DNA of 64,000 nucleotides, taken from contig OZ024752.1 of the NCBI GenBank assembly GCA_964016885.1, positions 33,790,001 to 33,854,000 on the forward strand. The letters run 5' to 3'. The notes beneath the pieces are model-generated. The model had not been told where the DNA came from and made no database searches. It worked only from the letters and a program-made list of their open reading frames with translations. The position numbers and the translations under genes were made by a program. This DNA comes from Eledone cirrhosa (taxonomy: Eukaryota). This document shows positions 1 to 64,000 of this stretch, piece by piece. Numbering within the stretch: position 1 is the stretch's first letter; the number at the start of each line of letters is the position of its first letter.

Positions 1-1437
1 CCACCCTTGAAAATAATAATAATAACAATGTTTTTGTTTTTTTTAATGTTCATAGTGCCAGATTCCATCTCTGGAAAAGGTGCTAGTAACTCTTTAAGAA
101 AGCCTGTTAGCTATTCCCCCTCCACCTGGGTAAATAGAATTGTTTTGGCCAGAAATACAACACCACAAGGTATTACAAAAGAATGCAAAAGCCAATGTCT
201 CCAGAGCCAGACATTTAAATATAGTTTCATACACCATATTCACAATTTAGTAATTTATAACTCCCTCAGATGACACCTAATTAGCATTAATGAAGTAAAC
301 TAGTTATTGTATTCAGAACAGAGTAATGACACTACTATTCGGCATAAACAAACAGTTGATGGTTTCCTATAGACATTGTTGCAATGGAACAGCAAGTGAC
401 TTTAAATTTTAACTTACATAAGAAACTTTTAATTCCTTAAACAAATGTTTAGGTAATAAATAAATAAATACTCCCACATCTTTGTTTGTTTTTATGAAGA
501 TAACGTAATCTTAAAAAATAACATTGTATATGTATATTATGTGGATGAGGACTTAAGCACATGTGAAACCAACTCTCAAAGATTTAGAAGCGAGAAGGAA
601 ATAACCCATGTGAATATTAATGGTTTCTGATTTAGACACAAGGCCAACAATTTTTGGGGAAGGGAAAAGTTGATTAATCGACCCCAGTGTTATTGGTATT
701 TTATTTTATTGACCCTGTAAGGATGAGAGGCAAAGGGACGTAACTCTATGCCGCGAAGCTTGGTGCTCTACCGATTACTGCCAATCCACCACCTTCCCCA
801 TGGGAATAATAATGAAAGGAGAATTTTTCTGTGTATATATATGTCTACAAGAAAATAAATTACTGCCTATCTGGAGGTGGAAATTGTAATCTTATTTCAC
901 TGTTTTTATTTAAAATCTTAGAATTCAAATTGATAAAACTTACAAGTTTTCTTAAATTTAAACCAGGAGAGGAAACCAAAACAAAATAAAAACAAAAAAA
1001 TATTTGGAATTCAAATCTCAACCAATAATATCATAAATTGTATTAGATTTCAAATTTTTTAAAATTCATATTTTAATTGAATTTCCAATTAAGTTTCAAT
1101 TTTAATTTACTAATATAAAGTAATAATGATTTCTACTCTCACTAATATAAAATAATAATTTAAAAAAAATATTTAATTCCAACTTTCTGAAAACATTTAA
1201 AATGTTTAGTCACCTGACCTGTCTAACTTCATCATGTGACTGACAGTCTAACCCAAGCATAGAAAATAGACATTAAACAGTGATGATGATGATGGTGGTG
1301 GCCTTAATTTGAAATTAAAATCTGAGAAGAAAAAAAAATTAAAATTTATGGAGAAGAGAGAGAGAAGGAGGAAGAGGGAGGGAGGGGACTTATACACACA
1401 AATGTTCAAGTATGCACATAGTGCTAAATATGAAATA

Positions 1438-2022
1438 CCGTATTTGCTGGCCTATTGGACGCCCCTTCGTATAAGATGACCCTTGGTTTTACAAGGACAC
1501 TTTGAAAAATAAAATCATTAGTACATTTCTTCATAAATTTATTAAAAGTTATTTCATTGTTTTTTCAGAAACTCTTATATAAGTTTGACATGGTTTTGCT
1601 GATATAAATTATATTGTACGACTGTATTATTAATACTAATAGTAATGGGTTCTTATATAGGCACAAGGCCAGCAATTTTGGGGGAGGGGAAAGTCGATTA
1701 AATCGACCCCAGTGCGACTGGTACTTTATTTTATCGCCCCCGTAAGGATGAAAGGCAAAGTTAACCTCGGCGGGATTTGAACTCAGACCGTAAAGGGACG
1801 TAACTCTATGCTGCAAAGCATGGCGTCCGACGCTCTACCGACACTGCCAATCCATCGCCTTATTATTAATACTAATAGTAATACAAAGTAAATTTTTTTA
1901 AACCATGATTGTTCTCACCCTCCTTTGGCTTTCCATAGATAATACGGGGGTATTGGACACAGGGAAGATTATTTATAGGCTTTTTTTTTTAAAAAGTACA
2001 TCCAATAGGCTGGCAAATATGG
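1438..2022. mobile_element. Tc1/mariner-pogo-like MITE containing a SINE insertion
   Basis: Imperfect terminal inverted repeats ccgtatttgctggcctattgga / tccaataggctggcaaatatgg, with TA on the left side. Confidence 0.6.
1647..1860 (-). mobile_element. tRNA-derived SINE family A, full length with 22-bp TSD. Other copies near 620-795, 8680-8845, 8860-9070, 14580-14722, 18240-18437(+), 21340-21615, 25775-26117, 28385-28452(+), 29290-29440(+), 31450-31622, 32965-33080(+)
   Basis: A box TGGCAGTGTCGGTAG and B box GAGTTCAAATCC on the minus strand. Central gcctttcatccttacggggtcgataaaataaagtacc resembles Meta/MESC-type SINE cores (from memory). Direct repeat tattattaatactaatagtaat at 1625-1646 and 1861-1882. 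Confidence 0.85.
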
Positions 2023-2379
2023 AATTTAAGGAAATAGAAGGTAAAGAGCACAAGTGATTAGCACTTGTAACTCTTCCAAGAGGATGTTACTCTTCAGTTT
2101 ACTGGTGAAACTAAATGATATATATAAAACAATCCAATAAATAAATTAATAAAAAAAAATTACTAAAGTTGAGCTCTAGTTGGATTAGAAGAAATGCATT
2201 TATGTGCAAAGGTAGGTTTTCTTGTGTCTCAAAATATTTGTAATAATATTTAAATATATATACACACACACACATATATATACATAATATATATATATAT
2301 ATATATAAACATTTATATACAAACACACACACACACACATATACATAATATATATATATACATATAAACATATTTATAA

Positions 2380-2416
<37 letters not shown>

Positions 2417-2579
2417 CAACAAAGGAAGTGTGGTAAATAACTAGGTGGACCATAACGCACTAAAGTACTCGATCTGGCTAGTAGAGTGGGTAATAGGGAA
2501 AGAGTCGGGACCCCGATGGCTGAGCTCTGGCCATGTCGAAACAGCCAGAGCTCAGCCGTCGGGGTCCCAACTTTTTTGC

Positions 2580-2610
<31 letters not shown>

Positions 2611-3333
2611 GAACACTGGTGGGTTATATCCATAATAGTAGAGCACTCAGTCCATGGGACGAGTTTGGTAGAAATAGTTCCACAACAGCCAATTATTCAC
2701 CATACCGAGAACTTCATTGAGACTGAGCCGAGGATCAGAATAAGGTGAAACATTTGTTCTTGGTATGGTGAACTAACTGTTGAGGAACTACTTCTATATA
2801 TATAAACGTTTGGAGTTGTAAGGCCAAGACAATGCAGGTATGGATATAGAATGCAAATGCAAAAGATATTGTTGATAATTAGTCTTTTACCTTAACTTTA
2901 TTTAAATATCCTTAATTTTCGAGATCATATCTCTTCTTCGGAGGGAAGTAAAGGGGTTAATCCAGTGTTCTAATTAGCTTGCCAAGTCATGCTGACAGGA
3001 AAAAATATATATATATATATATATATAAAAAAGGATCGATCGACTTTCATCAAATCGGACCGAGGAAACAATGTTTCTATTGGTCGCAACTCCAGGTAGA
3101 AGGAGCAACGTGAAATAAAGTGTCTTGCTCAAGGACATAACACATCGCCCGGTCCAGGAATCGAACTCACAACCTCAAGAATGTGAATCCAATTCTCTAA
3201 CCACTCAGCCACACGCCTTCACCAATATATATATATCCAGTTCTGCGTTTACAGATTGACTTTGTTAGTTTCAGAAGATCCCGTTAAGGGTGAAAGCAGC
3301 GATTCTTTGCTTAAACTTTAATCTGTTATTTTA

Positions 3334-3366
<33 letters not shown>

Positions 3367-3400
3367 CTGTTTCCATTCTTGCTTTATATATATATATATA

Positions 3401-3808
3401 TATTATTCAAAAATGTTAATAAATGAAAAATATTCTCATAATCAAAATATATATTTTATTATACATATTTCAAAGGTGTTTAAGTACGTTTTCATCAGAT
3501 AAAATATAAGATTTGATATGCGACATACCGCTACGGTTTTGATTATTCAATTACAGTATTGAATAATCAAAACCGTAGCGGTATGTCGCATTTCAAATCT
3601 TATATTTTGTCTGATGAAAACGTACTTAAACACCATTGTACCTTTGAAATATGTATAATAAAATTTATATTTTGATTATGAGAATATTTTTCATTTATTA
3701 ACATTTTGAATAATATTAAATAACTCCAGGAAAATCTCTTGTCAAGTGTTTCTAATCTATTGTAAAATTGTATTCGTTGATTAATCAACGAACCATATTA
3801 ATCTTTGG

Positions 3809-3810
<2 letters not shown>
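3401..3810. mobile_element. Fold-back element (~150-bp arms plus unpaired tail) between (TA)n tracts; probable Penelope-like element remnant
   Basis: Arms 3401-3551 and 3558-3715, with a hammerhead motif in each arm and (TA)n on both sides. Confidence 0.65.
3603..3665 (+). ncRNA. Minimal type I hammerhead ribozyme motif; mirror copy at 3451-3506 on the minus strand
   Basis: Stem I attttgt/ataaaat, CTGATGA at 3611-3617, stem II aaacgtac..gtaccttt, GAAA at 3646, quasi-palindromic ATATGTAT, cleavage triplet AUA ending at 3657. Confidence 0.7.
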
Positions 3811-3852
<42 letters not shown>

Positions 3853-3859
<7 letters not shown>

Positions 3860-4035
3860 AAAAAAGAGACGACTGATTTTACTCGTGGTTGATGTTTTTT
3901 TTTAATAATTCAAATCTTTACAGTAAATGGTTATTGATATTAGTTCTAATATCAATAACAACTTACTGTAAAGATTTGAATTATTAAAGAATACCAACCA
4001 CCAGGGAAGCCATTCTTTTTTTTTTTCAAATATAT
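3853..4035. repeat. Imperfect fold-back element next to (TA)n
   Basis: taataattcaaatctttacagtaa..ttattgatattag / ctaatatcaataa..ttactgtaaagatttgaattatta. Confidence 0.7.
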
Positions 4036-4221
4036 CTTACTATATGAATGACTTTCCTTCATTTTCCACTATATATAAACACACATACACACACACACAT
4101 ATATATATACATATATACACATGCATATAAACGCACACATTAAGTTAGACATGGCCTGGGCCAATACTGGCTGAAACCTATCAAAGTTATATATATATAT
4201 ATATACACACATAAACATACA

Positions 4222-4258
<37 letters not shown>

Positions 4259-4324
4259 TAGATTTATGTTGATTTAAAACTTCACTATTCACAAGTGTTT
4301 TTTAAGCTTCATATCATGTATCCC

Positions 4325-4392
4325 TATTTTATCTGATGAGAACGCAGATATCATCCCATGATGATATATGTTTTTGAAATGCGCATAAAATA
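4325..4392 (+). ncRNA. Minimal type I hammerhead ribozyme motif
   Basis: tattttat-CTGATGA (4333-4339), long stem II, GAAA (4376), perfect palindrome ATGCGCAT, then A. The 3' strand of stem I is shortened. Confidence 0.6.
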
Positions 4393-4429
4393 CTTGGAAC
4401 TCTTTTAACCATCTTTTGATCTTATATTA

Positions 4430-4473
<44 letters not shown>

Positions 4474-4663
4474 CTTAGTTTTCAATTTTCGACATCTCCA
4501 TCGAAACAAAAAAAAAAAAAAAAAAAAAAAATCTAAATAGAAGAACGAGGGGAAAAAAAATTACAAACAACAATTTGTCAAATAACATAGAACAGCCAAT
4601 GGCTCTCTCATTCCAGTTTGGCTTACACTAGTTAAAACACTGTACCAAAACCTTTTCCAAGAC

Positions 4664-4696
<33 letters not shown>

Positions 4697-4852
4697 AATG
4701 ATGGCTGCAAATCGATTTCAAGTAACAAGTAAAGCCATTACTCAATACTTAAGCATGTGCATCACGGACATGGCTCTTTATTCCTGCTAGGGACTTGCCT
4801 ATGGCCAGCAATACCATGCATCGAAAACAATGTCACATATCAAGCAATGCCT

Positions 4853-5086
4853 GTACATATGTATATATATATATATGTATATATATGTATATATATATGT
4901 ATAAATATATGTATATATATATATATATATGTATATATATGTATATATATATGTATAAATATATATATGTATATATATATATATATGTATATATATGTAT
5001 ATATATATGTATATATATGTATATATATATATGTGTATATATATATATGTGTATATATATATATATGTATGTACACGTGTATATAC

Positions 5087-5137
<51 letters not shown>

Positions 5138-5208
5138 TATATGTGTATATATATATATGTATGTACACGTGTATATATATATGTGTATATATATATATGT
5201 ATGTACAC

Positions 5209-5261
<53 letters not shown>

Positions 5262-5378
5262 TATTTATATAAATATACATATATACACACACATATTTAT
5301 ATAAATATACATATATACACACACACATATATATATATATATACACACACACATTTGTATGTATGTATATATATATAA
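4853..5378. repeat. Compound (TA)n/(TG)n microsatellite
   Basis: Direct inspection. Confidence 0.95.
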
Positions 5379-5551
5379 TGTATTTTTAATTTTTTTTAAT
5401 TTTCCGATCAAGTAAAAAAAAATCCCCTATCAGGTTAACTATAGTTCCATGGCTATTTATTAACCTCTTAGACACACATTATCTTCGCTACATAACCAAC
5501 AGCTCAAATCAGACATTTAACTTATATATATATATACATATATATATACAT

Positions 5552-5960
5552 ACAATATATTAATAAATGGAAACTATATTTTTTAAAACCATATTTATTT
5601 TTTATACATATTTCAAGGGCAACCAAGACAAATTATGGTGCGCTTTCATCAGATAAAATACAGATTTGTTTTATAAATAAATATTGACATACCCGGAAAA
5701 AAGACAACCTTAATGGTTGGAGCTTCCTGGATAGTCAATATTTATTTATAAAACAAATCTGTATTTTATCTGATGAAAGCGCACCATAATTTGCCTTGGT
5801 TGCCCTTGAAATATATATAATGAAATAAATATGGTTTTATAAATATAGTTTCCATTTATTAATATATTGTGTATTTACTCCACTAAACTGTTGAGTGCTT
5901 TATATCAGTTATAAACATTTTTAAGCTTGTTGTATCCCAACAAATTAAATATAACCTCTG
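5552..5960. mobile_element. Fold-back element (~145-bp arms plus tail) between (TA)n tracts; probable Penelope-like element remnant
   Basis: Arms near 5552-5695 and 5723-5870, with a hammerhead motif in each arm. Confidence 0.65.
5762..5827 (+). ncRNA. Minimal type I hammerhead ribozyme motif; mirror copy near 5594-5660 on the minus strand
   Basis: Stem I tattttat/atgaaata, CTGATGA at 5770-5776, stem II aagcgcacca..tggttgccctt, GAAA at 5808, palindromic ATATATAT, AUA triplet. Confidence 0.72.
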
Positions 5961-5996
5961 TATATATATATATAATATATACACACACACACAAAA

Positions 5997-6080
5997 AGGT
6001 TGGCTGAAAGGTTCATAAGCTGACCAAGATACTCTCATGGAATGACCCAAATGAGGTTTATTTTTTCAACATAGTCCCTG
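5997..6080 (+). mobile_element. Possible mariner-like terminal fragment
   Basis: ggttggctgaaaggttcata...tttcaacatagtccc resembles mariner termini (from memory only). Confidence 0.35.
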
Positions 6081-6196
6081 GAAAGAAACAATGTAGTTAT
6101 TAATAAGAAATGTTGAAATTAATGCAAGATTTCACAGCTCTAGCATTACTCTGTCATCGCCAGCCTATGAACTTTTTGGTCCTTCCCTTGTATTTG

Positions 6197-6228
<32 letters not shown>

Positions 6229-6287
6229 TATATATATATATATACATACATATATACATACATACATACATACATACATACATACAT

Positions 6288-6319
<32 letters not shown>

Positions 6320-7091
6320 ACGCACACAATATATATATAGTATATACACACATACACATGAACTCTCAGTTACAGGTATATATGTATATATATGCATCTG
6401 TTTAGTCTTGCTTGTTTGATTGAATAAGTCTGCAAAATTGGAATTTGTGGCATCTGTTCTTGGAGAAGTGAATTTTACGGATGGTTGCCCCATCTTAATG
6501 CTAGCCACTGTATCTAGTTTGTTTGTGTTTTTTCTGTCAGCTAGATTTGACTTAGCTGAGGCAAGTGCAGTAAAGTTCCTTGCTGAAGGACACCATATAA
6601 TGTTTGTAGTGTGGGTTATATGTTTTTAACCTCACCCTATCATTTCGGCCATAAGTCCAGCTCCTAAACCACGCAGCCATCATGCCTTCTTAGTCATTCT
6701 TAGCTTTTGAACAAAAAAAAAATAATAAAAATAAAAATAAATAGAGGGAAAAAAAAATTTTTTTTTTTTTTTTACTGTTTAAATCTTTTGTGATTTCTTT
6801 TTTCATAATACTGTCTTTTCAGAGTTGAAATATGTGATTTGGGCCAATCCATAGTGGAGAATAAAACAGACACTAGACAGATATGAATGCAGGTTATATC
6901 ATACAACAAAGTGTGTGGGTATGTGTATGTGTGTGTGAGTGTGTGGAGGAGGAAGTATGGATGGTGGTGGTGGTGGTGGTGGTGGTTGTTGTGGAGGAGG
7001 GGGGGTGGGGTTGTGTTGGAATAGAGTCAAGAGAGAAGAAACCAACTTTTTTTTTTTCTTTTTAAAAGATGGTGAAATTAAAAGAAATAAT

Positions 7092-7627
7092 CTACAGCCG
7101 TTCCCTAGATTTTGTATCTTGTTTAGTATCTGAAGAATATCGAAGTTTTTCTTTTTCTTTGCTAACATCATTCGTGTCTTTCAATGTCTGCTCATTTTCA
7201 ACTGGTGTTTTCTTGGATTCCTTGCTCAGTTCTGGAATATCATTGTCTTTTTTTGGAGATTTATCTTTGTGTCTTTTTTTATGTTCTTTATCATGCTTCT
7301 CTGAGTTTCTTTCATCAAACTGATTCTTGTTATTGGCCACAGCATCAGCATTCTCGATATAATCCTCGTCTAAATCTTCCTCCATATCAAAACTGTCTAT
7401 TTCTGTATCTGGACAACGGAGACAGCGTGGTTCATTAAGACCATATCCTGGACAAGTATTGCCCACACATTGACAGCAGCCGTAGTCATGAAACCATCGG
7501 TAGCGTGCTGCTCCCATTGACTTACACGAAGCCTTGCATTTACGTATTGAAGTACATTGAGACATAAATGCTACTGTACAGTTGACCATGTCAACCTTCT
7601 GGTTCATCTCGACAGAATGAGGACTAC
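7092..7627 (-). CDS. tsg: Twisted gastrulation homologue, last coding exon (C-terminal Tsg domain plus charged tail)
   Basis: Acceptor ttttgcag|G. NCTVAFMSQCTSIRKCKASCKSMGAARYRWFHDYGCCQCVG..C..YG....C..C is the TSG C-terminal signature. The three exons total 969 nt in frame to TAG. Confidence 0.95.
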
Positions 7628-7769
7628 CTGCAAAATAAAACATACATATGTTAGATGCCTGCTAGGAATATGATAAAAAATAAATCTGTTAGGTATATGT
7701 ACCAAGATATATTAAATCTATAGGTACCTTATTAATTGTTGTAAAACATTTATGTACACCATAGTAAAA

Positions 7770-7960
7770 AAGCACCCTGCACTCACTGTAAATGAGGTTG
7801 GTGTTAGGAAGGGCATCCAGCTGTAGAAATCAAGCCAGATCAGTTCCTGTATGAGCAAGGCATGGTCAGCCGACCAGACACTGCCCACAACAGGACAACC
7901 CGTCTAACCCATGCTGGCGTGGAAGAACGGACGTAAAACGGTGATGATGATGATGATGAT
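7770..7960 (+). mobile_element. RTE LINE extreme 3' end
   Basis: Near-identical to 22430-22612; (GAT)n tail. Confidence 0.8.
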
Positions 7961-8089
7961 AGTCTGGTGGAATAAACATTAGTTTATTCTGCGAGACCAA
8001 GTCCTCAGTCTTGTTTTGATTCTAAATTGAAACAATTTCACTGCAAGTGTTGTTTTTGGAAGAGCATAAACATCTAAATAAAAAGTCTA

Positions 8090-8492
8090 AAGTCTGTATC
8101 GAGCCCAGAGGCTTATCAGACCAGTGCTTATTCCAGTTTCCATGGTGTTAAACAACAGAATACTGAGAGTACATGACTCCCCATGGGACAGAACATCAGT
8201 CCATTGCAAGGCTAAGTCTGTCTCAAGCCTGGAGGTTAATCAAGCTGGTGCTTATCCCAGTTTCCATGGGGTAAAGCAACTGAGAGTACAAGACTTCCCA
8301 CTGGACATGACACCAGTCCATTGCAGGGTTAAACCCCCAGCTATTGCTGCTGGTACTCATTTTCAGCTGAGTATACTGGAGCAACGTGAAATGAAGTGTT
8401 TTGCTCAACAACACAACACAACCCAGTACAGATGTCAAACCCATGACATTATGATCGTAAGTCCAACACCCTTACCACTAGGCCACACACCA
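8090..8492 (-). mobile_element. Degenerate tRNA-derived SINE with internally duplicated 3' part; related fragment at 30600-30780
   Basis: tggcctagtggtaaggg head on the minus strand, ttgagcaaaacacttcatttcacgttgctccag, and a duplicated cagtttccatgg..ctgagagtaca block. Confidence 0.65.
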
Positions 8493-9072
8493 CCTAACAC
8501 CACAACACCCCAAATCTTCAATGTAAACAGTTAAAAACTCCTCATAGTAAAGGTAATGCGTTTATGAGTTAACCAAGTGATGTAGATTTGTTTCTTACCT
8601 GACTTTAATGAACAACAAAATTACAATTTTGGTAAAACTACCATATATAGAATGATAGCCAAATATTAAGTGAGTTGATTAAATTCACCCCAATGTGTTA
8701 CTGGTACTTTATTTTACCAACCCCTGTAAGGATGAAAGCCAAAGCTAGCCTGAACGGGATTTGAACTCAGAATGTAAAGGGCCATAACTATATGCCACAA
8801 AGCATATTGTCTGATGCTCTACTGATTACTACGAACCCACCACCTTGACTAGTTATATATAATGGTTTCTGATTTAGGCACAAGACAACAATTTTGAGGG
8901 AGGAGAACATCAATTAAATCAACTCCATGGCATTACTGGTACTTTATTTTATCAATCTCTGTAAAGATGAAAGGCAACGCTAACCTCATCGGTATTTGAA
9001 CTCAGAACATAAAGGTCTATAATTCTATGCCACGAAGCATATTGTTTGATGCTCTACCAATCCACTGCCCCT

Positions 9073-9363
9073 TTAACCTCTTCAGTGCCATAGACGAGAT
9101 AACTCATCTTAACATGTATGCATTCCAGTGCCACAGACGAGATAACTAGTCCTAACATGTTTGAACTTGTTTCCAGCAGTTCATAACTTTAAAGTTATGA
9201 ACTTGTTTCCAAAGTTCACAACGTCAAAGCTAGATGGGGTTACTAGTTTATTGATGTGATGTCTGTCAATTATTCAGATGTGTTGTTAATAAATGTTTGT
9301 TTAAATAAACTGCGGCACAGCAACTGTAGCTGTGTAAAATAAACGCAGCAGTCAACAGGTTAA
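9073..9363. mobile_element. Possible TTAA-flanked MITE (third type)
   Basis: ttaa-cctcttcagtgc ... gcagtcaacagg-ttaa imperfect TIRs, plus an internal direct repeat cagtgccayagacgagataact. Confidence 0.45.
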
Positions 9364-9664
9364 CACCAAGAAATAAAGAATAAATGTAAAGTGAATTTAA
9401 TAGCTTGTGAATATCTTAATCTTTTGGCATTTAAACTGGCTATATCTGGTTAGAGTTCTCTCATCTCTTTCTGTTCAAACCGGCTGTAACCGGCCATTCA
9501 TACTGATGTTAAGGTATTGTTCTCAAAATAAATAATATTAAAATCTCCTAGATTTGATATTATGTGAGATAATTATGTGAGGTAAAGCCTTTACTGTGAA
9601 AATATAATAGTATATATAGACTAATGTAAATGCTAAAGGGTTAAGAAAGGAATTTAATGTGCTT

Positions 9665-9982
9665 ATCATCATTTCATCATTTCATTTTACGTCCGCTTTT
9701 TCCCTGCTTGCAAGGGTGGGACGGGAACTGATTCTGGCTTGATTTCTACAGCTGGATGCCCTTCCTAACACCAACCTCATTTACAGTGAGTGCTGGGTGC
9801 TTTTTTGCTGTGGCACCTCCACGACCACTTTGCAGTGGAATGATATAGACCCCAGTCCCTATCATCTCATTTCTACAGCTGAGTAAACTGGAGCAATGTG
9901 AAATAAAGTGTCTTGCTCAAAGAAACAACATCACCCGGTCTGAGATTTGAACTCACAACCTTTCGATTGCAAGGCCAATGCT
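9665..9982 (-). mobile_element. tRNA-derived SINE family B with RTE-derived 3' tail. Other copies at 32503-32838(-), 36360-36692(-), 11745-12031(+, truncated)
   Basis: Head tggcttagtggttagagc..gagttcaaatc; V-domain-like ttgagcaagacactttatttc; tail gttggtgttaggaagggcatccagctgtagaaa..(gat)n shared with the LINE. Confidence 0.85.
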
Positions 9983-10683
9983 CTAACCACTAAGCCATGT
10001 GCATATAAATACATATACATATAAATACAGTGTACTGCCCAGAAGTAGACCCTGAGTAAGATAGTTGGAAAACATCCATGAGGTCGACTGGTCTCGCTTG
10101 AGGATCCAGTTGGATTAATTTGGTCCAGGTAGACCCCGAACAAGGTGGATGCATAACATCCATGGGCTTATTTAGTCTTGCCACTCATACTGATGTTAAG
10201 GTATTGTTCTCAAAATAAATGATATCAAAATTCTCATAGATTTGATATTATGTGAGATAAAGCGTTTACCGTGAAAATATAATAGTATATATAGAGTAAT
10301 GTAAATGTTAAAGGGTTAAATTACTTTTCCTCCACAATGTAGCAGTATTTTATTAATGACTGTATGTTATAAACTGATAATTGATGATAAATGTTAGTTA
10401 AGCACTTTATACAGAGACCAATATAGATGCTGAAATCTGAGCAGTAACTCTATAAACTAATATATCTTTGTTAATATGAATTAAGCAATAAATACGTCTT
10501 GTTTGAAATAAACATTTCAAACTATTTTGGTCCCAAAGTGATCCACTTATTTATGATGTAAAAAGAAACCTTAACTAGATGTCATTAAAATTAATAAAAT
10601 TTTGATCTTCAGCCGAGAGTCACTCAAATGGAACTATATTGGGATTTAAAAAACCTCTTTCTTTTATAAATATAAATAAATGA

Positions 10684-10915
10684 AGGCGTGTGGCTGAGTG
10701 GTTAGAGAATTGGATTCACAATCTTGAGGTTGTGAGTTCGATTCCTGGACCGGGCGATGCGTTATGTCCTTGAGCAAGACATTTTATTTCACGTTGCTCC
10801 TTCTACCCGGAGTTGCGACCGATAGATAGTACTAGCAACTGGAAAGACCGATGGAAACATTGTTTCCTCGGTCCGATTTGACGAAAGTCGATCGATTTAA
10901 AAAAAAAAAAAAAAA
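10684..10915 (+). mobile_element. tRNA-derived SINE with B-like head and a different tail; second copy at 3030-3221(-)
   Basis: tggctgagtggttagag (A box), gagttcgattcc (B box), tgtccttgagcaagac and an A-rich tail. Confidence 0.8.
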
Positions 10916-12691
10916 GAACTTTGCTTGTTCTGTTGCTATAAATGAGTGTGTGTGATCTATGGTATTATAAACGAGCATGGTCTGGTGGGGGAATAGAGTA
11001 TCACAGAGAGAGAGAGAGAGAGAGATAAGAAGAGAAACAGTGTATTGCAGAAGATGATGAGAATAGAGACAGTGGTGAATGTTGTGAAGAGAAATAGACT
11101 GAGATGGCTGAGTCATGTGATGAGGAAAGGTGGATGGGAATGAATATTGGAAAAAGGAGATGATCAAGAAAGACATGGAGAATGAAATGTAACAAAAATC
11201 TTTGATGTTTTAACAGTTCTTTTGGTTCGATTTCTTACAAACCCCCCCCCCCCCCACACCTCTACCCCTGTTTTATTTTACTCTTTCTTTTTATTTGCTC
11301 TTATTGTTTTGTTTTAAATCCTTGTTTAACCCCCTGCCTGCCCTTCTCTTCTCTCTCTCCTCCTCTCTCACCCCTTCTCTTCCTCTCTCCCACCTTTCTC
11401 ACGTTTCTAGGTGACCGATGCATTGTTGTGCCATTTCTTGCTGGTAGAGGTGTAAGTAGGTTATGGCAAGCATGGCACATGTCATGGACTCCACATGAAG
11501 GGGGCGCCACTTGGACTGGGAGCATTTTCTATTAAATTCAGATAAGCTATCGTCGGAGAGTGAAAAAAGAAACTCCTTCAGATCTGTCTTTGATTATCTT
11601 GGGTGAGAAGCACTATGGTGGTTGGATCATTAAACCATTTATATAAATTATTTGGCCCATAGATAATAATACAGTGCTGGTAAGGGGTGCAGTTTCACTA
11701 CATTCCATAAGATCTTCAAGAATAGTCATAACTAGGGTGAATAGTCAGACTGGGTGATGTGTTGTTTCCTTGAGCAAGACACTTTATTTCACATTGCTCC
11801 AGTTTACTCAGCTGTAGAAATGAGATGATAGGGACTGGGGTCCATATCATTCCACTGCAAAGTGGTCGTGTAGGTGCCACGGCAAAAAAGCACACAGCAC
11901 TCACAGTAAATGAGGTGGGTGTTAGGAAGAGCATCCAGCCGTAGAAATCAAGCCAACATCAGTTCCCGTCCCACCCTTGCAAGCAGAGAAAAAGCGGACG
12001 TAAAATGAAATGATGATGATGATGATGATGAGGGAAAATAGCTCTTATGGCATGTAGTGAAACTGCACCCCTGCCCAACACTGGGTTATTTTCCCTAGTT
12101 ATGACTATTCTTGAAGATCAAGCAACTGTATCATGGCTTCAATGTTGGCTCAAAGGAAGATAGAAGTTCTAGTAGGCTCTAATCTAAGGTCTATTTGCTT
12201 GGAACCACATTTCTAGGTGATTTGTCTCAAAGTTAGAATAGTATCTATAACTAAGTCTAAAAAATGGTCGCAATAGAATTCTGATGATTGATGTCTGTAT
12301 ATGATGATGTAGCTTGTTTGTTGGTGTATAGAAAGGTTGTGTGTTCATGTACAAGGAGATGAAGGGGGTAAGAGGCCAGATTCTTGCAGTACCCATCAAA
12401 AGAGAGTTTAATATATTATTTTTGGGTGTTTATGAAAAAAAAACAAAAAAAAACAAAAATAAAACTTTTCTTTAGATGCTCAACCTGCTGTAAGTTGCAA
12501 CATAATCAATCCCCTTCAAACTACTCCCTATAGTAGTTTGAAGGGGATTATAGTGTCAAAAAGAGGAAATGTATATTGAAGAATTTATGTACGAGAATAC
12601 TGAGTGAGTTTTATGAAGAAGTTGACAAAGGAGAAAAAAATTACGAAGTAAAGGAGATATATGTATATCCTTACAAGCAGGGAAAGTGGAC

Positions 12692-13056
12692 GTGGTGGTG
12701 GTGGTGGTGGTGGTGGTGATGATGATGATGATGATGGTGGTGGTAATGATGGTGGTGGTGATGATGGTGGTGGTGATGATGGTGGTGGTGATTATGGTGG
12801 TGGTGGTGATGATGATGATGGTGGTGGTGATGATGAAGGTGATAATGGTGATGGTGGTGATGGTGATGGTGGTGATGGCGGTGATGGTGGTGATGGTGGT
12901 GATGATGATGGTGGTGGTGATGCTGGTGGTGGTGATGATGGTGGGTGGTGATGGTGATGGTGATGATGGTGGGTGGTGATGGTGATGATGATGATGGTGG
13001 TAATGATGATGATGGTGATGGTGATGGTGATGATGGTGATGATGATGGTGATGATG
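12692..13056. repeat. (GGT/GAT)n trinucleotide microsatellite
   Basis: Direct inspection. Confidence 0.95.
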
Positions 13057-13212
13057 TGTTTACTTCGAAGAGGAAAAAATATATATAAGCAAATCTAAGA
13101 GAAAAATTAATTTTCAAACACTTTCCTAGTTTAGTTTGTCAATTCAGCAATTTGGATATGAGAAAATGGTTTTATGGTATTTCTTTAAAAATCTCTTTAA
13201 AATAATTTTTAC

Positions 13213-13731
13213 AGATGGAAGCCTTGGAGTGGGGGAGACCCGAGAAGACCTGAGATGAGGTGATAAAAGCTGACCTTACCCAATTGCACCTCTTAAAGGT
13301 GATGACACAGGACCGAGACTTCTGGCATTATGCAGAAGACCCGACTTCCCACGGGTACAAGCCGAAGCTGAAGCATATAGACAGTATGCCCCCACCCCGC
13401 TCCCACAGTAAAGTGGTTGTGGAGGTGCCATGGCAAAAAAGCACCCAGCCCACACTGTAAAGTGGTCGTGTAGGTGTCACAACAAAAAGCACCCAGACCA
13501 CATTGTAAAGTGGACGTGTAGGCGCCACGGTAAAAGAGCACCCAGTACTCACTGTAAATGAGGTTGGTGTTAGGAAGGGCATCCGGTTGTAGAAATCAAG
13601 CCAAAATCAGTTCCATATGAGCAAGACATGGTCACCTGACTTAGCATTGCCCACAACAGGACAACCCGTCTAGCCGATGCTAGCATGGAAGAATGGACGT
13701 AAAACAGTAATGATGATGATGATGATGATGA
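13213..13731 (+). mobile_element. RTE LINE 3' fragment
   Basis: GRP..T.DEVIKADLTQLHL remnant, 3' UTR repeats, gttggtgttaggaagggcatcc motif and (GAT)n tail. Confidence 0.85.
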
Positions 13732-13961
13732 GATGGATATTCTTTTTCTCGGTACCCATGTAACCATGAAGTAAGAGTGATGTGCTTTATCAAAGAGCAT
13801 TGTAAAATACTTGTAACAAGGTTTGAATTTATTGTGCTTTTTAGTTTTTCTAGCAGTTATATTAGATGAAAAGTTAATTTTTTTAATTAATTCTGTATCA
13901 ATATTATCACACTTGACAGAATAAACCTAAAACGTACAATTCTTTAGCCACTTATTCCTGG

Positions 13962-14570
13962 GAGGTGTTGGTAGAATTACAAATTATAATGTATTACAGG
14001 TGTTGGTAGAATTACAAATTATAATTAATATATAACAGGTGTTGGTAGAATTACAAATAATGTATTACAGGTGTTGGTAGAATTACAAATTATAATTAAT
14101 ATATAACAGGTGTTGGTAGAATTACAAATAATGTATTACAGGTGTTGGTAGAATTACAAATTATAATTAATATATAACAGGTGTTGGTAGAATTACAAAT
14201 AATGTATTACAGGTGTTGGTAGAATTGTTACCAATTATAATTAATGTATTACAGGTGTTGGTACTAATTATAATTAATGTATTACAGGTGTTACCAATTA
14301 TAATTAATGTATGACAGGTGTTGGTAGAATTGTTACCAATTATAATTAATGTATTGCAGGTGTTACTAATTATAATTAATGTATTACAGGTGTTGTAACC
14401 AATTATAATTAATGTATTACAGGTGTTACCAATTATAATTAATGTATTACAGGTGTTACTAATTATAATTAATGTATTACTTGTGTTACTAATTATAATT
14501 AATGTATTACAGGTGTTAGTAGAATTGTTGCCAATTTTAATTAATGTATTACAGGTGTTGGTAGAATTCA
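13962..14570. repeat. AT-rich minisatellite (~30-48-bp variable units)
   Basis: tgtattacaggtgttggtagaattacaaattataattaa repeats. Confidence 0.9.
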
Positions 14571-14761
14571 ACGATAACAAATAATAATTGTTTCTACTTT
14601 TGGCACAAGGCCAGCAATTACCCAGTGCATTACTGGTACTTTATTTTATCGACCCCGTAAGGATGAAAGGCAAAGTTAACCTCGATGGGATTTGAACTCA
14701 GACCGTAAAGGGACGTAACTATGCAAATAATAATGGTAAACAAAGTACTGGAGCAGAGTTC

Positions 14762-15290
14762 ATACCCCCATCACACCAACCTGGGCTACCCACCATCACA
14801 CCAACCTGGGCTACCCATCATCACACCAACCTGGGCTACCCACCGTTACACCAACCTTGGGTTACCCACCATCACACCAACCTGGGCTACCCACCATTAC
14901 ACCAACCTTGGGCTACCCATCATCACACCAACCTGCGCTACCCACCATCACACCAACCTGGGCTACCCATCATCACACCAACCTGAGCTACCCACCATCA
15001 CACCAACCTGGGCTACCCACCATTACACCAACCTTGGGCTACCCACCATCACACCAACCTGGGCTACCCACCATCACACTAGCCTTGGCTACCCACCATC
15101 ACACCAACCTGGGCTACCCACCATTACAGCAACCTTGGGCTACCCACCATCACACCAACATTGGGCTACCCACAATTAGACCAACCTTGGGCTACCTACC
15201 ATTACACCAACCTTGGGCTACCCACCATTACACCAACCTTGGGCCACCCACCATTACACCAACCTTGGGGCCACCCACCAACACACTAGC
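14762..15290. repeat. ~25-27-bp minisatellite
   Basis: caccatcacaccaacc(t)tgggctacc repeats. Confidence 0.9.
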
Positions 15291-15699
15291 CCTCACCTCT
15301 CTTCAACATCACATCGGCCTTGTCCCCCACCCAACCATCACTTCAGTCTTAACCCACCCACCCACCACACACACGCAAATTATAAATAATTCAAAAATAA
15401 AAACTGCTTCATGTAGTCAGAGGTCAATAACAGAGGAATGTACACTTTGTATCTGATAAATAAAATATACAACACTACACTAAACTAATAAGAAATAAAC
15501 CGCTACCGGTACCAGATAAAAATGGTGGCAATCTAAACATAAAGTTGTACAAATAAAACAGAAAAAGGTATAAACAAACACAAAAGGAATATGTTTCTAG
15601 TGAAACATATTCCCTACCATCTCCCCTCCCAGAAACCTCTCCAATATCTCAAAGGATTTTCCCCACCCGTCTCAAGTTTCTGACCTCCTCTATAAAGTG

Positions 15700-16075
15700 A
15701 ACCCGCTGAAGCCACGACAAAAGAGCCCAGCCCACACTATAGGGGTCATGTAGGTGTCTTGACAAAAGCGAGCGCCCATTCCACACTGTAGAGTGGTCGT
15801 GTAGGTGACACGAGAAAAAGCACCTAGTCCACACTGTAAAGTGGTCGTGTAGGCGACACGAGAAAAAGCACCCAGCCCACGCAGTAAAGTGGTTGTGTAG
15901 GCGACACAGCAAAAAGCACCCAGCACACACTGTAAATATGGTAGAAACCAAGCCAAAATCAGTTCTGTGTGAGTGAATCACAGTCTCCCGACCTGATTCC
16001 TGACAAAAGGACAGCACGTCCTACCCATGCTAGTGGGGAAGATGGATGTTAAACAATGATGATGATGATGATGAT
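15700..16075 (+). mobile_element. RTE LINE 3' UTR fragment with about 5 internal ~48-bp repeats
   Basis: aaaaagcacccagcccacactgtaaagtggtcgtgtagg repeats and a (GAT)n tail. Confidence 0.7.
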
Positions 16076-16693
16076 AGTGAACCTGCATGCATAACTTACT
16101 GCAGATACTCTACTTCAAAAACAAAAATAATACAACAAGGTATTAGTAAAATAAAATGTGGAGGAAATAGCTCAGATCTAACTGTAATTAATGTCAGACC
16201 CCCAACAGACTAGCTAATGTAAGAAGATATATTCTAAAGAGATAAAAACGGAAAAACATCAGAAATGGAAGAGGAACATTTAAAAGAGAGAATACATCAT
16301 AAAATCAAAAATAAATCAAAATAATTAACAAAAACAAAACCGAAAAAAGCATACAGGAGATAAAACCCATGTACAAAACAGTATGGGTATGGTATGGATC
16401 TGTAACTCCTTTATTTAATTCGTACATGCATGGAGAGAGGGGATTGGCTCCACCAGGTTTTAAAATGCCCTAAGAAAAATCTCTAACTTTAGAAATGACG
16501 AAAGTTGAAACAACATAAGTCAAGGTATATATAACAAAGTGTGGTAAGATAACAGGTGGACCATAACACACCAGAGTACTCGATACTTAGGGTAGTAGAG
16601 TGGGTAATAGGAAAATAGTCAGGGGTCCTGACTCTTTTCCTATATATATATTTATATATATATATATATATATATATAGTGAAGACTAAAATA

Positions 16694-18045
16694 ATGTGAA
16701 GACTAAAATGCGAAGAGGGTTCAATAAGGAGAAATATATATCAAATACTAGCATTAAAGCCCGGCGTTGCTCGGGGTCATTAAGTTACCAAAGTTAGGTT
16801 GCACCACCCATTTTATGGCAGCACTTTTTGTCTGCCAGGCACTGGGTGAATGGAAGCAGGAGCTGCGCCAGCAGTGACAATTGTAGTTTCGCCTATGGAT
16901 ATTATCTCTGTGCAAAAAGTGTTGAAATTTATTGTTTCACAGTACTTGCGCAACACGCGCGTAGACGATGCCAGCCGAACAACAGAGCTGCGATGGAGTT
17001 GTTCTGCATGGTTGTCTGTGTGTTTTCTAAATTTAAGACAGTAGGGAGGGTTGTGATATGAGGGAGAGTTAGCTGTTGTTTCTAGCAGGTTTAGTAACCT
17101 CATAGAGGATATGTTTTCTAAATTTAAGACAGTAGGGAGTGGTGTGATATGGGGGAGAGTTAGCTGCTGTTTCTAGCAGGTTTAGTGACCTCATAGAAGA
17201 TATGTTTTCTAAATTTAAGACAGTAGGGAGGGGTGTGGTATGGGGGAGAGTTAGCTGCTGTTTCTAGCAGGTTTAGTGACCTCATAGAGGATATTATTGT
17301 GTATCATTATCTATAAAAGGCAGATTGTTGTTGTTGAAGTGAGTGTGTTTTTGTATGCGTTTGGAAAAGAGGTTTTAAAAAAGATTTATCGCTTGTTGTT
17401 GAATAAATGTATCTGTTGCTTTTGAATAATTGTCGTTTCGTATGAAATGTAATAATTTGAAGTATAAAAGAGAAAGTAGCAAAATGTGTGGGTTGTAGAT
17501 AGAGGGTTGCAGATGATATGACAGAGTAATACGGACAGTATCACCATCAAGCTTGGAAAGAGAAAGTAGCAGAAAGTATGAAGTTGTACAGATTTTGAAT
17601 GGTAGTGGAAAGTTTAACTGACAGAGAAAAATCGTAAAATATTGAGTTTTATCTATTTTTTGCGTAATTGTGGGTGAAATTGAAAAAATGAGATGTGCTA
17701 AGACGCAATCGAAACTATTTCGAATACTGAATTGTAAATTTCAATTGAAGAAATTCTATATCGTAGATTTCTATAAGAAAGGAGCCTGACCACACACTGA
17801 GCTTTATAGATTATGATATAAGAACCGTAGAGCAAATATTTGTTAAAATAACAGATTAAAGTTTAAGCAAAGAATCGCTGCTTTCACCCTTAACCGGATC
17901 TTCTGAAGATCCCGTTAAGGGTGAAAGCAGCGATTCTTTGCTTAAACTTTAATCTGTTATTTTATTAAATATTTGCTCTACGGTCCTTATATATTTGATA
18001 TATATTTATCTTTATTGAGCCCTCTTCGGATTTTAGTCTTCACAT
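16694..18045. repeat. Fold-back element (~140-bp arms, centre at 17903) interrupted by a Helitron; related fragment at 3271-3340
   Basis: 16694-16747 plus 17817-17902 is the reverse complement of 17904-18045. Confidence 0.8.
16748..17816 (-). mobile_element. Non-autonomous Helitron
   Basis: Minus strand starts TC and ends with hairpin cccgagcaacgccggg, 8 nt, then CTAG. It sits between A and T with no TSD; the empty site is readable from the opposite palindrome arm. It contains three 91-bp tandem repeats at 17021-17293. Confidence 0.8.
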
Positions 18046-18140
18046 TTATTAATATTACTACCCATGCTAGTGTGGAAGATGGACGTTAAACGAAGATGAT
18101 GATGAAACGGCTTGAGCTCTGCCGTCGGGGTCATACATTT

Positions 18141-18199
<59 letters not shown>

Positions 18200-18837
18200 T
18201 ATATACACACACACACACATACAAATTTATTATTATTATTAGTGGATTGGCAGTATTGGCAGAGGGTCGGACGCCATGCTTTGAAGCATAGAGTTACGAC
18301 GGCCCTTGCAATTCTGAGTTCAAATCCCGCCGAGGTTAACTTTGCCTTTCATTCTTACGGGGTCGATAAAATAAAGTACCAGTAATACACTGGGGTAATA
18401 GTTGGCCTTGTGCCAAAAGTAGAAACAATTATTATTATTTATTCATGTTTATATATGGAACAAAAGCGCTACCTAAGGTTTCAATATTTACCATATCTCC
18501 AGAATGTAAGAGGGGTCAAAATTGTGACCTAATCTTCAGGTGTTTTTATGAGTTTATCCATATACATATATTATGATATATACATATATGTAATGTTTTT
18601 GGATGTGTAATATTAGTGTGTGAAGATGATGATGTTAAAAGATTTATGACCAATGGGAGAAGACAACAGAAAACTACTTCAAAGTATTTTACTTAAACTC
18701 TAAATAACAATTGCTGGCTGTGTTTGAGAGAGAGAGAGAGAGCGCAATCAAATGTTTATAGGCTGTAACCTCATGACATAGCTTGATATTTTAATTTAAA
18801 AGAAAAGAACAAAATCAATCACTATATATATATATAA

Positions 18838-19975
18838 GGCGCCGGTCCCTTCCGGGAAATGGCCATGCTCAGTGTGTAGGAAAGGCGTAGGTAGAAACTC
18901 CATTTTATGTCCCAAATGCAAAGTATGGGTGCATAAAAGATGTAGTGGGATCACAGGTAAGCTAACTAAGAACACAGATTTTACATGTGGCCGGTGCTCT
19001 GGTGCAATAAGTAGCAGCAAGTGCCCACAAAATACTAGCTCTTTCAATTGCGCAGAGGGTTCTATAGAAATAGTGGACAGCTTCCGTTACCTGGGTGACA
19101 AAATCAGCAGTGGGGGAGGGTGCTCTGAAAGTACAGTAGCTAGAGTCAGAACTGGATGGAAAAAGTTCAGAGAGCTTATACCACTATTAGCCGCTAAAGG
19201 GTTCTCCCTAAAAAATGAAAGGCAGGTTGTATGATGCCTGCATACGAACAGCAATGTTGCATGGCAGTGAGACCTGGGCATTGTGTGCAGAGGATATACG
19301 CAGACTAGAGAGGAACGAAGCTTGCATGCTCCGCTGGATGTAGCAGACTCAGAAAAACCTGGGACGAGCTGATAAATTCCGACCTCACACACTTACACCT
19401 CTCCAAGACAATGTCACTGGACCGAGACCTTTGGCGGTACTCAGTAATAGAGAAGACCCGCCTTACCTAAATACAAAGTAAAACCTACTACAGTCAGCAG
19501 GCATCTCTAACAAAATACACCCCCGTCTCACCACCCCCACCCCATCCACACCGCCCCTTTCAATGTAAAGTTATGTTGGTGCCACAACATCCAGGCCGAA
19601 ACATATGAGATCGTGTAGGTGTCATGACAAAAAAAACACACAGTCCACGCTGTAATGTGGCCGTGTAGGTAACACGGTAAAAACCTCCCAGTCCCACACT
19701 GTAAATGTGGTTGGTGTTAGGAAGGGCATCCAGCTGTAGAAAACCTGCCAGACAGTCCACGCTGTAATGTGGCCGTGTAGGCAACACGGTAAAAACTTCC
19801 CAGCCCCACACTGTAAATGTGGTTGGTGTTAGGAAGGGCATCCAACTGTAGAAAACCCGCCAGACAGTCCTATGCGAGCAAGACAACCACTCTTGCCTCA
19901 AGTGGGAAAACTCCCGTCCAAACCCATGCAAGCGTGGCACACGGACGTTAAACGATGATGATGATGATGATGATA
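18838..19975 (+). mobile_element. Degenerate RTE LINE fragment of a second subfamily, with internal deletion
   Basis: CRKGVGRNSILCPKC..VHKRC..VDSFRYLGD..ARVRTGWKKFREL, followed by 3' UTR repeats and a (GAT)n tail. Its 3' part is also present at 28755-29205. Confidence 0.85.
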
Positions 19976-20024
19976 TTGAACAATAAAGGTTATTTTAATT
20001 ATGACAATTAGAAAAGTTACTTAC

Positions 20025-20234
20025 GCATTCCAACACCTGCTTCCATTTCAGAAAGCCTATCCATTGTATAATGGATAGCATCCGATCGTACTTGATAGTG
20101 GTAAGAAGCCCATCGTTTAAGTACATCCTCTTCCATTGTTAAAACATTAAACAAGTCCGGAATGGGATCCTTAAGGATTTCAATTGAACTACTTTTATAA
20201 GGTACCTCGTTTGGATCTGGTGGAGGACACAAAC
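20025..20234 (-). CDS. tsg: Twisted gastrulation homologue, coding exon 2
   Basis: Acceptor ttttctag|G and donor C|GTAAGT; 210 nt, phase 1/1. Encodes GLCPPPDP..KSSSIEILKDPIPDLFNVLT..RW, like the TSG motif KSTVEEL.EPIPSLFRALT. Confidence 0.9.
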
Positions 20235-21651
20235 CTAGAAAAGTTGAAACAAAGAGATTTAAGCATTGAGGAATTTTCAGTTGAGAAATAATAACAAAAG
20301 TCTTGAAATATAGTTGGCAAGGAAAATGTACAAATCTCTACTCCCCAACCGGTAGATAAATTTTGGTATGTTTTACCATTTTAATGCTAAGAAGAATAAA
20401 AAAGAACATCAAACAAAATTCTCTGGACACTTTATTTTATGTTGCTCTTCCTGCCAAGAGTTGCAACAGGAAATACCAATGGAAACATTGTTTCCTTTGT
20501 TTGATCTGATGAGTTCGACCCCATTCAGTAAGTGAATGAGATCTGGGATCATGTGGATTCCAATAATAAAAAAAAAAAACCTTCCAAAATCCCAACTGAA
20601 GCAACAACAGACATTTCATAACTTTCCTATGTTTCTCCTCCAAAACCCTAGAATGGCTCCCTCCTTAACATCATCAGTTCATGTATTTCCCTTTGAAACT
20701 CATAATATGGCTTCACACCACTTATGTTCAACTCCCAATTTACTCACAAATCTTACACAAAGAATATATGACAGCTTCAACAACAAGAAAACAAATGCAC
20801 ACCATCCTAACTGTCATAGACACGAGAAAAGCTTTTGACTCAATATACAAAGTGCTAAACACCTCCTTAAAAAACAATGCACAATGCTGGTTGTCAAACA
20901 TCTCTGGCCAAGCCTAAATAAAATACAATTATAATACAACTAGAATCTGTCATTTTTTTTTTTAAATGAAGGACTGCATTAATCTGTCTTCTCACATCTC
21001 TTTAACTGATTAATAACTCCTTCCCACAACTCCCACAAAACATGTATACCCCATACCATTCTCCAGACCTAACACCACAACAGTTCCAACTCTACAAATC
21101 AACCATCTAGAAATCTAGTTTTATACAAACATAATGAAAATTAGCAACCATATTAGCTACCATCTCCCTTCTTGTGTATCCATAGTTTATGTTGCTAAAC
21201 TGGCATATATTGGAATTTTGTGCTTAAGGGCTCTTGAAAAATCCCCTTAAGGGCTCTTATAAAACTTGACAAATCCCCTTAAGCAAGAAACCCATGGTTC
21301 TCAAGTTACTAATACAGCTTCACAGCTATAATACTAATAATGATTTCTGTTTCAGACACAAGGCCAACAATTTTAGGGGAAGGGAAAGTCAATTAAATTG
21401 ACCCCAGTGTGTTACTGGTACTATATTTTATTAACCCTGAAAGGGCAAAGTTAACCTTGGTGGGTTATAATAATAATAATAATAATGGTTTCTTATACAG
21501 GCACAAGGCCAGCAATTGGGGGAGAAAAATGTTGATTAAATCGATTCCAGTGTGTTACTGGTACTTTATTTTATTGACCCCGTAAGGATGAAAGGCTAAA
21601 TTAACCTGGGTGGGTTATGATAATAATACATACATGTATATATATATATAT

Positions 21652-22611
21652 TCAGCAGCTGTGCTGAAACAGCAAGCAAACAGCCACAGGAAACAAGTAC
21701 CACCAATCTCTGGGAGGGCCCTGTAGAAACAGTAGACAGCTTCTGCTACCTAGGTGACCGAATTAGCAACGGAGGTGGGTGCTCAGAAAGTACAATAACT
21801 AGGGTAAGAACGGGATGGAAGAAGTTTAGGGAACTACTACCACTGCTAGCTGCAAAAGGCTTCTCCCTCAGAATGAAAGGCAGACTGTATGATGCGTGTA
21901 TCCGAACAGCGATGTTGCATGGTAGTGAGACCTGGGCGCTGAAGGTGGAAGACTTACGTAGATTAGAGAGAAACGAAGCCTGCATGCTCCGATGGATGTG
22001 TAATACGTGAACGACAAAGCATAAATGAATTGAGAGAGAGACTGAGCATAAGAGGAATCAAATGCTGCGTGCAGGAGAGGCGGTTACGCTGGTATGGACA
22101 TGTGATGCGTATGAAGGATGACAGCTGCATAAAAAGGTGCAGAGCACTAGAAGTTGATGGAAACCGCGGAGTGGGGAGACCCAAGATGACTTGGGATGAG
22201 GTGATAAAAGCCGACCTTACCCAACTACACCTCTCAAAGTCAATGACACACGACCGTGACTTCTGGCGTCACGCAGTAATACAGGGTACCCGACCTCCCA
22301 TGGGTACATGCTGAAGCATATAAACAATATGCCCCCCCCCCCCCACCGCAAGGTGGTCGTGGAGGTGCCACGGCAAAAAAGCACCCAGCCCACACTGTAA
22401 AGTGGACGTGTAGGCGCCACGAAAAAGCACCCAGCACTCACTGTAAATGAGGTTGGTGTTAGGAAGGGCATCCAGCTGTAGAAATCAAGCCAGATCAGTT
22501 CCTGTATGAGCAAGGCATGGTCAGCCGACCAGACACTGCCCACAACAGGACAACCCGTCTAACCCATGCTAGCGTGGAAGAACGGACGTAAAACGGTGAT
22601 GATGATGATGA

Positions 22612-22615
<4 letters not shown>
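21652..22615 (+). mobile_element. 5'-truncated RTE LINE copy, nearly identical to 34243-35214 in the opposite orientation
   Basis: Same C-terminal ORF (ERLSIRGIK...GTRPPMGTC), same 3' UTR and (GAT)n tail; about 8-bp deletion near 22003. Confidence 0.92.
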
Positions 22616-22657
<42 letters not shown>

Positions 22658-22699
22658 CTTCAAAATATTAATAAATATAGACATTCATGTGATCAAATA

Positions 22700-22765
22700 T
22701 ATTTTATTATACATATTTCAGAGGTACTGAGCTATTTCATCAGTACGTCCTCATCAGATAAAATA
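22700..22765 (-). ncRNA. Minimal type I hammerhead ribozyme motif in a tsg intron (sense strand)
   Basis: Minus strand reads tattttat CTGATGA ggacgtactga-tgaaatagc-tcagtacctct GAAA tatgta TA ataaaata, with a perfect 8-bp stem I. Confidence 0.75.
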
Positions 22766-22818
22766 AATTGATGTCTGACATACCTCGACTGTGCTGATGG
22801 TTCAAATCCAGTCTTGGC

Positions 22819-22888
<70 letters not shown>

Positions 22889-22947
22889 AGTGAGGTTTTT
22901 TTTACAAAATGAAAAATAACCGAGGTGTCCTACACGAGTGAAAGTAT

Positions 22948-23984
22948 AAAGAAAAAAAGATGAAATCGAAAATGCAACTGGAGTCTTATTTTTTTTTTTT
23001 TTTTAAATATATATATTTATTTGGTTCCTTTACCGGTTTCGCAGTTCTTCTGCTTTTCAAAAGGTGAGTTGAGATGGAGGGTCTGTGGTTTTTCTCACAA
23101 ACCCTCCATCTTTTTCTCACAGACCCTCCATCTCAACTCACCTTTTGAAAAGCAGAAGAACTGCGAAACCGGTAAAGGAACCAAATAAATATATATATTT
23201 ATTTGGTTCCTTTACCGGTTTCGCAGTTCTTCTGCTTTTCAAAAGGTGAGTTGAGATGGAGGGTCTGTGGTTTTTCTCACAAACCCTCCATCTTTTTCTC
23301 ACAGACCCTCCATCTCAACTCACCTTTTGAAAAGCAGAAGAACTGCGAAACCGGTAAAGGAACCAAATAAATATATATATTTATTTGGTTCCTTTACCGG
23401 TTTCGCAGTTCTTCTGCTTTTCAAAAGGTGAGTTGAGATGGAGGGTCTGTGGTTTTTCTCACAAACCCTCCATCTTTTTCTCACAGACCCTCCATCTCAA
23501 CTCACCTTTTGAAAAGCAGAAGAACTGCGAAACCGGTAAAGGAACCAAATAAATATATATATTTATTTGGTTCCTTTACCGGTTTCGCAGTTCTTCTGCT
23601 TTTCAAAAGGTGAGTTGAGATGGAGGGTCTGTGGTTTTTCTCACAGACCCTCCCTCCATCTTTTTCTCACAGACCCTCCATCTCAACTCACCTTTTGAAA
23701 AGCAGAACAACTGCGAAACCGGTAAAGGAACCAAATAAATATATATATTTATTTGGTTCCTTTACCGGTTTCGCAGTTCTTCTGCTTTTCAAAAGGTGAG
23801 TTGAGATGGAGGGTCTGTGGTTTTTCTCACAAACCCTCCATCTTTTTCTCACAGACCCTCCATCTCAACTCACCTTTTGAAAAGCAGAAGAACTGCGAAA
23901 CCGGTAAAGGAACCAAATAAATATATATATTTAAAAAAAAAAAAAAATAAGACTCCAGTTGCATTTTCGATTTCATCTCTTTTT

Positions 23985-23990
<6 letters not shown>
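22948..23990. repeat. Fold-back element with five tandem 182-bp palindromic units, each carrying a U3-A8 hammerhead motif on both strands
   Basis: Outer inverted repeats near 22948-23010 and 23920-23990; unit markers at 23023, 23205, 23387, 23569 and 23755; motif cctt TTGAAAA gcag-aagaa-ctgc GAAA CCGG TA aagg (e.g. 23141-23178). Confidence 0.8.
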
Positions 23991-24026
<36 letters not shown>

Positions 24027-24028
<2 letters not shown>

Positions 24029-24208
24029 CGAAGGAAATGTGGTAAGGAACCAGGTGGACCATAACGCACCAAAGTACTCAATACTTGGGGTAGTAGAGTG
24101 GGTAATAGGAACCAGTAAGACCCCGACAGCTGAGCTCAAGCCGTTTCGACGGCTAATTAGCCGTCGAAACGGCTTGAGCTCAGCTGTCGGGGTCTTACTG
24201 GTTCCTAT
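24027..24208. repeat. (TA)n-flanked element ending in a perfect ~100-bp palindrome; relatives at 2417-2580, 16530-16641 and fragments at 18104-18143, 29695-29800
   Basis: Shared ggtggaccataacgcac..agtactc..gtagagtgggtaatagg followed by a hairpin of variable length. Palindrome 24106-24209 is centred on ctaattag. Confidence 0.8.
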
Positions 24209-24679
24209 ATATATATATGTACACACACACGCGCACACACACACTATCTTTAATTTTTCCACTTGAGATCTAAAGTTGTTAAGCTAAGTACAGGGCTCCT
24301 AAACCTTACATTTCTGAATTCTTTTATAAACAAGAGTTTTTTCTTAAAAAAAAAAAATACTTTGTAAGCTTTAATAGAAAGTATCTTGATCAACATTAAT
24401 AAACATACATGAAGAAATCTACCTTTATGTTTTCATATCACTTTGCTAACTATTTACAAAACCCTAAATACACATCTTTTTGATACTCTATGTCTGTTGT
24501 ATGAAGTGTATCTAGTATAGATGTGTTGCCTTAGTAACACTGAAGACAGTTTATAGAAACTAGCAAACCTAAAATCTCTTCTTAACTGACATGTTTGTAA
24601 ACACCTTTCACCCGACTCACTGCCAAAATGTCTAACTGCGACTATTACATTCAGTTGCTTGCTAATGAAATATCACTCA

Positions 24680-25444
24680 CTCACACACACATACATGTTC
24701 ATGTACATACACACAAACACATACATGTTCATGTACATACACACAAACACATACATGTTCATGTACATACACACAAACACATACATGTTCATGTACATAC
24801 ACACAAACACATACATGTTCATGTACATACACACAAACACATACATACATACATACATACATACAAATACATATACATACACACACATACATACACACAA
24901 ACACATACATACAAATACATATACATACACACAAATGCATATACACATACAAATACATATACATACACACACATACATGTACATACACACAAACACATAC
25001 ATACAAATACATATACATATACACAAACATACAAATACATACAAAAACATACATACACCAACATACATGTACATACACACACATACATGTACATACACAC
25101 AAACATATATACATACATATACACAAACGCATACATACATACATACAAATACATACACACACACATACATGTACATACACACAAACACATACATACATAC
25201 GCACACATACATACATACAAATACATATACACAAACGTATACATACATACAAAAACATACACACACATACATGTACATACACACAAACATACATACATAT
25301 ACATACACACACATACATACAAATACATATACACAAACGCATACATACAAATACATACACACACAAACCCATGTACATGTACACAAACACATACATACAA
25401 ATACATATACACACATACATATACACATACATACAAACACATAG

Positions 25445-25481
<37 letters not shown>

Positions 25482-25505
25482 AACAAGCACACACACATAC
25501 ACACT
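24680..25505. repeat. Five copies of a 30-bp repeat followed by a degenerate CA/TA microsatellite
   Basis: acacatacatgttcatgtacatacacacaa units, then ACAT-rich low complexity. Confidence 0.9.
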
Positions 25506-26206
25506 CACTATACAAATTTGAAGAGGAGTTAAGAAAGCAAAGAGTTCTTGCTTATAACGCAATAATTTAAGTGCTTAAAAGTACGAAGCAAATTTTGGTA
25601 CTTAGCTATAAAAACTGAGACAAGACAAGCGAAGAGGGAGTAGTTATAAAAGAGAGAAGAGGAAAAGAAGAAGAAGAAGAAGAAGAAGAAGAAGAAGAAG
25701 AAGAAGAAGAACAAAAGAATACTGAGGTCTAAGTGTTGAACACTTGGTTTTTAGTGTTTGTTCAATTTGATAGAAAATAATTGTTTCTACTTTAGGCACA
25801 AGGCCAGCAATTATCCAGTGCATTACTGGTACTTTATTTTATCATCGACCCCGTAAGGATGAAAGGCAAAGTCAACCTCGGCGGGATTTGAACTCAGATC
25901 GTAAAGGGACGTAACTATGCTGTAATAATTGTTTCTACTTTAGGCACAAGGCCAGCAATTATACCAGTGCATTACTGGTACTTTATTTTATCGACCCCGT
26001 AAGGATGAAAGGCAAAGTAAACCTCGGCGGGATTTGAACTCAGACCGTAAAAAGGGACGTAACTATGCTGGAAAGTATGGCGTCCGACTCTCTACCGATA
26101 CTGCCAATCCACCGCCCTTTGATAGAAAATAATAAGAATTTGGAAGGATTAAAGGTGTTGGTGTTTTTTTAAATATAGCAATCTCTATGCTGATCTGGCA
26201 CCACAA

Positions 26207-28380
26207 TAACAAAAGCACCCAGTCCACATTGTAAGGTGGTGATGCTGGTGACATGACCAAAAGCACCCAGTCCACACTGTTAAGAGGGCCTGCTGGTGAC
26301 ACGACAAAAAGCACCCAGTCCACACTGTAAGGTGGTGATGCTGGTGACATGACCAAAAGCACCCAGTCCACACTGTAAGGCGGTCGTGCTGGTGACACAA
26401 CAAAAAGCACCCAGTCCACATTGTAAGGTGGTGATGCTGGTGACATGACCAAAAGCACCCAGTCCACACTGTAAGGTGGTGATGCTGGTGACATGACCAA
26501 AAGCACCCAGTCCACACTGTTAAGAGGGCCTGCTGGTGACACGACAAAAAGCACCCAGTCCACACTGTAAGGTGGTCATGCTGGTGACACAACAAAAAGC
26601 ACCCAGTCCACAATGTAAGGTGGTCATGCTGGTGACATGACCAAAAGCACCCAGTCCACATTGTAAGGTGGTTGTGTTGGTGACACGACCAAAAGTACCC
26701 AGTCCACACTGTAAGGTGGTGATGCTGGTGACATGACAAAAAGCACCCAGTCCACACTGTAAGGTGGTGATGCTGGTGACATAACCAAAGCACCCAGTCG
26801 ACACTGTAAGGTGGTTGTGCTGGTGACATGACCAAAAGCACCCAGCCCACACTGTAAGGCGGTCGTGCTGGTGACACAACAAAAAAGCACCCAGTCCACA
26901 TTGTAAGGTGGTGATGCTGGTGACATGACCAAAAGCACCCAGTCCACACTGTAAGGTGGTGATGCTGGTGACATGACCAAAAGCACCCAGTCCACACTGT
27001 TAAGAGGGCCTGCTGGTGACACGACAAAAAGCACCCAGTCCACACTGTAAGGTGGTCATGCTGGTGACACAACAAAAAGCACCCAGTCCACAATGTAAGG
27101 TGGTCATGCTGGTGACATGCCAAAAGCACCCAGTCCACATTGTAAGGTGGTTGTGTTGGTGACACGACCAAAAGTACCCAGTCCACACTGTAAGGTGGTG
27201 ATGCTGGTGACATGACAAAAAGCACCCAGTCCACACTGTAAGGTGGTGATGCTGGTGACATAACCAAAAAACACCCAGTCCACACTGTAAGGTGGTTATG
27301 CTGGTGACACAACAAAAAGCACCCAGTCCACAATGAAAGGTGGTCGTGCTGGTGACACAACAAAAAAGCACCCAGTCCACATTGTAAGGTAGTCATGCTG
27401 GTTACATGACCAAAAGCACCCAGTCCACACTGTAAGGTGGTCGTGCTGGTGACACAACAAAAAGCACCCAGTCCACACTGTAAGGTGGGTCATGCTGGTG
27501 ACACAACAAAAAAACACCCAGTCCACACTGTAAGGTGGTTATGCTGGTGACACAACAAAAAGCACCCAGTCCACAATGAAAGATGGTCATGCTGGTGACA
27601 TGACCAAAAGCACCCAGTCCACATTGTAAGGTGGTTGTGCTGGTGACACGACCAAAAGTACCCAGTCCACAATGTAAGGTGGTCGTGCTGGTGACATTAC
27701 CAAAAGCACCCAGTCCACATTGTAAGGTGGTTATGCTGGTGACACGACAGAAAGCACCCAGTCCACACTGCAAGGTGTTGATGCTGGTGACATGACCAAA
27801 AGTACCCAGTCCACATGGTAAGGTGGTTGTGCTGGTGACACGACAAAAAGCACCCAGTCCACACTGCAAGGTGGTGATGCTGGTGACATGACAAAAAGCA
27901 CCCAGTCCACACTGTAAGGTGGTTGTGCTGGTGACACGACCAAAAGCACCCATTCCACACTAAGGTGGTGATGCTAGTGACATGACAAAAAGCACCCAGT
28001 CCACACTGTAAGGTGGATTGCTGGTGACAAGACCAAAAGCACCCAGTCCACACTGTAAGGTGGTCGTGCTGGTGACACAACAAAAAGCACCCAGTCCACA
28101 CTGTAAGGTGGTCATGCTGGTGACCTCACCAAAAGCACCCAATCCACACTGTAAGGTGGTCGTGCTGGTGACAACAAAAAGCACCCAGTCCACAATGTAA
28201 GGTGGTCGTGCTGGTGACATGACAAAAAGCACCTAGTTCACACTATAAGGTGGTTGTGCTGGTGACAGAAAAAAAGCAACCAGTCCACACTGTAAAGTGG
28301 TCATGTTGGCGACACAAAAAGAAGCACCCAGTCCACAATGTAAGGTGGTCGCATTGGTGACATGACAAAAAGCACACTGT
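26207..28380. repeat. 48-bp minisatellite (~45 units) related to RTE 3' UTR repeats
   Basis: Unit aaaagcacccagtccacactgtaaggtggtgatgctggtgacatgacc; the variant taagagggcc recurs at 26281, 26521 and 27001. Confidence 0.95.
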
Positions 28381-28709
28381 CTCCGATAAAATAAAGTACC
28401 AGTAATGCACGGGAATAATTGCTGGCCTTGTGCCAAATGTAGAAACAATTATTAAGCTGGTGTTTGGAATGTAAAGATTCCTACATAAAATTATGATGGA
28501 AGGGTTTTAGATAAATATAAATACTTTAACCCTTTTGTTACCACATTTCTCATGAAAGACACTGCTGCCTATGATTTTTAAATAACTTTGAAAATAATCA
28601 AGAATTTGAAGGGATTTAGCTATACAATTTTCTCATTATTTAACTGTTGTTTGGAACATAACTTAACAAAAGCTCTTATACACAAAATTCTGATGGAATG
28701 TTTTTAGAT

Positions 28710-29205
28710 AGATTTGCAGGGCGATAAAAATAGACGGTAGCCACGGAGTAGGCAGACCCAGAAAAACTTGGGACGACTTGATAAATTCCGACCACACACA
28801 CTTACACCTCTCCAAGACAATGTCACTGGACCGAGATCTTTGGCGCTACGCAGTAATACAGAAGACCCGCCTTGCCTAAGTACAAAGCAAAACCTACTAC
28901 AGTCAGTAGGCACCTCTTAACAAAAATACACCCTGTCCCACTAACCCCACCCCATCCACACCACCCCTTTCGATGTAAAGTTATGTTGGTACCACAACAT
29001 CCCGGCCGAAATAAATGAGGTCGTGTAGGTGTCACAACAAAAATACACACAGTCCACTGTAATGTGGCCGTGTAGGTAACACGGTAAAAACCCGCCAGAC
29101 AGTCCTATACGAGCAAGACAACCAACCTTGCCTCAAGGGGGACAATTCCCGTCCAAACCCATGCTAGCATGGAAGATGGACGTTAAACGATAATGATGAT
29201 GATAT
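28710..29205 (+). mobile_element. RTE LINE 3' fragment (same subfamily as 18838-19975)
   Basis: Aligns by eye to 19346-19975 and ends in ggacgttaaacga(tga)n. Confidence 0.8.
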
Positions 29206-29796
29206 ACACTTTTAAGTGTATATCATCATAGTTTTGTATCAGAGAACAAGAGGCAGCTTTAGCTGGTTTGGTATTAATAGAACTGAGGGTGTTGGATTGG
29301 CAGTGTCGGTAGAGCATCAGACACCATGCTTTGTGGCATATAGTTATGGCCCTGTATTTTCTGAGTTCAAATCCCGTTGAGATTAGCTTAGCCTTTCATC
29401 CTTACGGGGTTAATAAAATAAAGTACCAGTAATGTACTGGGACGATTAATGGAACTAAGATTAAGAGAGTTTAGTTTCTTCTCCAGAACAGTTTGATTGA
29501 CTATTTGACTCAATTTTACAATTTACTGATTTCAGTTATTTGACTGCAGCCATACTAGGGCACAGTCATAGCGACTCTACTACTTATTTTATCAATCTCT
29601 AGTTGTCCAACTGCTAAGCTATGGGATATAATGAGAACATAAACACAGGCATGGACATACACACACACATATATATATATATATATGTATATATGAAAAA
29701 TTCGAGACCCCAACGGCTGAGCTCCTGCTGTTTCAACAGCTAGATCTGAATGCCAAGTATTGAGTACTCGGGTGAGTAATAGTCTATCACTTCCAT

Positions 29797-29831
<35 letters not shown>

Positions 29832-31815
29832 CACAGTCTATGCTGTAATGTGGTCATGTAAGTAACACTGTAGATGTGGTTGGTGTTAGGAAGGGCATCC
29901 AGCCATAAAAAAACCTGTCAGATAGTCCTCTACGAGCGAGACACGGTCACCCGACCAATCTTGCCTCAAATGGGACATTTCCTGTCTAACCCATGCCACC
30001 GTGGAAGATAGACGTTAAACGATGATGATGATATACACCCATGCTAGCGTGGAAATTGGACATTAAACGATGACGATGATGAAAGCTTTCATAACAATTT
30101 CTAGCTACCAAGTTTCACTCAGAAGGCATTGGTCAACAAAAGGCTCTAACCAGAAAGCATAGCGGGATTTGAACTCAGAGAGCTGGAACAAATACCACTA
30201 AGCATTCTATCTGATGTTCTAACAACTCTGCCAATTCACCACCTGAACAAGAAGTAGCACAAACTAAACCTCCAAGATAGTACCATGGTGATAATGTCAG
30301 AATGTAGGCTATTATGACTAAAATTATGATAGAAGACACCAGAGCAACAAATATGTATCTGAGAGGCAAGAACTTATATTTATAATCTAAATAAACACAA
30401 ACTATACTTCCAACTAACATAATATGGTAAATTGTTAGAAGCAGGAGAGCATCAGATAAAATGTCTTGTGATGTTTATTCCAGCTCCTTTGCATTCCGAG
30501 GTTAACTTTGCCTTTCAAAGTTCCGAGGTTAACATTGTCTTTCAGGATCTTCACCCTATTTTTATAGTAACTTCGACCATGAGTACATCATTCTTTCTAA
30601 AGTCTGTCTGGAGCCTGGAGGCTCATCAGGCTGCTGTTTATCCCGGTTTCTGTGGGATGAAGTGACTGAGAGTACAAGACTGCCTCCTGGATAGGATGCT
30701 AGTCCATCACAGTGTTAATCCCCCTCTGCCCCAGCTCCCAGCTATTATTGCTGGTACTCATTTTCAGCTGAGCATACCTTGGACATGATCCTCTATAGCT
30801 AGCTACACCATTGTTAATGGGATAAGTTAGACGAAAGACTTGCTCAATACCACTGAAACTTTCACAAATGGAAGACATTGCTACTAGTATTACTACTTTG
30901 TCAGTCTCATTGTTAAGGAGGGGGTGGTGTCGAAGATTTGAACGAGACACTAAGCACCACCGGGAGGAAATAAAACAAAAAAGAGGCATACTCTGTTACA
31001 TGTTCTAGTTGACTGGCTGTGGCCATGCTGGTGCAAGCAGATTAATACTTAGTCTTACTAACCAAATATTTACATCTCTCATTTATAACTCATCACCACC
31101 ACCACTACCACCAGCAACATCATCACCACCACCATCATCATCACTATCACCAACATCCCCACCATCACCACAAGCATCACTAACATCATCACCACCATCA
31201 TCATCATCATCATCAACAACAGTAACACATCACCACCACCATTGTTTTCCATGCCAGCTGGATTGTCATGGTTTAAGACTAGATAGGTTGCTCATATGTT
31301 CCATATGTTGACATCGTTTCTACCTTTTGATGACCTTCCTCATGTTAACCACTATACAGAGTGTACTGGGTGCATTTTATTGTGGTGTCAGCATGTGTAC
31401 ACACATTGTATAAACACACAGACACATACATTATCAATAATAAAAATAATAATTGTTTCTACTTTTGGCACAAGGCCATCAATTACCCCAGTGCATCACT
31501 GGTACTTTATTTTATTGACCCCGTAATGATGAAAGCAAAGTTAACCTCGGCGGGATTTGAACTCAGAACGTAAAGGGCCACAGCTCCGTACTGAAAAATA
31601 TGGTGTCTGACGCTCTACCAATACTAATAATACTCTACTGATACTAATAATAACCACTTTTACAGAGTGTACTGGGTGCGTTTTATTGTGGAGCCAGCAT
31701 GTGTGCACATATTGTATAAACACACAGACAGACACACACATTATCAATAATAATAATAATAAAAGTGAAATCCTGCCCAAGTGTATGAGTAGACAGTAAT
31801 ATGTGTGCAACTTAC

Positions 31816-32038
31816 CTACACAGGAACAGCATTCTGCATAGAGGCGCGATAGACAGATCTGACAGTCATTGCAACAGGTGCAGTTCTTTTTGTCTGTCAT
31901 ATCGCATTCACAACACTTGATTAGCTGACATTTACTTACTCGACTTGCACAGATGGCATCATTGCAGGCTGCTGCAAACATAACAAGATAAAGCGCAGCT
32001 GCAATTCCCAGCAACAGGCGCTCGAGTAATCTATCCAT
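31816..32038 (-). CDS. tsg: Twisted gastrulation homologue, coding exon 1 (signal peptide and N-terminal Cys-rich BMP-binding domain)
   Basis: Translation MDRLLERLLLGIAAALYLVMFAAA-CNDAICASRVSKCQLIKCCEC...CTCCNDCQICL...CCSCV matches the TSG N-terminal Cys pattern. Donor G|GTAAG at 31816/31815 (phase 1). A poly-T plus CAG acceptor at 32057 puts the exon start at 32056. Confidence 0.93.
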
Positions 32039-32196
32039 GTTTTTTAATTTATTTGGCTGTAAAAAAAAAAAAAAAAAAAAGCAAAATTAATAAAATTAAT
32101 TTATAAAATTACATAAATACAAACCTTTTAACCCTTTAGAATTTACATTACTCTATATATACTATTGTATTTTTGTGCTAAAGACTTTATCTTACA

Positions 32197-33153
32197 CTAG
32201 CAGAAAAACCAGCCTTCGAGTAGTTTTCTGCTAGCATGCAGAGTGCGCATATTGATATTATATGCAAATATATATGCATGTAGATATGATACGTCAAATG
32301 AAATCGTAATTGACAATATGTGCAGAAATTGAAGAGTGACCGTGTTACACTCTCTTCTGTAATCATCATCATCATCAGTAAAGTAATCCATGATACATTT
32401 AAACAAAAGACGATATTATATATATACTGCATATATGATAAACTAAAATGTTATGAAAATGAAAAAGTAGAAAATTAGCGACCTAAATATAAACCTTATA
32501 TCTTCATCATTTCATTTTATGTCCGCTTTTTCCCTGCTTGCAAGGGTGGGACGGGAACTGATTCTGGCTTGATTTCTACAGCTGGATGCCCTTCCTAACA
32601 CCAACCTCATTTACAGTGAGTGCTGGGTGCTTTTTTTGCCGTGGCACCTCCACGACCACTTTGCAGTGGGATGATATGGACCCCAGTCCCTATCATCTCA
32701 TTTCTACAGCTGAGTAAACTGGAGCAATGTGAAATAAAGTGTCTTGCTCAAGGAAACAACACATCACTCGGTCTGAGAATTGAACTCACAACCTTTCAAT
32801 TGCAAGGCCAATGCTCTAACCACTAAGCCATGTGCCTATGAACGTTTATATAAGTGATGTAATAAGTGTTATAATATAACGGACACTAATTTTTTATATA
32901 AGAATAATGTTTAATCAAGAGATACAAAATTTAGTAGATAAATTACATAATATTCATTCATTATTTCAAATTCCGCCGATGTTGACTTTGCCTTTCATCC
33001 TTATGGGGGTCGATAAAATAAAGTACCAGTAATGCACTGCGTAATGCTGGCCTTGTGCCTAAAGTAGAAACAATTATTTATTCAAAGTAATCCAACTTAT
33101 TTTACTAACGGGATAAAAATTATAAAACACTCCTCCCTTTATTATATTATAGA
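32197..33153 (-). mobile_element. Probable non-autonomous Helitron inside a MITE, itself carrying two SINEs
   Basis: TC...CTAG termini on the minus strand, A|T target and terminal hairpin. The flanks rejoin to the MITE family 1 sequence. Confidence 0.6.
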
Positions 33154-33447
33154 TATTTATCTCCCATAATATTGAATCTATGAGATTTTCATGTTATTTA
33201 TTTTGAGAACAATACCTCAACATCAGCTGGCTGCAGCCAGTTTGAACAGAAAGAGGCGAGATAATTCTGGCCGGATATGGCCGGTTTAAATGCTAAATGG
33301 TTAAACAATTACAATCAGCTGATGGCAACTTATTTTACCATCTTTCAAAGTCTTCATCTTACAGAAGAATGTTTCAAGTTTTGTAAAATAGTTGATTTTT
33401 CAAAGCTACTTTATATAACTCAATTAATTTTGTAAATAATCAACAAT

Positions 33448-33686
33448 TTAACCCTTTCATGACCACATTTCTAATGAAATACACTCTATTTTAATTAATT
33501 AATGAAGAATTTTGAGGGATTTACTAAAATTATTAATCATTTCATTTCTAAGATAGTAACTTAATGTAAGGTTTTTATATAAAATTATGTTGAAAGATTT
33601 TATTTAAATTGGAAACTTTTAAAATGGGTGATTCTATTTCATAGAATCGGAGCCAGTTTTGGTCAGGTTTGTAACTAAAGGGTTAA
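33448..33686. mobile_element. piggyBac-type MITE family 2; degenerate copy from 28526
   Basis: ttaa-ccctttcatgac ... gtaactaaaggg-ttaa. The segment 28526-28700 aligns to its 5' half. Confidence 0.7.
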
Positions 33687-33822
33687 AAGAACTTAGGAAA
33701 ACAACTAACCATATTAATAAACTGGTATTTAGTACAGAGTTTAAAACTTTCATCTAAAACATTATTTTTTTTATTTAAATAAAAATAATTTAAAAGAAAA
33801 AGTTTGTACTCATAGAATTGAG

Positions 33823-34038
33823 ATTAACCCTTTAACATTTAAACTGGCTGTATCTGAAAAGAATTCTCTCACCTCTTTCTGTTCAAACCAGTTATAACCG
33901 GCCACTTATAATACTGATGTTAAGGTATTGTTCTCAAAATAAATAATATCAAAATCTCATAGATTCAATATTATGTGAGAGGCCTTTACCTTGAAAATAT
34001 AATAGTATATATAGAGTAATGTAAATGCTAAAGGGTTA
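33823..34038. mobile_element. piggyBac-type MITE family 1 (TTAA-CCCTTT...AAAGGG-TTAA). Other copies at 9416-9644, 10180-10319 (partial), 32128-33304 and 34211-36202 (both interrupted)
   Basis: TIRs ccctttaacattta / taaatgctaaaggg flanked by TTAA; shared internal ctgatgttaaggtattgttctcaaaataaat. Confidence 0.8.
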
Positions 34039-34242
34039 AGAGGTTTGGTATATGCTGCAATGTTTATACCTTAGTATGAAACAAAACTCCCCTGTTTTAA
34101 TACTATGACCCTGGAGGGGAATGAATGAAACAAAGAAAAAATATATACAAAATATTAAAGATGGGGTCAATACACAAATGACTCCTTACTACTCAAGACA
34201 AACATTTCCTTTAACCCTTTAGCATTTACATTCCTCTATATA

Positions 34243-36023
34243 ATCATCATCATCATCATCACCGTTTTACGTCCGTTCTTCCACGCTAGCATGGGTTAGA
34301 CGGGTTGTCCTGTTGTGGGCAGTGTCTGGTCGGCTGACCATGCCTTGCTCATACAGGAACTGATCTGGCTTGATTTCTACAGCTGGATGCCCTTCCTAAC
34401 ACCAACCTCATTTACAGTGAGTGCTGGGTGCTTTTTCGTGGCGCCTACACGTCCACTTTACAGTGTGGGCTGGGTGCTTTTTTGCCGTGGCACCTCCACG
34501 GCCACCTTGCGGTGGGGGGGGGGGGGCATATTGTTTATATGCTTCAGCATGTACCCATGGGAGGTCGGGTACCCTGTATTACTGCGTGACGCCAGAAGTC
34601 ACGGTCGTGTGTCATTGACTTTGAGAGGTGTAGTTGGGTAAGGTCGGCTTTTATCACCTCATCCCAAGTCATCTTGGGTCTCCCCACTCCGCGGTTTCCA
34701 TCAACTTCTAGTGCTCTGCACCTTTTTATGCAGCTGTCATCCTTCATACGCATCACATGTCCATACCAGCGTAACCGCCTCTCCTGCACGCAGGATTTGA
34801 TTCCTCTTATGCTCAGTCTCTCTCTCAATTCCTTTATGCTTTGTCGTTCACGTATATTACTGTTACACATCCATCGGAGCATGCAGGCTTCGTTTCTCTC
34901 TAATCTACGTAAGTCTTCCACCTTCAGCGCCCAGGTCTCACTACCATGCAACATCGCTGTTCGGATACACGCATCATACAGTCTGCCTTTCATTCTGAGG
35001 GAGAAGCCTTTTGCAGCTAGCAGTGGTAGTAGTTCCCTAAACTTCTTCCATCCCGTTCTTACCCTAGTTATTGTACTTTCTGAGCACCCACCTCCGCTGC
35101 TAATTCGGTCACCTAGGTAGCAGAAGCTGTCTACTGTTTCTACAGGGCCCTCCCAGAGATTGGTGGTACTTGTTTCCTGTGGCTGTTTGCTTGCTGTTTC
35201 AGCACAGCTGCTGCATGTGAATCCTACATTCTTAATTAAGCTTCCTGAGATCCCGCTACATCTCTTGTGTACCCATTGTTTGCATTTGGGGCAGAGAATG
35301 GAGTTCCTAAACTACACCTTTCCTACATACTGAGCAAGGCCATTTCCCTGAGGGGATCTGGGTTCTGTTTTCTCGTCTACTTACAAGGACCTTAGTCTTT
35401 GTCATGTTGACTTTGAGGCCCTTTCTCTCTAGTCCCTGCTTCCAGGTTTGGAATTTATTCTCTAGTTCTACCATAGATTCAGCTATGAGTGCGAGGTCAT
35501 CAGCATACAGGAGTTCCCATGGGCATCCGGTCTTAAACTCCTCCGTTATTGCCTGCAGGACTATGATGAACAGGAGAGGGCTAAGAACAGAGCCCTGGTG
35601 GACCCCAACCTGTACGCTAAATTCCTCGCTATACTCATTGCCAATCCTAACTTTGCTGACTGCTCCCCTATACATGGCTTGTACCGCTTTCACAAGCCAT
35701 TCATCTACTCCTAGTTTTCTAAGAGCCCACCAGATTACTGCACGTGGAACTCTGTCAAAGGCTTTCTCAAGGTCGACAAATGCCAAGTAGAGTGGCTTAC
35801 TTTTAGCTAGGTACTTTTCCTGTAATTGCCTCACAAGGAAGAGGGCATCAGTGGTGCCTTTCCCTGGTACAAACCCAAATTGCATCTCGTCTATATTCAC
35901 CCGGTCCCTAATCAGCTGTGCTATAACTCTTTCTGTTACTTTCATGACCTGGTCCATCAACTTTATACCTCTATAGTTTCCTCTATCTAGTGCATCGCCT
36001 TTACCTTTGTAGCAGTTGACAAT
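34243..36023 (-). mobile_element. 5'-truncated RTE-clade LINE (reverse transcriptase, frameshifted) with 3' UTR and (GAT)n tail
   Basis: RT motifs QFGFVPGKGTTDA, FVDLEKAFDRV, GVHQGSVLSP and LLYADD; RTE C-terminus RRLRWYGHVMRM and GRPKMTW; +1 frameshift near 35310; (GAT)n tail at 34243-34262. Confidence 0.93.
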
Positions 36024-37036
36024 CTATTGTATTTTTGTGGTAAAGGCTTTATCTCACATAATATCAATTCTATGAGATTTTGATATTTATTTTGAGAACA
36101 ATACGTTAACATCAGTATGAGTGGCCAGTTATGGCCAGTTTGAACAGAAAGTGGTTAGAGAATTCTGGCTGGACACAACTGGTTTAAATGATAAAGTGTT
36201 AAATTTAGCGCTGGACTTACCTAACAGCTAAATTAGCTTTAGCTTAGAGCTACACACACTAAGAGGGCTCAATTTTTAAAAACATGTTTTTATTTTATCA
36301 ATTAATTAGTTAAAGAAATATTTTGTAACTAATTTAATTTTGTAATCATTTAATAAATAATCATCATCATTTTTTACGTCCGCTTTTCCCTGCTTGCAAG
36401 GGTGGAACAGGAACTGATTCTGGCTTGATTTCTACAGCTTGATGCCCTTCCTAACACCAACCTCATTTACAGTGAGTGCTGGGTGCTTTTTTGTCGTGGC
36501 ACCTCCACGACCACTTTGCAGTTGAATGATATAGACCCCAGTCCCTATCATCTCATTTCTACAGCTGAGTAAACTGGAGCAATGTGAAATAAAGTGTCTT
36601 GCTCAAGGAAACAACACATCACCCGGTCTGAGAATTGAACTCACAACCTTTCGATTGCAAGGCCAATGCTCAAACCACTAAGCCATGTGCCTCCCTGTAT
36701 AATAATCATATATAATCATTAACTTTTTTTTTTACTCAATACTTATCTGAGAAGGGCCTCAAATTTCATACAGGTTGGGTGCCTTAGCGTGTGAAAGCCT
36801 GGATTTGCATATATATCCTGCTGAATCTGTGTGATTGTGCTTATTCTAGTGTAAGTGTGTATATGTGTATGAGTAGCCGAAACGAGTGAATAAGATTTGG
36901 TTGTCTATGGGATTAGCTTGACCTCTATCTAAAAATATTGATATACAAAATCTTCGTAAATAGATTAATTAAAAAACTTTTAAAGAACATGTCTTTAAAC
37001 AAGTTCCTGTGTGTGTGCCAAATCCTGCTAGATACA

Positions 37037-40000
37037 TTAACCCTTTCATTACTGTATGTCTAATGAAAGGCACAATCTATGTGTTTAACCCCTTCATTAC
37101 TGTATGTCTAATGAAAGGCACTATCTATGTGTTTAACCCTTTCATTACTGTATGTCTAATGAAAGACACAGTCTATGTGTTTAACCCTTTCATTACTGTA
37201 TCTCTAATGAAAGACACTGTCTATGTGTTTAACCCTTTCATTACTGTATGTCTAATGAAAGACACTGTCTATGTGTTTAACCCTTTCATTACTGTATGTC
37301 TAATGAAAGCCCTTTCATTACTGTATTTCTAATGAAAGACACTGTCTATGTGTTTAATCCTTTCATTACTGTATGTCTAATGAAAGACACTGTCTGTGTT
37401 TAACCCTTTCATTAATGTATGTCTAATGAAAGACACTGTCTATGTGTTTAATCCTTTAATTACTGTATGTCTAATGAAAGACACTGTTTATGTGTTTAAT
37501 CCTTTCATTACTGTATGTCTAATGAAAGACACTGTTTATGTGTTTAATCCTTTCATTACTGTATGTCTAATAAAAGGGACTGTATATGTGTTTAACCCTT
37601 TCATTACTGTATCTCTAATGAAAGACACTGTCTATGTGTTTAACCCTTTCATTACTGTATGTCTAATGAAAGACACTGTCTATGTGTTTAACCCTTTCAT
37701 TACTGTATGTCTAATGAAAGCCCTTTCATTACTGTATTTCTAATGAAAGACACTGTCTATGTGTTTAATCCTTTCATTACTGTATGTCTAATGAAAGACA
37801 CTGTCTATGTGTTTAATCCTTTCATTGCCGTATGTCTATTGAAAGACACTGTCTATGTTGAATCCTTTCATTACTGTATGTCTAATGAAAGACACTGTTT
37901 ATGTGTTTAATCCTTGCATTACTGTATGTCTAATAAAAGACACTGTTTATGTGTTTAACCCTTTCATTACTGTATGTCTAATGAAAGACACTGTCTATGT
38001 GTTTAACCATTTCATTTTACTGTATGTCTAATGAAAGACACTGTCTATGTATTTAATCCTTTCATTACTGTATGTCTAATGAAAGACACTGTCTATGTCT
38101 TTAACCCTTTCATTACTGTATGTCTAATGAAAGACACTGTCTGTGTTTAACCCTTTCATTACTGTATGTCTAATGAAAGACATTGTCTGTGTGTTTAACC
38201 CTTTCATTACTGTATGTCTAATGAAAGACACTGTCTATGTGTTTAATCCTTTTATTACTGTATGTCTAATGAAAGACACTGTTTATGTGTTTAATCCTTT
38301 CATTACTGTATGTCTAATGGAAGACACTGTTTATGTGTTTAATCCTTTCATTACTGTATGTCTAATAAAAGGGACTGTCTATGTGTTTAACCCTTTCATT
38401 ACTGTATCTCTAATGAAAGACACTGTCTATGTGTTTAACCCTTTCATTACTGTATGTCTAATGAAAGACACTGTCTATGTGTTTAACCCTTTCATTACTG
38501 TATGTCTAATGAAAGACACTGTCCATGTCTTTAACCCTTTCATTACTGTATGTCTAATGAAAGACACTGTCTGTGTTTAACCCTTTCATTACTGTATGTC
38601 TAATGAAAGACACAGTCTATGTGTTTAATCCTTTCATTACTGTATGTCTAATGAAAGACACAGTCTATGTGTTTAATCCTTTCATTACTGTATGTCTAAT
38701 GAAAGACACAGTCTATGTGTTTAACCCTTTCATTACTGTATGTCTAATGAAAGACACTGTCTGTGTGTTTAACCCTTTCATTACTGTATGTCTAATGAAA
38801 GACACAGTCTATGTGTTTAATCCTTTCATTACTGTATGTCTAATAAAAGACACAGTCTATGTGTTTAACCCTTTCATTACTGTATGTCTAATGAAAGACA
38901 CAGTCTATGTGTTTAACCCTTTCATTACTGTATGTCTAATGAAAGACACAGTCTATGTGTTTAACCCTTTCATTACTGTATGTCTAATGAAAGACACTGT
39001 CTATGTGTTTAACCCTTTCATTACTTTATGTCTAATGAAAGCCCTTTCATTACTGTATTTCTAATGAAAGACACTGTCTATGTGTTTAATCCTTTCATTA
39101 CTGTATGTCTAATGAAAGACACTGTCTATGTGTTTAATCCTTTCAATGCTGTATGTCTAATGAAAGACACTGTCTATGTGTTTAACCCTTTCATTACTGT
39201 ATGTCTATTGAAAGACACTGTCTATGTTGAATCCTTTCATTACTGTATGTCTAATGAAAGACACTGTTTATGTGTTTAATCCTTTCATTACTGTATGTCT
39301 AATGAAAGACACTGTTTATGTGTTTAACCCTTTCATTACTGTATGTCTAATGAAAGACACTGTCTATGTGTTTAACCCTTTCATTACTGTATGTCTAATG
39401 AAAGACACTGTCTATGTATTTAATCCTTTCATTACTGTATGTCTAATGAAAGACACTGTCTATGTCTTTAACCCTTTCATTACTGTATGTCTAATGAAAG
39501 ACACTGTCTGTGTTTAAACCTTTCATTACTGTATGTCTAATGAAAGACATTGTCTGTGTGTTTAACCCTTTCATTACTGTATGTCTAATGAAAGACACTG
39601 TCTATGTGTTTAATCCTTTCATTACTGTATGTCTAATGAAAGACACTGTTTATTTGTTTAATCCTTTCATTACTGTATGTCTAATGAAAGACACTGTTTA
39701 TGTGTTTAATCCTTTCATTACTGTATGTCTAATAAAAGGGACTGTCTATGTGTTTAACCCTTTCATTACTGTATGTCTAATGAAAGACACTGTCTATGTG
39801 TTTAACCCTTTCATTACTGTATGTCTAATGAAAGACACTGTCTATGTATTTAATCCTTTCATTACTGTATGTCTAATGAAAGACACTGTCTATGTCTTTA
39901 ACCCTTTCATTACTGTATGTCTAATGAAAGACACTGTCTATGTCTTTAACCCTTTCATTACTGTATGTCTAATGAAAGACACTGTCTGTGTTTAACCCTT

Positions 40001-43000
40001 TCATTACTGTATGTCTAATGAAAGACACAGTCTATGTGTTTAATCCTTTCATTACTGTATGTCTAATGAAAGACACAGTCTATGTGTTTAATCCTTTCAT
40101 TACTGTATGTCTAATGAAAGACACTGTCTATGTCTTTAACCCTTTCATTACTGTATGTCTAACGAAAGACACTGTCTGTGTTTAACCCTTTCATTACTGT
40201 ATGTCTAATGAAAGACACTGTCTATGTGTTTAACCCTTTCATTACTGTATGTCTAATGAAAGACACTGTCTATGTATTTAATCCTTTCATTACTGTATGT
40301 CTAATGAAAGACACTGTCTATGTCTTTAACCCTTTCATTACTGTATGTCTAATGAAAGACACTGTCTGTGTTTAACCCTTTCATTACTGTATGTCTAATG
40401 AAAGACACAGTCTATGTGTTTAACCCTTTCATTACTGTATGTCTAATGAAAGACACTGTCTATGTGTTTAACCCTTTCATTACTGTATTTCTAATGAAAG
40501 ACACTGTCTATGTGTTTAACCCTTTCATTACAGTATATCTAATGAAAGACACTGTCTATGTGTTTAACCCTTTCATTACTGTATGTCTATTGAAAGACAC
40601 TGTCTATGTTGAATCCTTTCATTACTGTATGTCTAATGAAAGACACTGTTTATGTGTTTAATCCTTTCATTACTGTATGTCTAATAAAAGGGACTGTCTA
40701 TGTGTTTAACCCTTTCATTACTGTATGTCTAATGAAAGACACTGTCTATGTGTTTAATCCTTTCATTACTGTATGTCTAATGAAAGACACTGTCTATGTC
40801 TTTAACCCTTTCATTACTGTATGTCTAATGAAAGACACTGTCTGTGTTTAACCCTTTCATTACTGTATGTCTAATGAAAGACAGTCTATGTGTTTAATCC
40901 TTTCATTACTGTATGTCTAATGAAAGACACAGTCTATGTGTTTAATCCTTTCATTACTGTATGTCTAATGAAAGACACAGTCTATGTGTTTAACCCTTTC
41001 ATTACTGTATGTCTAATGAAAGACACTGTCTGTGTGTTTAACCCTTTCATTACTGTATGTCTAATGAAAGACAAAGTCTATGTGTTTAATCCTTTCATTA
41101 CTGTATGTCTAATAAAAGACACAGTCTATGTGTTTAACCCTTTCATTACTGTATGTCTAATGAAAGACACAGTCTATGTGTTTAACCCTTTCATTACTGT
41201 ATGTCTAATGAAAGACACAGTCTATGTGTTTAATCCTTTCATTACTGTATGTCTACTGTAAGACACTGTCTATGTGTTTAACCCTTTCATTACTGTATGT
41301 CTAATGAAAGACACTGTCTATGTGTTTAACCCCTTCATTACTGTATGTCTAATGAAAGCCCTTTCATTACTGTATTTCTAATGAAAGACACTGTCTATGT
41401 GTTTAATCCTTTCATTGCTGTATGTCTAATGAAATACACTGTCTATGTTGAATCCTTTCATTACTGTACATCTAATGAAAGACACTGTATATGTGTTTAA
41501 TCCTTTCATTACTGTATGTCTAATGAAAGACACTGTTTATGTGTTTAATCCTTTCATTACTGTATGTCTAATAAAAGACACTGTCTATGTCTTTAACCCT
41601 TTCATTACTGTATGTCTAATGAAAGACACTGTCTATGTATTTAATCCTTTCATTACTGTATGTCTAATGAAAGACACTGTCTATGTCTTTAACCCTTTCA
41701 TTACTGTATGTCTAATGAAAGACACTGTCTGTGTTTAACCCTTTCATTACTGTATGTCTAATGAAAGACATTGTCTGTGTGTTTAACCCTTTCATTACTG
41801 TATGTCTAATGAAAGACACTGTCTATGTGTTTAATCCTTTTATTACTGTATGTCTAATGAAAGACACTGTTTATGTGTTTAATCCTTTCATTACTGTATG
41901 TCTAATGAAAGACACTGTTTATGTGTTTAATCCTTTCATTACTGTATGTCTAATGGAAGACACTGTCTATGTGTTTAACCCTTTCATTACTGTATCTCTA
42001 ATGAAAGACACTGTCTATGTGTTTAACCCTTTCATTACTGTATGTCTAATGAAAGACACTGTCTATGTGTTTAACCCTTTCATTACTGTATGTCTAATGA
42101 AAGACACTGTCCATGTCTTTAACCCTTTCATTACTGTATGTCTAATGAAAGACACTGTCTGTGTTTAACCCTTTCATTACTGTATGTCTAATGAAAGACA
42201 CAGTCTATGTGTTTAATCCTTTCATTACTGTATGTCTAATGAAAGACACAGTCTATGTGTTTAATCCTTTCATTACTGTATGTCTAATGAAAGACACAGT
42301 CTATGTGTTTAACCCTTTCATTACTGTATGTCTAATGAAAGACACTGTCTGTGTGTTTAACCCTTTCATTACTGTATGTCTAATGAAAGACACAGTCTAT
42401 GTGTTTAATCCTTTCATTACTGTATGTCTAATAAAAGACACAGTCTATGTGTTTAACCCTTTCATTACTGTATGTCTAATGAAAGACACAGTCTATGTGT
42501 TTAACCCTTTCATTACTGTATGTCTAATGAAAGACACAGTCTATGTGTTTAACCCTTTCATTACTGTATGTCTAATGAAAGACACTGTCTATGTGTTTAA
42601 CCCTTTCATTACTTTATGTCTAATGAAAGCCCTTTCATTACTGTATTTCTAATGAAAGACACTGTCTATGTGTTTAATCCTTTCATTACTGTATGTCTAA
42701 TGAAAGACACTGTCTATGTGTTTAATCCTTTCAATGCTGTATGTCTAATGAAAGACACTGTCTATGTGTTTAACCCTTTCATTACTGTATGTCTATTGAA
42801 AGACACTGTCTATGTTGAATCCTTTCATTACTGTATGTCTAATGAAAGACACTGTTTATGTGTTTAATCCTTTCATTACTGTATGTCTAATGAAAGACAC
42901 TGTTTATGTGTTTAATCCTTTCATTACTGTATGTCTAATAAAAGGGACTGTCTATGTGTTTAACCCTTTCATTACTGTATGTCTAATGAAAGACACTGTC

Positions 43001-46000
43001 TATGTGTTTAACCCTTTCATTACTGTATGTCTAATGAAAGACACTGTCTATGTATTTAATCCTTTCATTACTGTATGTCTAATGAAAGACACTGTCTATG
43101 TCTTTAACCCTTTCATTACTGTATGTCTAATGAAAGACACTGTCTGTGTTTAAACCTTTCATTACTGTATGTCTAATGAAAGACATTGTCTGTGTGTTTA
43201 ACCCTTTCATTACTGTATGTCTAATGAAAGACACTGTCTATGTGTTTAATCCTTTCATTACTGTATGTCTAATGAAAGACACTGTTTATTTGTTTAATCC
43301 TTTCATTACTGTATGTCTAATGAAAGACACTGTTTATGTGTTTAATCCTTTCATTACTGTATGTCTAATAAAAGGGACTGTCTATGTGTTTAACCCTTTC
43401 ATTACTGTATGTCTAATGAAAGACACTGTCTATGTGTTTCACCCTTTCATTACTGTATGTCTAATGAAAGACACTGTCTATGTATTTAATCCTTTCATTA
43501 CTGTATGTCTAATGAAAGACACTGTCTATGTCTTTAACCCTTTCATTACTGTATGTCTAATGAAAGACACTGTCTATGTCTTTAACCCTTTCATTACTGT
43601 ATGTCTAATGAAAGACACTGTCTGTGTTTAACCCTTTCATTACTGTATGTCTAATGAAAGACACAGTCTATGTGTTTAATCCTTTCATTACTGTATGTCT
43701 AATGAAAGACACAGTCTATGTGTTTAATCCTTTCATTACTGTATGTCTAATGAAAGACACTGTCTATGTCTTTAACCCTTTCATTACTGTATGTCTAACG
43801 AAAGACACTGTCTGTGTTTAACCCTTTCATTACTGTATGTCTAATGAAAGACACTGTCTATGTGTTTAACCCTTTCATTACTGTATGTCTAATGAAAGAC
43901 ACTGTCTATGTATTTAATCCTTTCATTACTGTATGTCTAATGAAAGACACTGTCTATGTCTTTAACCCTTTCATTACTGTATGTCTAATGAAAGACACTG
44001 TCTGTGTTTAACCCTTTCATTACTGTATGTCTAATGAAAGACACAGTCTATGTGTTTAACCCTTTCATTACTGTATGTCTAATGAAAGACACTGTCTATG
44101 TGTTTAACCCTTTCATTACTGTATTTCTAATGAAAGACACTGTCTATGTGTTTAACCCTTTCATTACAGTATATCTAATGAAAGACACTGTCTATGTGTT
44201 TAACCCTTTCATTACTGTATGTCTATTGAAAGACACTGTCTATGTTGAATCCTTTCATTACTGTATGTCTAATGAAAGACACTGTTTATGTGTTTAATCC
44301 TTTCATTACTGTATGTCTAATAAAAGGGACTGTCTATGTGTTTAACCCTTTCATTACTGTATGTCTAATGAAAGACACTGTCTATGTGTTTAATCCTTTC
44401 ATTACTGTATGTCTAATGAAAGACACTGTCTATGTCTTTAACCCTTTCATTACTGTATGTCTAATGAAAGACACTGTCTGTGTTTAACCCTTTCATTACT
44501 GTATGTCTAATGAAAGACAGTCTATGTGTTTAATCCTTTCATTACTGTATGTCTAATGAAAGACACAGTCTATGTGTTTAATCCTTTCATTACTGTATGT
44601 CTAATGAAAGACACAGTCTATGTGTTTAACCCTTTCATTACTGTATGTCTAATGAAAGACACTGTCTGTGTGTTTAACCCTTTCATTACTGTATGTCTAA
44701 TGAAAGACAAAGTCTATGTGTTTAATCCTTTCATTACTGTATGTCTAATAAAAGACACAGTCTATGTGTTTAACCCTTTCATTACTGTATGTCTAATGAA
44801 AGACACAGTCTATGTGTTTAACCCTTTCATTACTGTATGTCTAATGAAAGACACAGTCTATGTGTTTAATCCTTTCATTACTGTATGTCTACTGTAAGAC
44901 ACTGTCTATGTGTTTAACCCTTTCATTACTGTATGTCTAATGAAAGACACTGTCTATGTGTTTAACCCTTTCATTACTGTATGTCTAATGAAAGCCCTTT
45001 CATTACTGTATTTCTAATGAAAGACACTGTCTATGTGTTTAATCCTTTCATTGCTGTATGTCTAATGAAATACACTGTCTATGTTGAATCCTTTCATTAC
45101 TGTACATCTAATGAAAGACACTGTATATGTGTTTAATCCTTTCATTACTGTATGTCTAATGAAAGACACTGTTTATGTGTTTAATCCTTTCATTACTGTA
45201 TGTCTAATAAAAGACACTGTCTATGTCTTTAACCCTTTCATTACTGTATGTCTAATGAAAGACACTGTCTATGTATTTAATCCTTTCATTACTGTATGTC
45301 TAATGAAAGACACTGTCTATGTCTTTAACCCTTTCATTACTGTATGTCTAATGAAAGACACTGTCTGTGTTTAACCCTTTCATTACTGTATGTCTAATGA
45401 AAGACATTGTCTGTGTGTTTAACCCTTTCATTACTGTATGTCTAATGAAAGACACTGTCTATGTGTTTAATCCTTTCATTACTGTATGTCTAATGAAAGA
45501 AACTGTTTATTTGTTTAATCCTTTCATTACTGTATGTCAAATGAAAGACACTGTTTATGTTTTTAATCCTTTCATTACTGTATGTCTAATAAAAGGGACT
45601 GTCTATGTGTTTAACCCTTTCATTACTGTATGTCTAATGAAAGACACTGTCTATGTGTTTAACCCTTTCATTACTGTATGTCTAATGAAAGACACTGTCT
45701 ATGTATTTAATCCTTTCAATACTGTATGTCTAATGAAAGACACTGTCTATGTCTTTAACCCTTTCATTACTGTATGTCTAATGAAAGACACTGTCTGTGT
45801 TTAACCCTTTCATTACTGTATGTCTAATGAAAGACACAGTCTATGTGTTTAATCCTTTCATTACTGTATGTCTAATGAAAGACACAGTCTATGTATTTAA
45901 TCCTTTCATTACTGTATGTCTAATGAAAGACACTGTCTGTGTTTAACCCTTTCATTACTGTATGTCTAATGAAAGACACTGTCTATGTGTTTAACCCTTT

Positions 46001-49000
46001 CATTACTGTATTTCTAATGAAAGACACTGTCTATGTGTTTAACCCTTTCATTACTGTATATCTAATGAAAGACACTGTCTATGTGTTTAACCCTTTCATT
46101 ACTGTATGTCTATTGAAAGACACTGTCTATGTTGAATCCTTTCATTACTGTATGTCTAATGAAAGACACTGTTTATGTGTTTAATCCTTTCATTACTGTA
46201 TGTCTAATAAAAGGGACTGTATATGTGTTTAACCCTTTCATTACTGTATCTCTAATGAAAGACACTGTCTATGTGTTTAACCCTTTCATTACTGTATGTC
46301 TAATGAAAGACACTGTCTATGTGTTTAACCCTTTCATTACTGTATGTCTAATGAAAGCCCTTTCTTTACTGTATTTCTAATGAAAGACACTGTCTATGTG
46401 TTTAATCCTTTCATTACTGTATGTCTAATGAAAGACACTGTCTATGTGTTTAATCCTTTCATTAACGTATGTCTATTGAAAGACACTGTCTATGTTGAAT
46501 CCTTTCATTACTGTATGTCTAATGAAAGACACTGTTTATGTGTTTAATCCTTGCATTACTGTATGTCTAATAAAAGACACTGTTTATGTGTTTAACCCTT
46601 TCATTACTGTATGTCTAATGAAAGACACTGTCTATGTGTTTAACCATTTCATTTTACTGTATGTCTAATGAAAGACACTGTCTATGTATTTAATCCTTTC
46701 ATTACTGTATGTCTAATGAAAGACACTGTCTATGTCTTTAACCCTTTCATTACTGTATGTCTAATGAAAGACACTGTCTGTGTTTAACCCTTTCATTACT
46801 GTATGTCTAATGAAAGACATTGTCTGTGTGTTTAACCCTTTCATTACTGTATGTCTAATGAAAGACACTGTCTATGTGTTTAATCCTTTTATTACTGTAT
46901 GTCTAATGAAAGACACTGTTTATGTGTTTAATCCTTTCATTACTGTATGTCTAATGGAAGACACTGTTTATGTGTTTAATCCTTTCATTACTGTATGTCT
47001 AATAAAAGGGACTGTCTATGTGTTTAACCCTTTCATTACTGTATCTCTAATGAAAGACACTGTCTATGTGTTTAACCCTTTCATTACTGTATGTCTAATG
47101 AAAGACACTGTCTATGTGTTTAACCCTTTCATTACTGTATGTCTAATGAAAGACACTGTCCATGTCTTTAACCCTTTCATTACTGTATGTCTAATGAAAG
47201 ACACTGTCTGTGTTTAACCCTTTCATTACTGTATGTCTAATGAAAGACACAGTCTATGTGTTTAATCCTTTCATTACTGTATGTCTAATGAAAGACACAG
47301 TCTATGTGTTTAATCCTTTCATTACTGTATGTCTAATGAAAGACACAGTCTATGTGTTTAACCCTTTCATTACTGTATGTCTAATGAAAGACACTGTCTG
47401 TGTGTTTAACCCTTTCATTACTGTATGTCTAATGAAAGACACAGTCTATGTGTTTAATCCTTTCATTACTGTATGTCTAATAAAAGACACAGTCTATGTG
47501 TTTAACCCTTTCATTACTGTATGTCTAATGAAAGACACAGTCTATGTGTTTAACCCTTTCATTACTGTATGTCTAATGAAAGACACAGTCTATGTGTTTA
47601 ACCCTTTCATTACTGTATGTCTAATGAAAGACACTGTCTATGTGTTTAACCCTTTCATTACTTTATGTCTAATGAAAGCCCTTTCATTACTGTATTTCTA
47701 ATGAAAGACACTGTCTATGTGTTTAATCCTTTCATTACTGTATGTCTAATGAAAGACACTGTCTATGTGTTTAATCCTTTCAATGCTGTATGTCTAATGA
47801 AAGACACTGTCTATGTGTTTAACCCTTTCATTACTGTATGTCTATTGAAAGACACTGTCTATGTTGAATCCTTTCATTACTGTATGTCTAATGAAAGACA
47901 CTGTTTATGTGTTTAATCCTTTCATTACTGTATGTCTAATGAAAGACACTGTTTATGTGTTTAATCCTTTCATTACTGTATGTCTAATAAAAGGGACTGT
48001 CTATGTGTTTAACCCTTTCATTACTGTATGTCTAATGAAAGACACTGTCTATGTGTTTAACCCTTTCATTACTGTATGTCTAATGAAAGACACTGTCTAT
48101 GTATTTAATCCTTTCATTACTGTATGTCTAATGAAAGACACTGTCTATGTCTTTAACCCTTTCATTACTGTATGTCTAATGAAAGACACTGTCTGTGTTT
48201 AACCCTTTCATTACTGTATGTCTAATGAAAGACATTGTCTGTGTGTTTAACCCTTTCATTACTGTATGTCTAATGAAAGACACTGTCTATGTGTTTAATC
48301 CTTTCATTACTGTATGTCTAATGAAAGACACTGTTTATTTGTTTAATCCTTTCATTACTGTATGTCTAATGAAAGACACTGTTTATGTGTTTAATCCTTT
48401 CATTACTGTATGTCTAATAAAAGGGACTGTCTATGTGTTTAACCCTTTCATTACTGTATGTCTAATGAAAGACACTGTCTATGTGTTTAACCCTTTCATT
48501 ACTGTATGTCTAATGAAAGACACTGTCTATGTATTTAATCCTTTCATTACTGTATGTCTAATGAAAGACACTGTCTATGTCTTTAACCCTTTCATTACTG
48601 TATGTCTAATGAAAGACACTGTCTATGTCTTTAACCCTTTCATTACTGTATGTCTAATGAAAGACACTGTATGTGTTTAACCCTTTCATTACTGTATGTC
48701 TAATGAAAGACACAGTCTATGTGTTTAATCCTTTCATTACTGTATGTCTAATGAAAGACACAGTCTATGTGTTTAATCCTTTCATTACTGTATGTCTAAT
48801 GAAAGACACTGTCTATGTCTTTAACCCTTTCATTACTGTATGTCTAACGAAAGACACTGTCTGTGTTTAACCCTTTCATTACTGTATGTCTAATGAAAGA
48901 CACTGTCTATGTGTTTAACCCTTTCATTACTGTATGTCTAATGAAAGACACTGTCTATGTATTTAATCCTTTCATTACTGTATGTCTAATGAAAGACACT

Positions 49001-52000
49001 GTCTATGTCTTTAACCCTTTCATTACTGTATGTCTAATGAAAGACACTGTCTGTGTTTAACCCTTTCATTACTGTATGTCTAATGAAAGACACAGTCTAT
49101 GTGTTTAACCCTTTCATTACTGTATGTCTAATGAAAGACACTGTCTATGTGTTTAACCCTTTCATTACTGTATTTCTAATGAAAGACACTGTCTATGTGT
49201 TTAACCCTTTCATTACAGTATATCTAATGAAAGACACTGTCTATGTGTTTAACCCTTTCATTACTGTATGTCTATTGAAAGACACTGTCTATGTTGAATC
49301 CTTTCATTACTGTATGTCTAATGAAAGACACTGTTTATGTGTTTAATCCTTTCATTACTGTATGTCTAATGAAAGACACTGTCTATGTGTTTAACCCTTT
49401 CATTACTGTATGTCTAATGAAAGCCCTTTCATTACTGTATGTCTAATGAAAGACACTGTCTATGTGTTTAATCCTTTCATTACTGTATGTCTAATGAAAG
49501 ACACTGTCTATGTGTTTAATCCTTTCATTGCCGTATGTCTATTGAAAGACACTGTCTATGTTGAATCCTTTCATTACTGTATGTCTAATGAAAGACACTG
49601 TTTATGTGTTTAATCCTTGCATTACTGTATGTCTAATAAAAGACACTGTTTATGTGTTTAACCCTTTCATTACTGTATGTCTAATGAAAGACACTGTCTA
49701 TGTGTTTAACCATTTCATTTTACTGTATGTCTAATGAAAGACACTGTCTATGTATTTAATCCTTTCATTACTGTATGTCTAATGAAAGACACTGTCTATG
49801 TCTTTAACCCTTTCATTACTGTATGTCTAATGAAAGACACTGTCTGTGTTTAACCCTTTCATTACTGTATGTCTAATGAAAGACATTGTCTGTGTGTTTA
49901 ACCCTTTCATTACTGTATGTCTAATGAAAGACACTGTCTATGTGTTTAATCCTTTTATTACTGTATGTCTAATGAAAGACACTGTTTATGTGTTTAATCC
50001 TTTCATTACTGTATGTCTAATGGAAGACACTGTTTATGTGTTTAATCCTTTCATTACTGTATGTCTAATAAAAGGGACTGTCTATGTGTTTAACCCTTTC
50101 ATTACTGTATCTCTAATGAAAGACACTGTCTATGTGTTTAACCCTTTCATTACTGTATGTCTAATGAAAGACACTGTCTATGTGTTTAACCCTTTCATTA
50201 CTGTATGTCTAATGAAAGACACTGTCCATGTCTTTAACCCTTTCATTACTGTATGTCTAATGAAAGACACTGTCTGTGTTTAACCCTTTCATTACTGTAT
50301 GTCTAATGAAAGACACAGTCTATGTGTTTAATCCTTTCATTACTGTATGTCTAATGAAAGACACAGTCTATGTGTTTAATCCTTTCATTACTGTATGTCT
50401 AATGAAAGACACAGTCTATGTGTTTAACCCTTTCATTACTGTATGTCTAATGAAAGACACTGTCTGTGTGTTTAACCCTTTCATTACTGTATGTCTAATG
50501 AAAGACACAGTCTATGTGTTTAATCCTTTCATTACTGTATGTCTAATAAAAGACACAGTCTATGTGTTTAACCCTTTCATTACTGTATGTCTAATGAAAG
50601 ACACAGTCTATGTGTTTAACCCTTTCATTACTGTATGTCTAATGAAAGACACAGTCTATGTGTTTAACCCTTTCATTACTGTATGTCTAATGAAAGACAC
50701 TGTCTATGTGTTTAACCCTTTCATTACTTTATGTCTAATGAAAGCCCTTTCATTACTGTATTTCTAATGAAAGACACTGTCTATGTGTTTAATCCTTTCA
50801 TTACTGTATGTCTAATGAAAGACACTGTCTATGTGTTTAATCCTTTCAATGCTGTATGTCTAATGAAAGACACTGTCTATGTGTTTAACCCTTTCATTAC
50901 TGTATGTCTATTGAAAGACACTGTCTATGTTGAATCCTTTCATTACTGTATGTCTAATGAAAGACACTGTTTATGTGTTTAATCCTTTCATTACTGTATG
51001 TCTAATGAAAGACACTGTTTATGTGTTTAATCCTTTCATTACTGTATGTCTAATAAAAGGGACTGTCTATGTGTTTAACCCTTTCATTACTGTATGTCTA
51101 ATGAAAGACACTGTCTATGTGTTTAACCCTTTCATTACTGTATGTCTAATGAAAGACACTGTCTATGTATTTAATCCTTTCATTACTGTATGTCTAATGA
51201 AAGACACTGTCTATGTCTTTAACCCTTTCATTACTGTATGTCTAATGAAAGACACTGTCTGTGTTTAACCCTTTCATTACTGTATGTCTAATGAAAGACA
51301 TTGTCTGTGTGTTTAACCCTTTCATTACTGTATGTCTAATGAAAGACACTGTCTATGTGTTTAATCCTTTCATTACTGTATGTCTAATGAAAGACACTGT
51401 TTATTTGTTTAATCCTTTCATTACTGTATGTCTAATGAAAGACACTGTTTATGTGTTTAATCCTTTCATTACTGTATGTCTAATAAAAGGGACTGTCTAT
51501 GTGTTTAACCCTTTCATTACTGTATGTCTAATGAAAGACACTGTCTATGTGTTTAACCCTTTCATTACTGTATGTCTAATGAAAGACACTGTCTATGTAT
51601 TTAATCCTTTCATTACTGTATGTCTAATGAAAGACACTGTCTATGTCTTTAACCCTTTCATTACTGTATGTCTAATGAAAGACACTGTCTATGTCTTTAA
51701 CCCTTTCATTACTGTATGTCTAATGAAAGACACTGTCTGTGTTTAACCCTTTCATTACTGTATGTCTAATGAAAGACACAGTCTATGTGTTTAATCCTTT
51801 CATTACTGTATGTCTAATGAAAGACACAGTCTATGTGTTTAATCCTTTCATTACTGTATGTCTAATGAAAGACACTGTCTATGTCTTTAACCCTTTCATT
51901 ACTGTATGTCTAACGAAAGACACTGTCTGTGTTTAACCCTTTCATTACTGTATGTCTAATGAAAGACACTGTCTATGTGTTTAACCCTTTCATTACTGTA

Positions 52001-55000
52001 TGTCTAATGAAAGACACTGTCTATGTATTTAATCCTTTCATTACTGTATGTCTAATGAAAGACACTGTCTATGTCTTTAACCCTTTCATTACTGTATGTC
52101 TAATGAAAGACACTGTCTGTGTTTAACCCTTTCATTACTGTATGTCTAATGAAAGACACAGTCTATGTGTTTAACCCTTTCATTACTGTATGTCTAATGA
52201 AAGACACTGTCTATGTATTTAACCCTTTCATTACTGTATTTCTAATGAAAGACACTGTCTATGTGTTTAACCCTTTCATTACTGTATATCTAATGAAAGA
52301 CATTGTCTGTGTGTTTAACCCTTTCATTACTGTATGTCTAATGAAAGACACTGTCTATGTGTTTAATCCTTTTATTACTGTATGTCTAATGAAAGACACT
52401 GTTTATGTGTTTAATCCTTTCATTACTGTATGTCTAATGGAAGACACTGTTTATGTGTTTAATCCTTTCATTACTGTATGTCTAATAAAAGGGACTGTCT
52501 ATGTGTTTAACCCTTTCATTACTGTATCTCTAATGAAAGACACTGTCTATGTGTTTAACCCTTTCATTACTGTATGTCTAATGAAAGACACTGTCTATGT
52601 GTTTAACCCTTTCATTACTGTATGTCTAATGAAAGACACTGTCCATGTCTTTAACCCTTTCATTACTGTATGTCTAATGAAAGACACTGTCTGTGTTTAA
52701 CCCTTTCATTACTGTATGTCTAATGAAAGACACAGTCTATGTGTTTAATCCTTTCATTACTGTATGTCTAATGAAAGACACAGTCTATGTGTTTAATCCT
52801 TTCATTACTGTATGTCTAATGAAAGACACAGTCTATGTGTTTAACCCTTTCATTACTGTATGTCTAATGAAAGACACTGTCTGTGTGTTTAACCCTTTCA
52901 TTACTGTATGTCTAATGAAAGACACAGTCTATGTGTTTAATCCTTTCATTACTGTATGTCTAATAAAAGACACAGTCTATGTGTTTAACCCTTTCATTAC
53001 TGTATGTCTAATGAAAGACACAGTCTATGTGTTTAACCCTTTCATTACTGTATGTCTAATGAAAGACACAGTCTATGTGTTTAACCCTTTCATTACTGTA
53101 TGTCTAATGAAAGACACTGTCTATGTGTTTAACCCTTTCATTACTTTATGTCTAATGAAAGCCCTTTCATTACTGTATTTCTAATGAAAGACACTGTCTA
53201 TGTGTTTAATCCTTTCATTACTGTATGTCTAATGAAAGACACTGTCTATGTGTTTAATCCTTTCAATGCTGTATGTCTAATGAAAGACACTGTCTATGTG
53301 TTTAACCCTTTCATTACTGTATGTCTATTGAAAGACACTGTCTATGTTGAATCCTTTCATTACTGTATGTCTAATGAAAGACACTGTTTATGTGTTTAAT
53401 CCTTTCATTACTGTATGTCTAATGAAAGATACTGTTTATGTGTTTAATCCTTTCATTACTGTATGTCTAATAAAAGGGACTGTCTATGTGTTTAACCCTT
53501 TCATTACTGTATGTCTAATGAAAGACACTGTCTATGTGTTTAACCCTTTCATTACTGTATGTCTAATGAAAGACACTGTCTATGTATTTAATCCTTTCAT
53601 TACTGTATGTCTAATGAAAGACACTGTCTATGTCTTTAACCCTTTCATTACTGTATGTCTAATGAAAGACACTGTCTGTGTTTAACCCTTTCATTACTGT
53701 ATGTCTAATGAAAGACATTGTCTGTGTGTTTAACCCTTTCATTACTGTATGTCTAATGAAAGACACTGTCTATGTGTTTAATCCTTTCATTACTGTATGT
53801 CTAATGAAAGACACTGTTTATTTGTTTAATCCTTTCATTACTGTATGTCTAATGAAAGACACTGTTTATGTGTTTAATCCTTTCATTACTGTATGTCTAA
53901 TAAAAGGGACTGTCTATGTGTTTAACCCTTTCATTACTGTATGTCTAATGAAAGACACTGTCTATGTGTTTAACCCTTTCATTACTGTATGTCTAATGAA
54001 AGACACTGTCTATGTATTTAATCCTTTCATTACTGTATGTCTAATGAAAGACACTGTCTATGTCTTTAACCCTTTCATTACTGTATGTCTAATGAAAGAC
54101 ACTGTCTATGTCTTTAACCCTTTCATTACTGTATTTCTAATGAAAGACACTGTCTATGTGTTTAACCCTTTCATTACTGTATATCTAATGAAAGACACTG
54201 TCTATGTGTTTAACCCTTTCATTACTGTATGTCTATTGAAAGACACTGTCTATGTTGAATCCTTTCATTACTGTATGTCTAATGAAAGACACTGTTTATG
54301 TGTTTAATCCTTTCATTACTGTATGTCTAATAAAAGGGACTGTCTATGTGTTTAACCCTTTCATTACTGTATGTCTAATGAAAGACACTGTCTATGTGTT
54401 TAACCCTTTCATTACTGTATGTCTAATGAAAGACACTGTCTATGTGTTTAATCCTTTCATTACTGTATGTCTAATGAAAGACACTGTCTATGTCTTTAAC
54501 CCTTTCATTACTGTATGTCTAATGAAAGACACTGTCTATGTGTTTAACCCTTTAATTACTGTATGTCTAATGAAAGACACTGTCTATGTGTTTAACCCTT
54601 TCATTACTGTATGTCTAATGAAAGACACTGTCTATGTGTTTTACCATTTCATTACTGTATGTCTAATGAAAGACACTGTCTATGTGTTTAACCCTTTCAT
54701 TACTGTATGTCTAATGAAAGACACTGTCTATGTGTTTTACCATTTCATTACTGTATGTCTAATGAAAGACACTGTCTATGTGTTTAACCCTTTCATTACT
54801 GTATGTCTAATGAAAGACACTGTCTATGTATTTAATCCTTTCATTACTGTATGTCTAATGAAAGACACTGTCTATGTCTTTAACCCTTTCATTACTGTAT
54901 GTCTAATGAAAGACACTGTCTATGTCTTTAACCCTTTCATTACTGTATGTCTAATGAAAGACACTGTATGTGTTTAACCCTTTCATTACTGTATGTCTAA

Positions 55001-58000
55001 TGAAAGACACAGTCTATGTGTTTAATCCTTTCATTACTGTATGTCTAATGAAAGACACAGTCTATGTGTTTAATCCTTTCATTACTGTATGTCTAATGAA
55101 AGACACTGTCTATGTCTTTAACCCTTTCATTACTGTATGTCTAACGAAAGACACTGTCTGTGTTTAACCCTTTCATTACTGTATGTCTAATGAAAGACAC
55201 TGTCTATGTGTTTAACCCTTTCATTACTGTATGTCTAATGAAAGACACTGTCTATGTATTTAATCCTTTCATTACTGTATGTCTAATGAAAGACACTGTC
55301 TATGTCTTTAACCCTTTCATTACTGTATGTCTAATGAAAGACACTGTCTGTGTTTAACCCTTTCATTACTGTATGTCTAATGAAAGACACAGTCTATGTG
55401 TTTAACCCTTTCATTACTGTATGTCTAATGAAAGACACTGTCTATGTGTTTAACCCTTTCATTACTGTATTTCTAATGAAAGACACTGTCTATGTGTTTA
55501 ACCCTTTCATTACAGTATATCTAATGAAAGACACTGTCTATGTGTTTAACCCTTTCATTACTGTATGTCTATTGAAAGACACTGTCTATGTTGAATCCTT
55601 TCATTACTGTATGTCTAATGAAAGACACTGTTTATGTGTTTAATCCTTTCATTACTGTATGTCTAATGAAAGACACTGTCTATGTGTTTAACCCTTTCAT
55701 TACTGTATGTCTAATGAAAGCCCTTTCATTACTGTATTTCTAATGAAAGACACTGTCTATGTGTTTAATCCTTTCATTACTGTATGTCTAATGAAAGACA
55801 CTGTCTATGTGTTTAATCCTTTCATTGCCGTATGTCTATTGAAAGACACTGTCTATGTTGAATCCTTTCATTACTGTATGTCTAATGAAAGACACTGTTT
55901 ATGTGTTTAATCCTTGCATTACTGTATGTCTAATAAAAGACACTGTTTATGTGTTTAACCCTTTCATTACTGTATGTCTAATGAAAGACACTGTCTATGT
56001 GTTTAACCATTTCATTTTACTGTATGTCTAATGAAAGACACTGTCTATGTATTTAATCCTTTCATTACTGTATGTCTAATGAAAGACACTGTCTATGTCT
56101 TTAACCCTTTCATTACTGTATGTCTAATGAAAGACACTGTCTGTGTTTAACCCTTTCATTACTGTATGTCTAATGAAAGACATTGTCTGTGTGTTTAACC
56201 CTTTCATTACTGTATGTCTAATGAAAGACACTGTCTATGTGTTTAATCCTTTTATTACTGTATGTCTAATGAAAGACACTGTTTATGTGTTTAATCCTTT
56301 CATTACTGTATGTCTAATGGAAGACACTGTTTATGTGTTTAATCCTTTCATTACTGTATGTCTAATAAAAGGGACTGTCTATGTGTTTAACCCTTTCATT
56401 ACTGTATCTCTAATGAAAGACACTGTCTATGTGTTTAACCCTTTCATTACTGTATGTCTAATGAAAGACACTGTCTATGTGTTTAACCCTTTCATTACTG
56501 TATGTCTAATGAAAGACACTGTCCATGTCTTTAACCCTTTCATTACTGTATGTCTAATGAAAGACACTGTCTGTGTTTAACCCTTTCATTACTGTATGTC
56601 TAATGAAAGACACAGTCTATGTGTTTAATCCTTTCATTACTGTATGTCTAATGAAAGACACAGTCTATGTGTTTAATCCTTTCATTACTGTATGTCTAAT
56701 GAAAGACACAGTCTATGTGTTTAACCCTTTCATTACTGTATGTCTAATGAAAGACACTGTCTGTGTGTTTAACCCTTTCATTACTGTATGTCTAATGAAA
56801 GACACAGTCTATGTGTTTAATCCTTTCATTACTGTATGTCTAATAAAAGACACAGTCTATGTGTTTAACCCTTTCATTACTGTATGTCTAATGAAAGACA
56901 CAGTCTATGTGTTTAACCCTTTCATTACTGTATGTCTAATGAAAGACACAGTCTATGTGTTTAACCCTTTCATTACTGTATGTCTAATGAAAGACACTGT
57001 CTATGTGTTTAACCCTTTCATTACTTTATGTCTAATGAAAGCCCTTTCATTACTGTATTTCTAATGAAAGACACTGTCTATGTGTTTAATCCTTTCATTA
57101 CTGTATGTCTAATGAAAGACACTGTCTATGTGTTTAATCCTTTCAATGCTGTATGTCTAATGAAAGACACTGTCTATGTGTTTAACCCTTTCATTACTGT
57201 ATGTCTATTGAAAGACACTGTCTATGTTGAATCCTTTCATTACTGTATGTCTAATGAAAGACACTGTTTATGTGTTTAATCCTTTCATTACTGTATGTCT
57301 AATGAAAGACACTGTTTATGTGTTTAATCCTTTCATTACTGTATGTCTAATAAAAGGGACTGTCTATGTGTTTAACCCTTTCATTACTGTATGTCTAATG
57401 AAAGACACTGTCTATGTGTTTAACCCTTTCATTACTGTATGTCTAATGAAAGACACTGTCTATGTATTTAATCCTTTCATTACTGTATGTCTAATGAAAG
57501 ACACTGTCTATGTCTTTAACCCTTTCATTACTGTATGTCTAATGAAAGACACTGTCTGTGTTTAACCCTTTCATTACTGTATGTCTAATGAAAGACATTG
57601 TCTGTGTGTTTAACCCTTTCATTACTGTATGTCTAATGAAAGACACTGTCTATGTGTTTAATCCTTTCATTACTGTATGTCTAATGAAAGACACTGTTTA
57701 TTTGTTTAATCCTTTCATTACTGTATGTCTAATGAAAGACACTGTTTATGTGTTTAATCCTTTCATTACTGTATGTCTAATAAAAGGGACTGTCTATGTG
57801 TTTAACCCTTTCATTACTGTATGTCTAATGAAAGACACTGTCTATGTGTTTAACCCTTTCATTACTGTATGTCTAATGAAAGACACTGTCTATGTATTTA
57901 ATCCTTTCATTACTGTATGTCTAATGAAAGACACTGTCTATGTCTTTAACCCTTTCATTACTGTATGTCTAATGAAAGACACTGTCTATGTCTTTAACCC

Positions 58001-61000
58001 TTTCATTACTGTATGTCTAATGAAAGACACTGTCTGTGTTTAACCCTTTCATTACTGTATGTCTAATGAAAGACACAGTCTATGTGTTTAATCCTTTCAT
58101 TACTGTATGTCTAATGAAAGACACAGTCTATGTGTTTAATCCTTTCATTACTGTATGTCTAATGAAAGACACTGTCTATGTCTTTAACCCTTTCATTACT
58201 GTATGTCTAACGAAAGACACTGTCTGTGTTTAACCCTTTCATTACTGTATGTCTAATGAAAGACACTGTCTATGTGTTTAACCCTTTCATTACTGTATGT
58301 CTAATGAAAGACACTTTCTATGTATTTAATCCTTTCATTACTGTATGTCTAATGAAAGACACTGTCTATGTCTTTAACCCTTTCATTACTGTATGTCTAA
58401 TGAAAGACACTGTCTGTGTTTAACCCTTTCATTACTGTATGTCTAATGAAAGACACAGTCTATGTGTTTAACCCTTTCATTACTGTATGTCTAATGAAAG
58501 ACACTGTCTATGTGTTTAACCCTTTCATTACTGTATTTCTAATGAAAGACACTGTCTATGTGTTTAACCCTTTCATTACTGTATATCTAATGAAAGACAT
58601 TGTCTGTGTGTTTAACCCTTTCATTACTGTATGTCTAATGAAAGACACTGTCTATGTGTTTAATCCTTTTATTACTGTATGTCTAATGAAAGACACTGTT
58701 TATGTGTTTAATCCTTTCATTACTGTATGTCTAATGGAAGACACTGTTTATGTGTTTAATCCTTTCATTACTGTATGTCTAATAAAAGGGACTGTCTATG
58801 TGTTTAACCCTTTCATTACTGTATCTCTAATGAAAGACACTGTCTATGTGTTTAACCCTTTCATTACTGTATGTCTAATGAAAGACACTGTCTATGTGTT
58901 TAACCCTTTCATTACTGTATGTCTAATGAAAGACACTGTCCATGTCTTTAACCCTTTCATTACTGTATGTCTAATGAAAGACACTGTCTGTGTTTAACCC
59001 TTTCATTACTGTATGTCTAATGAAAGACACAGTCTATGTGTTTAATCCTTTCATTACTGTATGTCTAATGAAAGACACAGTCTATGTGTTTAATCCTTTC
59101 ATTACTGTATGTCTAATGAAAGACACAGTCTATGTGTTTAACCCTTTCATTACTGTATGTCTAATGAAAGACACTGTCTGTGTGTTTAACCCTTTCATTA
59201 CTGTATGTCTAATGAAAGACACAGTCTATGTGTTTAATCCTTTCATTACTGTATGTCTAATAAAAGACACAGTCTATGTGTTTAACCCTTTCATTACTGT
59301 ATGTCTAATGAAAGACACAGTCTATGTGTTTAACCCTTTCATTACTGTATGTCTAATGAAAGACACAGTCTATGTGTTTAACCCTTTCATTACTGTATGT
59401 CTAATGAAAGACACTGTCTATGTGTTTAACCCTTTCATTACTTTATGTCTAATGAAAGCCCTTTCATTACTGTATTTCTAATGAAAGACACTGTCTATGT
59501 GTTTAATCCTTTCATTACTGTATGTCTAATGAAAGACACTGTCTATGTGTTTAATCCTTTCAATGCTGTATGTCTAATGAAAGACACTGTCTATGTGTTT
59601 AACCCTTTCATTACTGTATGTCTATTGAAAGACACTGTCTATGTTGAATCCTTTCATTACTGTATGTCTAATGAAAGACACTGTTTATGTGTTTAATCCT
59701 TTCATTACTGTATGTCTAATGAAAGATACTGTTTATGTGTTTAATCCTTTCATTACTGTATGTCTAATAAAAGGGACTGTCTATGTGTTTAACCCTTTCA
59801 TTACTGTATGTCTAATGAAAGACACTGTCTATGTGTTTAACCCTTTCATTACTGTATGTCTAATGAAAGACACTGTCTATGTATTTAATCCTTTCATTAC
59901 TGTATGTCTAATGAAAGACACTGTCTATGTCTTTAACCCTTTCATTACTGTATGTCTAATGAAAGACACTGTCTGTGTTTAACCCTTTCATTACTGTATG
60001 TCTAATGAAAGACATTGTCTGTGTGTTTAACCCTTTCATTACTGTATGTCTAATGAAAGACACTGTCTATGTGTTTAATCCTTTCATTACTGTATGTCTA
60101 ATGAAAGACACTGTTTATTTGTTTAATCCTTTCATTACTGTATGTCTAATGAAAGACACTGTTTATGTGTTTAATCCTTTCATTACTGTATGTCTAATAA
60201 AAGGGACTGTCTATGTGTTTAACCCTTTCATTACTGTATGTCTAATGAAAGACACTGTCTATGTGTTTAACCCTTTCATTACTGTATGTCTAATGAAAGA
60301 CACTGTCTATGTATTTAATCCTTTCATTACTGTATGTCTAATGAAAGACACTGTCTATGTCTTTAACCCTTTCATTACTGTATGTCTAATGAAAGACACT
60401 GTCTATGTCTTTAACCCTTTCATTACTGTATGTCTAATGAAAGACACTGTCTGTGTTTAACCCTTTCATTACTGTATGTCTAATGAAAGACACAGTCTAT
60501 GTGTTTAATCCTTTCATTACTGTATGTCTAATGAAAGACACAGTCTATGTGTTTAATCCTTTCATTACTGTATGTCTAATGAAAGACACTGTCTATGTCT
60601 TTAACCCTTTCATTACTGTATGTCTAACGAAAGACACTGTCTGTGTTTAACCCTTTCATTACTGTATGTCTAATGAAAGACACTGTCTATGTGTTTAACC
60701 CTTTCATTACTGTATGTCTAATGAAAGACACTGTCTATGTATTTAATCCTTTCATTACTGTATGTCTAATGAAAGACACTGTCTATGTCTTTAACCCTTT
60801 CATTACTGTATGTCTAATGAAAGACACTGTCTGTGTTTAACCCTTTCATTACTGTATGTCTAATGAAAGACACAGTCTATGTGTTTAACCCTTTCATTAC
60901 TGTATGTCTAATGAAAGACACTGTCTATGTGTTTAACCCTTTCATTACTGTATTTCTAATGAAAGACACTGTCTATGTGTTTAACCCTTTCATTACTGTA

Positions 61001-64000
61001 TATCTAATGAAAGACACTGTCTATGTGTTTAACCCTTTCATTACTGTATGTCTATTGAAAGACACTGTCTATGTTGAATCCTTTCATTACTGTATGTCTA
61101 ATGAAAGACACTGTTTATGTGTTTAATCCTTTCATTACTGTATGTCTAATAAAAGGGACTGTCTATGTGTTTAACCCTTTCATTACTGTATGTCTAATGA
61201 AAGACACTGTCTATGTGTTTAATCCTTTCATTACTGTATGTCTAATGAAAGACACTGTCTATGTCTTTAACCCTTTCATTACTGTATGTCTAATGAAAGA
61301 CACTGTCTGTGTTTAACCCTTTCATTACTGTATGTCTAATGAAAGACAGTCTATGTGTTTAATCCTTTCATTACTGTATGTCTAATGAAAGACACAGTCT
61401 ATGTGTTTAATCCTTTCATTACTGTATGTCTAATGAAAGACACAGTCTATGTGTTTAACCCTTTCATTACTGTATGTCTAATGAAAGACACTGTCTGTGT
61501 GTTTAACCCTTTCATTACTGTATGTCTAATGAAAGACAAAGTCTATGTGTTTAATCCTTTCATTACTGTATGTCTAATAAAAGACACAGTCTATGTGTTT
61601 AACCCTTTCATTACTGTATGTCTAATGAAAGACACAGTCTATGTGTTTAACCCTTTCATTACTGTATGTCTAATGAAAGACACAGTCTATGTGTTTAATC
61701 CTTTCATTACTGTATGTCTACTGTAAGACACTGTCTATGTGTTTAACCCTTTCATTACTGTATGTCTAATGAAAGACACTGTCTATGTGTTTAACCCTTT
61801 CATTACTGTATGTCTAATGAAAGCCCTTTCATTACTGTATTTCTAATGAAAGACACTGTCTATGTGTTTAATCCTTTCATTGCTGTATGTCTAATGAAAT
61901 ACACTGTCTATGTTGAATCCTTTCATTACTGTACATCTAATGAAAGACACTGTATATGTGTTTAATCCTTTCATTACTGTATGTCTAATGAAAGACACTG
62001 TTTATGTGTTTAATCCTTTCATTACTGTATGTCTAATAAAAGACACTGTCTATGTCTTTAACCCTTTCATTACTGTATGTCTAATGAAAGACACTGTCTA
62101 TGTATTTAATCCTTTCATTACTGTATGTCTAATGAAAGACACTGTCTATGTCTTTAACCCTTTCATTACTGTATGTCTAATGAAAGACACTGTCTGTGTT
62201 TAACCCTTTCATTACTGTATGTCTAATGAAAGACATTGTCTGTGTGTTTAACCCTTTCATTACTGTATGTCTAATGAAAGACACTGTCTATGTGTTTAAT
62301 CCTTTCATTACTGTATGTCTAATGAAAGAAACTGTTTATTTGTTTAATCCTTTCATTACTGTATGTCTAATGAAAGACACTGTTTATGTTTTTAATCCTT
62401 TCATTACTGTATGTCTAATAAAAGGGACTGTCTATGTGTTTAACCCTTTCATTACTGTATGTCTAATGAAAGACACTGTCTATGTGTTTAACCCTTTCAT
62501 TACTGTATGTCTAATGAAAGACACTGTCTATGTATTTAATCCTTTCAATACTGTATGTCTAATGAAAGACACTGTCTATGTCTTTAACCCTTTCATTACT
62601 GTATGTCTAATGAAAGACACTGTCTGTGTTTAACCCTTTCATTACTGTATGTCTAATGAAAGACACAGTCTATGTGTTTAATCCTTTCATTACTGTATGT
62701 CTAATGAAAGACACAGTCTATGTATTTAATCCTTTCATTACTGTATGTCTAATGAAAGACACTGTCTGTGTTTAACCCTTTCATTACTGTATGTCTAATG
62801 AAAGACACTGTCTATGTGTTTAACCCTTTCATTACTGTATTTCTAATGAAAGACACTGTCTATGTGTTTAACCCTTTCATTACTGTATATCTAATGAAAG
62901 ACACTGTCTATGTGTTTAACCCTTTCATTACTGTATGTCTATTGAAAGACACTGTCTATGTTGAATCCTTTCATTACTGTATGTCTAATGAAAGACACTG
63001 TTTATGTGTTTAATCCTTTCATTACTGTATGTCTAATAAAAGGGACTGTCTATGTGTTTAACCCTTTCATTACTGTATGTCTAATGAAAGACACTGTCTA
63101 TGTGTTTAACCCTTTCATTACTGTATGTCTAATGAAAGACACTGTCTATGTGTTTAATCCTTTCATTACTGTATGTCTAATGAAAGACACTGTCTATGTC
63201 TTTAACCCTTTCATTACTGTATGTCTAATGAAAGACACTGTCTATGTGTTTAACCCTTTAATTACTGTATGTCTAATGAAAGACACTGTCTATGTGTTTA
63301 ACCCTTTCATTACTGTATGTCTAATGAAAGACACTGTCTATGTGTTTTACCATTTCATTACTGTATGTCTAATGAAAGACACTGTCTATGTGTTTAACCC
63401 TTTCATTACTGTATGTCTAATGAAAGAAACTGTCTATGTCTTTAACCCTTTCATTACTGTATGTCTAATGAAAGACACTGTCTATGTCTTTAACCCTTTC
63501 ATTACTCTATGTCTAATGAAAGACACTGTCTATGTCTTTAACCCTTTATTTACTGTATTTGTAATGAAAGACACTGTCTATGTGTTTAATCCTTTCATTA
63601 CTGTATGTCTAATGAAAGACACTGTCTATGTGTTGAACCCTTTCATTACTGTATGTCTAATGAAAGAAACTGTCTATGTCTTTAACCCTTTCATTACTGT
63701 ATGTCTAATGAAAGACACTGTCTATGTCTTTAACCCTTTCATTACTGTATGTCTAATGAAAGACACTGTCTATGTCTTTAACCCTTTATTTACTGTATTT
63801 GTAATGAAAGACACTGTCTATGTGTTTAATTCTTTCATTACTGTATGCCTATTGAAAGACACTGTCTATGTTTAATACTTTCATTACTGTATGTCTAATG
63901 AAAGACACTGTCTGTGTTTAACCCTTTCATTACTGTATGTCTAATGAAAGACACTGTCTATGTGTTTAATCCTTTCATTGCTGTATGTCTAATGAAAGAC
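37037..64000. repeat. 48-bp satellite array, >=27 kb, running off the window, with higher-order repeats
   Basis: Monomer ttaaccctttcattactgtatgtctaatgaaagacactgtctatgtgt; recurrent variant blocks. Confidence 0.98.

Follow-up and report, generated by a model that had tools for sequence, protein, structure and literature searches.

The array and its flanks

The 64-kb window (the whole stretch of DNA analysed, 64,000 nucleotides) contains a tandem array at 23004-23933 on the forward strand, consisting of five direct units and a closing 16 bp (23918-23933). The units start at 23004, 23186, 23368, 23550 and 23736 and are 182, 182, 182, 186 and 182 bp long, respectively. Each has an antisense arm and, beyond an asymmetric junction of 30 nt, a sense arm; the two arms are 84 bp long and 100% complementary, in agreement with the sequence-only reading, which had described five fold-back units of 182 or 186 bp. 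The period of the array opens and closes exactly on a perfect 16-bp AT palindrome, which is present in six copies (23004-23019 and at 23186, 23368, 23550, 23736 and 23918). The head-to-head junction (23100-23117, + strand) is made from short pieces of both arms with a 22-bp duplication; it has the same orientation in all five units and occurs at this locus only. Three differences are private to unit 4: a 4-nt insertion, an A/G substitution within its junction and, in loop II of its + arm, a G/C substitution.

Every arm carries a hammerhead motif with a U3-A8 core. A descriptor scan of the whole 64-kb window, in which any pair was allowed at positions 3 and 8, found exactly five such motifs per strand, and thus the ten that had been claimed. 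On the - strand they lie at 23027-23064, 23209-23246, 23391-23428, 23573-23610 and 23759-23796, and on the + strand at 23141-23178 (predicted cut after 23174), 23323-23360, 23505-23542, 23691-23728 and 23873-23910. The motif comprises stem I (CCTT/AAGG), stem II (GCAG/CTGC), an ACCGGT palindrome and a GUA triplet. It has the make-up of a minimal type I hammerhead, with the core N3-U-G-A-N-N8-A / G-A-A-A / U-H, the G10.1-C11.1 pair and three stems, of which stem III consists of a single pair and a palindrome that could base-pair in a dimer. In an Rfam E-value scan no hammerhead family appeared among the 150 of 186 matches listed; those listed were of hairpin type only and fell below their gathering scores. 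As judged by eye, the antisense arm also holds a consensus 5' splice site across stem I (23056-23069, + strand), and the cut triplet opens a donor-like GU-A-A-A-G stretch (23172-23177, + strand). Four canonical C3-G8 type I hammerheads with an AUA triplet, belonging to another repeat family, lie elsewhere in the window at 22700-22765 (-), 3498 (-), 3611 (+) and 5770 (+).

The array is framed by two outer arms set between (TA)n tracts at 22822-22885, the insertion target, and 23988-24027. The left outer arm (22884-23099, - strand) is the 5'-truncated 3' end of an element, matching by blastn positions 422-637 of a reference from the end of the full-length copy L075. It starts ~69 nt upstream of the predicted cut and finishes at the long end with a tail (22884-22944, - strand), which is found on this arm only and corresponds to the 68 nt between the two ends of the family (loose ends at L075 2169 and 2237). 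The right outer arm (23850-23990, + strand; reference 434-569) begins 57 nt before the predicted cut; it has the short end, without the tail. The earlier description of the array was therefore accurate in substance, but it began at 22948, whereas the left outer arm reaches 22884 through the ~68-nt tail. A second, unrelated head-to-head pair lies in the same (TA)n run at 24028-24208. It also has one long and one short end, contains a perfect 104-nt palindrome and is probably another Penelope-type end; its family recurs in many of the loci examined. The window further contains a fragment of the 3' region of a LINE reverse transcriptase (21700-22300, identified by eye) and two different 48-bp satellites (26211-28375 and 37037-64000), the second of which fills 27 kb and shows higher-order periods. 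Together with SINE-like tails, the LINE fragment would fit a host of the octopus type.

The parent Penelope-like element and its hammerhead

The exact 38-nt motif had 6196 matches in the 3.0-Gb genome and its reversed control had none, so the motif is not due to chance. A sister subfamily, first noticed as two common variants in sequencing-run contigs aligned to L075, added 4510 exact matches, giving 10,706 for the two subfamilies; these figures count motif matches and not insertions. The aligned contigs, from four runs, made both the second subfamily and the two 3' ends visible and held no joints bearing on splicing or cutting. In longer copies the sequence upstream is a UTR of ~1.1 kb, preceded by the end of a GIY-YIG domain. 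In L073, L074 and L075 the order on one strand is hammerhead, ORF1 (400 aa), a reverse transcriptase (RT)/GIY-YIG frame (775 aa), 3' UTR and hammerhead, with the hammerheads 5' and 3' of both frames ~4.7 kb apart. Because copies of the motif extend to the GIY-YIG domain and intact copies are flanked by hammerheads, the arms of the array are the pLTR end (3' end) of a young Penelope-like retroelement. This element had been overlooked in the sequence-only reading, which suggested that transcripts of the array could be cut into retrozyme- or viroid-like monomers.

The 775-aa frame or an extension of it was found in 14 of 14 regions around long open frames. It has 670 homologues at E<=1e-50, and its closest protein relatives are 56-74% identical. 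The Pfam GIY-YIG domain (PF01541) passes its cut-off (27.6 against 22.6 bits), and RVT_1 (PF00078, E 4.9e-6) falls just under its own (26.8 against 29.6 bits). Before the nuclease, at about residue 645 of P0001, there is a C-x4-C-x2-C linker; a CX2-5CxxC linker is described as a mark of the Neptune and Nematis types (Craig et al. 2021, PMC8557442). We use the clade name Neptune, as opposed to Nematis, provisionally, on the basis of the linker, since the RT tree holds unnamed relatives alone. The coding region departs from the single ORF of EN+ Penelope-like elements in having two overlapping frames, and the first Met of the RT frame is residue 163; the legend of Fig. 1 in Craig et al. (PMC8557442) permits a frameshifted ORF1 in some types. 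No Pfam family matches ORF1, which shares 88 nt with the RT frame in a -1 relation (L075:3371-3458). The overlap contains an in-frame U-UUU-UUA heptamer, retained in 19 of 21 matches at the examined loci of the same genome; among 13 relatives the heptamer stands in the same frame relation in five, and two have one fused ORF. Judged from these frames, programmed -1 frameshifting between ORF1 and the RT frame is likely. We found no description of frameshifting in Neptune elements in the openly accessible main-text literature.

The motif is a hammerhead of the U3-A8 type, as had been claimed, and the variant is a published one. Perreault et al. 2011 (PMC3088659) list U3-A8 as a natural covariant and report it as already shown to be active in vitro, and Cervera and De la Pena 2014 (PMC4209133) describe it ~1,300 times in Schistosoma, including in Cercyon Penelope elements. 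The statement that searches fixed on CUGANGA would miss the motif also holds; in this genome they miss more than 10,000. The earlier claim that positions 3 and 8 changed in compensation is borne out across related elements and not within the family. In 83 related loci from public contigs, scanned with a descriptor free at positions 3 and 8, all 21 sense-strand matches (19 loci) were Watson-Crick at 3-8, comprising 17 C-G, some of them from near-duplicate loci, two U-A, one G-C and one A-U. The relatives in this test were up to 49% identical. The same loci gave four antisense matches, of which two were mismatched at 3-8, and a shuffle control gave 0.6 matches per set, with 1 of 12 Watson-Crick. 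On the RT tree (22 rows) three changes are needed to explain the three U3-A8 rows, as well-supported branches dictate, although these could be a single gain followed by two losses. The two nearest relatives with a match have C3-G8, an identical layout and different palindromes in stem III. No motif was found in 11 of the 14 closest loci examined, even in a looser scan, often because the contigs stop close to the ORF. Further C3-G8 hammerhead families were seen in the examined loci, one of which has compensatory changes in stem II.

Within the family we counted 17 single changes at position 3, eight single changes at position 8 and no double change. Such a lack of covariation is expected of young, dead copies. 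C3-G8 relatives within the family, considered as support for covariation, were not found among the copies scored, and this line of support was dropped. In the sister subfamily (4510 matches) 30 of 30 loci have an uncompensated mismatch that leaves a contiguous stem I of 3 bp, an argument against tight selection on stem I.

In this Penelope-like family a head-to-head truncated pair in (TA)n is ordinary, and the outer frame of the window array is such a pair. Both orientations of the motif occurred within 600 bp in 23 of the first 30 loci of the exact motif search, corresponding to 16 of 22 distinct insertions, and 14 of these 16 inverted insertions pair one long end with one short end (68 nt earlier), as does the window pair with its long end on the left and short end on the right. 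The older subfamily is inverted at 10 of 30 loci. Published elements of this kind likewise show truncated copies in inverted orientation, a tail on one side and insertion into (TA)n (PMC8557442; Arkhipova et al. 2013, PMC3846280). In the work of Frangieh et al. 2024 (PMC11167929) a Penelope protein is reported to extend both strands, beginning at two internal sites whose positions set the tail. Going by that in vitro work, the element protein would extend both strands of a cut in AT-rich DNA, and reverse transcription would begin at two internal sites to give two arms with unequal 3' ends (the 68-nt tail). Since the window arms start at -69 and -57, both would have reached about the 5' end of the RNA and been copied from uncut RNA, and they may then have been joined through short template switches.

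Probable origin of the array and predicted fate of its transcripts

We regard it as highly probable that the locus consists of head-to-head truncated Neptune-type 3' ends in (TA)n, the core of which was likely expanded five-fold in place between 16-bp palindromes, with array hammerheads that are predicted to be inactive and the same motif likely cutting in the parent RNA. By geometry, a palindrome inside an inverted pair is a direct repeat, and thus slippage or unequal exchange between two 16-bp copies would multiply the 182-bp core between them. The loop junction of the unit has four genome matches, all in the window array and all forward (none reverse), as the junction of unit 4 differs and is unmatched. 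The tail-to-tail junction has eight, of which four are in the window array, three in the C25 array and one in C11. The C25 array (L068:1310-1750) is an independent array of the same family with four units and a 104-bp period. It is purely head-to-tail and bounded by the same AT palindrome, and each of its units contains a single complete hammerhead; motifs on both strands are hence no requirement for expansion. Unit 4 is less simple. A single slip between the 22-bp junction repeats would account for its two junction changes, but it stands between identical units, which one-step slippage alone does not explain.

The best surviving alternative is that all five units came from one insertion event, in which the reverse transcriptase jumped template repeatedly at the AT palindrome with no later slippage. 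Short template switches are frequent at junctions of the family, four rows of the cut-site sample described below restart at the cut as small tandem repeats, and four of the five units are identical, all of which this account would accommodate. It would however require five exact returns to a single 16-bp site, it leaves the divergence of unit 4 aside, and just two multi-unit arrays were found among more than 10,000 motif matches; we consider it unlikely. Perfect hairpins are hard to sequence. The copy number of five is a figure of the assembly, and Craig et al. (PMC8557442) note assembly problems at such insertions, so the repeat number could be an artefact of a single fold-back. Against this, unit 4 carries its private differences, thousands of similar fold-backs are unexpanded, a second array exists with another period and the assembly has contigs of up to 443 Mb, which leaves the artefact as a minor and quite improbable rival to expansion in place.

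Folding of two units, on either strand, gave rods of ~-290 kcal/mol in which the pairing probability of stem I is ~1e-43. Forcing one motif to form in two units cost +68 kcal/mol and forcing two cost +132, values that come from a monomer-style constraint with the dimer helix outside the model. In the native pLTR, forming the motif costs +3.3 kcal/mol. Whichever strand is transcribed, the antisense arm of a motif comes before the motif itself, so co-transcriptional folding is of no help. Stems I and II are thus predicted to be buried, as a transcript of either strand would zip up into a long double-stranded rod. The caveat that the fold-back may sequester the ribozymes, raised in the sequence-only reading, turns out to be decisive. 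At ~68 kcal/mol per hammerhead, a 182-nt ladder or 182-nt circles from the array are unlikely in this model, and the array, if transcribed, would more likely yield long double-stranded RNA.

These values bear on the proposal that the array is a retrozyme or viroid-like source of 182-nt monomers, in its fullest form a nascent two-polarity retrozyme in which dimeric hammerheads release 182-nt rods that are circularised and re-insertable. Several features fit such a unit. Motifs on the same strand recur in tandem at 182 nt, each unit with a type I hammerhead, within the 170-400 nt described for animal retrozymes (PMC7229834); the circular monomer folds as a rod (-131.6 kcal/mol); retrozymes are reported to be kin to Penelope pLTRs (bioRxiv 10.64898/2026.07.22.740005); and a Penelope hammerhead is reported to be assisted by protein in vitro (PMC11167929). 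The burial of the motifs behind antisense arms made before them stands against it. So do the ends of the array, which lie on the palindrome and not at the cut, and the precursor of one unit, which would have one motif per strand and no possible release of a monomer. A dispersed family of units was looked for and is ruled out by the junction, which is unique to this locus. We therefore judge the retrozyme account very improbable. The motifs of the C25 array are far less buried (+21.6 kcal/mol for two), and in terms of modelled folding that array is the better retrozyme candidate for this reason. Rolling-hairpin DNA synthesis, to which the sequence-only reading had likened the alternating architecture and with which hairpins alternating at two kinds of turn would agree, would flip the loop in alternate units, yet the asymmetric loops face one way in five of five units and the C25 array is also purely head-to-tail, so loop orientation rules this origin out and we give it practically no credence.

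Insertion ends at the predicted cut

The cut site had been predicted before insertion ends were counted. A 35-mer anchor downstream of the motif has 7378 matches, from which 92 arms were mapped and 66 placed by script (14 past the reference). Among the 66 placed ends, 37 lie at -75 to -57, three within the 56 positions before the cut and two exactly at the cut. Most copies thus run through the motif uncut, and the pile-up 57-75 nt upstream of the cut is probably the transcription start. Inspection of the 26 unplaced arms by eye added single ends at 0, +1 and +2 and another near -1, and showed five arms that continue upstream with a changed anchor. Copies with a non-A base directly before the cut have 239 matches, and 99 of the 100 listed were classified: 57 rows are point changes or small indels, 38 are true starts at the cut and four are restarts at the cut. 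The 38 rows, which include three loci counted for both arms, one internal deletion and a few that are ambiguous between 0 and +1, have no element sequence upstream of the cut. They scale to ~92 starts genome-wide compared to 6-12 expected per position (upper bound 19-34), assuming 11,000-20,000 arms.

A second, internally controlled sample was taken from copies with TATATA within 26 nt of the anchor (100 of 897 rows listed, three loci shared with the earlier sample) and scored by eye. It gave nine events at 0, five at -2 to 0 and 12 over the 18 positions from -20 to -3, where no position had more than two; the excess at 0 has a P of 3e-6. Under a distance rule against ascertainment, seven events at 0 compare with 0.62 per position (P 4e-6). 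Downstream of the cut the same sample has four events at +2, two at +4 and six at the chance-prone positions +5/+6, which may reflect trimming or a stall unrelated to cutting. Dependence of the cut-ended copies on the fourth pair of stem I was considered and rejected, as they are not enriched in the subfamily with the 4-bp stem (20 of 33 against 58% expected, P 0.86). One locus (L410) has an inverted pair whose two arms each begin at the predicted cut, with a piece of 28S rRNA between them (Rfam E 7.7e-23). The junction of a cut-starting copy with this rRNA is in sense, and a 3-nt microhomology might account for the jump. At another locus (L249) a GC-rich piece of ~165 nt is joined at the cut, which Rfam did not call and which, we presume, resembles 18S rRNA.

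Family copies begin exactly at the predicted cut far more often than at its upstream neighbours, which is an indirect sign of cleavage in vivo. We propose that a small share of the parent RNA would be cut after the GUA triplet and that reverse transcription running off the cut end would leave copies starting exactly there. On balance we favour the view that a U3-A8 Penelope hammerhead cuts in vivo, as recorded by about a hundred insertions that start exactly at the scissile bond. With similar, measured confidence, the junctions suggest that some insertions restart at the cut or jump from it to ribosomal RNA, the majority deriving from uncut RNA. The excess of starts at the predicted cut over upstream positions is new here; no report of a genomic footprint of insertion ends at a Penelope hammerhead cut was found in the openly accessible main-text literature.

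The texts consulted (PMC4209133, PMC8557442, PMC11167929) call the role of Penelope hammerheads unclear and describe it as lacking in vivo evidence. The pile-up of insertion ends, together with rRNA joined at the cut, provides an indirect in vivo sign, and the parent family therefore carries more weight than the array. If this is true, a family with thousands of copies, two stem I subfamilies and intact, frameshifted coding copies would be a ready system for studying the role of the hammerhead. The array itself is real and was made locally; no ribozyme activity is predicted for it, and both its hammerhead variant and the kind of retroelement that carries it were already known. It is a rare by-product of little weight, though together with the C25 array it indicates how an internal palindrome can turn an inverted Penelope insertion into the seed of a tandem repeat.

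Comparison with known systems

The closest system is that of the Neptune-type EN+ Penelope-like elements as described in PMC8557442 and PMC3846280. The present family shares with them the RT, the Cys-rich linker, the C-terminal GIY-YIG domain, partial-tandem pLTRs with a sense-strand hammerhead, the inverted 5'-truncated copy, the tail at one end and the (TA)n target. It differs in a tail of 68 nt compared to 30-40 and in an RT frame that has no early ATG and overlaps the 400-aa ORF1 in a -1 relation; a fold-back core expanded five-fold, as at the present locus, was not encountered in the texts consulted. The swap in the core is shared with the natural U3-A8 covariants listed in PMC3088659 and with Cercyon of Schistosoma mansoni (PMC4209133), whose account also gives a Penelope pLTR and dual motifs on opposite strands 100-700 bp apart. 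In contrast to Cercyon as described, the present motif has a 4-bp stem II without an extra base and a palindromic 4-nt stem III, and the family has more than 10,000 near-identical copies with insertion ends piled at the predicted cut.

Animal non-LTR retrozymes, according to Cervera and de la Pena 2020 (PMC7229834) and Li et al. 2026 (bioRxiv 10.64898/2026.07.22.740005), have short tandem units of Penelope pLTR origin with, like the window array, one type I hammerhead per unit per strand. The window array differs in its perfect fold-back, which is predicted to bury the motif, in having motifs on both strands and in its single locus. For PAc, a Poseidon element of Anolis, Frangieh et al. 2024 (PMC11167929) describe two internal start sites that explain the tail, extension of both strands and uncut RNA as the main template. 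No RNA-seq reads were found at the PAc cut site in that work, whereas in the present family genomic copies pile up at the predicted cut.
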